Origin: Alphaproteobacteria bacterium
GTDB taxonomy: Bacteria; Pseudomonadota; Alphaproteobacteria; UBA2966
NCBI GenBank assembly: GCA_964291395.2
Contig: OZ219858.1
Coordinates: 1,088,001 to 1,152,000 of the forward strand
Direction of reading: 5' to 3'
Length of the DNA: 64,000 nucleotides
Shown here piece by piece: positions 1-64,000 of the stretch. The notes beneath the pieces were generated by a model. That model ran no database searches, was not told where the DNA came from, and saw only the letters and a program-made list of their open reading frames with translations. A program made the translations under genes and the position numbers. The stretch's first letter is position 1; every line of letters starts with the position of its first letter.

Positions 1-712
1 CCGGTTCGGGGAACTCGATGGCGCCCCTATCGGTGCGATACCCGGCGGAAAGGTGTCCACGCGGGAATACAACGAGATCACGGTGATCTCGAACGTGGTG
101 GAGAACGGCCGTCCCATCGGGGGCTTGGGGAACGCCGAGTCCGATTGGCACACGGACATGAGTTCCTACGAAAAACCACCGGCGGCGTCGATGCTCTATT
201 CCCTGGAAATCCCGCCCACGGGGGGCGATACGAGCTTCTGCAACATGTACCGCGCTTACGAGGTGTTGCCGGAAGACATAAAGGCGCGCGTGCAAGACTT
301 GAAGGCCGTCCACGACGCGACCCTGACGTCGGCGGGCGGTCTCCGGCACGGATTTGAACCGGTTACCGACGTGACGAAAACGCCCGGCGCGCGTCACCCG
401 ATCCTGCGCACGCATCCCGTAACCGGGCGGACGGCGCTGTTCCTGGGACGGCGCACCAACGCCTACGTTCCCGGACTTTCGGTGAAGGAGAGCGAAGAGC
501 TTCTGGATACGCTGTGGGCCTGCGCCACGGCACCGGAGAACATCTGGACGCATACCTGGAAAGTCGGAGATCTGGTCATGTGGGACAACCGGTGCGCCAT
601 GCACCGCCGCGATGAGTTCGACGACTCGTCCCGCCGGATCATGCACCGCACACAACTCAAGGGGGATCACCCGTACTATGCGGCCGCCGAGGCGGCTCCG
701 ACGGCGGCGTGA
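1..712 (+). CDS. TauD/TfdA-family 2-oxoglutarate/Fe(II) dioxygenase (5'-partial)
   Basis: WHTD (HxD), GGDTSF, HPILRTHPVTGR and WDNRCAMHRR motifs. Frame is open from position 2, so the gene starts before the window. Confidence 0.9.
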   Translation, partial: RFGELDGAPIGAIPGGKVSTREYNEITVISNVVENGRPIGGLGNAESDWHTDMSSYEKPPAASMLYSLEIPPTGGDTSFCNMYRAYEVLPEDIKARVQDLKAVHDATLTSAGGLRHGFEPVTDVTKTPGARHPILRTHPVTGRTALFLGRRTNAYVPGLSVKESEELLDTLWACATAPENIWTHTWKVGDLVMWDNRCAMHRRDEFDDSSRRIMHRTQLKGDHPYYAAAEAAPTAA

Positions 713-739
713 CGACGCCTTTCGTGGCCACGCGGTCCC

Positions 740-768
740 TGGACAGCTTGGGGTGAATTCCCTATAAC
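740..768 (+). promoter_or_regulatory. sigma70-type promoter of tRNA-Phe
   Basis: TGGACA (740-745), 17 bp spacer, TATAAC (763-768), followed by a GC-rich discriminator upstream of the tRNA. Confidence 0.7.
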
Positions 769-809
769 CCGGCCTCGCTCGCCACCCCGCCCGGCAGCGG
801 GCGAGTCGT

Positions 810-885
810 GCCCAGGTAGCTCAGTTGGTAGAGCAGTGGACTGAAAATCCTCGTGTCGGTGGTTCAACTCCGCCCCTGGGCACCA
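810..885 (+). tRNA. tRNA-Phe (GAA)
   Basis: 76 nt: GCCCAGG/CCTGGGC acceptor stem, D-arm AGCTCAGTTGGTAGAGC, anticodon loop CTGAAAA, T-loop GGTTCAACTCC, encoded CCA. Confidence 0.97.
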
Positions 886-939
886 TCTCCCTCAGGGTCG
901 TGACTCGCCGATCATCCCGCTACCTCGACAGGCATCGCG

Positions 940-2562
940 ATGTCTGAAGGCCAATTCGACTACATCGTGGTCGGGGCGGGCTCGGCCGGGGCCGCGCTGG
1001 CGGAACGCCTGACCGCCAGCGGGCGGCACAAGGTGCTGCTGCTCGAAGCGGGAAGCGAGGACAAGAACCGCTGGCTGCGCATTCCGCTCGGCATCGGCAA
1101 GCTGATCACCGGCAGCGAGTACGTCTGGCCGTTTTCGACGGAGCCCGAGCCCGAACTGAAGGGGCAGCGGATCTATTGGCCGCGCGGCAAGGTTCTGGGC
1201 GGCTCGAGCAGCGTCAACGGCATGGTGTTCGTGCGGGGCGACGCGGAGCAATACGACCGCTGGCGCGATGCGGGATGTCCCGGTTGGGGCTACGACGACG
1301 TGCTGCCCTACTTCAAACGCCTCGAGGACCGGCTCGGCGGCGACCCCGCCTACCGGGGGTCGGGAGGGCCCGTCAGCGTCATCGACATCCCCTACAGGGA
1401 TCGGTTGAACGAGGCGTTCTATCAGGCGTGCGTACAGCAAGGCATACCCGAGAATCCCGATTACAACGGTGCGACGTACCCCGGCGTTTCCTATCTTCAA
1501 CTGTCGATCCGGAACGGACGGCGCTGCAGCACCGCCGTCGCCTATCTGCACCCGGCGCGCGGCCGGTCCAATCTGCACGTGGTGACGGACGCCCAGGCCA
1601 GCGGGATCGTCATCGAGGGGAACCGGGCGACGGGCGTGCGCTACCGCACCGCCGACGGGGACTCTCATCGGGCCAGGGCGGACAGCGAGGTCATACTGTG
1701 CGCCGGTCCCATCATGTCACCACAGATTCTGGAGCTGTCGGGAATCGGAAACCCTGAAATCCTTCGGAACGCCGGGATCCGGCCGGTCGCGAATCTGCCC
1801 GGGGTCGGCGAGAATCTACAGGATCACCTGCAGGTGCGGATCAGCTATCACTGCACTCTGCCGATCACGATCAACGACCTGCTCAACAGCCGATGGCGCG
1901 GCCTGCGCGCCGGCCTGCAATACACGCTGCTGCGCAAGGGACTGCTGGCCACGCCTTCCGTCTCGGTACACGCGATCACCGCGGAAGCGGGGGACGACGC
2001 AAAACCCACCCTCAAAATGCAGCTTGCGCACGTGAGCGGCGCGGACCGGTACGCGATCACCGGCGGGTCGGGCGTCGATCCGCACCCGGGCTTCACCATC
2101 GGTACGTTCAATCTTCATCCCGAATCCCGGGGTACCGTCCACATCACGTCGGGCGATCCTCTGGCCGCGCCCGAGATCCGTGCCGGCTACTTGTCGACGG
2201 AGCGGGATCTGGCTCTGAGCCTTGCCGCCCTGAAGCTCACGCGGAAGATCGCCGCGCAGCCCGCCTTGCGGAAGGTTATCGTCAGGGAAGTGCTGCCCGG
2301 TGTCGAGGCGGCGACCGACGACGATCTGATCGACTACATCCGCTCCGCCGGCCAAACCAGTTGGCACCCGATCGGTACCTGCAAGATGGGCACGGATTCC
2401 GCAGCGGTGGTCGACCACGAGCTCAAGGTGCACGGCATCGTCGGCTTGCGCGTGGCGGATTCGTCGGTATTTCCCTTTATGACCTCGTCGAATACCAACG
2501 CCCCGTCGATCATGATGGGCGAGCGCTGTGCCGACCTGCTGACAGGCAAGACGGCTACGTAG
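940..2562 (+). CDS. GMC-family FAD oxidoreductase (choline dehydrogenase-like)
   Basis: DYIVVGAGSAG, RGKVLGGSSSVNGM, GENLQDH, WHPIGTCKMG, SSNTNAP. Confidence 0.93.
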   Translation: MSEGQFDYIVVGAGSAGAALAERLTASGRHKVLLLEAGSEDKNRWLRIPLGIGKLITGSEYVWPFSTEPEPELKGQRIYWPRGKVLGGSSSVNGMVFVRGDAEQYDRWRDAGCPGWGYDDVLPYFKRLEDRLGGDPAYRGSGGPVSVIDIPYRDRLNEAFYQACVQQGIPENPDYNGATYPGVSYLQLSIRNGRRCSTAVAYLHPARGRSNLHVVTDAQASGIVIEGNRATGVRYRTADGDSHRARADSEVILCAGPIMSPQILELSGIGNPEILRNAGIRPVANLPGVGENLQDHLQVRISYHCTLPITINDLLNSRWRGLRAGLQYTLLRKGLLATPSVSVHAITAEAGDDAKPTLKMQLAHVSGADRYAITGGSGVDPHPGFTIGTFNLHPESRGTVHITSGDPLAAPEIRAGYLSTERDLALSLAALKLTRKIAAQPALRKVIVREVLPGVEAATDDDLIDYIRSAGQTSWHPIGTCKMGTDSAAVVDHELKVHGIVGLRVADSSVFPFMTSSNTNAPSIMMGERCADLLTGKTAT

Positions 2563-2613
2563 GCACAAGTCGACCCGAAGTCCGGCCCCTCGTCCGCCCG
2601 GCTGCGCCGGAAG

Positions 2614-4719
2614 CTATGCCGAGGCGAGAGCCGCTTCGCTTCGGCGCAGCAGCTCGACTTCGACCCGGTTGTCGTGGAACACGGCACCGCCGGCCATGTC
2701 GGAGTCGCGCTCGGCCACCGTCAGGTTGAGGTTGGCCTTCTCACCGATGATCTTGGGCCAATAGCCCTTGGTGCTGGCCGCGATTCCCGGTTGCACGACG
2801 TCGCTGACGACGATTTCAGCCTCGAACGTTCCGCGATCGTTGAAGATACATGCCACATCTCCTTCGACGATGCCGCGGACGGCGGCATCTTCCGGGTTCA
2901 AGGTCACGCGGCGCGGGCCGGCGCGCTTCAGCATCTCCGGCATGTTGCCGAAGTTCGTGTTGAGGAAGTAATGGGATGCGGGAGCGACGAGCGCCAGGGG
3001 ATACCGTCCTGCCAGGTCCTCATCGGTGACTTCTCCCGGCGGCGTAAATCCGGGCATCGGATCGAGGCCCTTGGCCGCGGCCCTGGGGGAGTTGAATTCG
3101 AGCTTTCCCGAGTCCGTCGGGAAACCCTCGGCGAAGGGCAGGTAGGGTCGCGGCAGGTTGAGCCGAATCCAGCCCTTTTCCTTCAGCGCTTCCAACGTGA
3201 TGCCGTCGAGCGCCGGGTGATCGGAATCGAGGACGGCCCGCGCCAGGTCGTCGTCACTGTCATACAGGCAGGGCTCGTTGAGGCCCATCGCCCGCGCCAG
3301 CCGCCGGAAGATCTCCGAGTGCGGCAGGCACTCGCCCGGCGGCGCGACCGCAGGCTCGTTCCATTGCAGGTACATGTGGCCGAAAGCGTTGTGGATATCG
3401 GCGTGCTCGGTCTGCATGGTCGAGGGCAGCACGACGTCGGCGTAGTCGACGGTGTCGGTGGGGAAGTTCTCGATGACGACCGTGAACAAGTCGTCGCGCG
3501 CGAGTCCGCGCCGCAGCGTCCCCTGCTGCGGAGAGCTCGCCGCCGGATTGGCACCGTACAGGATCAACGCGTCGATCGGAGGATCGTCGAACTCGAGCAG
3601 GATTTCGCCCATGCGGGTGGTAGTCAGCTCGCGCGTCGTGGGGCGGTCCAAGTCCCCCTGACGGCATTTGGCGAAGTTGCCGGGGAACGCCGCGCCGGTC
3701 GAATAGATGGCCCCGCCGCCGGGCAACCGCCAATCTCCGGTCACCGCCGGGATCGCGTTGATAGTGCGGATGGCCATGCCGCCGCCGGAGTGGCGCTGCA
3801 TGCCCATGGACGACCGGATGGCGGTGGGCCGCGTCGTCCCGATGCGCCGGCCCAGGGCGATGATGGTGTCGACGGGAACCCTGGTGATCTCCGAGACCCG
3901 CTCCGGCGGATACTGGAGGATGCGTTCGCGGAATGCGGGCCAGTCCCTGGTGTGCCGATCCAGATAGTCGTTGTCTTCGGCGCCCATGCCGACGACGACG
4001 TTGAGAAGCCCGAGAGCGAGCGCCGCGTCCGTGCCGGGCAGGATGGGGATGTGCTCGTCGGCCCGGGCAGCGGACCGCGTGCGGATGGGATCGATGGCGA
4101 CGAGATGGGCGCCCCTGCGGCGCGCTTCGGAAATGAAGCGCCAGGCGTGGTTGCCCGTGGACAGAGGGTTGTACCCCCACATGACGATGAGCTTCGCGTG
4201 AGACAGGTCTTCCGGGTCCATGCCGGTGGCCTGACCCAGAGTCGTCAGCGTGCCGGCGACGCCGGCGACGGAGCAGATGGTGACCCGGTGCTGCGACGCG
4301 CCGAGCGCGTTCCACAGGCGAAAACCGGACCCCCACATGCCCTGAAGAACGCCCATGTGCCCAGTGCCGAAGCAGGGCCAGATGGCCTCGCCGCCGTGGG
4401 TCGCGATGACGTCCTTGAGGCGCGTGCCGATCTCGTCGAGGGCCTCGTCCCAGCCGATCCGCTCGAACTCGCCGGCGCCCTTCCTGCCGACGCGCCGCAG
4501 CGGGTGCAGCAGACGGTCCGGCGCCCGCGTGTGCTCGAGGTAGCGATTCACCTTGACGCAGAGGTTGCCCCGGGTGAACGGGTGATCACGCGCGCCGCGC
4601 AGGTCCACCGCCCGGCCATTCTCGACCGTCACGTCCCAACTGCAGGTGTCGGGGCAGTCGAGAGGGCAGGCCCCGCGCACGATGCGCCGGCTTTTCGCGT
4701 GCTGACCGTTTGTCGCCAT
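2614..4719 (-). CDS. Molybdopterin (bis-MGD) oxidoreductase with N-terminal 4Fe-4S cluster
   Basis: CPLDCPDTC...GNLCVK, RLLHPLRR, TICSVAG (likely Cys ligand), C-terminal NPEDAAVRGI molybdopterin-binding domain. No Tat signal seen. Confidence 0.9.
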   Translation of the reverse strand: MATNGQHAKSRRIVRGACPLDCPDTCSWDVTVENGRAVDLRGARDHPFTRGNLCVKVNRYLEHTRAPDRLLHPLRRVGRKGAGEFERIGWDEALDEIGTRLKDVIATHGGEAIWPCFGTGHMGVLQGMWGSGFRLWNALGASQHRVTICSVAGVAGTLTTLGQATGMDPEDLSHAKLIVMWGYNPLSTGNHAWRFISEARRRGAHLVAIDPIRTRSAARADEHIPILPGTDAALALGLLNVVVGMGAEDNDYLDRHTRDWPAFRERILQYPPERVSEITRVPVDTIIALGRRIGTTRPTAIRSSMGMQRHSGGGMAIRTINAIPAVTGDWRLPGGGAIYSTGAAFPGNFAKCRQGDLDRPTTRELTTTRMGEILLEFDDPPIDALILYGANPAASSPQQGTLRRGLARDDLFTVVIENFPTDTVDYADVVLPSTMQTEHADIHNAFGHMYLQWNEPAVAPPGECLPHSEIFRRLARAMGLNEPCLYDSDDDLARAVLDSDHPALDGITLEALKEKGWIRLNLPRPYLPFAEGFPTDSGKLEFNSPRAAAKGLDPMPGFTPPGEVTDEDLAGRYPLALVAPASHYFLNTNFGNMPEMLKRAGPRRVTLNPEDAAVRGIVEGDVACIFNDRGTFEAEIVVSDVVQPGIAASTKGYWPKIIGEKANLNLTVAERDSDMAGGAVFHDNRVEVELLRRSEAALASA

Positions 4720-4877
4720 TCCTCGCCCTCCGGGGATACAATGCGCCGTGACACCCGACCGGCCCGCGCGGGCCGGTCGCTCGGATCATGTTAACGGATG
4801 GGATCGTTCGATGCATGTCGCGCGCCGAGCGTCCCCATACCGGGATCGGATATCGCTCATAAACCGCGGAGACCAGC

Positions 4878-5891
4878 GTGTCCCACGATCATTACCCCCG
4901 CCTGCGCTTTGCCCGGACGCCGACGCCGCTCGAACCGATGCCCAACCTGACGAAGCTGCTGGGCGGCCCCAATCTGTACGTCAAACGGGACGATCTCACG
5001 GGCCTCGCGTTCGGCGGCAACAAGGTCCGGCAGCTGGAATACTGGTTCGGAGACATCGCCGAGAAAGGTGCCGACACGGTTATCACCACCGGAGCGACGC
5101 AGTCGAACCACGCGCGCGTGACCGCCGCCATGGCGAGCAAACTCGGACTCAAATGCGAGGTGCAGCACGAGAAACGGGTGCCCGATAGGGACGACGCCTA
5201 CTACGAATCGGGCAACGTGCTCTTGCTGAAGCTGATGGGCGCGCGGTTGCACGACTACCCCGTCGGCGAAGACGAGCACGGCGCGGATGCCGCCCTGGAA
5301 GAGATCGCCGATCGCGTCCGCTCGGAAGGCGGCGAACCTTATGTCATCCCCTTGGCGCCCGTGCATCCCCCGCTCGGCGCCCTGGGTTACGTGGACATGA
5401 TCGACGAGCTCCTCGAACAGGCGCAGGAGCAGGACCTGAGGATCGACGCGATCGTGACGCCGACCGGCAGTGCATCCACCCACGGCGGCATCCTCGTCGG
5501 CCTGCGCTCACGGGGAAACGGTATTCCGGTCTATGGCATCTGCGTCCGCCGCGGCGCCGGAGCCCAACGCGAGCGGGTTCTGGACCGTGCGCGGGCGGCC
5601 GCGGGCCTCCTCGGCCGACAGGATCTCATCGAGGAGGACGACATAAATGTCGACGACACCTATCTGGGTCCCGGTTACGGCCTTCCCGACGAGAAGCTGA
5701 TGGAAGGCATCCGGCTCGCGGCGGGATGCGAGGCGCTGATCGTGGATCCGGTCTACAGCGGCAAGACCTTCGGCGGACTGATCGGGCTCGTGCGCGAGGG
5801 CGCATTCGGGAAAGAAGAGAACGTCGTTTTCGTCCATACCGGCGGAACACCGGCGCTGTTCGCCTACACGGGTATATTCAAAGATCTTTGA
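4878..5891 (+). CDS. PLP-dependent D-cysteine desulfhydrase / cysteate sulfo-lyase family protein
   Basis: KRDDLTGLAFGGNKVR (PLP Lys), QSNHAR, DPVYSGK, HTGG. Lacks the Glu/Leu signature of true ACC deaminases. Confidence 0.88.
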   Translation: MSHDHYPRLRFARTPTPLEPMPNLTKLLGGPNLYVKRDDLTGLAFGGNKVRQLEYWFGDIAEKGADTVITTGATQSNHARVTAAMASKLGLKCEVQHEKRVPDRDDAYYESGNVLLLKLMGARLHDYPVGEDEHGADAALEEIADRVRSEGGEPYVIPLAPVHPPLGALGYVDMIDELLEQAQEQDLRIDAIVTPTGSASTHGGILVGLRSRGNGIPVYGICVRRGAGAQRERVLDRARAAAGLLGRQDLIEEDDINVDDTYLGPGYGLPDEKLMEGIRLAAGCEALIVDPVYSGKTFGGLIGLVREGAFGKEENVVFVHTGGTPALFAYTGIFKDL

Positions 5892-5924
5892 ACCCGGTCA
5901 TCTCGCGCCGAGCGGAGCAGATCG

Positions 5925-6485
5925 ATGGAACACGTAGCATTTCGCGCCATGAAGGATGGCACCCGGGAGGAATACGATTTTCTCGGCGGTCTGGAAGAGG
6001 AGTGGGCCGGAGGCCACGCCGGTCGCGTCCTGGCGGCGATGACCCTGCTCGACGGCTCCATGGGGGGCTACCAGGTCAGCCGGCTGACCCATTGCCTGCA
6101 GACGGCGACCCGGGCCGAGCGGGACAACGCCGACGACGAGATGGTTTTCGCGGCGCTCATACACGACATCGGCGACGTCTTGGCGCCCCGGAATCATGCC
6201 GCGATCGCCGTCGAGATCATGCGTCCCTACGTGCGGGAAGAAGTGACCTGGGTCACCGAAAAGCACGGGATCTTCCAGGACTACTACTACGGGCACTTCG
6301 TCGGTCGCGACAGGAACGCGCGCGAGAAATACCGTGGTCACAGGTGGTTCGAGTCCTGCGCCAATTTCTGCGAACACTGGGACCAGGCGGCATTCGATCC
6401 CGATTACGACAGCCGTCCGCTCGAGCACTACGCACCGCTGGTCGAGGACATCCTGTCTCGGCCGGCGTGGCGGGAGACGGGGTGA
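5925..6485 (+). CDS. HD-domain metalloprotein
   Basis: HCLQTATRA, ALIHDIGD, NHAA, KHGIFQ, WDQAAFDP. Confidence 0.85.
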   Translation: MEHVAFRAMKDGTREEYDFLGGLEEEWAGGHAGRVLAAMTLLDGSMGGYQVSRLTHCLQTATRAERDNADDEMVFAALIHDIGDVLAPRNHAAIAVEIMRPYVREEVTWVTEKHGIFQDYYYGHFVGRDRNAREKYRGHRWFESCANFCEHWDQAAFDPDYDSRPLEHYAPLVEDILSRPAWRETG

Positions 6486-6504
6486 GGCTCCCGACCTTCC
6501 CCCT

Positions 6505-7182
6505 TCAAACCACGTCCAGCAACCCCCGCAGATCCGGACCCTCGAAGTCGGCGGCGAACTCGGGCAGCAGCACCCGGTCGCCGGTCCGGTTGTTCCAGTA
6601 GCAGGCGACGCCCGCCGATTTCGCGCCGATCACGTCGTTGGCGCTGCCGGCGACATGCAGATAGCCCTCGCGCGCGATGCCGAGCGCGTCGACCGGCAGG
6701 TCGTAGACCTCCGGAGCGGGCTTGTAGACGCCCGAGTCTTCCGTCGAAAAGACGTGATCCAGTTCGACGGTCAGTTCACCGGCGATGCCTTCGAGCATGA
6801 CGCGGTCGCCGTTCGACAGGATCGCCAGCTCGCAGCCCCGCGACTTGAGTTCGCCCAATACCTCGGCGGCCTCCGGCCATGACCGGAGCGGATACCAGGC
6901 GGCGATCAATTCGTCCCGCTGGCCGGCCGAGACGGCGACTTCATGCCGCCCCGCCGCGTAGTCGAGAGCCAGCGCGGTACAGTCATGGAAGCTCATGCGT
7001 CCCCGCTTCAGGGCGTTCGACAGCGCGGCGGCGGCGAGTTGGTTGGCCCGCCACGTGGTCAGGAAAAGCTCCGCGACATCCGCGGGCGGCGCCAGGATTC
7101 GCTCGATGACGGGCACCAGCGTCGCGCGGAAATCGGCCAGGCCCGTGTAGGCGTCGAAGGTGACCAGTCGGTAGTTCGCCAT
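6505..7182 (-). CDS. HAD-superfamily hydrolase (haloacid dehalogenase type II-like)
   Basis: FDAYTGL motif I, LSNG, YKPAPEVY, NDVIGAK. Confidence 0.85.
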   Translation of the reverse strand: MANYRLVTFDAYTGLADFRATLVPVIERILAPPADVAELFLTTWRANQLAAAALSNALKRGRMSFHDCTALALDYAAGRHEVAVSAGQRDELIAAWYPLRSWPEAAEVLGELKSRGCELAILSNGDRVMLEGIAGELTVELDHVFSTEDSGVYKPAPEVYDLPVDALGIAREGYLHVAGSANDVIGAKSAGVACYWNNRTGDRVLLPEFAADFEGPDLRGLLDVV

Positions 7183-7300
7183 GCGACGGTACTCCTTTCG
7201 ATCTGCGGCGCCCGAGGTCTGGGATTCCCGGCCCAGTCTAGCCTATAAGGTCCGGTATGATCGTTGTTGCGGGAGTTCCATCCGCGATGAGGAACCTGTG

Positions 7301-7921
7301 ATGTTCGAGGAACGGGAATTCGGTTTCGCGGCGGCAATTCGTTCCTGGGCCGCCGCTTGCCTGGTGGTTGCCGCCCTGTGCCTCGGCAGCCTCACGGCGC
7401 AGGCGCAGAGTCGGGAGGAAGTCGGCCAGGCACTCAACGATCTCTTCATCACGATCTACCGAAACTCCGGCGTCATGAACGGGATCTTCGAGAACTGTGC
7501 CTTCGTCCCGGGCGCCGCCGGAGAGTTTTTCAATGCCGTCCACAAACGCTACGTCCGCAACGACACCGTCATCGCCGGCATGATCGTCGCCGTTCACCGC
7601 AAGGTGATGGAGCGGCAAGTGGCTACGGGGGCGGTGGGCCCGGTCGAGCAACTCTCCAAGGATTCCAGAGACCTCGCCTACTCGGAGATCAAGCGGAAAT
7701 TCATCGTCGCGAACGGGAGGCCGGAACTCGAGCGCCGCCTGTGCGACGATTTGATGAAGGAATTCCGGACGGGGAAGTGGGACAACCCGCGGTACGTGGA
7801 GAAATATTTCGAGCTGCTCGCGGATTTCGACCCCCGGATATATGCCGAATTCCATGACATAAAAGGTGTTTTGGATGACCGGCGCTCAGGGCGGCTGAGG
7901 ACTGGTCCGGTAACCAAGTGA
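7301..7921 (+). CDS. Hypothetical secreted protein
   Basis: GAGGA RBS before ATG 7301, signal peptide ending AQA-Q, coding-like codon use, no recognised motif. Confidence 0.6.
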   Translation: MFEEREFGFAAAIRSWAAACLVVAALCLGSLTAQAQSREEVGQALNDLFITIYRNSGVMNGIFENCAFVPGAAGEFFNAVHKRYVRNDTVIAGMIVAVHRKVMERQVATGAVGPVEQLSKDSRDLAYSEIKRKFIVANGRPELERRLCDDLMKEFRTGKWDNPRYVEKYFELLADFDPRIYAEFHDIKGVLDDRRSGRLRTGPVTK

Positions 7922-7962
7922 TTCCGGTCGTGTAAGCGATATCAAGTTGATCCGTCGCTCGA

Positions 7963-7990
7963 TTGACAAGGTGCGCCCTCGGAGTATGCT
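7963..7990 (+). promoter_or_regulatory. sigma70-type promoter of TRAP operon
   Basis: TTGACA (7963-7968), 16 bp spacer, TATGCT (7985-7990). Confidence 0.6.
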
Positions 7991-8088
7991 GAAACCGCGC
8001 ACCGGGCCTGAAGTCTCGGGCCCGGAAGTTCCGCAGTTCATCCTGCCGCGCCGTATTCCGCGGCTGGCGCGGGAACAGGGGGAAGGGC

Positions 8089-8664
8089 ATGAAACCGATA
8101 TTGCAACTCGCGAACGGGTTGGACTGGCTCACCGACCACATCCTCGAGGCCTGCAAATATGCCACCATCGTCGTGGTCGGATCGATCGCCGGCATCATCT
8201 TCATCGGCGTCTTCTGGCGTTATGTCCTCAACGACCCATTGGCGTGGTACGAAGAGACCGCCAAGTATCTCATGCTGTGGCTGGTGTTCGTTGCCTCCCC
8301 CATAGTGCTCAAGCGCACCGGGCACGTGGCCATCGACAACCTTCCAAGAATGATGCCGGAGCGCATCAAGTATTTCATGTACCTGGTCGTGTTCTCGGGC
8401 GTGATCTTCCTGCTCTACGAGATGGCCTATGAGGGCTGGGGGCTCGCCTGGAACGCATGGCCGCAGATGCCGACGTCGATCCCGATCTCGTTCTTCTGGA
8501 TCTATCTTTCCGTGCCGGTCGGTAGCGTGATCATGATCCTGATCCTGGTGGAGCACTGGCTGCTCGCGCTCGCCGGCATCATCGATCCGGAGCAAGGCAG
8601 CGTGCCCGAGTTCGGCGATGCCGAGTTGGTTCATGCCGAAGAAGCGAAATTGTCGGGCGAGTAG
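8089..8664 (+). CDS. dctQ: TRAP transporter small permease
   Basis: 4 TM helices, RYVLNDPLAWYEE and GHVAID motifs. Confidence 0.9.
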   Translation: MKPILQLANGLDWLTDHILEACKYATIVVVGSIAGIIFIGVFWRYVLNDPLAWYEETAKYLMLWLVFVASPIVLKRTGHVAIDNLPRMMPERIKYFMYLVVFSGVIFLLYEMAYEGWGLAWNAWPQMPTSIPISFFWIYLSVPVGSVIMILILVEHWLLALAGIIDPEQGSVPEFGDAELVHAEEAKLSGE

Positions 8665-8744
8665 AATTTCTGGTTGGCCGCACAATCAAAAATCGAACAA
8701 TCTTAGATGAAGAGGCGGGCCCGTTGGGCTGAGCAGGTGAGGCA

Positions 8745-10076
8745 ATGCCGATAACATTCTTCTGGATTTTCCTGGGTTCCATGGCGGTCGGCATGCCGAT
8801 CGTCTTCGCCCTGGCGTTCGCCCCGTTGATGGGGTTCGTGCTCGACGACAAGACGTTGTTCTTCAAGATGCTGCCGCAACGGATCTTCGGCGGCATCAAC
8901 CAGTTCCCGCTGCTCGCCATTCCCCTGTTCGTGCTCGCCGGCGAGATCATGAACACCAGCGGCATCACCGAAAACCTGGTGCGGTTCGCCAGGGTTCTGG
9001 TCGGCCACTTCCGCGCCGGACTGGCCCAGGTGAACATCGTGGCCAGCATGCTGTTCGCCGGCCTCTCGGGTTCGGCGGTCGCCGACACCTCGGCCATCGG
9101 CTCGATCATGATCCCGGCCATGGAGCGCGACGGGTACACCCGCGCGTTTTCCGCCGCCGTGACGGCTGCCTCCTCGGTGATCGGGCCGATCATCCCGCCG
9201 AGCATCATCATGATCATCTACGCCTTCATCATGAAGGTGTCCGTCGCCGGCCTGTTCCTCGCCGGTTTCGTGCCCGGCATCATGATAGGCGTCGGCCTGA
9301 TGGTCCTGACGAAGATCCTGGGCGAACGGCGCAACTATCCAAAAAGCGGCCAGCGCGCGTCGGCCGGAGAAATGTGGAGCGCCTTCAAGGGCGCGTTCTG
9401 GCCGTTGTTGACACCGATCATCATCATCGGCGGCATTCTCTCGGGCGTCTTCACGCCGACCGAGTCCGCGGGCGCGGCCTGCTTTTACGCGCTGGTCCTG
9501 AGCATTTTCTTCATGCGCACGCTGCCGCTCTCGGAACTGCCCCAGTTGTTCCTGCGTACCGGACTGATCGCCTCGACGATTCTGCTCATCGTCGGGACGT
9601 CGTCGGTGTTCGGTTGGGTGGCAACCGTCTCCGGGGTGCCTCAGGCGCTCGGCAAGACCTTGTTCACGATAACCGAGAACCCCATCGCGCTGCTGCTGCT
9701 GATCAACGTCTTGCTGTTGATCACCGGCATGTTCCTCGACGCCGTTCCCGCCATCCTGATCCTCGGCCCGGTCCTGGGCCCGACGCTGTTCCAGCTCGGG
9801 GTCGACCCGCTGCACTTCGCCATCATCATGTGCATCAACGTGACCGTGGGCTTGGCCACGCCGCCGATGGGTCTGATCCTGTTCGTCGCGTCGAGCTTGA
9901 CGCGACTGGGCATCGAGGTCATCGCCAGGCAGCTCCTGCCCTATCTCATGGTGCATTTGACGATGATCCTCCTCGTGACGATGTGGGGAGATATCGCGTT
10001 GACGCTGCCCCGCCTGACCGGGTTCGCGAGAATCCCCGACGGCTGGTGGCTGGCCGACTTCGCGATAGGAGGCTGA
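8745..10076 (+). CDS. dctM: TRAP transporter large permease
   Basis: LLAIPLFVLAGEIM, GLSGSAVAD, IIPPSI, TPTESA, TPPMG. Confidence 0.95.
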   Translation: MPITFFWIFLGSMAVGMPIVFALAFAPLMGFVLDDKTLFFKMLPQRIFGGINQFPLLAIPLFVLAGEIMNTSGITENLVRFARVLVGHFRAGLAQVNIVASMLFAGLSGSAVADTSAIGSIMIPAMERDGYTRAFSAAVTAASSVIGPIIPPSIIMIIYAFIMKVSVAGLFLAGFVPGIMIGVGLMVLTKILGERRNYPKSGQRASAGEMWSAFKGAFWPLLTPIIIIGGILSGVFTPTESAGAACFYALVLSIFFMRTLPLSELPQLFLRTGLIASTILLIVGTSSVFGWVATVSGVPQALGKTLFTITENPIALLLLINVLLLITGMFLDAVPAILILGPVLGPTLFQLGVDPLHFAIIMCINVTVGLATPPMGLILFVASSLTRLGIEVIARQLLPYLMVHLTMILLVTMWGDIALTLPRLTGFARIPDGWWLADFAIGG

Positions 10077-10181
10077 GCAAGTGATTGGGCGGCGTATGAG
10101 CGTCGCTGCCACAGAGGTTGGTACATAGTGGTTTCCGACATCCGCGGATTTCAGAATGGTCAAACAATGGAAGGAACTCGT

Positions 10182-11258
10182 ATGACGGTAAGATCGAGAA
10201 TTCGTACCGGCCTTGCGGCCGGCGCGGGCATCGCCGCGATGCTGGGTGCCGGCATGGCGCCAGCGGCTGATTTCGACCTCAAGGTCGCCCATGTGGCCAG
10301 CAGCACCACCCCGGTGCAGATCTGCATCGACGTCATGGAAGGGTACATGGAGCGCATGTCGGGCGGCCGCATCGACGTGCAGTCCTATCCGGCCGGCCAG
10401 CTCGGCAACTTCCGCCAGAACGTGGAGCAGGTGCAGCTCGGCAGTCTCGAGCTGACCTTCACGACCGGCGGCGGAATCTCCAACCTGTTCGGCCCCATCC
10501 AGGCCTTCGACATCCCCTATCTCCTGAAGAACGACCGGGTGGTCAACAAGGTCATGGAAGACGACGAGCTCAACCAGACGCTCGGCGACGACCTCCTGGA
10601 GGCTCTGAAGACCGTTCGCCTGGTCGGCCTGTCGGGTAATCACGGCTGGCGCAGCTTCTTCATCGACAAGGGCCCGACGAACAACCTGCCGGGCGACTGG
10701 CAGGGCAAGAAGATCCGCACCATCGAATCGCCGATCTCGATGGAGCTGGCCAGGGCCGTCGGATTGAACCCGACGCCGATCCCCTGGCAGGAGCTCTACA
10801 CGTCGCTGGCGACGGGCATCGTCTACGGTACGAAGAACTCGCTGATGGACATCATCAACATGGACTTCGACCAGTACCTCAAGTACCTGTTCCGGGATCA
10901 GCACACCTACATCATGTTCTTCTGGTACATGAACGATCCGTTCCTGCAGAAACTGCCGCCCGAGCTGCAGACCGTCTTCGTGGACGGCATGGATCGCCTG
11001 AAGGCCGTGTGTACGGGCCACTTCGAGGTCTACACGCTGCCCTTCTACAAGGAGTTCGCCGAGGTTGGCGGCGAGATCTACGTGCCGACGCCCGAGCAGC
11101 GGCAGTTCCTGCTCAAGGGCCAGCAGGCCGTGGAGAAGTGGTACGTCGACCAGTTCGGCACCGCGTATCCTGACATGATCCGCGCTGCAGTGGCGCGGGC
11201 GGAAGAGGCGATCGCGGCGGAGGACATGCGCGTTCTCGGCCACAAGGCGATGCGCTAG
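10182..11258 (+). CDS. dctP: TRAP substrate-binding protein
   Basis: RBS GGAAGGA, signal peptide, YPAGQLG, FDIPY, GKKIRT, PIPWQELYTSLATG. Confidence 0.9.
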   Translation: MTVRSRIRTGLAAGAGIAAMLGAGMAPAADFDLKVAHVASSTTPVQICIDVMEGYMERMSGGRIDVQSYPAGQLGNFRQNVEQVQLGSLELTFTTGGGISNLFGPIQAFDIPYLLKNDRVVNKVMEDDELNQTLGDDLLEALKTVRLVGLSGNHGWRSFFIDKGPTNNLPGDWQGKKIRTIESPISMELARAVGLNPTPIPWQELYTSLATGIVYGTKNSLMDIINMDFDQYLKYLFRDQHTYIMFFWYMNDPFLQKLPPELQTVFVDGMDRLKAVCTGHFEVYTLPFYKEFAEVGGEIYVPTPEQRQFLLKGQQAVEKWYVDQFGTAYPDMIRAAVARAEEAIAAEDMRVLGHKAMR

Positions 11259-11304
11259 GCATCGGCCCGCGGCGGGCTATCGGCGCCGCCGCGACCGAAA
11301 TCTC

Positions 11305-11332
11305 AGGGGGGCGCTTCGGCGCCCCCCTTTTT
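11305..11332 (+). terminator. Rho-independent terminator
   Basis: AGGGGGGCGC-TTCG-GCGCCCCCCT followed by a T run, between convergent dctP and peroxiredoxin. Confidence 0.85.
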
Positions 11333-11377
11333 GCGGGACAGGGCCTGGGGTCCGACCCCGTGACGATATCGCTGCCG

Positions 11378-12040
11378 CTACTTCGGCTGCGGCACGATAC
11401 GAAGGTAAGGCTTGGGAGCCTCCCATCCTTCCGGGAATTTCTCCCTTGCCTGCTCATCCGACACGGTCGGGACGATGATGACGTCCTCGCCTTGTTTCCA
11501 GTTCACCGGCGTGGCCACTTGATGCTCGGCCGTGAGCTGGCATGAATCCACGAGCCTCAGGACCTCGTCGAAATTCCGCCCCGTGCTCATCGGATAGGTG
11601 AGCATCGCCTTGATCTTCTTGTCCGGCCCGATGACGAACACGGACCGCACGGTGGCGTTGTCCGCCGGCGTCCGTCCTTCGGAGGTCGCGCCGGCATCCG
11701 CCGGCAGCATGTCGAACTGCTTGGCGACGCCGAGGTCCGGATCGCCGATCAGGGGATAGTTCACCGCATGGCCCTGGGTTTCCTCGATGTCCTTGGACCA
11801 CTCCTTGTGGTTGGAGACCGGATCGACGCTCAAGCCCAGGATCTTGCAGTTGCGCTTGTCGAATTCCGGCTTCAATCCGGCCATGTAGCCGAGCTCGGTG
11901 GTGCACACGGGCGTGAAATCCTTGGGATGCGAGAACAGCACCGCCCAGCCGTCCCCGATCCACTCGTGGAAGCTGCCGATGGTCCCTTCGGTGGTCTCCG
12001 CATTGAAATCGGGTACTTCGTCGTTGATTCTGAGTGCCAT
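11378..12040 (-). CDS. 1-Cys peroxiredoxin (Prx6 type)
   Basis: FSHPKDFTPVCTTEL, YPMSTGRNFDE, ATPVNW. Confidence 0.95.
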   Translation of the reverse strand: MALRINDEVPDFNAETTEGTIGSFHEWIGDGWAVLFSHPKDFTPVCTTELGYMAGLKPEFDKRNCKILGLSVDPVSNHKEWSKDIEETQGHAVNYPLIGDPDLGVAKQFDMLPADAGATSEGRTPADNATVRSVFVIGPDKKIKAMLTYPMSTGRNFDEVLRLVDSCQLTAEHQVATPVNWKQGEDVIIVPTVSDEQAREKFPEGWEAPKPYLRIVPQPK

Positions 12041-12224
12041 ATCTCTCTCCTGTCGTGACCTTCCTCGGAGCTTAGGTTATCAAGCAGGCGTCATTTCCGT
12101 CGACGCTGCGGACGTGGTTCTGTCGTATGCACGTACATGTGAACGGCTGTGCGACTTGGCAACCGAAATCCTCGGCAAGACGGGTTCCGGCGAGGATATT
12201 TTTGGTGCGACGGGGCGGGCATCC

Positions 12225-12398
12225 ATGCGCCTGCTCACGACAAGCCGGTTCGAAAGGGATCTCCGACGCGCCCGAAGGCGCGGCAAGAACCTCGACAAAC
12301 TCTGGGCCGTCGTGGACCGGCTGCTGGCTGGGGAACCCCTCGAACCGCGCCACCGTGCCCATCGGCTGTCTGGCCAATGGGTCCAGTCCTGTTCGTGA
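12225..12398 (+). pseudogene. Truncated YafQ/RelE-family toxin
   Basis: MRLLTTSRFERDLRRARRRGKNLDKLWAVVDRLLAGEPLEPRHRAHRLSGQW, then stop. The C-terminal ECH..PD.LL.Y half is absent. Confidence 0.75.
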
Positions 12399-12499
12399 GT
12401 GAAGATGGCCTGAGGCGATGCAGGCCTGTCGGCCACTTCATCGATTTCTGCAGGGACTGTGTGCAGGACAAGCGGTAGGTCGCCCTAAGAGAAGGACAC

Positions 12500-12595
12500 G
12501 TGAGCGACGGCGATACGGAGCCGGTTTATGAATGGGATGGGGTCAAACGACGGTCCAACATCGCGAAGCACGGCGTGGACTTCACCGAGACTGCC
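12500..12595 (+). pseudogene. Truncated BrnT-family toxin N-terminus
   Basis: YEWDGVKRRSNIAKHGVDF is the BrnT N-terminal signature; similarity is lost after about 32 codons. Confidence 0.7.
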
Positions 12596-12649
12596 GCAAA
12601 GCATGGTGAGGAAGCGGCGATAGCTCGCCTCTGTGCTCGCGTGACCACT

Positions 12650-12790
12650 AAGGGGCCATGCGGTGCTGGCCAGCTCGGCTTGGCGGGCGGAATTCGTTTT
12701 CGAGAGCACCTTCTTCAAGGTTCAGCGAACGGTGTTCTCCGAGCGGTCGAGTTCACGCGCGATGTCGCGAACGCTTCTGCCCCGATCTAG
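12650..12790 (-). pseudogene. LuxR-type HTH remnant
   Basis: GRSVRDIARELDRSENTVR*TLKKVLSKTNSARQAEL parallels the HTH of the adjacent regulator; in-frame TGA at 12722-12724. Confidence 0.7.
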
Positions 12791-12807
12791 TCCCGACCAA
12801 GAGGCCT

Positions 12808-13965
12808 TCAGCCGCGGGTCTCCGGAGCGCCTGCCAGGGACCGCACCATGCGCACCAGCTCCGCCTGCCGTGAGAACCCGTGCTTGGCGAACATGTGCTT
12901 CACGTGCGAGCGGATGGTGCTCTCCTTGCGGCCCGTGGCCGTCGCGATCTGGCTCACGCTCATGCCCTGGGCCAGCAGCACCGCAACCCGGCTCTCCATC
13001 CCCGTGAGATCCAGGGCCGCCGCCGCTACGGCGGGATCGATCGAGGTCTCGTGCGCCGGGTCGACGACCAGCACCAGCGCCGCCACCCGCGAAACCGGGA
13101 AATCCGCCTCCCGGCGGCCCACCGGGCTCACGTGCAGCACCAGCGGAGGCAGGACGCCCGGGCGTCTCACGATCGTCGAGCCGCCGGAACCCTGCGCCCC
13201 GAGAGGCGGCAAGGCGCGGCTCAGGAGCGCCTGCAGGTCGTCGTTGTCCCGCCGTGTGCGAGCGGACAGGAACCCGTCGCCGTCGCGCAGGCCGTCGCCG
13301 GTCCGCAGCACGTCCCGGGCGCGGTCGTTCGCCGCCACGATCCGCCCGCGCGCGTCGAGTTGCACGATGCCCAGCCCGGTGTGGTCGAGCATCTCCGTCA
13401 GCGTCGCGCCCAAGGCATCCGCGCGCGCCAGGGTCTGCTGGACGTGCACGGTCTGGCGGATATGCGGCAGGAGACGCCGGATCGAGGCGCGTTGCGCTGA
13501 CGACCAGCCGTCGCCGTCCAACGGGTCGTTGACTTGCCAAAGGATGCGCGTGCCCTTGGGTCCGTCCAGGCGCACGTTGATCGCGTTCCCGGCGTGGGCA
13601 AGGGTTTGCAGCGTGTAGTATGCCTCGGAGGTCTTCCGCTCTTCCTCGGTGTAGAGGTCGGTGATGGGGATCAACCGGTGGAAGGAGCGCTGTCGCAGGC
13701 GGGGTATTCCTTCGTCAATGGGATAGTAGGTCTCCAACCAGAGACGCTCCAGATCCTGGCGCCGTTGCCCGCGAAGGCAGGTCCACATGAAGTAGATCCG
13801 ATAGTCCTCGTCCGACTCCCCGTCGCCGCACGCCAGGGTGCTGCCATGCGTGCCGAGGACCTCGTCGATCAGCGCCGAGGCGCTCGGCCAGCGGGCTGGG
13901 TCGAGCGCCGCCTCGTGCAACGAGGCGAGGATGCGCTCGAACGCGTTCAGTTCGCTTCTGACCAC
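12808..13965 (-). CDS. LuxR-family HTH transcriptional regulator with N-terminal sensor/PAS-like region
   Basis: C-terminal LTGMESRVAVLLAQGMSVSQIATATGRKESTIRSHVKHMFAKHGFSRQAELVR; PAS-like LDARGRIVAANDRA. Confidence 0.88.
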   Translation of the reverse strand: MVRSELNAFERILASLHEAALDPARWPSASALIDEVLGTHGSTLACGDGESDEDYRIYFMWTCLRGQRRQDLERLWLETYYPIDEGIPRLRQRSFHRLIPITDLYTEEERKTSEAYYTLQTLAHAGNAINVRLDGPKGTRILWQVNDPLDGDGWSSAQRASIRRLLPHIRQTVHVQQTLARADALGATLTEMLDHTGLGIVQLDARGRIVAANDRARDVLRTGDGLRDGDGFLSARTRRDNDDLQALLSRALPPLGAQGSGGSTIVRRPGVLPPLVLHVSPVGRREADFPVSRVAALVLVVDPAHETSIDPAVAAAALDLTGMESRVAVLLAQGMSVSQIATATGRKESTIRSHVKHMFAKHGFSRQAELVRMVRSLAGAPETRG

Positions 13966-14147
13966 GGCTTCACAGGCGGACGCTCCGCAGGATGACCCTT
14001 GTTTCCAGAGAAGTGCTTTCTTTCATTGCCGATATTCCCGGCCGCAAACCCGCCTGTCCACGTCGGCGCGACCGCCTGCGGCCTGCCCGCTTACTTTCTC
14101 ACCTCCCCACGTTAGGTGAGGATAGTCGGATTGCGCGCTTCCGTACT

Positions 14148-14163
14148 TCCCCAATATTGGGGA
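14148..14163 (-). promoter_or_regulatory. Palindromic box 1, promoter of the LuxR regulator
   Basis: TCCCCAATATTGGGGA; on the minus strand TATCCT (14124-14119) starts 24 nt after the box. Confidence 0.65.
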
Positions 14164-14309
14164 GGTGCGACGGGATTGTCGTTTGCGCGCTCAATACCCG
14201 CCTGTTGGACGGCGGCCAATACGCGCGCCAATCAACACACGCCTGCCGAGGGCACCGTCGAAGCGCCGCTCCGCAAACTAGATCGCCCAAGCGGTCGATC
14301 GACAAATCC

Positions 14310-14325
14310 TCCCCAATCTTGGGGA
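14310..14325 (+). promoter_or_regulatory. Palindromic box 2, promoter of tauABC
   Basis: TCCCCAATCTTGGGGA; TAGGCT (14349-14354) starts 24 nt after the box. Confidence 0.65.
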
Positions 14326-14486
14326 CGCGCGAAGCCTGGTAATCGGCCTAGGCTTCCAGTTCATTTCGACGCCGGGAAGAGGGGTATGGCGAGAACGGTC
14401 GTGTGGTAGCCGGGAGTGTGCTGGGTTCCATCGGAAGGGACAGGGGCATTCCCAACCGGCGAAACTCTAGAGGGAGGAAGCGAGCC

Positions 14487-15485
14487 ATGAAGAGATGTCT
14501 ACGAAACACCGTCATCGCTGCCGCATCCGTGTTGATCGGTTTCACCGGCAGCGCACAGGCGGCCGACGTGACGGTCGGATTCCAGCTCGTGTACGGCCCG
14601 TGGAAGGCCAAGATGGAGGAGCTCAAGGCGAACGGTCTTGGGGGCAAGAGTATCGAGTTCGTGAAGTTCACTTCCGGCACCGAGGTCATCAATGCCATGG
14701 CGTCGGGCTCGGTCGATATCTCGCTCAACGGGTCGTCACCGACGGCGGCGGGCTACAGCCGCGGCGTCGATCTGCAGGTCATCTACATCTACGACAACAT
14801 CAACAACGCGGAAGCGCTGGTCGTTGATGATTCCGTCACCGCGCCGCAGGACCTCAAGGGCAAGACGATCGCGGTGCCATTCGGCTCCACCACCCACTTC
14901 CACATGATGTTCGCCCTGGAGCAGTTCAACATCCCGCCGAGGGACCTGAAGGTGATCGACATGTCGCCGCCGGACATGGTTGCGGCGTGGGAGCGCGGCG
15001 ACATCAACGGCGGGTTCGTCTGGGATCCGGCCCTCGGGCGCATGAAGGAGAAGGGGCGCGTGCTCCTCACCTCCGGCGACCTCAGCAATTGGGGCAAGGC
15101 CACCTTCGACGCGATGGTCGCGCGCAAGGGGTTCACGGACGAGAACCCCGAGTTCGCCTGCCAGTGGGTGAAGATGGTGTCGTCGGCCGATGCCGACTAT
15201 CGGGGCAACCCTGGAGCCTACGGACCGGGGACCGACAACGCCATGGCGATTGCCAAGAGCGTGTCCGGAGAGGAAGCGCAGGTCGGCGGCGTGCTCGCCC
15301 TGTACGACTATCCGACTCTCGAGGAGCAGGTGTCCGGGACGTGGCTCGGCGGCGGTGTGCAGAACGCCCTGATGGCGGCCTCGGAGTTCCTGAAGTCCCA
15401 GGGCAAGCTCGACGACGTGCTCGAGAGCTACGCCGACTCGGCAACGCCAAAGTTCGCGCAGATGGTGCTGGACGGCGGATGCTGA
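14487..15485 (+). CDS. tauA: Taurine-type ABC substrate-binding protein
   Basis: RBS GGGAGG, signal peptide, KFTSG..V..AMASG, GSSP, AEALVV, IAVPFGSTTH, FVWDPAL as in TauA. Confidence 0.8.
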   Translation: MKRCLRNTVIAAASVLIGFTGSAQAADVTVGFQLVYGPWKAKMEELKANGLGGKSIEFVKFTSGTEVINAMASGSVDISLNGSSPTAAGYSRGVDLQVIYIYDNINNAEALVVDDSVTAPQDLKGKTIAVPFGSTTHFHMMFALEQFNIPPRDLKVIDMSPPDMVAAWERGDINGGFVWDPALGRMKEKGRVLLTSGDLSNWGKATFDAMVARKGFTDENPEFACQWVKMVSSADADYRGNPGAYGPGTDNAMAIAKSVSGEEAQVGGVLALYDYPTLEEQVSGTWLGGGVQNALMAASEFLKSQGKLDDVLESYADSATPKFAQMVLDGGC

Positions 15486-15632
15486 GCGCATCCCGCGCGA
15501 GCGGTTGACAAGGGACAGGCCGGGCGCGGTGCACCCCACCGGGCCCGGCCGGACCCTGGTGTGAAATCGGGTCGAATGCGGACGTTCGTCGATCGCGAAC
15601 GGCGGCGTCGACTTTAGAACGGCCATGCGTCC

Positions 15633-16433
15633 ATGACCGCGGTCATCAGCCTCAACCATGTCTCGATGGAGTTCCCGGCCCTCCAGGGACGTGGGAGCGT
15701 CCAGGCGCTCGAGGACGTCAACTTCGAGTTCCGCGACAACGAATTCGTCGTGGCCCTCGGCGCTTCCGGCTGCGGCAAGACCACGCTGCTCAACGTCATC
15801 GCGGGCTTCCTCCCCCCTACCTCCGGAAAGGTCCTGCACAAGGGTATGCCGGTCAGCGGTCCCGGAAAGGACCGCGGCGTCGTCTTTCAAAAGCATGCCC
15901 TGCTGCCGTGGTTCGACGTGATCGAGAACACCGAGTTCGGCCTCAAGCTCCAGGGAATTGCGCGCGCCGAACGCCGGGCCAGAGCGCAGGAAAACCTGGA
16001 CCTGGTCGGGCTGTCGGACTTCGAGAACTACCCGATCTACCAGCTCTCCGGGGGCATGCAGCAGCGCGTCGGCCTCGCCCGGGCGCTGACCTGCGACCCC
16101 GACATGCTGCTCATGGACGAGCCCCTCGGCGCGCTCGATGCCTTCACCCGCGAGAACATGCAGGAGCTGATCCTCGACGTGTGGAGGAAGACGCGGAAGG
16201 TCGTGTTCTTCATCACCCATAGCGTCGAAGAAGCGTTGTTCATGGCGACCCGGCTCATCGTCATGTCCCCGCGGCCGGGCCGCATCACGCACGAGTACGA
16301 TCTCGACTTCTGCGGCCGGTTCTTCGAGACCGGCAACGCGAGGCAGGTCAAGTCCTCGTCCGAGTTCATCGAGGTGCGCGAGGAGATCCTGTCGATCATC
16401 CACGGCGAAGAAGTGGGTGAGCAGATCCCATGA
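15633..16433 (+). CDS. tauB: ABC ATP-binding protein (TauB type)
   Basis: GASGCGKT, DRGVVFQ, LSGGMQQR, MDEPLGALDAFTRE. Confidence 0.85.
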   Translation: MTAVISLNHVSMEFPALQGRGSVQALEDVNFEFRDNEFVVALGASGCGKTTLLNVIAGFLPPTSGKVLHKGMPVSGPGKDRGVVFQKHALLPWFDVIENTEFGLKLQGIARAERRARAQENLDLVGLSDFENYPIYQLSGGMQQRVGLARALTCDPDMLLMDEPLGALDAFTRENMQELILDVWRKTRKVVFFITHSVEEALFMATRLIVMSPRPGRITHEYDLDFCGRFFETGNARQVKSSSEFIEVREEILSIIHGEEVGEQIP

Positions 16434-17323
16434 ACCTCTGGATCTTCTCGCGGCGGAAACAACAGGCCGTCGACCAGTACGGGGCGCCGGGCCGCGGCAA
16501 CAGCACCTTCATCAGCGCGGTCACGATCGTGGCGATCCTCGGGGGGTGGTGGGTCGTCACCCACCTCGAGCTGATCCGCCCCCTGTTCCTGCCGTCTCCC
16601 GAATTGGTGATCTCGAAGTTCAACAGGATCGCGTGCACCGACTACTACCTCGAGAAGCTGCTCGTCGCGCTCGGCGCGCGTGACGGCGTCGAGGCCGAGT
16701 GCGCCGGTTTCAGCGAGCACACCCTCTACGAACATATCCTGTGGAGCCTTTACCGGGTATTTCTCTCCTTCTTCCTGGCGGTGGTGACCGCCGTTCCCAT
16801 CGGCATCGCGATGGGCATGAGCCGTTACGCCCGCGGCGTCTTCGACCCGCCGATCGAGTTCTATCGTCCGATCCCACCGCTGGCGTATCTCCCGCTGACG
16901 ATCATCTGGTTCGGGATCGGCGAGTCCGGCAAGCTGTTCCTGATCTATCTCGCCTGCTTCGCTCCCATCGCGATAAACGCCCGGGCCGGGGTGCGCTCGG
17001 TCTCGATCGAGCAGATTCATGCGGCCTATTCGATGGGCGGAACTCCCCAGCAGGTGGTTCGACAGGTGGTGATCAAGGCGGCACTCCCCGAGATCCTCAC
17101 CGGCATGCGGGTCGCGATCGCCTTCGGCTGGACCACGCTGGTCGCGGCGGAGATGGTCGCGGCCAAGGCGGGAATCGGCGTCATGGTTCTGAATGCCGCG
17201 CGGTTTCTGGCCACCGACATCGTGTTTCTCGGTATCGTGGTGATCGGGGCCGTCGCGTTCGTATTCGACCTCATCATGCGGAGAATCGAGCGGGCGCTCG
17301 TCCCGTGGAAGGGGAAGGTCTGA
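16430..17323 (+). CDS. tauC: ABC permease (TauC type)
   Basis: YRPIPPLAYLPL, GIGESGK, GWTTLVAAE, C-terminal VPWKGK; ATGA overlap with tauB. Confidence 0.85.
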   Translation: MNLWIFSRRKQQAVDQYGAPGRGNSTFISAVTIVAILGGWWVVTHLELIRPLFLPSPELVISKFNRIACTDYYLEKLLVALGARDGVEAECAGFSEHTLYEHILWSLYRVFLSFFLAVVTAVPIGIAMGMSRYARGVFDPPIEFYRPIPPLAYLPLTIIWFGIGESGKLFLIYLACFAPIAINARAGVRSVSIEQIHAAYSMGGTPQQVVRQVVIKAALPEILTGMRVAIAFGWTTLVAAEMVAAKAGIGVMVLNAARFLATDIVFLGIVVIGAVAFVFDLIMRRIERALVPWKGKV

Positions 17324-17514
17324 CGCGGCTGATCGACCGGTCGAAAACGTTGGCGGCGGCTCAATGACGATGGAATGGACGCCTGCTCCATGACACTCCC
17401 GGAGGCACCCCGACGCGTCCCACTCCTCTTTCCGGCAACCGTTCCACGCCCGGGCTGACGAAGTCCTCGCCATTTGAACTCGGCCCGCCCAAGACGCGGG
17501 AAGATTGCCAATTC

Positions 17515-17530
17515 TCCCCAATATTGGGGA
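17515..17530 (+). promoter_or_regulatory. Palindromic box 3, promoter of tmoX-type operon
   Basis: TCCCCAATATTGGGGA; TAACCT (17554-17559) starts 24 nt after the box. Confidence 0.65.
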
Positions 17531-17697
17531 CGCGGAAAACCCCGCAGTTGCCCTAACCTTCCCTGGTCGAATCGGCGACGCCCGGTCGGTGGCGGGCGCG
17601 GCCTCGTCCGCCGGCACAAGCCGCGCCGGACCTCGCCGCTGCCCCCGCCGACCACCCAAGAGGTCTGGTTTGGCTCGAGTAGGAGAGGAGAATTGAC

Positions 17698-18645
17698 ATG
17701 ATCAGCCGGAAGTCGATTGTTGGAAGTATCCTGGGTCTATGTTTGGCGGTCGCGGGTTCCGCGAACGCCGCCGATCCGATCCGCATCCCGCTTCACAATT
17801 GGACCAGCCAGTTGGTGGGCGCGGAAATTGTCGGTCAAATCCTGGAGGCGGCCGGGAGTGAAGTCGAATACGTGCCGGCCGACAGCGGCGCGGTCTACGA
17901 AGCCATGTGCGAGGGCGACGTCGACCTCGTGCACGAGGTCTGGCAAGGCGCCTTCGGCGTTGCCTTCGAAAAGCAGGTTGCCAAGGGATGCGTGATCGAC
18001 GCGGCCACGCACGCCGCTCTGACGCGCGAGGAATGGTGGTATCCGGCGTACGTCGAGGAGGCCTGCCCGGGCCTGCCCGACTGGCAAGCCTTGAACAAGT
18101 GCGCCGAGCTGTTCGCCACCTCCGAAACCGCGCCGAAAGGCCGGTTCCTGGGCGGCCCCGCCGAATGGCTGAAGGGAGACGACGAACGCGTCAAGGGGCT
18201 GGGCATGAACTTCGCCGTGATCAACGCGGGGTCAGCGGACGCGCTATGGGCGGAACTCGCCATCGCTTCCGAAAAGAATAAGCCGATCGTGCTCTTCAAC
18301 TGGACCCCGAATTTCATCGAGGCTCTTTATGAGGGGAAGTTCGTTGAATTCCCGGACTACTTCGAAGGGTGCCGTGAGGATGCGTCAATGGGGATCAATC
18401 CCGAGACCACACACGACTGCGGCAACCCCAAGGATGGCTATCTGAAGATCGGCGTGTGGAAGGAGTTTCCCGAGAATCACCCGGCCGCCTACAAGGTTGT
18501 CCAGAAGATTACCTTCTCCAATCTGGACATTGCCGTAATGTCCAAGCTGGTGGACGTCGACAAGATGGAAGTCAAGGACGCGGCCGCCAAATGGCTGAAG
18601 GACAACGAGGCCAAGTGGCAGGCCTGGCTTTCGCCCAGTGGATAG
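17698..18645 (+). CDS. tmoX: Glycine-betaine-family ABC substrate-binding protein, TmoX (TMAO-binding)-like
   Basis: PIRIPLHNWTSQ, EVWQGAFG, TREEWWYP, CPGLPDW, INAGSA.ALWAE and FNWTPNF resemble Roseobacter TmoX as recalled. Confidence 0.72.
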   Translation: MISRKSIVGSILGLCLAVAGSANAADPIRIPLHNWTSQLVGAEIVGQILEAAGSEVEYVPADSGAVYEAMCEGDVDLVHEVWQGAFGVAFEKQVAKGCVIDAATHAALTREEWWYPAYVEEACPGLPDWQALNKCAELFATSETAPKGRFLGGPAEWLKGDDERVKGLGMNFAVINAGSADALWAELAIASEKNKPIVLFNWTPNFIEALYEGKFVEFPDYFEGCREDASMGINPETTHDCGNPKDGYLKIGVWKEFPENHPAAYKVVQKITFSNLDIAVMSKLVDVDKMEVKDAAAKWLKDNEAKWQAWLSPSG

Positions 18646-18704
18646 TTTGCGACCGGGCTTGGGTGACCCATTGCCCGAGCTCGATCGTCGTTGATGGTCA
18701 GTCG

Positions 18705-18742
18705 AATGCCGGTCAACGGGCCGACCCGTTGACCGGCATTTT
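18705..18742 (+). terminator. Perfect 16-bp hairpin after tmoX
   Basis: AATGCCGGTCAACGGG-CCGA-CCCGTTGACCGGCATT followed by TT. Confidence 0.7.
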
Positions 18743-18873
18743 GATTCCAGACAACGCCTGAGACCACTCCGGGGTCGATGCCTGAACTGCCTGACGGACG
18801 TGCCTCTGGTGGTATCAAGCCTTGAAGTCGTTCCTGCAAGAGGACTGCACAGAACAGGAGGAATGATCGCTCG

Positions 18874-19896
18874 ATGGCTGAACCGGTAATTCTCTGTCGC
18901 GGACTTTGGAAGGTCTTCGGGCCGGAGCCTGCGGAATTCCTCGCCCGGCACGGCTCCAATCCGTCCTCCGAGGATTTTCAGGAAACAGGTCATATCGGTG
19001 CGGTCCAGGATGCCAATCTCGACGTTCAGCCCGGCGAGATCCTGGTAATCATGGGCCTGTCCGGATCAGGCAAGTCGACGGTGGTCCGCTGCCTCTCGCG
19101 TTTGGTGGAACCCACCGCTGGCCAGGTGTTGTTTCAGGGCACCGACCTCCTCAAGGCCACTGACAAGGAGTTGATCGAGATACGCCGTCACAAGATGGGC
19201 ATGGTGTTTCAGAATTTCGCGCTGCTCCCCCATCGGACGGTGATCGACAACGTCGCGTTTCCCCTGGAGGTGCAGGGCGTCGACCGCACGAAGCGACACG
19301 ACCGGGCCCGTGAGATCATCGAACTGGTGGGGTTGAAGGGCCGCGAGGGATACTATCCGCGAGAACTGTCGGGCGGCCAGCAGCAGCGCGTGGGAATTTC
19401 CCGATCGCTCGCCGTCGAGCCCGACGTGTGGTTCCTGGACGAACCCTTCTCGGCCCTCGATCCGCTGATCCGGCGGGAGATGCAGGACGAATTCCTCCGC
19501 CTCCAGAACCTGCTGCACAAAACGATCATCTTCATCACCCACGACTTCGACGAAGCCATCCGGCTCGCCGATCGCATCGCCATCATGTACGAGGGAAGGA
19601 TCGTGCAGCTCGGCACGGCCGAGGAGCTGGTTACGAAACCGGCCACCGACTACGTGCGGGCGTTCACGCGCGACATCCCCAAGGCGAAGCTGTTGACGGT
19701 CGCCAGCGTCATGGGACCCCCCGAAGAGGGCCAGGGGGACGGCCCTACGGTCAAGGACGATCAACTCATCGGCGACGTTGCAGGTCTGGTGATCGGCCAG
19801 GACAAGCCCGTAGCCGTCATGGACGCGTCAGGGACTCCGGTGGGCTCCCTGACGCGAGGGCAGGTGGTCGACGTGCTTTTCACCGACGGAAGCTGA
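18874..19896 (+). CDS. ProV-type ABC ATP-binding protein
   Basis: GLSGSGKST, LSGGQQQR, LDEPFSALDPLIRREMQ, C-terminal CBS-like region. Confidence 0.92.
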   Translation: MAEPVILCRGLWKVFGPEPAEFLARHGSNPSSEDFQETGHIGAVQDANLDVQPGEILVIMGLSGSGKSTVVRCLSRLVEPTAGQVLFQGTDLLKATDKELIEIRRHKMGMVFQNFALLPHRTVIDNVAFPLEVQGVDRTKRHDRAREIIELVGLKGREGYYPRELSGGQQQRVGISRSLAVEPDVWFLDEPFSALDPLIRREMQDEFLRLQNLLHKTIIFITHDFDEAIRLADRIAIMYEGRIVQLGTAEELVTKPATDYVRAFTRDIPKAKLLTVASVMGPPEEGQGDGPTVKDDQLIGDVAGLVIGQDKPVAVMDASGTPVGSLTRGQVVDVLFTDGS

Positions 19897-19898
19897 TC

Positions 19899-21953
19899 TT
19901 GGCCGATTCCGTTCTGTCCGTGTTCCAAGGGTCCCGGCAGGAGTCGGTGCTGTTCCGATCGCGCTGGCTCCTCGTGGCGATGCTGGGGATCGTCCTTCTC
20001 ATCCTGTTCCGGGACACGCTGCCGGACTGGGCGACGACTCCCCCCGATTCGTGGACTGCAAACCTACCCCTGCCGTTCCTGGTTTTCGGCGACGGGCTCT
20101 TCCCCGCTTTGTCGATCAAGGGCAGCAGCGCCGCCGATTGGTTCAACGACATCGTCTACTTTCTGCGCAACCACGAGATCCTGGGTCTGTTCACCTTCCG
20201 GGACGTCACGCGCGGTATCGCCGGACTGATCGTTTGGCCGCTGGATTTTTCCGAGGATCTGTTGATCTCGGGATTCTCGGATTGGGGAATTCCTCCGATC
20301 CCCTGGGTGATCACGGCCGCTCTGGCGGGAGTCCTGGGATGGTATCTGGGTGGCTGGGGTCTCGGGCTCCTGGCCGGCTCCTGCATCGTCTACTTCGCTG
20401 TCTTCGGCAAATGGAAACTGGCGATGACCACCCTGTCGCTGGTTCTGGTGACCGCGCCCATCGCCATCTTCCTCGGGCTGCTGCTGGGTATCTTCGCCAT
20501 CAACTGGCGACTGTTCGAGAAGGCGCTGTGGCCGATCCTCAACCTCATGCAGTCGTTGCCGCACTTCGGCTACCTGATCCCGATCGTGGTGTTCGTCGGA
20601 CTGGGCCATAAGGCAGGTGCAATTGCCACCATCCTTTTCGCGCTCCCGCCGATGGCGAAGATCACGATCCTGGGATTGCGCAGTGTCTCCGAAGAGGTGT
20701 TGGAGGCGGGCGTCATGGCCGGGTGCACGTCCCAGCAAATGCTCTGGCGCGTCCGGATTCCGGCGGCCCGACCGACTCTCATGGTCGGTGTGAACCAGGT
20801 CATCATGCAGTGCCTGGCCATGGTCGTGATCTCGGCGTTCATCGGAGCCAGGGGCCTCGGTATCGATCTCCTGTTCCGCCTTCAGACGCTCCAGTTGGGG
20901 CGCGCCCTGGAGAGCGGCATCGCGATTGTCCTGATGGCGGTCGCGCTCGACCGGCTCAGCCAGGCGCTCTCCGAGAAAGAACCGGTGCGTAAACCGGAGG
21001 GTCGCTTTTGGACCGTCCACCCACATATGACCGCTGCCGGGCTGGCAGTCGTGGTGGGAGGCGTCCTGGCCTACCTCGTTCCCGAGGCGGCAGCCCTGCC
21101 GCGCGAGATGACGGTAACGTTCGCACCCCAATGGGACGTTCTCATCAAGGCCATTGTTTCGGCGCTGTTCGAGCCCCTGAGCTTCATTCGAGACTATATG
21201 CCGCCCTACGTCCTCATCCCCATCCGCGGGTTCTTCGAACAACTTCCGTGGACGGTGTTCCTCGGTGCGGTGACCTTGGCAGGATGGCTGCTGGGTGGCT
21301 GGCGCCTGGCGGCACTCGGGGCCGCCTATATCGGCTTCATCGTCCTCTCAGGCTGGTGGACCGAGGCCATGGTGACCACTTACCTTGTCTTCGTCGCTGT
21401 CGTCATATGCGTGATTTTTGGATTTCCCATCGGCGTCTGGGCGTCCCGCCGCGACGGCAGGACCCGCGCGGTGGCGTTCCTCTGCGACACTTTGCAGACC
21501 TTCCCGTCGTTCATCTACCTCATTCCAGTCGTCATGCTGTTCCAGGTGGGGACCATTTCCCAGATCATGGCAATCGTGGTCTATGCCAGCATTCCCGTGG
21601 TCCGCTACACCTACGTCGGACTGCGCGCTGTTCCGCACGACATTGTCGAGGCCGCAATTTCTTCCGGATGCACCCCGTCCCAGATACTGTGGAAGGTGCG
21701 CATGCCGCTGGCGTTTCCCGAGATCATGCTGGGGCTGAACCAGACCATCATGTTCGGTCTCTTCATGGTCATGATCGCCGGATTCATCGGCGGGAATTAC
21801 GATCTGGCCCGGGAGATCTTCAAGGCCAAGGCTCAAAACGACGCCGGTCTCGGACTGCTCCTGGCGCTGTGCGTCGCATTTCTCGGGTTGACGGCAGATC
21901 GACTGATCTTGGCCTGGGCCAGCCGGCGCAAGGCACAACTCGGCTTGGCTTAA
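19899..21953 (+). CDS. ProW-type ABC permease with two fused permease domains
   Basis: Two repeats (MQSLPHFGYLIP / LQTFPSFIYLIP; EAG..AGCT / EAA..SGCT). TTG start just after the ATPase stop is inferred. Confidence 0.88.
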   Translation: MADSVLSVFQGSRQESVLFRSRWLLVAMLGIVLLILFRDTLPDWATTPPDSWTANLPLPFLVFGDGLFPALSIKGSSAADWFNDIVYFLRNHEILGLFTFRDVTRGIAGLIVWPLDFSEDLLISGFSDWGIPPIPWVITAALAGVLGWYLGGWGLGLLAGSCIVYFAVFGKWKLAMTTLSLVLVTAPIAIFLGLLLGIFAINWRLFEKALWPILNLMQSLPHFGYLIPIVVFVGLGHKAGAIATILFALPPMAKITILGLRSVSEEVLEAGVMAGCTSQQMLWRVRIPAARPTLMVGVNQVIMQCLAMVVISAFIGARGLGIDLLFRLQTLQLGRALESGIAIVLMAVALDRLSQALSEKEPVRKPEGRFWTVHPHMTAAGLAVVVGGVLAYLVPEAAALPREMTVTFAPQWDVLIKAIVSALFEPLSFIRDYMPPYVLIPIRGFFEQLPWTVFLGAVTLAGWLLGGWRLAALGAAYIGFIVLSGWWTEAMVTTYLVFVAVVICVIFGFPIGVWASRRDGRTRAVAFLCDTLQTFPSFIYLIPVVMLFQVGTISQIMAIVVYASIPVVRYTYVGLRAVPHDIVEAAISSGCTPSQILWKVRMPLAFPEIMLGLNQTIMFGLFMVMIAGFIGGNYDLAREIFKAKAQNDAGLGLLLALCVAFLGLTADRLILAWASRRKAQLGLA

Positions 21954-22219
21954 CGTCCACTGGATCAAAGCCCGAGTCCAACTAACGACCGTTTTTTTGG
22001 AAATCTGGTACCACCCCGTCAAGCGGGGTGAAATGTGTCCAACAATCCCGTCCAACAATCTGTGTCGAATTGCCCCAGGCTCTCTTTCTTTCTGAAGAGG
22101 TAGCGGGCATGAGTGATCGGGATCCTGCGCACACCGCCCAGTACGTGGCCGGGCTGGTGTGTGAGTTCGAGGGTGGCGTGGCAAAATGAAACACCAGGAA
22201 ACGGAGTTCAAAAAACCTG

Positions 22220-22438
22220 ATGAGACAATGCATCATCGCGGCGGCGGCAATGGCTGCTACCCTTACGACCGGTTGCAGTGAGATTGCCGCTGTCGCGACA
22301 GCACCGGTGACGGCAACCGTCATGACGATTGGTGCGAGGGTGAATGACAACGGCCCGTCCGCCGCTGAGTTCCGGCAATCATCCGCACGGCAAGCGGACG
22401 AAGCCCTGGTGCGGGCCCTGGCTGTGATCTCTCAATAG
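22220..22438 (+). CDS. Small putative lipoprotein
   Basis: MRQCIIAAAAMAATLTTG-C lipobox-like signal, 72 aa. Confidence 0.4.
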   Translation: MRQCIIAAAAMAATLTTGCSEIAAVATAPVTATVMTIGARVNDNGPSAAEFRQSSARQADEALVRALAVISQ

Positions 22439-22812
22439 GTTGTCCATCCGGGACTGAATCTCGGAAGCTGATGGGTGCTGAATGCCTGTCAACGAACCGA
22501 GAGGGGCGCCCCGGATGAACGTCCACATCGAAAGCCGCAGCGGCGCCGGTCTGGTTGAAACGTCAACTCGAACGTTCTGCCCTGTGGGAAGAAACGGTTG
22601 GAGGGACGAGGCTGAGCACGACTAGCGCTCAGCCGCTGACAGCCGCTAGGACACGCCAGACGGTCCTCGTCCAACAAACGACGTGACTGGCTACCCAGAG
22701 GGCGGGCCGACCGCTTTGATGGCTTGCAGGGCACATCTACAATCCCTTCGTTATAGTCCAGGCATTCGACAGCGATTGATAATCGAGTCATGCCCTACAG
22801 GAGGTCTCCCGG

Positions 22813-25438
22813 ATGAAAGCGGCATCTAGCGAAAGGATTGTTTTGTCTCTTTTGGTTGGCCTGATCGCGTGGGCCGGCGTTTCATCGGATGGGCGCCTCG
22901 CCGTGGCGCAGTCGCAGGAAGCGTGTCCCCTTCCCGCGGGCGAGACGCCTCCTGCGGATCCGCCCGTGACGGCCGGGCAGGTCGAGGCCGGCAGCGCCAC
23001 CCTGGCGGACTTCGCGCAGGCCTCGCTGGCGCAGTTCAAGCGCAGAGGCTCCGAAACTCTGACTCCGCAACAGATTGCCTTCTCGGGATGCCGGCTTCGA
23101 CTGGAAGGCGGTCCGTGGCGTTCCGGCTCCACGTACATCGTGACGCTGACGCCCGACGGCAGGGTGTACCTTCACGCGAAGGACATGTCCCTGTCGGCCG
23201 GGAGTCTGCATCCCCGAATTTACGCAGGGATTCTCTCGGCGCTCGGAGTTCCCCCGACGGTCCTGGCAGACCTGGCGTCTCCGGACCCCGCTACCAGGAG
23301 CGGGGCGCAGTCCATGCTCCTCGACCGGTTGAGAAGCGAGCCGCACGCCCCGTTCGACTTGACCGGCCCGGTGCCGGGCGTGCGACCGGGCATCCCGGGG
23401 GCGTCCGGATATGCAGGCGCCTATGTCTCGGTCAGTTCGGGACAACCGATCGTGCTGCTCGCAGGGTTCGATCTCACCGCATCTCACCTGGCTGAAGAGG
23501 CCGTCGATTACGGCGATCCGGCCATCACGGCCAGGGACGTGGTGGACCGCGGAACCCTGAAGGCCTTTGTCACGGAAGCATTGAAGTTCCTTGCCGGGAC
23601 CCTGAGAGAGGCGCGTTCGACCGCGGAATCCAGGGCTGCCTTCGCGAAGGCCAGGCTTGCGCTCAGAGATCCGAACGGACCGTGGAGGCACGGCTCCGTG
23701 TATCTCTACATTCTGGATCGGACCTCCAACGTCATCCTGTTTCACGGAGCGTTTCCCGACAGGTTCGAGCTCAAGCCTTTGGTGCCGACCGTCCGGGACG
23801 TCGTTACGGGAGAGCTCGTTCTGCCGCAGGTCATCGAGGCGGCGACCAGCAGTCCGGAAGGCGGCTTCGTGGAGTACTTACTTCGACGATCCCACCGACG
23901 ACACCGACAGCGCCGACATCCCCAAGCTGGGCTACGCCCGCGAGTTCGCCAGAACGATCACGACAAGTGACGGGACCGAGATTAGCACCAATCTCATCAT
24001 CGGTTCGGGCTTTTACGGAAGTCCCGACCGAGGCGGTGGCGGAGGGTGGCAGGACGCGGTCATCGAATCCGTGCTGCCCCAGGTCATGCGGGCCATGACC
24101 GCCAGCACGGTCGATGCCATCTCGGGGCGCATTCAGCGGGCGACGTCGGACACCCCGCCAGAGAAGGAGATCAACCTCGGCGGCTCCTCCACCCTCTCCC
24201 ATGCCCTGCTGACGAAGGGGCAGGCGCTGGGGAACGGCACTCTCGATCGTCAGGCGGCTGCTCGCGGGCTCTTCCTTCACCATGCCGCTCAACTTGCAGC
24301 GGGATCCGGCGGGAGCGGTCCGACCGGAGAGATCACGCTCTGGGGAAGCGGAGACTACCGCAACCTCTCCGGAGGGGGCTCGCAGAGCGTGAGCTACGAC
24401 GGCGACGTGGTGAGCGCCATCATCGGAGCCGATACCTGGATGAGCCCCGACATGATGGCGGGGGCGGCCCTCTCGCAGTCGCAAGGCACGGTGGATTACA
24501 CGGAACCCGACGGGCAATCGGGCGAGCTCACGACTACCCTGACGAGCGTCAATCCCTACGCGGTCTGGGGGTCGCCCGGCGGCATGAACCTGTGGCTCGC
24601 GGCCGGCTATGGCTGGGGCGAGCTCGAGGTCGAGGAGTCGGGCGGAACCCAAACGAGCGACATGACCCAGAAGATGGGGGCGGTGGGCGCGAGCGGGCCG
24701 CTGGTGGCCAGCGACGAGGTGATCGAAGGCGGCACCACGAACCTGCGGCTGAAAGGCGAGATGGCTTTCACGTGGGCCGATGTCGACGGCTCCGGGACAC
24801 TGGAGAGCACGAAGCTGGCTGCCAGCAGGCAGCGCCTGATGCTGGAAGGGGTCCACGACCGGGAACTCGCCTCGGGAGCGATATTCTCGCCCTCGCTCGA
24901 GGTCGGCATGCGGAACGACGGCGGGGACGGAGAGACCGGCACCGGTCTCGAGGCCGGGGGCGGCCTCCGGTATACCGACCCGGCACTGGGGCTGACCCTC
25001 GAGGGGCGGGCTCGGACACTGCTGTCTCACGGCGGCGACTACGAGGAGTCGGGCGTGAGCGGCCTGGTGCGGATCGATGCGGGCACGGAGGGCCTGGGGC
25101 TCGCGCTCAGCGTGCGACCGGCGTGGGGCCGGACGGCCAGCGGCGTGCAACGGTTGTGGGAGGCCGGGACGGCCGGGGGGACGGAACTGGCCAGTGAAGC
25201 GGCCGCGCGCCTGAACGCGCGGATCGCCTACGGCATCGGCGCCGCGTGGGGTGGCCGGGGCGTGCTGACGCCCTATACCGACGTGTCGCTGTCGGGGGAA
25301 GGGTCACGGCGGCTGAGCCTTGGCGGGCGGCTGGACATCGGACCGTCGGCCGGAATGAGCCTGGAAGGCGCGCACAGCCGGTCGGCGCGCGGCGCGGCCG
25401 ACCACAGTGTCATGCTGCGCGGCAGCCTGCACTGGTAG
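22813..25438 (+). CDS. Tandem Cache-like domain + autotransporter-type beta-barrel protein (frameshifted in this sequence)
   Basis: Signal peptide; two repeats with GPWR.GS.Y; Cache-type GFVEY(Y)FDDP...K.GY...IIGSGFY across a +1 shift near 23878; barrel region from LWGSGDYR to terminal LRGSLHW. Confidence 0.75.
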
Positions 25439-25531
25439 GCATGACGATCAAGCGCCGGGAGAGAGAGCTCGACGGTGATTGAGGACGCGAACAGCGCCTG
25501 AGGGTTTCACGGCGTCGTCCTCAGGCATCCA

Positions 25532-25576
25532 GGCCGCCGGGCGGGGTACTCGTCAATCCTCCCCCGCCCGGCGGCC
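25532..25576. terminator. 15-bp GC-rich hairpin downstream of the autotransporter gene
   Basis: GGCCGCCGGGCGGGG ... CCCCGCCCGGCGGCC, preceded by a smaller GCCTGAGG/CCTCAGGC hairpin. Confidence 0.5.
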
Positions 25577-25703
25577 ATACATTTGCATAAAGGACATCAT
25601 GTTAAGGTCTTTTGGGAGGCGAAGTGAGGGCTCTCTATAAGCTGAATCTGACGTTGGCTTGACGACCTGGCCACTACGGCGCAAGGGCGACGGGCCATGG
25701 AAG

Positions 25704-26095
25704 ATGAAGATACTGTGGGAACCCAACGAGGCGCAGCGATATCGCCGGAACATTTTGGCGCTCCCGGGTATCCTGGTCGTCGCTGGAATTGCTGGCGCCG
25801 ACCCACACGATCTCAGCCCATTTGGGGTGCGGTTCTCGCCGGGCATTCGGGGCGTCCTGGCCCTCGGTCTCGCCGTCATCGGGGTGCAGCTGTACTGGTA
25901 TGTCCTGAGGTACCACTACCTGAGAGACGAAGCGATTCTGCGCCTCCCCCAAACCTCTGGCGACTGGCCATTGCGCCATGAAGAGGATCCTTCTTTTGGG
26001 TGGAGAGTGTCGATTTGATCGCGAACTGGACCATGTTCGTTTTGACTCTTCTGTCATGGATCTTCATCGCCTGCTGGACCTCCGGATCATCATGA
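25704..26095 (+). pseudogene. Small 3-TM membrane protein, frameshifted near 26010
   Basis: Two TM segments in ORF 25659-26018. A third (LIANWTMFVLTLLSWIFIACW) continues in another frame to a TGA overlapping ATG 26092. Confidence 0.45.
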
Positions 26096-26499
26096 GCGGC
26101 GACAAGGGCAACGTCGTGACGCTGCCGCTCACGGTGGAGCGGAAGCGGCGCCTGCGGGACGCGATCAGGAGCAAGGGGTTCACGATCGAGAAGGTCGTGG
26201 GCTCGCTCCATCCTCGCTATTACGAGCTGCAGGAGCGGATCGACGAGGTCCTGCACCGCATCGACATCTACGAAGCCGCAGGCCGTCCGGACGAGGCGGC
26301 GAGGCTTCGCAAGGTGCTGGGCGAGGTGCTCGACAAGCTGTACCCCCATCGCCGGCGGCCGGACTGGGAGAAGTGGGAGGCGGAGCGGCTGAAGCACCAG
26401 CGGACCCGGATCGTAGCGGCGCCGCGGCACCGGATCTCGAACAGACAGCAGAAAGCCCGGAGGCCTGATCGACTCAGGCTCCATCTTTTGCGTATCTGA
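26092..26499 (+). CDS. Hypothetical basic, helical protein
   Basis: Strong GC3 codon bias from ATG 26092 and ATGA overlap with the upstream gene; no motif recognised. Confidence 0.5.
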   Translation: MSGDKGNVVTLPLTVERKRRLRDAIRSKGFTIEKVVGSLHPRYYELQERIDEVLHRIDIYEAAGRPDEAARLRKVLGEVLDKLYPHRRRPDWEKWEAERLKHQRTRIVAAPRHRISNRQQKARRPDRLRLHLLRI

Positions 26500-26566
26500 G
26501 GTTGTTGGTCAGCATGATTTTCTGCTCAAACATGTGGACCGTTTTCCGTCATGAGGGAAGAGACGG

Positions 26567-27403
26567 ATGGGCGCCATAGATTTCCGCTTCCGGCCTGTTG
26601 GGACGCAATCCATCACGCCAGAATTGACGCGCGACTACCTGCGCAAGATGCGCCTTGAACCGGCGCCATCATTCGAACGCCAGGACATCGGCCTGATGTT
26701 CCGGGAGATGGATGAGGCGGGCATCGAGATGGGCGTCGTCGGGGTGCCCGCGCCAACGGACAAGCCCGGATTCAAGCCAACCACGAACGAAGTGATCTCC
26801 GACATCGTCAAGCGCTATCCCGGCCGGTTCGTAGGATTGGGCTCGATCGATACGACGGATCCGGTTCGTGGCCTGGAAGAGATCGATCACGTGCTGGAAC
26901 TGGGTATGGTTGGCCTCACGGTGGAACCGAGCACGGCGCGGAAGTCCATGCGGTTCAACGACCGGCGCCTTTATCCGATCTACGAGGAGGCGCAAAAGCG
27001 CGGCCTGTTCGTAGTCACGGTGATGAGCGCCTTGCTGGGTCCCTACCTCGACGACTGCAAGCCTGAGTGGGTCGACCACGTGGCGACGGATTTCCCGAAC
27101 CTGAACATCGTTATTCAACATGCGGCCTGGCCGTACTCACGCGAAGCTATTGGACTCTGCTACAAGCGGCCGAACGTCTACCTCGTTCCCGGTCAGTACA
27201 TCCACTACGAGTTCGCAGGGTCTGAGGACTACGTAAAGGCGGCGAACCGACAGCTTTCCGACCAGATCATGTACGGCAGCGTCTATCCCAATTGCGGGCC
27301 GCTGAAGGAAGTGATGGAGATCGTCGACAACCTTGGCTTCGCGAGCGATGAGATCAAGCACAAATATCTGGAAGGAAATGCCCGGCGGTTGCTGGGGCTA
27401 TGA
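26567..27403 (+). CDS. Amidohydrolase-2 family protein with non-canonical metal motif
   Basis: MDEAGI, YPGRFVGLG, LYPIYE, DFPNLNIVIQHAAWP, GNARRLLG. N-terminus is IDFRFRP and C-terminus YGSVYP. Confidence 0.85.
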   Translation: MGAIDFRFRPVGTQSITPELTRDYLRKMRLEPAPSFERQDIGLMFREMDEAGIEMGVVGVPAPTDKPGFKPTTNEVISDIVKRYPGRFVGLGSIDTTDPVRGLEEIDHVLELGMVGLTVEPSTARKSMRFNDRRLYPIYEEAQKRGLFVVTVMSALLGPYLDDCKPEWVDHVATDFPNLNIVIQHAAWPYSREAIGLCYKRPNVYLVPGQYIHYEFAGSEDYVKAANRQLSDQIMYGSVYPNCGPLKEVMEIVDNLGFASDEIKHKYLEGNARRLLGL

Positions 27404-27543
27404 CCTGTCAGCGCCATTTTGTCTGAAGGCGGCCTGGCATGGGGTCGGCCGCATGCGCGACCGCACCAGTTCCGCCTGCCGGTAGGTGCCGTGCTTGGCG
27501 GAGAAGTGCTTGACGTGCGTACCGTGCAAGACTCTACCTTGGG

Positions 27544-27948
27544 TCAGCTCTTGCCCGATTTACGGGCGACGAAATCGATCTCGACCAGCGCCTCGCGCGC
27601 CAATCCACTCACGCCGACGCAGGTTCGCGCCGGCTGTCGATCAGCATTGAAATAGCTCGCGTAAACCGCGTTCATTGCTGCGTAATCGCGACGAAAGTCG
27701 GTAAGGAACACGCGTGCACTCACCACGTCCGTCAAGGCGTAGCCGGCGTGACCGAGGACGATCTCAAGATTATGAAATATGGTGCGGGTCTGGTTTTCGA
27801 TGCCCGACGGCAACGGCGCATCGTTATCGGCTGGGTCGATCGGAAGCTGACCGGTAACGAACAGCCAGCCATCGACTTCGACTGCGTGGCTATATGGCGC
27901 CACCGGGGCTGGCGCATCGCCGACCATGTGAAAAATTCGATCGTCCAT
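27544..27948 (-). CDS. RidA/YjgF-family protein
   Basis: RBS GAGGAGG; PVAPYSHAV, VTGQLP, MNAVY, PARTCVGV, LVEID. Confidence 0.9.
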   Translation of the reverse strand: MDDRIFHMVGDAPAPVAPYSHAVEVDGWLFVTGQLPIDPADNDAPLPSGIENQTRTIFHNLEIVLGHAGYALTDVVSARVFLTDFRRDYAAMNAVYASYFNADRQPARTCVGVSGLAREALVEIDFVARKSGKS

Positions 27949-28530
27949 GGCGACCTCCTCATCCTGTCGATCCGGCGTTCCCCAAATGGGCGGGCGGAGA
28001 AGTAACCGTCCGTCCGCCTGCCTCCCTTCCCCTGTGCTGCGGCGGTATTGCCATCGGGCGCCCACCCTTGCTGATGTTCCGATAGGGTGGTCGATCCGGG
28101 AGCGTTCCGTAATGTGCAACGGCCCTACTTGGAATGCTGAAAGCGTCTCACGTCGGCGTGCCGCTGGTGTACGCCCTAATGGGGGACGTCGGCAATAGCC
28201 CGTATCGCCGTCCTACGGCCAACGGCATTTCCGGGGGAATCGTTCGGCCAACCTGTAAGAGAGGAGGTGGATCTTTATCAGCTGGTTCGAATCCCCTGAA
28301 CTCCCGGCGCGGGGACGCCGAGTGGCATTGGGTCGTGTGGGACGCTGAACGTCGGCGCCTTCTCGACTCCAGGGATCCTCCGGACAAGCGGCTCCGCGCC
28401 TGTTCCTACATGCGGGTGCGGTAGTTCGTTTCCGGGAAGCGCCGGTTACCGACGCCGATCTGGGCAGGGAGGACCTCCGGCCTTAGGAACCGCCGACAGA
28501 TCCTGGGATCGGATTGAAGGTCAGTAATTC

Positions 28531-28812
28531 ATGTCCAAGCCATTGGTCGGCGTCATCGGATCCGGATCTCTCGTCAACGGTCGATATGCCGCGCAGCTGG
28601 TCGGGGAGAAGAACCTTCGCGCCGTGGCGCAGGTCGCCGATGCCCTGCCCCTGATGTTCGGGAGCGCGTCCGACCTCACGGATATCGGGCCGCTGCTGGA
28701 CACGGTCGGTGAGCCGGCCGACGGTTACGCCTGCAACACGCGTCGCGCCGGACGACGGCACGACGCAAGGCAGGAGCCAGAAGCGAATTTCAAATCGGTC
28801 CAGCTCGCGTAG
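28531..28812 (+). pseudogene. N-terminal fragment of PuuD-like (peptidase C26) glutamine amidotransferase
   Basis: MSKPLVGVIG...RAVAQVADALPLMF...DIGPLLDTV, breaking off before the expected DG.LLTGG. Confidence 0.6.
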
Positions 28813-28964
28813 CTTGTAACCGGTCTTGACTGGGGCATCATGGAATGGGCAAAGGGCGGTCTCATTCTCGGTACTCTTTTGGCGGGATCACCAGGCAGAA
28901 GCGGCGCGGGGCGTGGTCCGATTCAAGCACCGCAGGGCGTTCCGGCCAACGCGTTTTCGCGGCG

Positions 28965-29750
28965 CTAAAGCCCAAGAAACCGGGCAATGGCGGCGGCGAC
29001 CGCATCGGGGGCGGTCCAACTCGCGGCCGGCTTTATGCCGGGTAGCACCTCGTGCCGGGCTCCGGACACATGTGTCGCGGTCTGCTCGGCATGCTGGGAT
29101 AGGGGATCCAATGCCGCGCAGAGGAATAACGTGGGGCACGAAAGGGCCGTAAGCGCGCCTTCGAGGTCGTATTTCTCAAACGCCTCAATGCCCCAATGGT
29201 AGCGACCGTAGACATAGAAGGTCTCCGCGGCGGCCATGCGCAGCTGGGGCTTGTCGCAGTCCGGTCCCCAGCGTGCGGCGAACCGATCCCACTCCTTTTT
29301 GAGGTGCCCGCCGTCCTGCGCTTGGTCCGGGGTGCCGAGGGCGGCGATGTACCGCTTCCGTTCAATAGTCCGGAGGGGCGGTGCGCTCAAGAAGATGGCG
29401 CCGCTCACGCGCGAGCGCGCCTGGGCCGCGAGTTCGGCGGCGACCGCAACCCCGGTTTCGATACCGACCACGGCGAACGTATCGGCCTCCAACACGTCGA
29501 CCGCGCCGAGCAGGGCCCGTGCATAGTCGCTGATCGACCACCCCCGCTCGGGCGCGGGTGACACGCCGTAACCCGGCAGGTCGAGACCATACGCCCGGCA
29601 GCGAATGCCTAGCTTCGGAATAAGGCGCTCAAACTGGCGGCACGACAGCGGGAACTGATGGACGAGGAATAGCCACGGCCCGACGTCACCGGCAAAGCGA
29701 CTATGTATCTGGCCCGGCGGCGAAGGGATCTCGATGTAACGCCGCCGCAT
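28965..29750 (-). CDS. Alpha/beta-hydrolase-fold protein (GIETG elbow)
   Basis: LFLVHQFP, LDLPGYGVS, VVGIETG, CPTLFL. Confidence 0.8.
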   Translation of the reverse strand: MRRRYIEIPSPPGQIHSRFAGDVGPWLFLVHQFPLSCRQFERLIPKLGIRCRAYGLDLPGYGVSPAPERGWSISDYARALLGAVDVLEADTFAVVGIETGVAVAAELAAQARSRVSGAIFLSAPPLRTIERKRYIAALGTPDQAQDGGHLKKEWDRFAARWGPDCDKPQLRMAAAETFYVYGRYHWGIEAFEKYDLEGALTALSCPTLFLCAALDPLSQHAEQTATHVSGARHEVLPGIKPAASWTAPDAVAAAIARFLGL

Positions 29751-29760
29751 GCGCCGGGCC

Positions 29761-30759
29761 CTAGGTCGCCAGGCCTGCCGCGCGCGCGTCTCGGCGCAAC
29801 CGGGCCATGAAACGATCGATGCCGGACCGCGTGAACATGGTCGCCCCCAGCCGATCTACAAGTCGGGCGCGAAGGGCGAGCCACCAGACGGCCTTGGCGA
29901 CGACCAAAATCGGGATGGCTTCGTGTTCCGCCTTTTCGAGCGGCCGGACGGATTCGTATCCTTCGAAGAAGGCGCCGTTGAAGGCAGGATCGAGTCCGAG
30001 GTGTTCGGAACCCCAGAGATAGCTTGCGATGTCGTAGGCGACGGGTCCCGCGCCGCAGAAATCGAAATCCAGCACGGTGATTCGGTCTTGATCATCGATC
30101 AGGGCGTTGGCGGCGTGCACGTCGCCGTGCACGGCCGACCAAACGAGCTTGTCCGCTCCGAGCGTGCGCAGGCCCTGTTCGAGCGTCGTGGCGAGGCGCA
30201 GGACGAGCCGCGCGTCCGCCGGATGATCTTCCAGGAACGGCGCGATGCGCTCCGCCCGGGCCGCCAAGCCGTCGAAGGCCGGAAGGATGGATGCGTTGTC
30301 GCGCGTGAAGTCGAACGATGCCTCATGCATTCGTGCGATCACGCCGCCAAACTTTTGGATGAGGCCCGCGTCGGCGCATTTGATCAGTTCCGTCTCGCCC
30401 GCCCATTCGTAGAGCACGACGGTTCGCGAACCATCCACCGCAGGTAGTGTGAAGAAGTGTTCGTTGCTAGTGGTCGCGATCGGGGTAGCAACGGCAACGC
30501 CGCTGTCTCTGAGATGCCGCTGAAAGGCGGTTTCGAACGTGGTGTGGCGCTCGCTACGCCAATCGCCAAGCGAGACCCGCGCCGCGAAGCGGCCGCGGTC
30601 GGCAACGACGACATAGAAATGATTGATTGCCACGCGAAGGAGGAAACATCGCCGAACCGCCCCGAGATCGTACCGCTGGCCGATTTCATTCGCGAGCGCG
30701 CTCGCGGCCAAAACGGACATCGTTACGGGAAGGAGATCGTCGGCGGGGCCCGTCTCCAT
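29761..30759 (-). CDS. APH/homoserine kinase type II-like phosphotransferase
   Basis: ARMHEAS, HGDVHAANAL, VLDFDFCG, AYDIA, FFEGYESVRPL. Confidence 0.85.
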   Translation of the reverse strand: METGPADDLLPVTMSVLAASALANEIGQRYDLGAVRRCFLLRVAINHFYVVVADRGRFAARVSLGDWRSERHTTFETAFQRHLRDSGVAVATPIATTSNEHFFTLPAVDGSRTVVLYEWAGETELIKCADAGLIQKFGGVIARMHEASFDFTRDNASILPAFDGLAARAERIAPFLEDHPADARLVLRLATTLEQGLRTLGADKLVWSAVHGDVHAANALIDDQDRITVLDFDFCGAGPVAYDIASYLWGSEHLGLDPAFNGAFFEGYESVRPLEKAEHEAIPILVVAKAVWWLALRARLVDRLGATMFTRSGIDRFMARLRRDARAAGLAT

Positions 30760-30794
30760 GGCGTCAATGTGGCCGCCTGCAACGCCGGCCGCGG

Positions 30795-31610
30795 CTAGGC
30801 CGGCACACGTTCCTCGAGGACGAGTTGTTCCGGATAGGGCTTGGTCCAGGCGATCGTGCTCCATCGCCCCCCGAGCGGCCGCGCATCTTCGAGGAATCCA
30901 AGCTCCGGTGCCGCGAACCGAACCTCGGCCGACCCGGACCACGTGTGGTCCAAGGCCACGTCGTACATCGGGGTGCGAAACAGACGGCGGCGCACCATCG
31001 CCGGTTCGACCGGGTCGGGCAATGCGGTTTGAGTGTAGTGCTGATTGGCGGCCGACTGGGTGGGGAACATCGTCAGGCCGTCCATCTCCGTAGGCAGGTC
31101 GCCCGCGCGTTCGAGATGAATCGCGAACTCGAACACGGCGCGGCATCCTCGACTGACGACGCCGGTCACCGTGTCGCCCGCGCGCCACCCGCGGAACGGC
31201 TGCCGCGTCAGGCACATATCCCCGATCTGCTGCGGCCACCCGTAGAATTCCCGACCCACCGCGAACTCGGCATCGGTCGTGCACCACAGATAAGGACACC
31301 ATTGGCCGACGATGCCGTCGTGCTCGACCAAGAAGCCGATCACGGCCTCTCCGAAATGGGAGAGGTCGGGGTTTCTTTGCACGAACGCATCGCCCAACCC
31401 ATAGTCGCATGCGACGTCATGCACACTGAGCCGAGCGACGGGATCGCCGTGCAGTTTGAGAGGCGGCGGGACGAGCTGTTCCGCACGCCGCGCGTCGTAG
31501 GCGAGAAAGACGGACGCGGTGACGCCCTCGAAGCGCCACGGCGGGGGGCCGTAGAGCGCGAGACTTCCGGTCGCATCCTGGGGAAGGGAGAAGCCGCGCC
31601 AGTCCGTCAT
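30795..31610 (-). CDS. Acetoacetate-decarboxylase-like superfamily protein (copy A)
   Basis: ALYGPPPW.FEG, LVPPPL, LWCTTD.E.AVGREFYGWPQ, WSGSAEV. Confidence 0.8.
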   Translation of the reverse strand: MTDWRGFSLPQDATGSLALYGPPPWRFEGVTASVFLAYDARRAEQLVPPPLKLHGDPVARLSVHDVACDYGLGDAFVQRNPDLSHFGEAVIGFLVEHDGIVGQWCPYLWCTTDAEFAVGREFYGWPQQIGDMCLTRQPFRGWRAGDTVTGVVSRGCRAVFEFAIHLERAGDLPTEMDGLTMFPTQSAANQHYTQTALPDPVEPAMVRRRLFRTPMYDVALDHTWSGSAEVRFAAPELGFLEDARPLGGRWSTIAWTKPYPEQLVLEERVPA

Positions 31611-31620
31611 CGTGCCCGCC

Positions 31621-32448
31621 TTACTCCGACTCTGCAACAGTACTGACCACGCGCGCCGCGTAGGGCTTGGTCCAGGACTGGCGGTGCCAGCGGCCTTCCA
31701 CCACCTCGGCGCCACGGAGAAAGGCCAGTTCCGGCGACGAGACGTCGAGTTCGGCCGGCCCGTGCCATACCGGGCCGCTTTTCACGTTTTCGATGTCTGT
31801 GGCGACCATGCGGCGCTCAACCATGCCGGGGTGCATGGGGTCGGCAAGGGCGGTTTGGGTGAAGATCGGCAGGCGCCCGATGTGGCTGGTCATGGTCGCC
31901 GGATCCGAACTCGCCGGACCGTCGCCGACGGTGCCGCGGAGCGAAACGGTGAAAGCGAAGACGGCACGGTCGCCTCGCCGCACCAGCGCGGTTGCGACGT
32001 CACCGTCGCGCCAGCCGCGCCGCGGCTCCCGCGTCAGGCTGACCGAACCGCGGCGCTGGGCCCAGCCGTACATTTCGCGACCCACCGCCATCTCGGCGTC
32101 GGAACTGCACCACAGCAGCGCCGGCCAGTAGCCCGGTTCGCCATCGAGCGTCACCGCGATGCCGACCACCGCCTCGGTTTGCTGCGCGAGGTCGGGGTGC
32201 GTTTGCGCGAACGATTCGCCGTGCCCGCAATCGCACACGAAATCGAGCACCGTGAGGCGCACCACCGGATCCTCGGCGACCTCCAGCGGCGGTGGCACGA
32301 GCCCGCGCAAGTCCAGGCGCAGGCTCACGCTGGCCGCATAGCCTTCGAACTTCCAGGGCGGCGGGCCGTAGAGCGCGAACCGTCCGTCGGCCCCCAAGGG
32401 CGCCGAAAACCCGCGCCATGCACCGCCGGACTTGCTTTCCAAGTTCAT
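31621..32448 (-). CDS. Acetoacetate-decarboxylase-like superfamily protein (copy B)
   Basis: ALYGPPPWKFEG, LVPPPL, AVGREMYGWAQ, WHGPAEL; tandem paralogue of copy A. Confidence 0.8.
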   Translation of the reverse strand: MNLESKSGGAWRGFSAPLGADGRFALYGPPPWKFEGYAASVSLRLDLRGLVPPPLEVAEDPVVRLTVLDFVCDCGHGESFAQTHPDLAQQTEAVVGIAVTLDGEPGYWPALLWCSSDAEMAVGREMYGWAQRRGSVSLTREPRRGWRDGDVATALVRRGDRAVFAFTVSLRGTVGDGPASSDPATMTSHIGRLPIFTQTALADPMHPGMVERRMVATDIENVKSGPVWHGPAELDVSSPELAFLRGAEVVEGRWHRQSWTKPYAARVVSTVAESE

Positions 32449-32506
32449 AAATGGCCCGGATTAGGGTCGAGGGTAAGGACAACTCATCGCACGGCGCGAC
32501 GAGCCA

Positions 32507-32528
32507 CTATGGAATGATCGTACCATAG
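32507..32528. promoter_or_regulatory. Candidate operator in divergent intergenic region
   Basis: Near-palindrome CTATGGAATGATCGTACCATAG. Confidence 0.45.
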
Positions 32529-32576
32529 CCGCTAGATTGCAATGGTTGGTGTTCGACTCGCCTTAGGGAGGACACA

Positions 32577-33623
32577 ATGTCGAAAAAGCAGAGTGACTGG
32601 ACCCGGCGTCAGACGCTTAAAACAGCAGGCGCCGCCGTCGGTGGTAGCTTGGTCGGTATTACCGGTTTTCCAGCACTTACCCGTTCAGCGCAGCAGAAGA
32701 GGTTCCTCAAACCGATCGTTGCCGGGCTGAACGCACCGGCCGGGGATCCGTCCTATATCTCAATCTCCGAGATCCCACGCATTTTGCGGGAGAAGTACGA
32801 CGTACAGCTGGAGATTCAGGCGCACCCGAGTTCGACCCTGGGGTCCGATGTTTCGCACCTCGAAGCCGTTCAGAACGGTTTCATCGATATCACGAGCCAC
32901 GGGCAGAGCCAGTGGGGTACGTTGACCGACGCGTGGTTGTTTACCGACCTGCCCTATGTGTTCACCGACTGGGACATGGCCGCGCGATTCGTCAAGTCAG
33001 ACCTGCATTGGCAGCAGGCCAAGCGCATGGAGGAGCAGCTTCCGATCAAGGTGCTGCCACCGACGGCCGCGAGCGGCTTCCGTATGCTGTCCAACAGCAC
33101 CAAACAGCTCCGTGTTCCAACAGACAACACCGGGCTCAAGTACCGGACTACGGGATCGCCGATCGAGATCGAGCTCATCAAGGCGTGGAAGGGCAATCCC
33201 ACGCCGATGGCATGGACCGAGACCTACACCGCGTTGCAAACGGGCGTCGTCAACGGCATCCACGTGCAACCGTTGTGGACCTTCAAGTTCCGCATGCACG
33301 AGGTCCTGAAGCACGCCACGGAGGTCAAGGCCGGTTTTTCGATCCAGGTCCAGGTGATGAACCGCCATACGTTCAACGCCATGCCCGAGAGCATCCAAAA
33401 GCCGTTCATGATGGCGGCGCAGGAAGCGGCGACGCTCGGTTGGGAGTTGGATCGCAGCCTGGAGGAAAAGTCGAAGACCGACCTCAAGGCCGAAGGCATG
33501 GAGATCTATACGCCGACACGCCGCGAGGCGGCGATGTGGCGCGAAGAAGGTGAATCCGTGTGGAGTAAGTTCGACATCGACCAATCGCTGTTGAACGCCA
33601 TGCGCGACCTAAGAACCGCCTAG
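32577..33623 (+). CDS. dctP: Tat-exported TRAP substrate-binding protein
   Basis: TRRQTLK twin-arginine signal, HPSSTLG, DLPYVF, GLKYRT, PMAWTETYTALQTG. Confidence 0.85.
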   Translation: MSKKQSDWTRRQTLKTAGAAVGGSLVGITGFPALTRSAQQKRFLKPIVAGLNAPAGDPSYISISEIPRILREKYDVQLEIQAHPSSTLGSDVSHLEAVQNGFIDITSHGQSQWGTLTDAWLFTDLPYVFTDWDMAARFVKSDLHWQQAKRMEEQLPIKVLPPTAASGFRMLSNSTKQLRVPTDNTGLKYRTTGSPIEIELIKAWKGNPTPMAWTETYTALQTGVVNGIHVQPLWTFKFRMHEVLKHATEVKAGFSIQVQVMNRHTFNAMPESIQKPFMMAAQEAATLGWELDRSLEEKSKTDLKAEGMEIYTPTRREAAMWREEGESVWSKFDIDQSLLNAMRDLRTA

Positions 33624-33682
33624 TCCTCAAGTACGGAGGAGTCCGTCGCGCGGTAGTGCGCGGCGGACCCGTCGGTTTCGCA

Positions 33683-34561
33683 ATGCAAGAGATGTTTCGC
33701 GGCCTTGTCGCCATCGACGAAGGTCAGATCCACTTCCGGGCTGCGGTCCCGGATGCGCCGCAGGGACCGCCGCTGCTCATGTTTCATGCCTCGCCATGGT
33801 CGTCGTTGTCGCTCGCGCGGCTTGCCGGGATCATCGGACAGTCTCGTGTGGTGATCGCGTTGGATACCCTGGGACAGGGCGATTCGTGTCCGCCGCGCGG
33901 CGGCGAGGTCGACATGACCTACGTGGCCGACGCCATGTACCGGGCGTATCGGGCGTCCGAGTACGCGGAAGCCCGCTTCGATCTGTTCGGCACCCATACC
34001 GGCGCCCGCATCGGGCTGGAGATCGCGCTGGCGCATCCCGACGCTGCGCGGCGTTTGATCCTCGACGGCATGGGCCTGGGGGGCGGGTACTACGACGAAT
34101 ACGCGCGCACCGTTGATCTCAGCGCCCATATCGACCAGGACGGCACGCAGTTCCTCAAAGCCTGGCAGAAACTGCGGGACGGACACATTTTCTGGCCGCC
34201 TTATCGACGCGACGCCGAACACCTGCGGCAGAAGGACCTGCCCTCGGCCGAGGCGCTGCATGAGGAAGCGATGCAGGTTTTCAAGAGCATCGAGGCGGGT
34301 CACTTGGCCTACCTCGCGGCGCTCAAATACCCGGCCCAGGAACGCCTTCCACAACTGAAGGTGCCGACGCTCGTCAGTTGTGCCCGCCGCGACAGCCCCT
34401 ACCGCTTCCTCGACGACGTTGTGGCGCTGGTGCCCAACGCGACCCGCGCTGAACACCCGGCCGACAGCGCCATCGGCGAGGCCACCGACGACGAACTCGC
34501 TCAATTGAGCGCCATGTTCACGTCATGGCTCGACCAAGAGGCCACCCAGAAGACGGCCTAG
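33683..34561 (+). CDS. Alpha/beta-hydrolase-fold protein (GTHTG elbow)
   Basis: GQIHFR, LLMFHASP, ALDTLGQGDS, LFGTHTGA, VPTLV. Confidence 0.82.
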   Translation: MQEMFRGLVAIDEGQIHFRAAVPDAPQGPPLLMFHASPWSSLSLARLAGIIGQSRVVIALDTLGQGDSCPPRGGEVDMTYVADAMYRAYRASEYAEARFDLFGTHTGARIGLEIALAHPDAARRLILDGMGLGGGYYDEYARTVDLSAHIDQDGTQFLKAWQKLRDGHIFWPPYRRDAEHLRQKDLPSAEALHEEAMQVFKSIEAGHLAYLAALKYPAQERLPQLKVPTLVSCARRDSPYRFLDDVVALVPNATRAEHPADSAIGEATDDELAQLSAMFTSWLDQEATQKTA

Positions 34562-34591
34562 AACGGCTCGCGGCTACGGGAGGACGGGCAC

Positions 34592-34873
34592 CTAGCCCAC
34601 GCGCCCGAGGGCATCCACCATTTGGTCGTAGTTGAGGGCGGGCATCGACTCGATCGTGCCGAGCCCCTCTTTGTGGTACCAGACCGAGAACGCGAGCATT
34701 GCCTCGGGGTCGGGTACATCGACGATGTCGACGAAGTCGAAGGGCCCTTGGACGTAGGTTCCCAAGACATGCTTGATCCCGAGCTTTTCGAGCATGGCCC
34801 GGCTTCGATCGCGACGCTCGATGGGACGGTCCATCCAGGACGGGTCGTGTTTGCCGATGAACACATAACGCAT
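34592..34873 (-). CDS. GYD-domain small protein
   Basis: 93 aa; LEKLGIK....YVQGPFDFVDIVDVPD, G.IESMPA. Confidence 0.75.
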   Translation of the reverse strand: MRYVFIGKHDPSWMDRPIERRDRSRAMLEKLGIKHVLGTYVQGPFDFVDIVDVPDPEAMLAFSVWYHKEGLGTIESMPALNYDQMVDALGRVG

Positions 34874-35042
34874 GGGGCACCTCGCTCGTTGGTTGGGGCC
34901 GGCAGTTGATCTGACGGGCGTCAGTGTGACGGCAGCGCCAGTCGATGGCAAAGTCCGCAGCGAACACGACCACGGCGACATCTCTTAATTTCGTTTGTAT
35001 CGACGACGCAATCTTTCCAGTAACTGGAGAGTAAACGAGCCG

Positions 35043-35180
35043 ATGATCAATATTTCGGCGGCGGACCGGATGGACTCGGGATACAGGACATACGACGACA
35101 GCGCGGCACGGAAACTGATGTTCGTGCGCCGGGCGGGAGAGTTCGGGTTCTCGATCGACGAATGCCGTGAGCTGCTGAGC
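35043..35180 (+). pseudogene. MerR/CueR-family regulator fragment
   Basis: RMDSGYRTYD....KLMFVRRAGEFGFSIDECRELL; N-terminal HTH start and C-terminal domain are missing. Confidence 0.75.
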
Positions 35181-36496
35181 CATCCGATCCTGGCCGTTGT
35201 CCGTTGTATGGACGCCTCCCGGATCGCAAGGACCGATTTCGGTGTGACGGTCAGGCAGATTGCAGAATCGCGAGCGGCCGGTCGGGGACATTCTTGAACA
35301 CGCCCTTGGTAATCGCGGGCGGGGAGTTGCCGGACAGGATTTAAAGCTTTCCGGCGGGATCCGTTCGCAGATAGGTTTCCGTGCTCTGGATGCTGGCATG
35401 ACCCAGCCAAGGGGAAACCTAGCGTACGTATCCGGTGGCTTCCAGGTAGCGGCAAGCGCAGCTATGCCTCAATATGTGAGAAAAGATCTGCTTGTCGGCA
35501 ATGGACGGTGCTGTCGTCGTTGCGCTTTGGACGTGGAGCGCTAGGCGACGCGCGAATCCGTGCCGGCTCGTGGCGGTTCCCCTGGCGTTCAGGAACACGT
35601 GATGATCCGCAACCTCGGGACGGACATAAGATCGAGGGACGTCGCCCAGCCATTATCGCGATTCCGGAGGCAGTCGACGTAACTACCCCGCTCGCGGACG
35701 ACGATCCTGCTGTCGTCATGACGCCACTTGCCGAACCTGATCGTCGTCGAGCAACCCCGTCGATGTTCTCCCAACTGCGAGCGCGGACAGAGCCCACGTG
35801 TACAGCTATCTCGGCGGCACCGAGACCGGCAAATCCTACGAGTTCACCATGCCGAAAAACCTGGCCTTGCACACGGCGGGCACTATTCAAAAGCTGGCGA
35901 ATCCGGCAGGTGCCCGGAGCACGGCCAAGCGCGCCGGGCGAACGTGATCTTGTAGGAAGGCGTGCACGGACACCTGGACCTGCCCAACGTCCACCTTGAC
36001 CAAGAGGTCGAGCAGGTGCCGGGTGTCGATCCCGCCCATCACGTCCCATCACACCATCTGGGGACTCTGACTCCAAGGATTCTGCTTCTCTACACCTCCA
36101 GAGGCTCATCGGTTATGACTTCGGCGGCCCATTCCTGGGTTTCGTCAACGGAGACGACCCCAAGTCGGTACTGGACTACGGAAGGCCGGGAACTCGGGGT
36201 CGCGGCCGGCGGCCGGGAGACCGAAGCGGCTTCGGCGGCGCAAGGCGCAGAGACAGCTTCGGTGGGAGAGCGGAAACCCCCATGAACACAATGGTTTACG
36301 CAGGTTTCCCGGGGCCGGGGAGCCGGTCTCTACGCCCCCCGAATTGTGCACGATAGCTGTTGTTATCGGGCGTAGTTTTTCAACATCCGCTCCGAAGTAT
36401 TGACACGGATCGGCGCGCGCGGGTGAAGTCGGGCGCGAACGGCGTATCGCCCGGTGAATGTCGGGTGTCGCCCGCGTCGGATTTTGGGAGGAACAC

Positions 36497-36946
36497 ATGG
36501 CGAAGGCAGCGCAGAAGACATCGAAGCCGGCGGAAAAGGCCGCGAAACAGCACGGGAAGCGGACCGGCTCCCGGCGCATCCCCGGCCATCCCTATCCCGA
36601 GCCCGAGGCCAAGCGCGTTCGTACCGCCAAAGGCCACCGTCCCTACTTCTTCGACGATCCCAACACCGACAAGCTGCTGGCCATGATCATGGCCCTGGCG
36701 GGGGAGGTGTCCGTCATCCGCGAGCGCATGGACACGCACGAGCGTCTCGCGCAGGAGAAGAAGTGGGCGACGCACGAGGCGATCGAAGATTACGAGCCCG
36801 ACGAGGTCACCGAGGCCTACCGCGCCCAATGGCGCGCCGACTACATCGGGCGCATCCTTCGCATCGTTCAGGTCGAGCTCGACCACATCGCAAGCGGGGA
36901 GACCCACGAGGACTACGACAAGATCGTCGAGGAAGTCTCGAAGTAG
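36497..36946 (+). CDS. Hypothetical protein (149 aa)
   Basis: RBS GGGAGGA, strong codon bias, KG.RPYFFDDP..DKLLAM.MALAGEVSV.RERMDT.ERL motif. Confidence 0.8.
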   Translation: MAKAAQKTSKPAEKAAKQHGKRTGSRRIPGHPYPEPEAKRVRTAKGHRPYFFDDPNTDKLLAMIMALAGEVSVIRERMDTHERLAQEKKWATHEAIEDYEPDEVTEAYRAQWRADYIGRILRIVQVELDHIASGETHEDYDKIVEEVSK

Positions 36947-37006
36947 TTCCGCGTCATGAAGGTTGTAGAAGGAGCGGCTACCCCGCAGTCTCGGTCAGCG
37001 GGAGGC

Positions 37007-38191
37007 CTACAGCTTCCGGCCGCCGAAGATCGTCGAGCCAATGATCTCGCCGCCCGCATCCTGCACCGGCTCGTAGACGACGCTGCCGTCGGCCTGTGAC
37101 ACCGGCCACGCCTCGCTTATGGTCTCCCTCGCGAAGCCGGCGTCCGCCAACAGTTCGCGGGCGTCGGTATGATGCAGCGTGCCCCAGAAGGGCTCGGCGT
37201 TGTAGTGCGTGTCCCAGTCCCAGTAGTAGGCCTGGTAGTCGTCGAGGCCCCGGGCGAACTGGGTATCGAGGTGCATCGTCACGCCGCCCTTGCGCAGCAC
37301 GCGGTAGCACTCCTCAAGAATGCGTGGCGCCGCCTTGGCCGAGGTTTCGTGGAACAGGCCGTGCGAGACCACGAGGTCGAAGGACTCGTCGTCGAAGGAG
37401 AGGGTTTCGGCGTTTTCCTGACGGAAGTGCACGGCGACGCCGAGATATTCCGCGCGGGCATGGGCATAGCGCAGTGACGGCGCCGCGACATCGATGCCGT
37501 AGACTTCGGCGTCGGGGAAACGCTCGGCGTACGGGACCGTGCTGCCCCCGATGGTACAGCCGAGATCGACGATTCGGCGCGGCTCAAGGTCCGGAAATCG
37601 CTGCTTTATATAGTTGATGAGGGTATAGCCCGGAATCGCGCGTTGCAGGCGTTCGCGGTTGTCCCGGTAATCGAGGGCGGCCGAGCCGCGGATCGGCAGG
37701 CCATAGTAATAGGCACCGCGGTCGAACACCGCGCCGGCGTAGACGTCGTCCTCGGCGATGTCGGTGTGGTAGCCGCCCGGCATGCAGTGGATATCGATCG
37801 AGGCGTTGTAGCTCGGGACCTCCAGGTTCGGGTCCAGCGTCAGGCTGCCCTTCGGCTTACCGATACGGCTCTTCTCGATGAGTTCCGGCAGCTGGTGCAG
37901 CACGATCTCGCCGACGGTATCCCAGTTCATTTCCTGGATGGTGCGGGCAATCGAGCTCCAGGTCTGGACGAAAGGATCCTCTTCCATGGCATGGCGCCAT
38001 TCCACCCGCCCCTTGGGATCGCGGCCATGCCGCGCCCGGAACCTGGGCGCGACGCGGGTACGTCCGACGACCGAGTCGGCGGGGTAGACGTGGTCCTCCA
38101 TGTGCATCTTGAGGCTGGCGATAAAGTTCTGGCGGGCCAGCTCGTCGCTGGTCGGCAGCGGCATCATCGGGTGCGCATAGGGCTGCTTCAT
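37007..38191 (-). CDS. Class I SAM-dependent methyltransferase with long N-terminal extension
   Basis: IVDLGCTIG, GIDVAAPSLRYA, FDDESFDLV, LFHET, IDIHCMPGGY, NAEPFW. Confidence 0.9.
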   Translation of the reverse strand: MKQPYAHPMMPLPTSDELARQNFIASLKMHMEDHVYPADSVVGRTRVAPRFRARHGRDPKGRVEWRHAMEEDPFVQTWSSIARTIQEMNWDTVGEIVLHQLPELIEKSRIGKPKGSLTLDPNLEVPSYNASIDIHCMPGGYHTDIAEDDVYAGAVFDRGAYYYGLPIRGSAALDYRDNRERLQRAIPGYTLINYIKQRFPDLEPRRIVDLGCTIGGSTVPYAERFPDAEVYGIDVAAPSLRYAHARAEYLGVAVHFRQENAETLSFDDESFDLVVSHGLFHETSAKAAPRILEECYRVLRKGGVTMHLDTQFARGLDDYQAYYWDWDTHYNAEPFWGTLHHTDARELLADAGFARETISEAWPVSQADGSVVYEPVQDAGGEIIGSTIFGGRKL

Positions 38192-38255
38192 GGTCGAACT
38201 CCTCGAATCGCCGGGTTAGTGTACACGAATAGCACTATGAAACGGCAAGTGGTCT

Positions 38256-38458
38256 GCCGGTTGCCCGAGCTCGGCTTCGTGGATCGACGCGAGAACGTGA
38301 TCCTGCTCGGCCCGCCCGCTGTGGGTAACTGGCTTGTCGCCGCCAGACTCGTGGGCGGTCGCGTCGCCAAGCCAATTACCCACAGCTCCGCCGAGTCCAA
38401 CACCCGCTTGGGGGTACGCCCCACACCCAAAGTGTTCAGTTTTCGTTTGCCATCGACA
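38256..38458 (+). mobile_element. IS21-family remnant (istB fragment + right end)
   Basis: ELGFVDRRENVILLGPPAVG (IstB Walker-A region), internal inverted repeat GGGTAACTGGCTTG/CAAGCCAATTACCC, end-like GTGTTCAGTTTTCGTTTGCCATCGACA. Confidence 0.65.
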
Positions 38459-38602
38459 CGTTGGCCGATCGCCCGCTAGCTGGTGCCTCCGACGATGCGG
38501 GCCTCGGCAGAATGCAAGCCAATGAGCTTCGTGCCGTCTACGCATTTCTTCCTGTTGCGCTGGGTGACTAATGATTTCTCCGTGTTCTGTGCTCGCCGAC
38601 CG

Positions 38603-39589
38603 CTATTGCTGCAGCGGCAGCGTGTTCGATCCATCATCGATGCGGATGCAGGCGGCGGAGTGATCCTCACCATTCAGCGCCCGCGCCTCCGGCATGGCCT
38701 GCCTACACGCTGCAATCGGGATTGGGCAGCGCGGCTCAAAGGGACACCCCGGCGGAAGATTGATCGGTCCCGGCACCTCACCTTCGAGGAGATGTCTCTG
38801 CGGCGGCTGTGCGGGGTCGGCCGGCAGGTGAGCCGACAGAAGCGACTGTGTGTAGGGATGCGCTGGCCGCTCGAAGACCTCCTTTGCAGGCCCCGACTCG
38901 ACGATCGAGCCGAGGTAGAGGACGAGGATCCGGTCGCTGACAAAGCTCAGCGTCTCCAGATCATGCGAGATGAACAGCATCGCCGCACCGGTCGCCTCCT
39001 GCAGTTCCCGGAGTAACTCCAAAATGCTTATCCGCACAGAAAGATCGAGCGAGCTGGTGGGCTCGTCGAGAACGATGAGCTCAGGATTCGACGCGATCGC
39101 CCGCGCAATACACACGCGTTGAAGCTGGCCACCCGACAGTTCGTTGGGAAAGCGGGTCAGGAGGGCGGCGTTTAACCGCACTCGTTCGGCCAGTTCGAGC
39201 GTGCGGTCGCGTCTTGCCTCCCTGTCGAGATCCGTGTGCAACATCAGCATTTCGCTGATCAGCCTGCCAACCCGCATTCTCGGATTGAGCGCCCGGTAAG
39301 GGTCCTGAAAAATGATCTGAATCTTCCCTCGCAAGGATCGGCATTGGCTTTCCGGCAGATGCGTGATGTCACGGCCGCGAAACAGGATCGTCCCGCCCGT
39401 GGGCTCGAGCAAACGGATCACGCAGCGGCCAATCGTTGTCTTGCCGGACCCGCTTTCACCGACCAGTCCAAGTGTTTCACCCGGATACAGGGAGAACGTC
39501 ACATCGTTGACGGCGTGCACCTTTTCGCCACGCGTCTGACCCGTGAAGTGTTTGACGAGGCCTCCGACCGATACAACAGGTTCCGGCAT
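38603..39589 (-). CDS. Opp/Dpp ABC ATP-binding protein (DppF type)
   Basis: GESGSGKTT, LSGGQLQR, HPYTQSL, GCPFEPRC. Confidence 0.92.
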   Translation of the reverse strand: MPEPVVSVGGLVKHFTGQTRGEKVHAVNDVTFSLYPGETLGLVGESGSGKTTIGRCVIRLLEPTGGTILFRGRDITHLPESQCRSLRGKIQIIFQDPYRALNPRMRVGRLISEMLMLHTDLDREARRDRTLELAERVRLNAALLTRFPNELSGGQLQRVCIARAIASNPELIVLDEPTSSLDLSVRISILELLRELQEATGAAMLFISHDLETLSFVSDRILVLYLGSIVESGPAKEVFERPAHPYTQSLLSAHLPADPAQPPQRHLLEGEVPGPINLPPGCPFEPRCPIPIAACRQAMPEARALNGEDHSAACIRIDDGSNTLPLQQ

Positions 39590-39593
39590 CGCT

Positions 39594-40589
39594 CTATCTT
39601 TCAGCGGCCCATGGTTGTTCAGAAGCGAGATGGCACGCGGCGAAGTGGGTCGCGCCGAGATCGACATCTGGCGGTACAGCGGCACAGATGTCGGCAGCAA
39701 ACTCGCAACGGTCGCTGTAGTGGCAACCTTGCGGCAGATCATATAGGTTGGGTGGCGGTCCTCCGGAGGTCGGTGCCTGGCCGAGTTGCGCCACGCGGCT
39801 TGGCGTGGAGTTGATGAGAGCTCGTGTATACGGATGCCGCGCGTCTTTGAAAACGGCCGCCACGGGACCTTGCTCCACCACTCGTCCAGCGAACATGACG
39901 GCCATCTTGCTGCAATAGTGGGCGACGATCCCCAGATCATGCGTGATAATGATTGCGCTCAGCCCGCGCTCTTGCACGAGATCAAGGAGCAGGTCGAGGA
40001 TTTGCGCCTGCACGGTCACGTCAAGCCCCGTCGTCGGTTCATCGGCGATAAGCAGGCGTGGGCCGTTGATCAACGCCATAGCGATCAGCACCCTTTGCGC
40101 CATGCCCCCCGATAACTCGTGGGGCCATGCGCGGCTCCTCGCTTCGGGATTCGGGATGCCCACCGTGCGCAACATCGCCACGGCGCGCCGCTCCGCTTCG
40201 GCCTCGCCAATATCTTGGTGAACCAGTTGTATACGAACGAGTTGCCGGCCGATGCGCTTGAGCGGATCAAGTGACGACACGGGCGATTGCACGATCATCG
40301 TGATCTCTTTCCCGCGCAACTGGTCGAGTTCGTCCCGTTTCATATTCGTAAGTTCGTGACCATCGAAACTCACCGATCCGTCGACAACGCGTGCCGGCGG
40401 TGACAGCAGTCCCATGATGGACATCGCGGTGAGCGACTTGCCGGCGCCGGTCTCGCCAACGAGACCCATGATCTCACCGTTCTCAAGGCTGAACGACACG
40501 CCATTCAGCCCCTTTGCTACCCTGAGCTCGTCATTGAGGTCGCGGCTGATGAAGTGAGTATGGAGGTTTTTGACCTCGAGCAGACTCAT
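39594..40589 (-). CDS. Opp/Dpp ABC ATP-binding protein (DppD type)
   Basis: GETGAGKS, LSGGMAQR, DEPTTGLDVTVQAQ, HPYTRAL. Confidence 0.92.
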   Translation of the reverse strand: MSLLEVKNLHTHFISRDLNDELRVAKGLNGVSFSLENGEIMGLVGETGAGKSLTAMSIMGLLSPPARVVDGSVSFDGHELTNMKRDELDQLRGKEITMIVQSPVSSLDPLKRIGRQLVRIQLVHQDIGEAEAERRAVAMLRTVGIPNPEARSRAWPHELSGGMAQRVLIAMALINGPRLLIADEPTTGLDVTVQAQILDLLLDLVQERGLSAIIITHDLGIVAHYCSKMAVMFAGRVVEQGPVAAVFKDARHPYTRALINSTPSRVAQLGQAPTSGGPPPNLYDLPQGCHYSDRCEFAADICAAVPPDVDLGATHFAACHLASEQPWAAER

Positions 40590-41476
40590 TCGTTTGTAGT
40601 CTTGCCTTTGGGGTCGAGGAGGTCGTGAAGCCCATCGCCCATTAGGTTGAAGCCAAGCACGATTCCGACGAGGGCAAGGCCGGGAAACAGCGCGATCCAC
40701 CATTGACCACTGATCAAAAACTCGGCGCCCTGACGGATCATCGCCCCCCATTCAGGCGCCGGAGCCTGAATACCAACACCAAGAAACGCGAGTGTCGCGC
40801 TCGCCCGCACGGCCCAAGCCATGCGAAGCGCAATCTGAGCTGTCGCACCGCTGATGGCGTTCGGCATGATGTGAACAAACAGGACCCGGCGGAGAGGATT
40901 TCCCGCCGCAACGGCAGCCTCGACATAGCCGCCCGAGCGAAGCGCAAGCACTTCGGCTCGCACGACTCGGGCGAAGATCGGCGCCTCAACGAGTCCAAGG
41001 ACAACGATCACATTGAGGAGCGTCTGGCCGGTCGCGGCGACGACCGCAAGGGCCAAGATAATGGCGGGAAACGAGCGCATGACGTCGAGAATGCGCAGGA
41101 GAATCTCGTCGAGGATGCCGCCCTTGTACCCGGCGATCAGACCCAACGGTACGCCGATCGCGATCATCAGCATGACAGCGGGAATTGCTATCCCAAACGC
41201 AAAGCGCGAGCCATAGATCACGCGCGACAATACGTCCATTCCGTTGCCATCAGTGCCGAACAGGAAATTCCCGCTGGGTGGCTCAAGGACGTCAAAAGGA
41301 AACGCCTTGATCGGATCAAACGGTGTCAGGACCGGCGCAAAGACAGCGAGCATGGCGAAGAAAATGACGATCGCAAAGCCAGCAGCGAACGTCGGGCTCC
41401 GCCGGGCAATGCCCCGCGGACGGTACAGCCACGGCATCCGCGTCCGCCAAGGCTGAGCTAGCGTATCGGCCATCAT
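40586..41476 (-). CDS. Opp/Dpp ABC permease (DppC type)
   Basis: FGTDGNGMDVLSRVIYG, YVEAA, P.PEWGAMI, FNLMGDGL.DLLDP. Confidence 0.92.
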   Translation of the reverse strand: MMADTLAQPWRTRMPWLYRPRGIARRSPTFAAGFAIVIFFAMLAVFAPVLTPFDPIKAFPFDVLEPPSGNFLFGTDGNGMDVLSRVIYGSRFAFGIAIPAVMLMIAIGVPLGLIAGYKGGILDEILLRILDVMRSFPAIILALAVVAATGQTLLNVIVVLGLVEAPIFARVVRAEVLALRSGGYVEAAVAAGNPLRRVLFVHIMPNAISGATAQIALRMAWAVRASATLAFLGVGIQAPAPEWGAMIRQGAEFLISGQWWIALFPGLALVGIVLGFNLMGDGLHDLLDPKGKTTNE

Positions 41477-42489
41477 TGCCGGAGCGCCGCTCGTGGCTCG
41501 AAAAGCAACACAATGAGATCAACGAAGAGGAAAACAAATGCGGAAAAGGACGCCAGGACCAGCACATAGCCCTGCACGGCGGCAAAGTCTCCGAACAGGA
41601 TTGCGTTGAGGCCCCACTGGCCGAGGCCACCCCAGGCGAATATCAGCTCGATCAGAGAGACGGCCAGGAGCATTGTGGCGACCTCCGAACCAATGAACGT
41701 CACCACGGGGACGAAGCTTGCACGCATCGCAATCCGGCGCACCAGGCGCGGGCCGTACCCGCAGGCACGCGCATAGCGGATGAAATCGCTTCCCATGGCC
41801 TCAAGCGCGATGGCTCGGGTCTGCTTAATTATCGGTGCCGACACGATTATGGCGAAAACGATTACCGGCAGCATGAGCCGATGCGCCGCGGACAGGGCGG
41901 CATCCCACCGCCCCGTGATCAACGCGTCGATGAGATAGCTGCCCGTAATGTCAGGCGGGGGAAAGACTTCCATGCCGATTCGGCCCAGCGGCGCGGCGGC
42001 CCACCGCAAAAGGTAAAAGAAGACAAACGTGGCTACCAGGGCAAACCAATAAGTCGGGATTGAGAAGCCGACCAGCGACCCAAAACGCGAGACCTGATCG
42101 AACAGACGATTAGGCCGGTACGCCGCATAGAGACCGACAGGGATCCCAACGATCGTCCCAACGAGGATGGCGAGCACAAGTAGCTCAAGGCTCGCGGGAA
42201 GACGCAAAAGGATTTCGTCGAGGACGGGCTCGTTGGACTGCCAGGACTTCCCCAAATCGCCCTGCAGGAGATTGCCCATGTAGACCAGGAACTGCTCGAA
42301 GATTGGCCGGTCAAGACCCAAACTGCGTCTGATCTCCGCAATCTCCGATTCGTTCGCCATTGGGCCCGCCAGCATTCCGACGGCATCTTGGCCACCAATG
42401 CGCACCAGCATGAACGTCACGAAGATGATCCCGAACAGCAACGGGATCATGAGCAGCAAACGGCGCACGAGGAATCGATAGGGGCTCAT
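41473..42489 (-). CDS. Opp/Dpp ABC permease (DppB type)
   Basis: LGLDRP, QGDLGKS, RLPASLEL, DFIRYARA.G, IELIFAWGGLG. Confidence 0.92.
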   Translation of the reverse strand: MSPYRFLVRRLLLMIPLLFGIIFVTFMLVRIGGQDAVGMLAGPMANESEIAEIRRSLGLDRPIFEQFLVYMGNLLQGDLGKSWQSNEPVLDEILLRLPASLELLVLAILVGTIVGIPVGLYAAYRPNRLFDQVSRFGSLVGFSIPTYWFALVATFVFFYLLRWAAAPLGRIGMEVFPPPDITGSYLIDALITGRWDAALSAAHRLMLPVIVFAIIVSAPIIKQTRAIALEAMGSDFIRYARACGYGPRLVRRIAMRASFVPVVTFIGSEVATMLLAVSLIELIFAWGGLGQWGLNAILFGDFAAVQGYVLVLASFSAFVFLFVDLIVLLFEPRAALRQ

Positions 42490-42565
42490 GTGGTGCTAGG
42501 TGGCTTTGCAGCCGAACATCGGCAGGTGAAAGCGATGGTCTGTGAGTCGGGAAGCCGAAGGTTGT

Positions 42566-42604
42566 GGCGTCAATCGGATAGAGGTCGACCATCCGATTGA
42601 CGCC
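42566..42604. terminator. 14-bp hairpin between the substrate-binding and permease genes
   Basis: GGCGTCAATCGGAT-N11-ATCCGATTGACGCC. Confidence 0.55.
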
Positions 42605-42694
42605 CAGTTCTCGTCGGTGTCGCGTATCGATACAAGGAGGTCTCACCGACAAAGAACGGCGCACACGGCATAGCGCCGCGCGCGCAACTCCTGC

Positions 42695-44311
42695 TTATCC
42701 CTCGCACTTCAGGTCGCGCCAATAGGTGTATGGCACGGGGCGGAATACCCAGCCGGAAATGCACGGCGCCATCACCGCATGAACCCCGGGGAAGAACGTG
42801 GCGATCATCGTTGCGTCGTCCGCGATCATCTTTTGCGCCTTCGCGATCATCTCGAGCCACTTCTCGTCATCCTGCTCGACGACGATCGCATCGATGAGCG
42901 CGTCCAACTCCTCGGTGATGTAGGCATTCACGTTGTTCGACCCTTTGGAATGGGCGCTGAGAAGGAACGCGTACCCCGGATCCAACACGAATGGCGTGGT
43001 CAAATACGTGAAGAAAGGCAGCGTGCGCTCTCCCGGTCCGCGTCGAGTCAACATGTCCGTCGCGGGAATACGCTTGAGGTTGAGAGTGATTCCAGCCGCC
43101 GCCACCGAGTCCTTGACTTGGACGGCCAGCGCTTCTTCCCACCACCAAAAACTGGAATATTCCAAAGTCAGTTCGAGCCCATCCGAATAACCGGCTTCGG
43201 CCAAGAGCTGCTTCGCTTTGGCGATGTCGTGTTCGTACATGTAGACTTCTTTGTGCCCCGGCAACAGTGGGGGCAGGAACGACCGAGAACGCGTACCCAA
43301 CCCGAGGAAGACTGCCTCGTTGATGGCGTCAAAGTCCGTCGCATGGATCAAGGCTTTACGCACACGAATGTCATTGAATGGCTCGTAATTTGCGTTGATC
43401 GGCAGGATGGCAGGTCCGGTTCCTGAAACGGATTCGACCTTGACGTTCGGATCATCCATAAGCTCCCGAACCTGCTGAATCGGAATCTGTTCAGCCCACT
43501 GGACTTCACCGCTCTTGATGAGTGTTGTCCGTGCCGCTGCGGACGGCACCTCGCGGAACACCACCCGCGTGAAATACGGCTGCTCGAAGATATAGTTGGG
43601 GTTGGCGATGAACACCGCACCTTCGCCCGCGCGCAGGGATTCCATGTGGTAGGCGCCGAAGCCGGCGGTATTCTTTGAGATCCACTCCAAGGCCCACGGA
43701 TCGTCGTCGGTGATGTGCTTCTTCACCTCCGTGGAGTCGTATGTGCTCGGCGAATACAGCGTCAGCACCTTGAGGAAAATACGGTTTGCCGCCGAAAGAT
43801 TGAAGCGAACGCGGTACTTGTCGACAGCTTCGACGCTCTCGACGCTCGCGACGGTTCTGAGAAAACGTCCGGTCCGCTTCTGAGGTACCGACTTCTCCCA
43901 ACCCCAAACGACGTCCGCCGACGTCATTTCATTTCCATATACACTCCGAACACCTTCGCGCAGCTTGAACTCGTAGACTTTGCCGTCGTCAGACACGGTC
44001 CAACTTTCGGCGAGATGCGGCAGAATGACATTGGCATCGACAAACTCCCGACCGTTTTCGTCGGTCGTCCGGCCGTAGCGTGTCAAGCCCTCGTAAACGT
44101 TGACAATACTCTCAATCATCCCAGGGACCCAGAAATCTGGGTCAAGGCCCTTGGGGGTGGTGACTGCTGCGACGACCAACGTCTTGCCTTGCGCGTGCAG
44201 CGTTTCGACGGGGCGCAACAGGAAAACGAGCCCGACAGAGACAAATGCGATGGACAGAACACGCCCGCTGCGCAGAGCTGCCCTCATTATCGAACCGTTC
44301 ATGATTTCCAC
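42695..44311 (-). CDS. Family-5 (Opp/Dpp) ABC substrate-binding protein
   Basis: LDP, VYEGL, PHLAESWTVSDDGKVYEFKLREGV, PFNDIRVRKAL, AKQLLAEAGY. Confidence 0.92.
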   Translation of the reverse strand: MEIMNGSIMRAALRSGRVLSIAFVSVGLVFLLRPVETLHAQGKTLVVAAVTTPKGLDPDFWVPGMIESIVNVYEGLTRYGRTTDENGREFVDANVILPHLAESWTVSDDGKVYEFKLREGVRSVYGNEMTSADVVWGWEKSVPQKRTGRFLRTVASVESVEAVDKYRVRFNLSAANRIFLKVLTLYSPSTYDSTEVKKHITDDDPWALEWISKNTAGFGAYHMESLRAGEGAVFIANPNYIFEQPYFTRVVFREVPSAAARTTLIKSGEVQWAEQIPIQQVRELMDDPNVKVESVSGTGPAILPINANYEPFNDIRVRKALIHATDFDAINEAVFLGLGTRSRSFLPPLLPGHKEVYMYEHDIAKAKQLLAEAGYSDGLELTLEYSSFWWWEEALAVQVKDSVAAAGITLNLKRIPATDMLTRRGPGERTLPFFTYLTTPFVLDPGYAFLLSAHSKGSNNVNAYITEELDALIDAIVVEQDDEKWLEMIAKAQKMIADDATMIATFFPGVHAVMAPCISGWVFRPVPYTYWRDLKCEG

Positions 44312-44459
44312 TCCTTGGTTGTATGGCTTATAGGCAGGTACAACACGGGAGCCTACACGCGAAAAGTATCATATCATCAGGTGGCCCGCTAATAATCTGG
44401 TCGCACAGGGAGTCTCAGTCATCGTTCAGAGCATATTGTCGAAACCGATACCGCCGAGA

Positions 44460-44637
44460 TGAAGAAATCCGGATCGAAACAGACTACGTCATCGCTGGCT
44501 TCGGGTCCGCGGGATGTGTCCCCGCCAACCGTTCTTCAGCCCACGCGGACTCCAAAGTGGTTCGACTGGAGAGCGGCAGCACCAACGCTCCGACACTGAT
44601 GATTGCAGAGAAATCAGCGGAAATGGTTCGAGCATGA
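44460..44637 (+). pseudogene. GMC oxidoreductase reduced to fused N- and C-termini
   Basis: ETDYVIAGFGSAGCV.ANR.S....KVV.LESG joined directly to STNAPTLMIAEKSAEMVRA*. Confidence 0.8.
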
Positions 44638-45314
44638 CACAGATCAGCTCAAAGGATGCCGATCCTCGTGACATCGATCTCGGCAAAACGCTGGTGCTGT
44701 TGACATATACACTTCCTCCCGACGCGAGACGACGGGGATACAACGAGTGGCTCCGGCAGGTCGACAACCCCTTTTTCAACTCGATCGTCGGGATCGAGCA
44801 CTACTCGAACTGGGAGATCCTTGAAAGCGATCGCGTGTCCCTCCCGTTCTCCCACTTTGATCTTTTGTTCGTGGATGGACCGGACTCCTTGGAGGGCGTT
44901 TGGTTTAATCAAGAACTCGAAGTCTTTCGACGGGAGTGGATGGAGAAATGGGGATACGGCGGAAACGAAACCCCTCCCGCCAACGCGGTTGCTTATCTGG
45001 CATCCGGGCCGGCGGCGGGCGAGGTATCTGTTGGCCAACTGCGCCGCTTTTCCGCCCACTGCAACAAGGTCGCGGATGGCCGTTCCTCACGCGATCTCTG
45101 GCTCGTGAGCCACCTGGTGGTCAAGCATTGGGCCAAAGAAAGCGACGGCCCCTGGCGGTACCCCGTGCGCGAGTCGGCCGCTTCCTGGCTGAGCGCATTC
45201 GCCACTGAACCCGCCGACTCGCAGGTTCTGGGAGAGGCCCCGCATGACGTCGATGTCGTCTCATGCATTGCGCGGTGCATCGCCGCACCCTCGTCGGACC
45301 CGCCCGCGCGGTGA
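44634..45314 (+). CDS. Hypothetical protein, possibly dimeric alpha-beta barrel (EthD/HapK-like)
   Basis: ATGA overlap with the GMC remnant; YTL...YNEWLR.VD.PFFN pattern. Confidence 0.6.
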   Translation: MTQISSKDADPRDIDLGKTLVLLTYTLPPDARRRGYNEWLRQVDNPFFNSIVGIEHYSNWEILESDRVSLPFSHFDLLFVDGPDSLEGVWFNQELEVFRREWMEKWGYGGNETPPANAVAYLASGPAAGEVSVGQLRRFSAHCNKVADGRSSRDLWLVSHLVVKHWAKESDGPWRYPVRESAASWLSAFATEPADSQVLGEAPHDVDVVSCIARCIAAPSSDPPAR

Positions 45315-45355
45315 AGAACGCCGAGATGGCGCTAGGTCATTGTGGGCGACTTGAG

Positions 45356-45510
45356 ACACAGGTGACGTTTTGTGTCGGACACATGGGTAACACTTGTGGC
45401 CATTTGGCCGGAGGTGTTGACGCCGTGGAAATGGAGTTCGGTGACGGAAGAACGTCCAAGATTGCTAGCCCGCTTGCTTGACGGCGAGGGAATGAGCGCC
45501 GTATGCCGGA
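45356..45510 (+). mobile_element. IS481-family left-end remnant
   Basis: GGACACATGGGTAACAC repeat region, then (T)PWKWSSVTEERPRLLARLLDGEGMSAVCR, a typical IS481 transposase N-terminus. Confidence 0.7.
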
Positions 45511-45649
45511 CATCGTGCAATCCCGCTTCCGCCCGTATGCTCCGCCAGGGGACGAGGCATGGTGTGCATGTCCCCGGCGCGGAGCAGGGTGACTAGGTTT
45601 TCGCCGGCCATCAGCAGCTGCATGGCTTCGACGATGAACAAGAGGCGGC

Positions 45650-45902
45650 TCGGCACGCGCCAGCCTCGACGACGTGCGCATCTGCGACCTTCGGCATCTC
45701 CTTCGCCTCGAGCGCGGTGGGGTTCGGTCAGAGCCTACCCATGATCGGCAAACTCGGCCACACCCAGGCCCGGACCACGGCTCGTTATGTCCACCTCGCG
45801 ACCGACCCGATGCAGGCGGCGGAGCAGGTGATATCGAATATCGCCTCCATTCTCTATGGCAGACTATTGCAAAGCCAAGACGCCGACGCTGAATTGGCAT
45901 GA
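45650..45902 (+). pseudogene. Tyrosine integrase C-terminal remnant
   Basis: LDDVRICDLRH/SFAS, GQSLPMIGKLGHTQARTTARYVHL, with a frameshift. Confidence 0.8.
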
Positions 45903-45968
45903 AAATCATCGGATGAGGTTGTCGGCGTGCCCGCACTCGGCCCTGCCGGTTGATATCGCGCCAAACAC

Positions 45969-47546
45969 CTACCGCCAGCCGAGGTTACCCGGATTGAGGA
46001 TGCCGCCAGGATCCAACTGCCCTTTGATGGTCGTCAGCAGATCGTAGGTTTCGGGCTCCAACGCGCCACGGAAGTCGTAGTACTTGCCGATTTGCGCTGA
46101 CACCGCACCCAGGTCGAAGAACAGGTCTCTGAGTTCGCCTCGTAGCTGCGTAACAACGGCGCGCGCATGCGGATTGGCCTCGATCTGGGCGAAGCGCGAA
46201 TATTTCGCTTCGTCCAGGTATCGGGCGTAGAAGTCGCCGACATCGTCAAACCAGTAGAACATCGGTTCAAGAAGCCAGAAGGGACCGTTGATCGCCGTCA
46301 GGTAGGAATGCGCAACGTCGCTCTCGCTCATCAGGCCGGCGTGCTCGGCGAAGAACGCCTGTACGCGCTCGACAACCTCCTGAGTGCGAGACAGAGGAAA
46401 TATGCCATGGACGGGAACCCATCGCTCACCCTGCAGACCGAGGAAGCCACGGATCGAAAACGGCCGCGCCCGCAGAGCGACGGGAAGGCTTGGCTCGAGG
46501 GGACGGCCACCGTGACCGGCGCAGATCGCTGATAGGACCCCCGTGGCACGGTCTGCGGTCTCCTGATCGAAACCCTCGGCCGTCAGGTGCAGAGACCATT
46601 GCGCGTCTTCGTAGGTGCCTCGGCCGGCCGCAACCATCCCGGCTGCATCCTTGAGGCCGCGCACGATCGAGCTGCGGCTGCGGACAACGTCGCGCACAGT
46701 TGGCGCTATCTCGCCCAAATCGACTTTTGTCGCCGTCCTCGTTTTGAGGGGGTCCATGCCTAAGCTTTTCGCCGCGAGGCCGGTTCGCGCGACATCGGCC
46801 ATCGCCGCCGCCATCGTGGCGAGGTTTTCGAAGGCGTAGGAAGCGAAAGCGACACCCGCCGGGATCCGCTCAATTCGCAACGTGAGCCGCGTCTTGACGC
46901 CGAGGGCTCCCGTATCGCCAAGAAAGAGGCCGGTCAAGTCGGGACCAAAATGACGATAAAAGGGTGATTGGGCCCGCCGAATCGCCGACGATCCGGTGCG
47001 GACGATGCGGCCATCGGAGAGCACCACCTCAAGACCAACAATCGACTCCATGCTGCCAGGCACGTTCTGGGACGCCGCGCCGCCTACGGTCGAAAACGCA
47101 CCAGAAATTGGCCCCGCCATTGCAGTCCGCAACCCACGCGGCCGAAGGGCGTCCATGATCTGCTGCCATGAAACTGCGCAGCCTACCGTCACATAGAGGT
47201 CGGCTTCGTTGATTTCCTCAATCTCGTTCAGGTGCCCAAGGTCGATCAGAATGGTGCCAGGCTTTTCCGGCACATATCCTTGCGTGTAGGAAAGGCCGCC
47301 GCCCCTCGGCGCAACCGCCAGCCCATGACGGCCGGCCAGTTTGAGGATAGCGGAGATTTGGGATGCGTCCGCGGGACGAACCGCAAACTCGATCAGAGGC
47401 GCATCCTCCCATTGGAAAACATCGCGGGAATAAAACTCCCGCTCTTTTGCTTCCCGGATGACATTTTGGTTCCCGACGATCGCGGCAAAGTCTTCGGCGA
47501 GTTCGTCGTGGCCGCCTTTTGCAGAAGTTTCGGCCGATTCCGTCAC
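45969..47546 (-). CDS. FAD-binding PCMH-type oxidoreductase (GlcD/D-lactate dehydrogenase-like)
   Basis: PRGGGLSY, STVGG, GPDLTGLFLGDTGALG, LDPGGILNPGNL. Confidence 0.88.
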   Translation of the reverse strand: MTESAETSAKGGHDELAEDFAAIVGNQNVIREAKEREFYSRDVFQWEDAPLIEFAVRPADASQISAILKLAGRHGLAVAPRGGGLSYTQGYVPEKPGTILIDLGHLNEIEEINEADLYVTVGCAVSWQQIMDALRPRGLRTAMAGPISGAFSTVGGAASQNVPGSMESIVGLEVVLSDGRIVRTGSSAIRRAQSPFYRHFGPDLTGLFLGDTGALGVKTRLTLRIERIPAGVAFASYAFENLATMAAAMADVARTGLAAKSLGMDPLKTRTATKVDLGEIAPTVRDVVRSRSSIVRGLKDAAGMVAAGRGTYEDAQWSLHLTAEGFDQETADRATGVLSAICAGHGGRPLEPSLPVALRARPFSIRGFLGLQGERWVPVHGIFPLSRTQEVVERVQAFFAEHAGLMSESDVAHSYLTAINGPFWLLEPMFYWFDDVGDFYARYLDEAKYSRFAQIEANPHARAVVTQLRGELRDLFFDLGAVSAQIGKYYDFRGALEPETYDLLTTIKGQLDPGGILNPGNLGWR

Positions 47547-49120
47547 GGGTCATAATTTCCGCGATTCACGGAGTCGCGGAGTTCGCGATGCAGGATCTTG
47601 CCGCTCGCGTTTTTCGGCAGGGCATCAACAAAGTTGAACTCTTTTGGAAGTTTGTAACGCGAGAGCGCCCTTGCGCACCTCTCCTTCAATGCGTCGGCGG
47701 TGACCGATTGGCCAGGCGCTAGCACTACGAACGCCGTGACCGCCTCTCCCCAATAGTCGTCATTCTTGCCGACCACAGCCGCCTCGCTAACCGCGGGGTC
47801 GCGGTAGAGAACCTCTTCAATCTCGCGCGGAAAGATGTTCTGCCCACCGGAAATGATGACGTTATTCTTGCGGTCAATTAGATAAAGGTACCCTTCGTCG
47901 TCGAGGCGGCCGAGATCACCGACCGAACACCAGCCATCGACGATGGCTTCGGAGGTCGCTTCGGGCTTGTTCCAGTAACCGTTGAAAAGCCAACTGTTCC
48001 GGATCCATATCTCGCCCGTTTCACCCGGCGCCACCGGCTTGCGCGCGTCGTCGCGGACTTCGAGCCAAACCCCGGGGCTCGGCTGTCCGACACAACTTAT
48101 CTTCCTCAGCTGATCCTCCGGTCGAAGGAATGTACAGCCGCCGCACTCTGTCGATCCATAGGTCTCGAACAACACGTCGTCACCGAAGAAATCGACGATT
48201 TGTTCTTTGGTCGCTTGTGGCAGCGGCGCGGCATTCGAATGGATCGCCTTGAGCGAGCTGACATCGAAACCGCCGAGTTGCGTCTCCGGCATGTTGAAGA
48301 TTGCGTGAAAGTGTGTCGGCACCATGAACATGCTTGTGATGCGACGGTCGTGAACCGCGCGGAGCAAGAGCTCCGGTTCGAACTTTGGGAGGATGTGAGT
48401 CGTGCCGCCAAAGAACGTACCGGCCAGTCCGTTGATGAACCCGGCCCCATTGTGAAACGGCGACGTCGCAAGCGGTCGCGCTTCCGGCGTGTAGCAACCC
48501 AGATTCCCCGCCATCGCGAAAAGCATGTGATTGACCCGCGATCGGTGTGACAACAAAACGCCTTTCGGCTTGCCGGTCGTTCCCGACGTGTAGGGTATTG
48601 AAAATACGTCCCATTCTTCGACGCGAACGTCGGGCGGCGTGGCCGCCGCGCGGGACAGCAATCGTTCGTATTCGCTGGCCTCGTTGCCGGGGTCGACGAC
48701 CACGATTTTCTCAACGGTGTCGAGGTCTGCAGCCCGCGCCGTCTCCTCGGCGCTCTGGTGGACGAACAGCACGCGCGCGCCACTGTCGTTACAGATATAA
48801 GCCGTTTCCGATGCGGTCGATCGCGCACTGATCATTGCCGGAGCGACACCGATTTCAGACAGACCACAAGTGATCTCAATGAACTCGATACAATTTGGGC
48901 ACATGAGCGCGACGTGATCGCCCGCCGAGAGTCCGAGGCCCACGCCCAGATTCGACACCCGGTTGACCCTGTCGATCAGCTGCGCATGAGTGATATCCCG
49001 ATACTCGGATGTGTAGGCGAGCTTGGATGGCGTGCGCTGCGCGCTCGTGCGCAGCCCTTCGCTGATCGAAACAGGCCTGAAGGACAGCGGTCTCTGGGGC
49101 GCGGAGACGGCAATCGTCAT
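47543..49120 (-). CDS. AMP-dependent acyl-CoA synthetase/ligase
   Basis: YTSGTTGKPKG, ETYGSTE, GDLGRLD, IISGGQNIFPREIE, LPKNASGKI. Confidence 0.93.
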   Translation of the reverse strand: MTIAVSAPQRPLSFRPVSISEGLRTSAQRTPSKLAYTSEYRDITHAQLIDRVNRVSNLGVGLGLSAGDHVALMCPNCIEFIEITCGLSEIGVAPAMISARSTASETAYICNDSGARVLFVHQSAEETARAADLDTVEKIVVVDPGNEASEYERLLSRAAATPPDVRVEEWDVFSIPYTSGTTGKPKGVLLSHRSRVNHMLFAMAGNLGCYTPEARPLATSPFHNGAGFINGLAGTFFGGTTHILPKFEPELLLRAVHDRRITSMFMVPTHFHAIFNMPETQLGGFDVSSLKAIHSNAAPLPQATKEQIVDFFGDDVLFETYGSTECGGCTFLRPEDQLRKISCVGQPSPGVWLEVRDDARKPVAPGETGEIWIRNSWLFNGYWNKPEATSEAIVDGWCSVGDLGRLDDEGYLYLIDRKNNVIISGGQNIFPREIEEVLYRDPAVSEAAVVGKNDDYWGEAVTAFVVLAPGQSVTADALKERCARALSRYKLPKEFNFVDALPKNASGKILHRELRDSVNRGNYDP

Positions 49121-49132
49121 GTTGGCGCGACC

Positions 49133-49978
49133 TTAGTATCGCGGCAGCGCTGCGAGTGGGGTCGCGCCGCATGCTGCAAGCTCCGGCGGCAGGACCGGTT
49201 TATGTTCGGGCTGGTAAGTGTGTGGCACTGGCGCATCGAGCTCCGTTGTCAACGGTCCGCCCACGCTCCGAAGGAGGATCAAGGCGCCCGTCGGGCTGCC
49301 GTAAGGTCCGTGCGTCACCATTGGCGGTCGCCAGCAATAGGCGCCCGCCTGCATGATGCCGCAGTTCCCGGCCAACGTTCCACCCAGAACGTAGAACTCC
49401 TGCACGACCGGATGACGTTCCGGTGGGGCGATCGGCTTGAATGGCACGACACCCGCAAGATAGGAGATATCACCGCCCACCGGGTCGGTGAACAACGACA
49501 ACAGCCGTGAAGTCGATGAGATCTCCGTCAAACCCATGGCGTCGACATCGGCGTTGCCCCAATCGCCCTCCGCGGCCGAAACTTTCGTAACAAGCCGGTC
49601 CTCGCGAAAACCAGGTCCCTGTCGCAAGGACCTATCCACCGGCCCGTCGAAAAACGTCAGCGCGACAGCCCCGTCTGGTGCCGCGGCGCATTCGCGTTCG
49701 AACCCGGCCGGCAAATGGGCATAGGTGTCCGGCCCGTATTCAATCGCGTTGATCGTCAGCGCGCCGTCGAGGACATAGAACTCCTCATCCGTGGTCAAGG
49801 ACTCTGGCGCGTCGCGCGTCCATCCTGCGGGGTACCGAACAATACACGTCGCCGCACCGGTGTCTCGGTCGATACTGAGGGTTTTGGTTTCGACATCGAG
49901 GCGGGCGGAGCCGCCAGCGACCCCGTTTTGCCACGGGAGCGCCTGCGCTTGAACGAATTCGATATGGTGACGCCCCAT
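49133..49978 (-). CDS. Tandem cupin protein (DUF4437-like)
   Basis: HIEFVQAQ.LPW, KTLS.D..TGA, EEFYVLDG, ERHPVVQEFYVL, YCWRPP...HGPYG. Confidence 0.78.
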   Translation of the reverse strand: MGRHHIEFVQAQALPWQNGVAGGSARLDVETKTLSIDRDTGAATCIVRYPAGWTRDAPESLTTDEEFYVLDGALTINAIEYGPDTYAHLPAGFERECAAAPDGAVALTFFDGPVDRSLRQGPGFREDRLVTKVSAAEGDWGNADVDAMGLTEISSTSRLLSLFTDPVGGDISYLAGVVPFKPIAPPERHPVVQEFYVLGGTLAGNCGIMQAGAYCWRPPMVTHGPYGSPTGALILLRSVGGPLTTELDAPVPHTYQPEHKPVLPPELAACGATPLAALPRY

Positions 49979-49985
49979 CGCGACC

Positions 49986-50789
49986 CTATTGAATTTCAAG
50001 TGCGTGGCCGACGCACAGCAAAGTGCAACCGACGTCCGTCGGTTCCGGCGCAAGTTTGACCGATGTTCCGGTTCCCCACCTCGCAAACACGCCCTCATTG
50101 ATTCGGACGACGGTATCGTCGAACCGCGCAGGAACCGAGCCTTGCACGCCGTAGACCCAGCAGCGCCGACGCGCCGGTATGAGATCCTCCGTGGCCTGCC
50201 AACCGGGCGGAATCTGAACGAGCGAGATCGGATGGCGGCGGGGGTCGTCGGTGTCTGCGTCAAGGCTGCGCCACGCCAAGCCCGCCGTTCGCGGATGTGG
50301 AGACCACGGGAGGGAATCGGTGTCGATAACGGTCGGCGACGTGAAGGACTCTCCAAAATCACCCGGGTCTGGAGAAAACGGCACCGGAATGCTCTCTTCC
50401 GGGTCTGTTTCGAACTCAGCGCCGCCGCTCGTCCATATCAGGAATTCGGCACCGTTGCGCGACTCCGGCGTCGGCCTTCGCCCGTGGATACTGAGCGGCC
50501 ACCGGTCCATGAACGTGCCGCGCCGATACACGAGGAGATGTCCGTCCAGATCGAGAGGTGAATCGTACTCCCAGCACGGCAGATCACCGTGAAGCCAGAA
50601 GAACGTCTCTCGGACGCTAAGGTGGAGTTGGCGCCCGGCAGGTGCGCCACCGGGCGGGACTTGCCGCAGATGGACATAGCCACCGGTGTCTTCGTCTCGG
50701 TCCAACACCTTGCGAGTCGATCCGGCGAGGACATGCGGTTCCCACGGAACCTCCGACGTGTCGATAATCGAAACGCCCGTGTTTGCCAC
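49986..50789 (-). CDS. Tandem cupin-like protein
   Basis: Internal repeat IIDTSEVPW / VIDTDSLPW, HLSVRE, RWPLSIHG. GTG start at 50789 is inferred. Confidence 0.65.
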   Translation of the reverse strand: MANTGVSIIDTSEVPWEPHVLAGSTRKVLDRDEDTGGYVHLRQVPPGGAPAGRQLHLSVRETFFWLHGDLPCWEYDSPLDLDGHLLVYRRGTFMDRWPLSIHGRRPTPESRNGAEFLIWTSGGAEFETDPEESIPVPFSPDPGDFGESFTSPTVIDTDSLPWSPHPRTAGLAWRSLDADTDDPRRHPISLVQIPPGWQATEDLIPARRRCWVYGVQGSVPARFDDTVVRINEGVFARWGTGTSVKLAPEPTDVGCTLLCVGHALEIQ

Positions 50790-50803
50790 AGTCGTCTCTC
50801 TGC

Positions 50804-51727
50804 CTAGAGCCGAACCGGGTTGGGCACGTCCGCGTTCCAAAACTTGGGCTTCGTCCGCAGGCCGCTGGAGCGCAACTTGAACACACGAATCGCATTCCCT
50901 CGCGCGACACTCTTGTAGGACGTGGGACGGAAGCCAAGATCGTTCATTTCGTTGACCGCTCGAACGGGATTGATCACCGGCCAGTCCGTGCCAAAAAGAA
51001 ATTTGTGCGAGCCGTAGGTATTGGCGTAGTGGACCATCCGCTCGGGCCAGTATCGCGGCGCATAGGCGTCTCCGCCGATGTAGATGTTCTCGTGTTTCCA
51101 CGCCATTGAGATCATCTCGTCGGTCCAAGGAACTCCGAGGTGGATGCCCAACAGACGCAATTCCGGGTAGAGAATGGCAATGCGGTCGAGCGTGATCGGT
51201 TGGGCCAGACTCGGCAAGCGACGGTGGCGTTGGTAGACCAGGTTGTGGCCAACCTGCATCATAATCGGGATGTCCAATTCGACGCACTTCGCGTAGATCG
51301 GAAAGACGTAGGGATGGTCCGGCGCCATTTCGAACCAGTGGGGATAGAAATGCGCGCCGACGAAGCCGTACTCCGCAACCGCTTTCTCAAGCTCATAGAG
51401 CTGCTTTATTCCCAACAGAGGGTTCACGCCGGCAAGACCTGAGAAACGGTCTGGATACTTGCTGCAGATGTCGTAGACGTACTTGTAGGGAATCTCGGTC
51501 GATCCCTTGACGTTCATATCGCCGCAGCGGGTTGCGATGAGCAGGGAGCGCTCAATCCCGGCGCGGTCCATCATTCTCAAGTAAGAGGGAATCGTGACCC
51601 CCTTGCGTACCGATCTGGGCTGGCGGATCTGATCTCGGAACGTATCGTCGCTTGGCGACTGCCCGCGCCGCACCACCGCCGGCGTGGTGACGTTGCACAC
51701 GATGTCGATCAAGCCCTTGACGCTCAC
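50804..51727 (-). CDS. Amidohydrolase-2 family protein
   Basis: MDRAGIE, YPDRFSGLAG, AHFYPHWF, PIYAKCVEL, MQVGH, IHLGVPW, FGTDWP. N-terminus IDIVCN lacks HxH. Confidence 0.88.
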   Translation of the reverse strand: MSVKGLIDIVCNVTTPAVVRRGQSPSDDTFRDQIRQPRSVRKGVTIPSYLRMMDRAGIERSLLIATRCGDMNVKGSTEIPYKYVYDICSKYPDRFSGLAGVNPLLGIKQLYELEKAVAEYGFVGAHFYPHWFEMAPDHPYVFPIYAKCVELDIPIMMQVGHNLVYQRHRRLPSLAQPITLDRIAILYPELRLLGIHLGVPWTDEMISMAWKHENIYIGGDAYAPRYWPERMVHYANTYGSHKFLFGTDWPVINPVRAVNEMNDLGFRPTSYKSVARGNAIRVFKLRSSGLRTKPKFWNADVPNPVRL

Positions 51728-51840
51728 GGAGGTTCGTCCCCTTGCCTATGTCTTCACCATGATAACGCGCCGCTGAGGCGCCGCAAGGCGAGGCAATTGT
51801 GGTTTGCGACGCTAGTCGCAGCCAACGTGGGCGATGTCAA

Positions 51841-52121
51841 CTACCGGATTGAGTCGGTTGCGCCGAACATGTCGTCATAGCTCAGCACGGGCATCGTCTC
51901 GACACGTCCCTATCCATCCTTGGCGTGCCATCAAGAAAAGGCGAGTATCGCAGCGTGACTCGTTGCGTCGACGATGTCGAAAAATCCTATCGGCTAAGCA
52001 GGTATCCCCCGAATTCGCGTTTGACGTCCAACTTTTCGAGAACAGCGCGGGTGACGTCCCGGCGCTTGAGTGGCTTGCCCATTCCGCCAGGGTCGTGTTT
52101 GCCAACAATCACGAATCTCAT
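51841..52121 (-). pseudogene. Decayed GYD-domain gene (paralogue of 34592-34873)
   Basis: MRFVIVGKHDP...LEKLDVK...R*DF/DIVD...AILAFS*WH.K.G*GRVETMPVLSYD: three stops and a frameshift. Confidence 0.8.
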
Positions 52122-52149
52122 ACCGTCCTCCCAGATGCCGCTGCGTGGG

Positions 52150-54117
52150 TTAGAGCGTGCGGGCGACGCGCACGGCATCAGTGGTCGCCGCCCAAAGGCC
52201 ACGCGGGGCGAGGCAATCCCCGACGGCGGTCGCGTTTTCCGGAAAGGGGTTCGACGCCGATCCGGTCGAGAGGATGATCTGATCAAAAGGACCGAGGCGC
52301 CGCCCCCCTCTAAGCGTGAGGTGGTTGTCTTCAATGGCCTCCACGAGGGCGCCTGCCTCAACGTGTATGGCGGCCTGACTGAGTCGTTCGGCGGCGCCCG
52401 CGAGTTCCCGCGTGAAATCCAGTTGGCTCTCCCCAAGCCGGAGTTCCGTGGTGACAACGGTGACATTGTCGACGGTGGCCGCTGCGGCGAGCGTTTCCGC
52501 CAAGGACACTGCGGGCCAGCCCCCTTCTTCGTCGATGACCGCCACTGAACCCGCGGCAGTTGCTGCGCCTGACATGATGTCCCGACCGTGCACCAACCCG
52601 CCGCTCCCGGGAATGCCTTGAACGAGGAACGGACGGAGGCGGAGCACAGCCGTCTGGCTGGCCGTCGAGCCGGTAGCCCAAATCAGGTGGTCGGCTTGCA
52701 GCGAGTTGTTGTCGTCAATCGCTTCACCGAGATGGACCTGCACGCCGAGCCGATCAAGCTCGTCCTTCCACCAGGCAATCACGGGAAGCATTTCGGATCG
52801 ATGGGGCGACCGCGCCGCGAGCAGCATCTGGCCACCAAGTTCGGAACCTGCCTCATGCAGGTGTACCGAATGGCCACGCAACCCGCACTGCCGGCTCACC
52901 TCTAGTCCCGCAGGACCGCCGCCCACCACGGCAACCTTTGTGCCTTTCGGTCCGCGCTTGATCGCCGGAAAATCGATCTCCCGCCCGGCCAAAGGGTTGA
53001 TCACACAAGATCCTGGGATCCCGCGAAAGGCGAAGCCGGCGCAAGCCTGACTGCAGGACATGCACGGCCGGATCGTGGACTCGCGCCCGGCCATTATCTT
53101 CTTCATCCACTCAGGCTCGGCGATCCACGTTCGCGCCATGGCCACAACATCCGCCGACCCGTCTGCGATGACTTTCTCGGCTTCGGACGCCGTGCGGATG
53201 CGTCCCGCGATGATGATCGGTGTAGTCATCGCAGCCTTGAACCGTGCGCCCTCTGCGGCAAGTTGCGACCGTTTCGTGTCCATGGGTGGGATGGTCTCGT
53301 GGCCCGCCCATCGGGATCCGGACAACAGGCTGACCCAATCCGTCAAACCGCGCTCCGATATCATCTGCATCGCCTCAATCGAGTTCTCGATCGTGTAGTC
53401 GATTGGGGCGTGCGGCAGGTGATGCGACGTCGAGGTACGTACACCGACGGCGATTTGGCCGGCGACGGCGTCGCGGATTGTTTCGAGGATCTCGACGACG
53501 ATACGCATCCGGTTCTTGGCGCTGCCGCCGTATTCGTCGTCCCGATGGTTCAGAGCCGGCGACAGGAAAGATCCCACGAGATAGCCGGTTGCGGTCTGTA
53601 CCTCGACGGCGTCGAGACCGGCGCGCGCGCACCGCGAGGCCGCGGTGCCGTATGCCGCTACGATTTCGCGAATTTCGGACCGCAAAAGCGCTCGCGGCGT
53701 CTCGCGCGACAAATTCGGAATTTGCGAGGCGGAAACCGCCGGCATTCCGTCGAGGAAACTGACGTTGTGACCGCCGTGCCAAAGGGTGATCGACAGCTTC
53801 GATCCGTGTCTGTGAATCTGGTCCGCAAGGCGCGCCAAGCTCGGAATCACAGCATCATCGAACAGTCGAATGTCCAAGGTCTTAGTCCCCGAACTTTTGT
53901 GAATGGGCGCAGATTCCGTGCCGACGAGGGCGGCCCCGCCTTTCGCCCGCTCAACAAGATAGCGCTGATAGCGGCGGCTCACTTTTCCCGATTTGTCGCC
54001 CAGGCCCAACTGGTGGGCGCTCATGACGGCACGGTGCGCCAGAGTCATCGGACCGAGCTTGACCGGCGCCAGCAAATGCGGATAGCGGTTCTTGGGGTCG
54101 GGCCCTGCCTCGTTCAT
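52150..54117 (-). CDS. Old-yellow-enzyme-family NADH:flavin oxidoreductase with 4Fe-4S and FAD domains
   Basis: ERAKGG, FLSPALNHRDDEYGGS, CMSCSQAC...C, VVGGGPAG. Confidence 0.9.
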   Translation of the reverse strand: MNEAGPDPKNRYPHLLAPVKLGPMTLAHRAVMSAHQLGLGDKSGKVSRRYQRYLVERAKGGAALVGTESAPIHKSSGTKTLDIRLFDDAVIPSLARLADQIHRHGSKLSITLWHGGHNVSFLDGMPAVSASQIPNLSRETPRALLRSEIREIVAAYGTAASRCARAGLDAVEVQTATGYLVGSFLSPALNHRDDEYGGSAKNRMRIVVEILETIRDAVAGQIAVGVRTSTSHHLPHAPIDYTIENSIEAMQMISERGLTDWVSLLSGSRWAGHETIPPMDTKRSQLAAEGARFKAAMTTPIIIAGRIRTASEAEKVIADGSADVVAMARTWIAEPEWMKKIMAGRESTIRPCMSCSQACAGFAFRGIPGSCVINPLAGREIDFPAIKRGPKGTKVAVVGGGPAGLEVSRQCGLRGHSVHLHEAGSELGGQMLLAARSPHRSEMLPVIAWWKDELDRLGVQVHLGEAIDDNNSLQADHLIWATGSTASQTAVLRLRPFLVQGIPGSGGLVHGRDIMSGAATAAGSVAVIDEEGGWPAVSLAETLAAAATVDNVTVVTTELRLGESQLDFTRELAGAAERLSQAAIHVEAGALVEAIEDNHLTLRGGRRLGPFDQIILSTGSASNPFPENATAVGDCLAPRGLWAATTDAVRVARTL

Positions 54118-54962
54118 GGCGCTACCGTCCCCTCCCGAATCACGCTATTGGCCCACGGCTTTTTCCAAGCGAGCTCGTGACAGCGTCCACCAATTGGCGT
54201 CGCATCTGCCAGGAACTGCAATTCGTCGGCGAACGGTCGGAACGCAACTGGTCCAGACCACAAGTTCTGTACGACCACGTCTTCCATCACCGTGCCGACC
54301 AAACGGCGCGCAACGGTGAGGTCCACGGGATGCATTTGGATCGTCTCAGTGAAATAAAGATTAGCTTCAGCTTGTAGGGGAAATGCAGGCGGCTGGCCGC
54401 ATTCGCCGGGAATATCTCCCGCGCGTTCCAATTCGACCCGCATTTCGAACAGGGACCGATGCCCCCGTGAGGCTAGGCCCGTCACGACGTCCCCGGCCTG
54501 CCATCCGCGGAAGGGTTGTCGCGAAATGCTGATTTCGCCCCGCCGCTGCCGCCATCCGTACATCTCTCTGCCAACGGCGATTTCAGCGTCGTTGTCCGTC
54601 CACAGGTAGAGCGACCAGTAGGCCGGTTCGCCGTTGTGCCGTGTCATCACGCCGATGACCGCCTCTTTGACTTGGCTCAAATCGGGGTTCTCGAGAACAA
54701 AATTGGGCTCAAGGCCGCAGTCCGATACGAGATCCAACGCGCTGAGGTGCACTACGCCTGCGTCGTCGATCTGCAATGGTGCGGGCAGGTACGGTGCCAG
54801 GATCGCCAGATCGCAGCGGGCGACCACACGCGCCGCGTACCCTTCGAAATGCCATCGGGGCGACCCGTAAAGCGCGTGGCGCCCCTCTAAAGCCGCAGGT
54901 GCGGAAGAAGCACCGCCATGATTTGATGAGTGCGTCACTTTGGAGATGCCCCTCGCCGCCAA
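54114..54962 (-). CDS. Acetoacetate-decarboxylase-like superfamily protein (copy C; possible N-terminal frameshift)
   Basis: ALYGSPRWHFEG, AVGREMYGWRQ, LAWKKPW. The WRCF matching the paralogues' WRGF lies in another frame near 54910. Confidence 0.75.
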   Translation of the reverse strand: MAARGISKVTHSSNHGGASSAPAALEGRHALYGSPRWHFEGYAARVVARCDLAILAPYLPAPLQIDDAGVVHLSALDLVSDCGLEPNFVLENPDLSQVKEAVIGVMTRHNGEPAYWSLYLWTDNDAEIAVGREMYGWRQRRGEISISRQPFRGWQAGDVVTGLASRGHRSLFEMRVELERAGDIPGECGQPPAFPLQAEANLYFTETIQMHPVDLTVARRLVGTVMEDVVVQNLWSGPVAFRPFADELQFLADATPIGGRCHELAWKKPWANSVIREGTVAP

Positions 54963-55020
54963 ACCACGCCCCGTGGGGGAAGCGGCCCCGCCTAGAAGCC
55001 ATCATACGAAACGGCTCGCT

Positions 55021-55170
55021 TCAGGCGATACCGTTTTCTGAGTAGCCGTCGGCGACAACAAGAACGCTGGCCGTCATGTAGAACGATGCCTCAGAGGCAA
55101 GCAGAAGAAGAACGTCACCCAGTACCGTGTAGTCGCCAGCCCGGCCAAAGGGAACGCGCGCGATCGTCCA
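55021..55170 (-). pseudogene. SDR C-terminal fragment
   Basis: RVPFGRAG.....DVLLLLASEASFYMTASVLVV.DGY. Confidence 0.65.
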
Positions 55171-55199
55171 TGGGCGACAATCGGAGCTACGACGCCGGT

Positions 55200-55505
55200 A
55201 CTCGACGCCAAGCTCAGTGTGATAGCCGCCGGGCATGTAATGAATATCGACTGCGCTCATATAACGTGGAATCGGGAGGTTCGGATCGAGGTGCAGCTCA
55301 CCATCCCATTTCCGCCGGCTGCGATAAATTCGGTCTTGCTTGCTTAGTCCGCCGGTCTGCCGGTCGACACACTGACCGGTACTATCCCAAATCTTTGTCC
55401 TGAGACGTCCGGCAGAGCGAACTCACATACTGATAGAACGGCTATTTCTTGATGGCTTTGCGAATCTCGCTGCGATCCGGCTCCCGCCGGAGCTTTTTTC
55501 ATCGC
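55200..55505 (-). pseudogene. Decayed paralogue of the 37007-38191 methyltransferase
   Basis: RREPDRSEIRKAIKK*PFYQYVSSLCRTSQD/IWDSTG ... LHLDPNLPIPRYMSAVDIHYMPGGYHTE aligns by eye with the intact copy. Confidence 0.75.
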
Positions 55506-55549
55506 CCGCGGTCGCACCGACCGCTCAGAAACGTGGCGGCTCCCGACGT

Positions 55550-56173
55550 TCAGCGGTTAGAGAGTTCGTCCCACGCCTCCGCAACATCATCGACCGTGAC
55601 GATACGGGCGAACAGTAATCCCAACGTGTTGATCGCATGATCGTGGCGGGATTGTTCCATTTCGGCGGTCGCGTCGGAAACCACAAACGTTCGGTAGTCA
55701 AATTGACTGGCGTCCCGGGCCGTGGTTTCGACGCACATGTTCGTCGTAATGCCGCAAATGACGATGCTCCGTATGCCTTGGTCACGCAGTATGGTATCGA
55801 GTGGGGTTCCAATAAAGGCGCTGGGCCGGTTCTTGTCGATGACGATATCGTTCCCAGCCGGCGCGAGGGCATCAATGATTTCGACGTCCCACGTGCCGGC
55901 GGCGAGGCTGTTCGTCGTCATCGTGTTGGGCAAGAGTTCGCGGACGCGGACGCCGGCATCGCGGTAATCGGCCCGGAAAACGAAGCGCGTCTGGACGATG
56001 GGAACCCGGCTCGTCCTTGCCAGGGCGATCAGGCGGCCGCAAGGTTCGACGGCGGCCCTCAATCTCGTTGTGTCAAAGCCGCGGCGGACCATCGACCCAC
56101 GATCATCGAGAAACGCGTTCTGCATGTCGATGACAAGCAGTGCTGTATCATGCCGATCGAGGGTCATTACCAT
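55550..56173 (-). CDS. Isochorismatase/cysteine hydrolase (RutB-like)
   Basis: ALLVIDMQNAF, IDKNRPSAF, GITTNMCVETTARDA. Confidence 0.9.
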   Translation of the reverse strand: MVMTLDRHDTALLVIDMQNAFLDDRGSMVRRGFDTTRLRAAVEPCGRLIALARTSRVPIVQTRFVFRADYRDAGVRVRELLPNTMTTNSLAAGTWDVEIIDALAPAGNDIVIDKNRPSAFIGTPLDTILRDQGIRSIVICGITTNMCVETTARDASQFDYRTFVVSDATAEMEQSRHDHAINTLGLLFARIVTVDDVAEAWDELSNR

Positions 56174-56293
56174 GGAGTGGTTCCCTTGCGTTTTCCGACC
56201 GTAGCATACGGCGCCGGCGGTGGGTAACGGCGCAGCGATCAGCCGCCGTAATGGGCCCGGGGCGTTTGGTCATTTCGTGCGGGCGCTGGCGGC

Positions 56294-57922
56294 ATGACCG
56301 AACAAATCGAGGCGGACTACATCGTCGTCGGCGCCGGGTCCGCAGGTTGTGTAGTGGCCACTCGCTTGTCCGAGGATTCCGGCGCACGCGTTCTCCTTCT
56401 CGAGGCTGGTGGTGCCGACTGGAATCCCCTCATCCGCGTGCCATTGCTTACGCGCGTGCTTTTCAATCTTCCATCCCTGAACTGGGGCTACGAGACGGAA
56501 GCCGAGCCAGGGCTCGACGGACGGCGGTTGTTGTGGCCGCGTGGCAAAGTGCTGGGCGGAACGTCGTCGATTAACGGGATGACATATATCAGAGGCCATC
56601 CCCGCGACTTTGACGATTGGAGCGAGGGCGGCTGCGCCGGTTGGGGCTATGAAGATGTGTTGCCCTATTTCCGCCGCTCTGAGCGCAATTCCAAAGGTCC
56701 TCCCTATCACGGCACCGGCGGAGAGATGGGCGTCAGCCGGGTGCCCTTCGTTCATCCCCTTGACATGTGTTTCATGGAGGCCTGTGCAGCCTTGGGGCTG
56801 CCCGGGACGCCGGATTTCAACGGTGCGCAACAGGAGGGCTACGGTCTGCATGACTTCACGATCGATCATGGCCGCCGCCAAAGTACATCGGCTGCCTTTC
56901 TTGCGCCCGTCAAGAGACGTCCGAACCTGAGGATCAAGTTGCGCGCTTTGGCGACACGGGTCGTCGTCGAGCACGGCCGCGCCGCCGCAATCGAGTTCCA
57001 GCGCAACGGACGCATGGGCGTCGCGCGAGCGCATCGCGAAATCATCCTGTGTGGCGGCACCGTAAACTCCCCACAGCTTCTTATGCTCTCCGGCATCGGT
57101 GACCCGGCCGAACTCCGCCGGCACGACATACCCGTCCGCGCGAACTTACCAGGCGTCGGGTCCAATCTGCAGGACCATCTTGGCATCTATGTGGCCGTAG
57201 AATGCACCCAGCCGATCACGCTTCGCCGCCAGCTACGCTACGACCGGGTGGGGCTCTCTGTTGCTCGCGCCTTGCTTCTGTCCACCGGTCCGGCGACGGC
57301 AATCCCAATTAGCGCGTGTGCGTTCCTGCGGACGAGCAGCGATCTAAACATCCCCGACGTGCAGCTGACGCTTCTTCCCGGTTTGGTTTTGAAGAACCCA
57401 TGGCGGAGACCGAATCGGCATGGCTTCATCGTCAACGTCTATCAGCTGCGGCCGCACAGCCGGGGTACCATTGCATTGCGATCGCCCGATCCTGCCGACA
57501 AGCCGGTGATCCGGGGCGGCTACCTCGCGGACCCACGAGATCGGCAGGCCTTACACGACGGCCTGCGGCTCGTGCGCCGCATCATCGCCCAGCGACCGTT
57601 CGAGCCCGTTCGAGGCAAGGAAATCTCTCCAGGCAGCGGCGTAGAGTCGGACGATGCCGTCGACGCCTGGATCAGGGCCAACGCAACGACCTTCTATCAT
57701 CCGGTCGGAACGTGCCGGATGGGCACCGACCCGCACTCGGTTGTCGATGCAGAACTGCGCGTCCGCGGCATCGGAGGCCTCAGGATCGCCGACGCATCAA
57801 TCATGCCGACGATCACAGGCGGCAATACCAATGCCGCGACAATCATGATCGCGGAAAAAGCGTCGGATTTGGTTAGCGGACGCAGCATGGCCCGTGATCC
57901 TTACCCTCAGGCTGGCGCCTAG
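56294..57922 (+). CDS. GMC-family FAD oxidoreductase
   Basis: DYIVVGAGSAG, RGKVLGGTSSING, NLQDH, YHPVGTCRMG, GGNTNA. Confidence 0.93.
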   Translation: MTEQIEADYIVVGAGSAGCVVATRLSEDSGARVLLLEAGGADWNPLIRVPLLTRVLFNLPSLNWGYETEAEPGLDGRRLLWPRGKVLGGTSSINGMTYIRGHPRDFDDWSEGGCAGWGYEDVLPYFRRSERNSKGPPYHGTGGEMGVSRVPFVHPLDMCFMEACAALGLPGTPDFNGAQQEGYGLHDFTIDHGRRQSTSAAFLAPVKRRPNLRIKLRALATRVVVEHGRAAAIEFQRNGRMGVARAHREIILCGGTVNSPQLLMLSGIGDPAELRRHDIPVRANLPGVGSNLQDHLGIYVAVECTQPITLRRQLRYDRVGLSVARALLLSTGPATAIPISACAFLRTSSDLNIPDVQLTLLPGLVLKNPWRRPNRHGFIVNVYQLRPHSRGTIALRSPDPADKPVIRGGYLADPRDRQALHDGLRLVRRIIAQRPFEPVRGKEISPGSGVESDDAVDAWIRANATTFYHPVGTCRMGTDPHSVVDAELRVRGIGGLRIADASIMPTITGGNTNAATIMIAEKASDLVSGRSMARDPYPQAGA

Positions 57923-57931
57923 GGTTGCCCT

Positions 57932-58195
57932 CTAGGACGGGAGATTGAGGATGCGCCGCGCATCGCCCTGAAGATATTTCTGCTTGGCCGTATCCGTAAA
58001 TCCGAGACCGTCGACCATGTTCATGAGTTCGACAAGGGGGTCGCAGCCTGGATACGCGCTGCTGTACAGGATTTGGTCCTCAAGGATGCCATTGGCCGCC
58101 GTCACGATGTCCTGCGCGCCGGGATATCCATAGTGCACGTACTGGCTCGGCACGAGGTTCACGTTTGACTGCTCGTAGGCGAGGCCGATCGCATC
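57932..58195 (-). pseudogene. C-terminal fragment of an amidohydrolase paralogous to 26567-27403
   Basis: AIGLAYEQSNVNLVPSQYVHY...AANGILEDQILYSSAYP...KYLQGDARRIL vs AIGLCYKRPNVYLVPGQYIHY...AANRQLSDQIMYGSVYP...KYLEGNARRLL. Confidence 0.8.
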
Positions 58196-58352
58196 ACCCA
58201 GCACGTCCACATCCTGGAGATGAACGGCGAGAGCTACAGACTCTGCGAAAGCCGACCGCAGCGTCGACGCCCGACCGAATAACCCCACCTGCCCCGTGGG
58301 CCCACAGGCACATCCCACGCGGACTGTGTTATTTCTTTGAAATTAGTGTTGA
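58195..58352. mobile_element. Probable IS21-like end remnant truncating the amidohydrolase
   Basis: Antisense text AESVALAVHLQDVDVLG of the kind seen at IS21 ends, then end-like TTTGAAATTAGTGTTGAT. Confidence 0.4.
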
Positions 58353-58451
58353 TCGGCGCCAGAGTGTGACCCTACAGGGTCAAAGTCAGGCGCCGAAAAC
58401 AAGCAATGGCAGTAGCGGCAACTACTCGCGAAAGTGAATGCAGGGGAACAA

Positions 58452-59342
58452 TCACCTCTGCATTCCCCACAAATCGACGGTGCGCTTCTCGATACCTCGA
58501 AAAATTACAGTCTCTACTAGCAGTCCAATGATTATCACAACGAACAATCCGGCGAAAACACGTGAAGTTTCGAGATGGGCACGAGCTTCAAAAATATACC
58601 ATCCGATCCCGCCAGATCGTGACGAGACACCAAATATCAATTCGGCAGCAACCAAAGTGCGCCACGCAAATGCCCACCCAATTTTCATTCCTGCCAGGAT
58701 TGAGGGAAACGCCGCGGGTATGAGAATAAGAGCGATATAAAGTGGACCACTCAGACCGAAATTACGTCCACTCATCCGCAATGTTTCCGGAACAGCACGG
58801 AACCCTGTCAACGTGTTCAGGGCAACAGCCCACAGGACCGAATGTATCAGAATGAACACGAGAGAAGCTGGGCCCAAACCAAACCAGATCAAGGCCAAGG
58901 GTAGCAATGCGATTGCTGGGAGAGGGTTGAACATGGCGGTGAGTGTCGACAAGAGCCGTGCGCCTACTTCAGTCGCCACCGCGAGCGCTGTGAACAACCC
59001 GGCGCAGGCGAGCCCGAGCACATACCCCATTGCCAAGGTGCTCAGGGATGTTTGGATACGGTCTGGCAGAAATCCACTGGCTACGTCCTCATAGAATACA
59101 CGCAACGTCTCCGTGAAAGTCGGGAACAAGAGCGGATTATCAAGAAAAATTGCATAGATCTGCCATGTCGTGATCAACCCCAGCAGAATCGCCACACGTT
59201 GGGCGAAATCGCTGCGCAAAACGCGACTCACCAGAGACAAGGGGCGTTCGTATGCCGTGTTGCTGTCGACTTCGATGGGCTGGCACTCGAAATCAGGCCT
59301 TTCGGCATGTTTCGAGGCCTTACTGACAGAGTGGTCGCTCAT
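58452..59342 (-). CDS. SsuC/TauC-type ABC permease
   Basis: NPLPAIALLPLALIWFGLG, GWAFAWRTLVAAE. Confidence 0.9.
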   Translation of the reverse strand: MSDHSVSKASKHAERPDFECQPIEVDSNTAYERPLSLVSRVLRSDFAQRVAILLGLITTWQIYAIFLDNPLLFPTFTETLRVFYEDVASGFLPDRIQTSLSTLAMGYVLGLACAGLFTALAVATEVGARLLSTLTAMFNPLPAIALLPLALIWFGLGPASLVFILIHSVLWAVALNTLTGFRAVPETLRMSGRNFGLSGPLYIALILIPAAFPSILAGMKIGWAFAWRTLVAAELIFGVSSRSGGIGWYIFEARAHLETSRVFAGLFVVIIIGLLVETVIFRGIEKRTVDLWGMQR

Positions 59343-60154
59343 GTCGTCTCTGGCTCGGGGGTAGTTGTGGGAACGTATTCCGAATCGACCAACAGACCAT
59401 GAATTCTTTTCGCCATTACACCGAAATTAGTCTGGTCGATGTTATCGAAACTGAATTGATCTGCGTTGAATTCCGCCCGCACCCGCCCGGGGTGTGGCGA
59501 CAAGACCAGGATTCGGGACCCGATGAGCAACGCTTCCTCAATCGAGTGGGTCACAAACAGGACCGTGAAACGGACCTGGTCCCATAGTTCCAATAGTTCC
59601 TGCTGCATGTTGCGGCGGCTAAGGGCATCGAGAGCCGCGAAGGGCTCGTCCATCAGGAGGATGTCCGGTTCCAACGCCAAGGCTCGTGCGATAGCCACTC
59701 GCATCTTCATGCCGCCGGACAACATGTGTGGGTAGGCATCCGCGAACGCGCCGAGTTTGACGGTATCGATCACGGCAGTTGCCCGTTCCTGTGTCTCCTT
59801 ATGAGAAAACTTGCGCGTGACGCGCATAGGAAAAAGTACGTTCTGCCTTACAGTCTTCCAAGGCATGAGTTGCTCGAATTCCTGAAATACCATCATCCGA
59901 TCCGGACCCGGTCCTTCAATGCGCCGCCCAGCGATGGTCATGCGGCCTTCCACCGGTTCCATGAATCCGCCAACCGCCTTTAGAAGGGTCGACTTGCCGC
60001 ATCCGGAGGGTCCGAGAATTACGAACCTATCGGCTTTGTGGACTGCAAAATCAACCTTGTATGTAGCAGTGACAAGATCGCGGGCTGTATTGTACTGCAG
60101 TGTGACCCCGTCAACGTTGAGCAATATTTCCGTCATACCTTGCGGCTCGCCCAC
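59339..60154 (-). CDS. SsuB/TauB-type ABC ATP-binding protein
   Basis: GPSGCGKST, LSGGMKMR, MDEPFAALD. Start may be ATG at 60136. Confidence 0.9.
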   Translation of the reverse strand: MGEPQGMTEILLNVDGVTLQYNTARDLVTATYKVDFAVHKADRFVILGPSGCGKSTLLKAVGGFMEPVEGRMTIAGRRIEGPGPDRMMVFQEFEQLMPWKTVRQNVLFPMRVTRKFSHKETQERATAVIDTVKLGAFADAYPHMLSGGMKMRVAIARALALEPDILLMDEPFAALDALSRRNMQQELLELWDQVRFTVLFVTHSIEEALLIGSRILVLSPHPGRVRAEFNADQFSFDNIDQTNFGVMAKRIHGLLVDSEYVPTTTPEPETT

Positions 60155-60295
60155 ATCTTACGTAGAAGATTTAAGATTTCATTTCATCGATGACAATAAG
60201 AAATCCATTTACCTCCAAGATATGTTTCGATTATCCTCAAACACACATATGAGAATAGAGATATCTATCTCAAAAAACGCCTTCCGCCATATTCG

Positions 60296-61264
60296 TCATT
60301 GTATGAATCCAAAAAGCTCCTCCGCCGTTCCTCCAAGCACAGCCTTCATATCTGCATGCGATATGCCCGAGTCCGCGACGACAGCTAGTGACCGCGTGTA
60401 GAAGTCGTCTTCCGTTTGAACAGCCCGCCACGATTGTTCCCAATCTGTCCCAAACATGACTCTGTTCGAACCAATTTCGGACACCGCCCGTGCCACGTGC
60501 TCAGGTCTGCTCTGTACCGTATCGAGATAAACATTCGGGTGTTTGTAGGCTATCAGAAGACACATTTCGAAAAGGATATCGTATCCACGCCCCATTTTTG
60601 TGATGATGATTGGTACTTCGGGAAAACGTTCAGCGAGATCATCTACAAACAAAGGCATTCCGTGGTACAGCGCGGTCCCGAACTGAGTCCAAGCCGTCAG
60701 GAACATGACGGGCACTTTATGACACGCCATTATTTCCATGAGGGGGATCAGATCTTGTGAAATCCGTTCCGGCGCGGCCTCTGACGTAAAACGACTCAAC
60801 CGGATTTCGCCCATACCTTTGAGGCCTAATTCCGAAACCCAGATGTCTACTTGAGCACCCAATTCCCCGTAGTCAATTGTCGATTGTGGTCCACTATCCT
60901 TCACCTTGTAGACAGGACGAAACAGGCCGACGAGTCGGTCTGGATACCGCTCAACCGCACGAGCAACATCCTCATTGACTCCCCCGACCCCGCGGGATTG
61001 GATCACTGCTTTGTCTATCCCGTGATCGTCCATATCGCGGATCAGTTCATCGGTGAGATCGTCCGTCGACTCGAACATCTCCCGCCAAAGTGCGGGATTC
61101 TTCCAGCGTAGGAGTATCGGGTCACGAAATTCCTTTATGTCGTTGCTGAGGTCGAGCCCACGTTTGCCAAACGGATGGGTGTGTGCGTCGATGATCTTTG
61201 CGTCAGCAGGAATCTTCTCGGCAACGTGAGAGCCTAGTCGATTTGTCGGGCTTCCGGCGTTCAT
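60296..61264 (-). CDS. Amidohydrolase-2 family protein
   Basis: IIDAHTHP, MDDHGID, YPDRLVG, GMGEI, HPNVYLDT, FGTDW. Confidence 0.85.
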   Translation of the reverse strand: MNAGSPTNRLGSHVAEKIPADAKIIDAHTHPFGKRGLDLSNDIKEFRDPILLRWKNPALWREMFESTDDLTDELIRDMDDHGIDKAVIQSRGVGGVNEDVARAVERYPDRLVGLFRPVYKVKDSGPQSTIDYGELGAQVDIWVSELGLKGMGEIRLSRFTSEAAPERISQDLIPLMEIMACHKVPVMFLTAWTQFGTALYHGMPLFVDDLAERFPEVPIIITKMGRGYDILFEMCLLIAYKHPNVYLDTVQSRPEHVARAVSEIGSNRVMFGTDWEQSWRAVQTEDDFYTRSLAVVADSGISHADMKAVLGGTAEELFGFIQ

Positions 61265-61510
61265 GATGATGGCCCCTCGAGACTCCAAAAAAACGGCCAG
61301 GTAGGTCCAAGCCAGTGTTGGTCGTTGTGCCTCCTAGCACAAATTGAGTTTTGATTGAGCGATGGGAGGCAGTCTCCTCGCTTTCTCCAGTTGAAGCAGA
61401 TCATGCGAAGCGCTGTCATGGCAATCGAAAATTGGATACTTCAGATGTGGCTTCGTATCTCTTCAAAGCGAGGAGTAGGGATTGTCAAACCCGGTGAAAC
61501 CGCGGGCAAC

Positions 61511-62050
61511 CGGTCAAGTCCGAGACGTACTGGAAATTAGCTTGGTGTGTAGGCGCTGAGGTGGTCACAACGAGGCCGTCCCGGGTCTCGTATTCGTGGT
61601 CAAGCCCTCTCTGACGGCGCGTAGCTGACAACGCTCCAGCTCCCTCACCCTGATGGCCAGCCAGTGCTCGGTGGTGCGGATCATGGTACCGAACAAGAGT
61701 TTGAGCAAAGTCTTCTCGTCGAAGACGTTGGGGATAGTCCGAGCCGTCGCACTCCTCGACGAGCAGATGCTCAAGGAGGTTCGTGTTCTTGATCGTACGG
61801 CGATGGGTGATCGGCATGCCCAGGTGTGCGGTACAATCCCTGAAGTCACCCGTGAATTTGGTGATTGCGCTCGGTAGCTCGGCCTCATTGTCGGAAACCA
61901 CACCTGCGGCGAGATCGTGGGCGATGGCACGCGAGGGAGCCTTGTAGTCAGCAGTGACATGGGCCTTGAATTCGGGCCACAGATCGTCCGGCACCTTGGC
62001 CGCTCCGCCGATGTTCACGATATGACAGTACTGGAGTGGGCGGTCGATGA
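61511..62050 (-). mobile_element. IS256-family transposase remnant with right end
   Basis: QYCH....AAKVP.DLWPEFK, HL.MP..HRRTI.NTNLLE, frameshifted tail, end-like TTTCCAGTACGTCTCGGACTTGACC. Confidence 0.7.
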
Positions 62051-62304
62051 AGGCAACCACCATCATCTCGTCGCCGAGCGCACCTCTCCACTTTTCGAAG
62101 CTGCTGTCTGGGGTCGGCACTGCCGAGGTCCCCTGGTGCCGGGCATCGACATAGTGGGATTAGCCCGGCCCCGTATGAAGGGAAATTTGCCGCGCAGCTT
62201 GCAAGACATCATAATCAAAGGAGCTTCCGTCGGATTGGTAGTGTGCCAGCGTGAGACCCTCAACTGTGCTTCGTCCAGTGGACGATTTGACAAGGAGAGA
62301 CGCG

Positions 62305-63366
62305 ATGATGCATGCGGACCGGCTTTCATTCAGAATTCCCGAACCTTGTGGAAATAGCTTGGCGGCGATTTGGTTTCGTAGCACCGTACTCGCTGCGGCG
62401 GTAATCTTGACGATTGTTTTGTCGCCCTTGCAGGATGCCCGGGCTGAGGTCGATGAAATCAGGCTGGCTCGGCCGTTTGGCATCGCCTTTCTGCAAATGG
62501 GCCTGATGGACCATCTCCAACTCATACAGAAGCACGCCGAGAAAGCAGGAATCGAACTCGAGGTGGAATGGCGCCGGTTCAGCAGTGGCACAGCGATGAA
62601 CGAAGCCCTGATATCCGGCAATCTCGACGTGGCAAGCGGTTCACCGACAGCGTTCAGTGTCATTTGGGATAAGACAGGCGGGCGCTATGTTGGCTTGTCT
62701 GCCATGACATCCATGCCGGCAGTGTTGATGACACGCCGCAAGGACATCAACTCGGTGCGGGACCTCAACGACTCAGATCGCATTGCAGTAGTAGGGCGAT
62801 CCGCGTTGCAATCCGTCGTCTTGAGAATGTTCGCGGCTAAAGAGTACGGAGATGACAATTACCAAAAGCTCGACCACTTCACGGTGATCGTGCCACACAA
62901 CGAGGCGATGTCGTCCCTGTTGTCTGGCAAGGGGGAAGTCACAGGGCATTTCACGGCTGCACCATTCTATCAGCACGAAACCGCCGCCGGCATGCATCGG
63001 GCTCTCGACTCCTACGAAGTATTCGGAGGTTCACACACTTACGGGATGATCTGGGTGGCCCAAAAATTTGTGGACGACAACCCAAAGGTCGCCCAAGTGC
63101 TCCTCGGTGCAATTGCGGAGGCTACGGAATACATCAACAAGGACCCGCAGGGGGCGGCTCAGGCCTATATCGATTCAGCGAACTCGAAGCTGAAGCTCGA
63201 CTTCGTCGAAGCGATCCTGCGAGATCCCAAGAACGTCTTCACGATGACACCCGAGAACATAATGAAGTACCACACGTTCATGCGTCACATCGGAATGGTG
63301 AAGCGCAAGGCCGATTCGTGGAAGGATATGTTCTCTCCGACATTGCATCACCTGCCGGGAAGTTGA
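62305..63366 (+). CDS. SsuA/NMT1-like ABC substrate-binding protein
   Basis: RBS AAGGAG, signal peptide, FSSGTAMNEALISG, HFTAAPF, SWKDMF...LPGS. Probably the partner of 58452-60154. Confidence 0.88.
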   Translation: MMHADRLSFRIPEPCGNSLAAIWFRSTVLAAAVILTIVLSPLQDARAEVDEIRLARPFGIAFLQMGLMDHLQLIQKHAEKAGIELEVEWRRFSSGTAMNEALISGNLDVASGSPTAFSVIWDKTGGRYVGLSAMTSMPAVLMTRRKDINSVRDLNDSDRIAVVGRSALQSVVLRMFAAKEYGDDNYQKLDHFTVIVPHNEAMSSLLSGKGEVTGHFTAAPFYQHETAAGMHRALDSYEVFGGSHTYGMIWVAQKFVDDNPKVAQVLLGAIAEATEYINKDPQGAAQAYIDSANSKLKLDFVEAILRDPKNVFTMTPENIMKYHTFMRHIGMVKRKADSWKDMFSPTLHHLPGS

Positions 63367-63611
63367 GTAAAGCGATCGTCCGAGGGTTGCAATTTCGGGC
63401 CTCTAGTCTGTCAACGGTTGCTTGGGTCGTCTCGACGGTGTAGGGGAACGTCAGACGAGACGGATCGGAGTGTTGCGCCTGCAGACCGAAGGGCGGCCCC
63501 AACAACGACCCAAACGGTCATTCAAGACCGTCAACACAAGTCCTCCAGTTAGGTACCCGCACGGTTGACTGTTGTTCGGCGTCCAACCTACGCGCCGATC
63601 AACAGCAATTG

Positions 63612-63636
63612 GCGGGCTTTTTCAGCAGCCTGTTAG
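63612..63636 (+). mobile_element. IS5/IS1182-like terminal repeat
   Basis: GCTTTTTCAGCAGCCTG followed by a TTAG target-like site at the stop codon of the last gene. Confidence 0.4.
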
Positions 63637-64000
63637 ATGTCGATCTCGACGAAGCGCATGGCCTGGCGGGCCGTGCGGCGGACCATCTTGCGGCGCAACG
63701 GCGAGTGCAGCAGGCGGTTGAGCGCAGCCAGCGCCAACTCGCCGGACCGGCCGGTCTCCGGTGATGCCAGGAGACGGCGCACCGCCGATACCGTCTTCAG
63801 CAGATGAACGGAGACGATGTATCGGTCGTAACCATGATCCAGCAGCGTACTGTCGGCCTCAGCGAAGAACGCTTCTGGGTCGGCTACCATCCAGTCACCG
63901 GGGTCCACCGACTCGTCCTGATGCCCGATGTTGCGGCCGGAGAAGCAAGCCATCTGCAACAGCCCCGCCGGCCAAAGGTCCGGATACTTCGAGCAAAGGC
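63633..64000 (-). CDS. C-terminus of a protein running off the window (resembles tails of large Rieske-domain proteins)
   Basis: Open frame to the window edge: YPDLWPAGLLQMACF...HLLKT...LNRLLHSPLRRK.VRRTARQA. Confidence 0.55.
   Translation of the reverse strand, partial: LCSKYPDLWPAGLLQMACFSGRNIGHQDESVDPGDWMVADPEAFFAEADSTLLDHGYDRYIVSVHLLKTVSAVRRLLASPETGRSGELALAALNRLLHSPLRRKMVRRTARQAMRFVEIDI

Follow-up and report, generated by a model that had tools for sequence, protein, structure and literature searches.

Overall architecture

Two tandem Cache-fold modules followed by an autotransporter barrel, with no signalling output domain, are almost certainly encoded by one gene of the window (the whole 64,000-nucleotide stretch of DNA analysed here). 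The reading that best explains the combined evidence, and that we consider probable, is a type Va autotransporter that displays a tandem Cache ligand binder and is shared among sponge symbionts. Cache domains, the commonest bacterial extracellular sensor modules, are known from the input side of signalling proteins; in the present case, the fold lacks an output and would be brought to the cell surface by secretion machinery, which would add a sensor-fold type to the non-β-helical autotransporter passengers. The features assigned to the locus are as follows:

22716..22743, + strand: promoter-like site TTGATG, 16 nt spacer, TACAAT (weak consensus match; 1 site against 0.5 expected in shuffles)
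22799..22804, + strand: putative ribosome-binding site AGGAGG, 8 nt upstream of the ATG at 22813 (read from the sequence)
22813..22908, + strand: predicted Sec signal peptide, residues 1–32, with AVA/Q cleavage motif (hydrophobic core followed by A-x-A, read from the translation)
22909..23523, + strand: Cache-like module 1 with degenerate pocket and two conserved Cys (hhalign to module 2; AlphaFold secondary-structure order)
23524..24019, + strand: Cache module 2 of the sCache_2 type, broken by the surplus base (profile matches to the PDB; VIA-align)
23877..23878, + strand: frame-shifting surplus base, the sole uncompensated insertion (one base fewer in the contigs of 4/4 public runs)
24026..24049, + strand: compensated insertion pair 1, +1 at 24026 and +2 at 24048, with ~8 codons between out of the ancestral frame
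24041..24148, + strand: linker α-helix ahead of the barrel (AlphaFold helix at P0003 residues 55–90)
24249..24297, + strand: compensated insertion pair 2, +1 at 24249 and +2 at 24296, with ~15 codons between out of the ancestral frame
24332..25438, + strand: type Va autotransporter β-barrel with terminal Trp, plus stop codon (Pfam PF03797, AlphaFold, Foldseek)

A single gene interrupted by five small insertions

The ORF list of the window gives two overlapping frames at this locus, 22813..23970 (385 aa) and 23657..25438 (593 aa), which a previous sequence-only reading had joined into one protein by removing a single extra base near 23878. Comparison by tblastn with the intact paralogue of the same genome (P0001) bore out this join, as residues 25–362 of the paralogue align in one frame that ends at nucleotide 23877 and residues 363–876 align in the next frame from nucleotide 23879, the surplus being exactly one base in the window DNA GAG TAC T TAC TTC. 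The two pieces of the gene, 22813–23877 and 23879–25435, amount to ~874 codons (355 + 519 residues joined), and intact orthologues measure 871, 872, and 864 residues. All of the motifs quoted in that reading were recovered in P0002 and P0003, namely, the two internal repeats, FHGAFP, GGFVEY/YFDDP, PKLGYA, IIGSGFY, and the terminal LRGSLHW.

The same reading had overlooked four further insertions, which form the two compensated pairs listed above. The first pair converts PTEAVAEGG into SPDRGGGGGW, and the alternative frame restores PTEAVAEGG as found in the paralogue, while the second converts RRLLAGSSFTMPLN into QAAARGLFLHHAAQL, and the alternative frame gives RRLLAGSSFTMPLN as found in the orthologues. 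None of the five insertions is present in the paralogue P0001 or in the syntenic orthologue L059, and the differences at 23877/8 (1 base), 24247/9 (1 base), and 24294–7 (2 bases) are missing from the contigs of all four public runs. As assembled, the window copy can yield only a 385-aa product, already on record as a called protein (P0272), that ends inside module 2 and lacks the barrel, and the full protein is impossible. The gene is intact in the near-identical allele P0274, in L059, and in P0001. Apart from the insertions, the window copy appears to be in working order, judging from its ribosome-binding site, its promoter-like site, and the intactness of the same allele in P0274, whose signal peptide is identical to that of the window copy. 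A scan for terminators downstream of the gene found none.

Could the two frames be independent genes, one for a secreted Cache protein of 385 aa and another for an outer-membrane protein of 593 aa? They do read so as assembled, and the shorter one is recorded as a protein. However, residues 1–74 of the 593-aa ORF are module 2 read out of frame and provide no signal peptide, the break sits within a β-strand motif of module 2 (GGFVEY/YFDDP), and a single ORF is found in the same-locus orthologue and in every close relative. The two-gene reading, which we regard as very improbable, was therefore rejected on the grounds of the single-ORF relatives and the out-of-frame start of the longer ORF, and the earlier claim of a single gene stands. 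We also considered programmed +1 ribosomal frameshifting through the extra base, since two long frames are separated here by just one base. Yet the site is not conserved, given that P0001, L059, P0274, and the contigs of 4/4 runs are all in frame there, and such a mechanism would leave the four nearby insertions unexplained; on both grounds, frameshifting was rejected as exceedingly improbable.

The break in the window copy thus has two candidate explanations, a pseudogene of very recent origin and an error in the assembly consensus, of which the second is somewhat more likely. A true pseudogene, with the five insertions as genuine mutations in a lineage that is shedding this paralogue, is clearly possible, if below an even chance. 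The deposited sequence contains all five differences, the 385-aa ORF has its own entry as a called protein (P0272), and the second, intact paralogue of the genome could cover the function. Moreover, the run contigs never show the window version repaired, and equally never show the window version itself, which was found in no public run searched (best share of words 0.47). Against decay, the five insertions fall within 420 bp with zero deletions, the rest of the 2.6-kb gene carries no frame-breaking indel, and no indel of any kind is listed for the two neighbouring genes, an ABC permease upstream and an amidohydrolase downstream. In addition, window positions 24030–24060 are a fine-scale mix of paralogue and orthologue letters with extra bases, which is what a mixed-read consensus looks like, and the contamination or heterogeneity estimate for the genome is 9.01%. 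P0274 carries the same allele in intact form, and the window copy retains its ribosome-binding site and start codon. The four public runs were compared at this locus as contigs only, from which pseudogene and artefact are not separable.

Passenger exchange and genomic setting

The locus L059 is syntenic with window positions 19831–28445, and its flanks and barrel are 96–100% identical to those of the window, whereas identity over window positions 22828–24028 is only 64–78%. Between these two near-identical genomes, the passenger alone appears, from the alignment, to have been swapped. The neighbours of the two paralogues are unrelated (a betaine-type ABC transporter in one case and glutaminyl-tRNA synthetase in the other), so that the gene context offers no clue to a pathway. 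Base composition was considered as a signal of transfer and rejected, since the GC content of the gene (0.679) lies within the genome spread (0.639, sd 0.029); 7.7% of 2.6-kb windows are as high, and the gene is not an outlier.

The passenger comprises two homologous Cache modules

The AlphaFold model of the passenger (pLDDT 92.4, pTM 0.89) retrieved sCache_2 domains as all four of its top Foldseek matches (4k08, 2qhk, 5g4y, and 4exo; E 2.5e-4 to 7e-4). VIA-align, whose rows span only model residues 210–376, that is, module 2, gave Z-scores of 12.9 for 4k08 (rmsd 3.3, 134 residues aligned), 12.8 for 4exo, and 11.2 for TlpB (3ub6), and a family profile searched against PDB sequences matched 2qhk (E 3.7e-9) and 4exo (E 8.7e-9). 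Module 1 is predicted to be Cache-like as well, a prediction supported through its homology to module 2 by hhalign (probability 99.7%, E 1e-25, 143 columns) and through its order of secondary-structure elements in the AlphaFold model (helix-helix-strand-strand-helices-three strands). These comparisons uphold the earlier view of the N-terminal repeats as Cache/PAS-like.

In Pfam searches, the first ORF of the window matched only dCache_2 among the Cache HMMs, at 13.5 bits and below the cut-off of 26.5, and P0001 scored 20.4 and 12.1 bits, likewise below threshold. The sCache_2 model (PF17200) was reached by distant members, including P0260 (93.3 bits, E 1.9e-26, in two separate stretches), P0236 (64.2 bits, in two separate stretches), and P0147 (289.5 bits, E 7.3e-87, in seven stretches, plus an Autotransporter domain), and the G005 copy scored 29.0 bits against a cut-off of 25. 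As the window pieces and P0001 fall below threshold, membership in the Cache superfamily is assigned from the profile, the fold, and the distant relatives. The profile check that had been suggested along with the sequence-only reading thus succeeded for the Autotransporter model and, in the case of the Cache models, for some family members but not for the window pieces. A dCache arrangement, with one long shared N-terminal helix and an end-to-end HMM match, was not found: the dCache_2 match covers positions 90–182 of 298, in the model, the N-terminal helices form a separate pair in each module, and the modules are direct repeats of each other. Pfam and NCBIfam searches of P0001 found no MCP, kinase, or cyclase output domain, in agreement with what had been claimed, and NCBIfam assigned no family to P0001, P0003, P0132, P0135, P0009, P0124, or P0125.

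Barrel, linker, and predicted export

The second ORF of the window matched Pfam PF03797 above the cut-off of 26 (46.5 bits, E 5.1e-12, over positions 1–155 of 255), and P0001 matched it with 40.6 bits. In Foldseek, the model of the C-terminal part found EstA as its best match (E 5.9e-9), together with BrkA (TMt 0.74–0.77), EspP (TMt 0.72), Hbp, NalP, and AIDA-I, confirming the autotransporter barrel that had been proposed. Both the fold and the kind of barrel given above are shown by the analysis. The barrel model has an overall pLDDT of 70.8, with barrel blocks at 83–97 and segments 92–149 and 401–443 below 50, and DSSP counted ~18 strand segments after residue 152, as compared with the classical 12, in a model containing these two low-pLDDT segments.

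From the known behaviour of type Va autotransporters, the export route can be read as follows. The Sec signal peptide would deliver the protein to the periplasm, the outer membrane would receive the C-terminal barrel, and the passenger of ~375 residues would be threaded out to the cell surface. Rather than a β-helix, this passenger consists of the two tandem homologous sCache_2-like modules. Signalling of the usual kind is impossible because the protein contains neither a transmembrane helix nor a part of the kinase, MCP, or cyclase kind. Its job would then most likely be the binding itself, in which a small carboxylate-bearing ligand, whether a free molecule or a group attached to a polymer of host or microbial origin, may be held at the cell surface for capture, adhesion, or recognition by the host. 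The evidence is consistent with the surface-displayed small-molecule binder put forward in the sequence-only reading, as a prediction.

A conserved pocket in module 2

A Tyr/His/Tyr/Lys set in module 2 is invariant in 54/54 family members. HMMER aligns the first Tyr, the His, and the Lys with identical residues of 2qhk and 4exo, while the second pocket Tyr stands opposite a Phe of 2qhk, one position past the Tyr of 2qhk, and its assignment is tentative. According to the available text of PMC5062169, PscD binds carboxylates through Tyr90, His103, Tyr143, and Lys156, and the module 2 set appears, by position, to resemble these carboxylate-binding residues of sCache_2 chemoreceptor domains. At the corresponding columns, module 1 has kept the Tyr and the His and is without the second Tyr and the Lys. 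Conservation across the family peaks in the linker helix (mean pairwise identity 0.72), and module 2 (0.68) is better conserved than module 1 (0.58) and the barrel (0.57).

We favour surface ligand binding as the function of the protein, and we put the chance that the ligand is of the carboxylate type at close to even, if slightly below. Alternatively, the Cache-fold passenger might be a mere scaffold, that is, an adhesin that binds a protein or polysaccharide by its surface and leaves the pocket unused. Autotransporter passengers are mostly adhesins or enzymes, the passenger is the part exchanged between near-identical genomes, as would be expected of a surface under diversifying pressure, and half of the pocket set is lost in module 1. 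A mere scaffold, however, predicts neither the invariance of the Tyr/His/Tyr/Lys set in module 2 nor the conservation of this module above that of module 1 and the barrel, and we consider the scaffold reading unlikely.

Distribution of the family and link to sponges

A search for related loci with a 14-sequence alignment as the query led to 280 of 287 candidate stretches being confirmed in species-representative genomes. According to their titles, in which the phylum labels are the submitters' own and the bins can contain foreign contigs, the best 79 loci comprise Pseudomonadota (51), Gemmatimonadota (6), Latescibacterota (6), Binatota (4), Nitrospirota (2), Acidobacteriota (2), Thermodesulfobacteriota (2), Myxococcota-labelled 'Deltaproteobacteria' (2), Chloroflexota (1), and 3 unplaced loci. 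The family is therefore found in MAGs labelled with at least nine phyla, at protein identities of 55–77%, and several of its loci lie on Mb-scale contigs. A + strand ORF of 780–1060 aa ending in W or F is present in 53 of the best 79 loci.

At three loci of MAGs labelled Latescibacterota or Gemmatimonadota (L080, L088, and L086), the same head is followed by a type A sorting domain of the T9SS (TIGR04183; 42.4, 44.5, and 35 bits, respectively; cut-off 23), and these heads share 64–68% identity over residues 4–445 of the paralogue P0001. Some lineages appear to export the head by a type IX secretion tag in place of the autotransporter barrel, and the occurrence of the same head with such a tag was counted in favour of an extracellular role. 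P0132 and P0135 carry the same head on a non-autotransporter tail that has no family match.

Among the runs listed, 12 of 22 are labelled sponge metagenome, and in one run so labelled (X1), 382 contigs were placed on the gene at an identity of at least 88%. We infer from this distribution that bacteria associated with sponges share the family as a surface module. The literature searched on autotransporters, Cache/sCache domains, and sponge symbionts contained no description of a Cache passenger on an autotransporter. Sponge Thaumarchaeota have been reported to be enriched in cache domains, with a proposed role in surface recognition, in a paper whose available text does not describe the family protein (PMC7848895), and the available text of PMC10947273 deals with an inverse autotransporter, which is of a different family.

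For the question of how sponges distinguish their resident symbionts from the bacteria they eat, a conserved, pocket-bearing, predicted surface protein found across many symbiont lineages is a concrete and easily expressed candidate whose ligand can be screened for directly. One speculative and rather improbable extension is that the tandem-Cache head is a community-wide 'resident badge' of sponge symbionts, a horizontally exchanged surface receptor whose single carboxylated ligand would come from the sponge, as a metabolite or as an acidic group on a glycan of the host matrix. Such a head would be mounted on type V or type IX secretion according to phylum and shuffled between strains by cassette-like recombination, and it would serve host attachment or recognition and sparing from phagocytosis.

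Comparison with known systems

The closest known relatives in fold are the sCache_2 chemoreceptor domains (PscD 5g4y, Adeh_3718 4k08, the Vibrio parahaemolyticus MCP 2qhk/4exo, and Helicobacter pylori TlpB 3ub6), with which module 2 shares the same fold (Z 11.2–12.9), a profile similarity of E 3.7e-9, and the placement of its Tyr/His/Tyr/Lys at the carboxylate-binding motif positions of PscD as given in the available text on that receptor. In contrast to these receptors, the family protein lacks both flanking transmembrane helices and an output of the MCP, kinase, or cyclase type, contains two tandem modules that each have their own N-terminal helices, and is predicted to be exported past the outer membrane rather than to sense in the periplasm; its sequence identity to the solved sCache_2 domains is just 16–25%.

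Extracellular Cache modules without kinase or chemotaxis output also occur in animals, in the calcium-channel α2δ subunit and CACHD1, which were recovered here as weak fold matches (7vfs_B by Foldseek; 8s7c_A by VIA-align, Z 8.1). The α2δ subunit binds small amino-acid-like ligands. These proteins differ in being eukaryotic, of the dCache_1 type, and equipped with VWA domains, and the evidence linking them to the family does not go beyond the fold.

With regard to secretion, EstA of Pseudomonas aeruginosa (3kvn), a type Va autotransporter with a globular passenger, has the same layout of signal peptide, passenger, linker helix, and barrel and the same aromatic C-terminal end. The passenger of EstA is a lipase, whereas that of the family is a pair of sensor-fold modules with no match to a catalytic family. 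In the T9SS 'Cache-only' proteins (L080, L086, and L088), the tandem-Cache head is the same, and a type A sorting domain of the T9SS takes the place of the barrel at the C-terminus.

Gene structure and frame disruption

The window locus is a single gene, split as assembled into two overlapping open reading frames:

22813..23970, + strand, ORF1, 385 aa, as assembled
23657..25438, ORF2, 593 aa, in the next frame and overlapping ORF1

The intact paralogue P0001 (876 aa), encoded on another contig of the same genome, matched the window by tblastn in two pieces in adjacent frames, with residues 25–362 aligned in one frame to nt 23877 (64% identity) and residues 363–876 picking up in the following frame at nt 23879 (69% identity). 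The alignment therefore leaves exactly one surplus base at 23877/23878, as the sequence-only reading had proposed for a single gene split near 23878; every motif quoted there was also found in the gene. The surplus base (GAG TAC T TAC TTC) interrupts the motif between GGFVEY and YFDDP, directly after the second pocket Tyr of module 2. The two translated pieces, P0002 (355 aa) and P0003 (519 aa), amount to 874 residues, and orthologues clustering at at least 90% identity have 871, 872 and 864.

The damage extends beyond the one base noted in the sequence-only reading. When the window was translated in three frames and its DNA aligned with the paralogue and the syntenic orthologue locus L059, four more insertions emerged, in two frame-restoring pairs:

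+1 at 24026 with +2 at 24048, insertion pair 1, frame restored
+1 at 24249 with +2 at 24296, insertion pair 2, frame restored

Between the members of pair 1 the annotated frame reads as nonsense (SPDRGGGGGW) and the neighbouring frame reads PTEAVAEGG, as in relatives; for pair 2 the corresponding readings are QAAARGLFLHHAAQL (nonsense) and RRLLAGSSFTMPLN (as in relatives). In all four public runs aligned, contigs from close relatives had one base fewer at 23877/8 and at 24247/9, and two fewer at 24294–7.

We consider an assembly or polishing artefact somewhat likelier than a very recent pseudogene as the origin of these changes. All five are insertions and fall within 420 bp; alignment to L059 revealed no other frame-breaking indel within the gene, and neither the ABC permease gene upstream nor the amidohydrolase gene downstream had an indel of any kind listed. 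Artefact is further favored by the way paralogue-like and orthologue-like letters intermingle on a fine scale at about 24030–24060, the genome contamination/heterogeneity estimate of 9.01%, the intact state of the near-identical allele P0274, which has the same signal peptide, and the well-ordered ribosome-binding site and start codon of the window gene. The window's own version of the stretch was found in no public run searched (best share of words, 0.47). As it stands in the assembly, the window copy is damaged; a very recent pseudogene is the somewhat less probable reading of this.

The passenger comprises two Cache-type modules

Cache HMMs scored window ORF1 below threshold (13.5 bits), and assignment to the Cache group therefore relies on the family profile, the fold and relatives. 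In distant family members, both halves matched Pfam sCache_2 (P0260, E 1.9e-26; P0236, E 1.7e-17; two stretches each). A 53-member family alignment was built, and the family profile matched 2qhk (E 3.7e-9) and 4exo (E 8.7e-9) at the sequence level. A model of the intact paralogue's passenger (376 residues; pLDDT 92.4, pTM 0.89) displayed two units with the same element order, namely two helices, two strands, helices and three strands. Its best four Foldseek matches in the PDB (4k08, 2qhk, 5g4y and 4exo; E 2.5e-4 to 7e-4) were all sCache_2 chemoreceptor sensor domains, with tandem-PAS proteins ranking next at high rmsd. A separate fold search, whose rows all span model residues 210–376 with module 1 outside them, recovered 4k08 (Z 12.9, rmsd 3.3 over 134 residues), 4exo (Z 12.8) and TlpB (Z 11.2). 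Module 1 was linked to module 2 by profile–profile comparison (probability 99.7%, E 1e-25, 143 columns). Modelling and profile comparison together show the passenger as two homologous modules of predicted Cache fold, in line with the fold suggested earlier for the repeats.

The remainder of the product carries an autotransporter barrel, as had also been suggested: Pfam Autotransporter (PF03797) matched window ORF2 above cut-off (E 5.1e-12), and the P0003 model (pLDDT 70.8 overall, 83–97 in barrel blocks) places a 36-residue helix ahead of a barrel, with EstA, BrkA, EspP, Hbp, NalP and AIDA-I as best PDB matches. Pfam and NCBIfam revealed no signalling output domain. With its frame repaired, the window gene encodes a Sec signal and an autotransporter barrel, with no output domain.

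Module 2 retains a pocket-type residue set

In PscD, Tyr90, His103, Tyr143 and Lys156 are reported to hydrogen-bond the carboxylate, with Tyr, His and Lys conserved across single-Cache domains (PMC5062169). The motif positions that correspond in module 2 (VYLY...FH...GGFVEY...PKxGY) are occupied by Tyr, His, Tyr and Lys, and all four are the same in each of the 54 autotransporter-type members compared. In the HMMER alignment, the first Tyr, His and Lys are identities with 2qhk; the pocket assignment of the second Tyr is tentative, since it pairs with a Phe adjoining the 2qhk Tyr. Module 1 retains Tyr and His, with Ala at the other two pocket positions in most members. Mean pairwise identity is higher in module 2 (0.68) than in module 1 (0.58) or the barrel (0.57). 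By sequence comparison, module 2 is shown to carry a conserved, putative pocket residue set.

Passenger replacement and gene neighborhood

L059, from a MAG titled 'uncultured Ectothiorhodospiraceae bacterium', is syntenic with window 19831–28445 (93.5% identity overall). Flanks, signal-peptide region and barrel are 96–100% identical, whereas the passenger (22828–24028) is only 64–78% identical, the divergent segment beginning just past the signal-peptide region and ending at the linker helix. In this pair of very close genomes, replacement is confined to the portion predicted to be displayed, and it looks like a cassette-type allele replacement.

Directly upstream, on the same strand, lies a betaine-type ABC transporter cluster (15633–21953) comprising two ABC ATPases, a permease, an OpuAC substrate-binding protein and a long fused double permease. 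The paralogue adjoins a glutaminyl-tRNA-synthetase-like gene (contig C1; named by eye from sequence), so gene context is not conserved between the paralogues. The 860-bp gap before the gene contains a 72-aa ORF (22220–22438) without a Pfam match, whose hydrophobic N-terminus ends in LTTGC, a lipoprotein-like signal. A downstream 173-aa ORF (25978–26499) matched no Pfam family; relative to L059, the window is one base short at 26003 and at 26455 and has 12 extra at 26312, so this ORF would be either non-coding or another frame difference between the two assemblies.

Distribution and alternative export forms

The source genome contains two copies of the family; among 40 relatives searched, it occurred in one genome only, of the same genus, with three open frames. 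In a 5.8-billion-protein collection, 1328 of 8000 scored candidates matched at E <= 0.001, and the best 120 matches listed were mostly 836–880 aa and 64–77% identical. A passenger search at 50% clustering yielded 480 clusters (126 at E <= 1e-30). Multi-repeat forms reach 2142 aa, and the distant member P0147 combines seven Cache stretches with Big_2 and an Autotransporter domain.

Species-representative genomes gave 287 candidate stretches, of which 280 were confirmed. By submitters' own MAG titles, the best 79 loci comprise Alpha- and Gammaproteobacteria (51), Gemmatimonadota (6), Latescibacterota (6), Binatia (4), Nitrospirales (2), Acidobacteriota (2), Thermodesulfobacteriota (2), 'Deltaproteobacteria' (2), Dehalococcoidia (1) and unplaced (3); several sit on Mb-scale chromosomes. 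Some MAGs carry adjacent members in tandem (L029/L068, on one contig at 471820–480999 and 479531–487810; L078–L089). A 56-row FastTree tree included P0001, P0077, P0003 and 53 loci whose longest + strand ORF was 780–1060 aa long with a terminal W or F; the 26 loci outside it include T9SS forms, truncated contigs, multi-repeat forms and loci with another longer gene. Taxon labels are intermixed, with the four Binatia rows requiring four changes, which is suggestive of transfer, short of proof, because labels are submitter-given and paralogues also split groups.

Latescibacterota and Gemmatimonadota loci carry the same head (64–68% identity over residues 4–445) ending in a T9SS type A sorting domain (matches to TIGR04183 at 42.4, 44.5 and 35 bits; cut-off 23). 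One head on two unrelated export devices argues that it would act outside the cell. In P0132, P0135 and locus L079, the same head precedes a tail that is neither barrel nor T9SS tag and for which no family was found.

Predicted function and relation to known systems

Among the 22 public runs listed for the window stretch, 12 are labelled sponge metagenome. The four aligned runs each gave 123–524 contigs at at least 88% identity, their summed depth peaking over the GGFVEYYFDDP...PK segment. We infer a surface-displayed passenger that would bind a small carboxylate-bearing ligand, free or on a polymer, with binding itself as its role, whether in capture, adhesion or recognition by the host. Speculatively, sponge matrix glycans bearing acidic groups could be its target.

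No paper describing an autotransporter with a Cache passenger emerged from the literature searches, and family members among the matches listed bear no database name beyond 'autotransporter domain-containing protein' or 'hypothetical protein'. Autotransporters and Cache modules are each already known; here an autotransporter carries a sensor-fold passenger, and a Cache module is used without signalling. In sponge Thaumarchaeota, Haber et al. (PMC7848895) report an enrichment of cache domains and suggest a role in surface recognition; this is compatible with the idea but relates to proteins other than this family.
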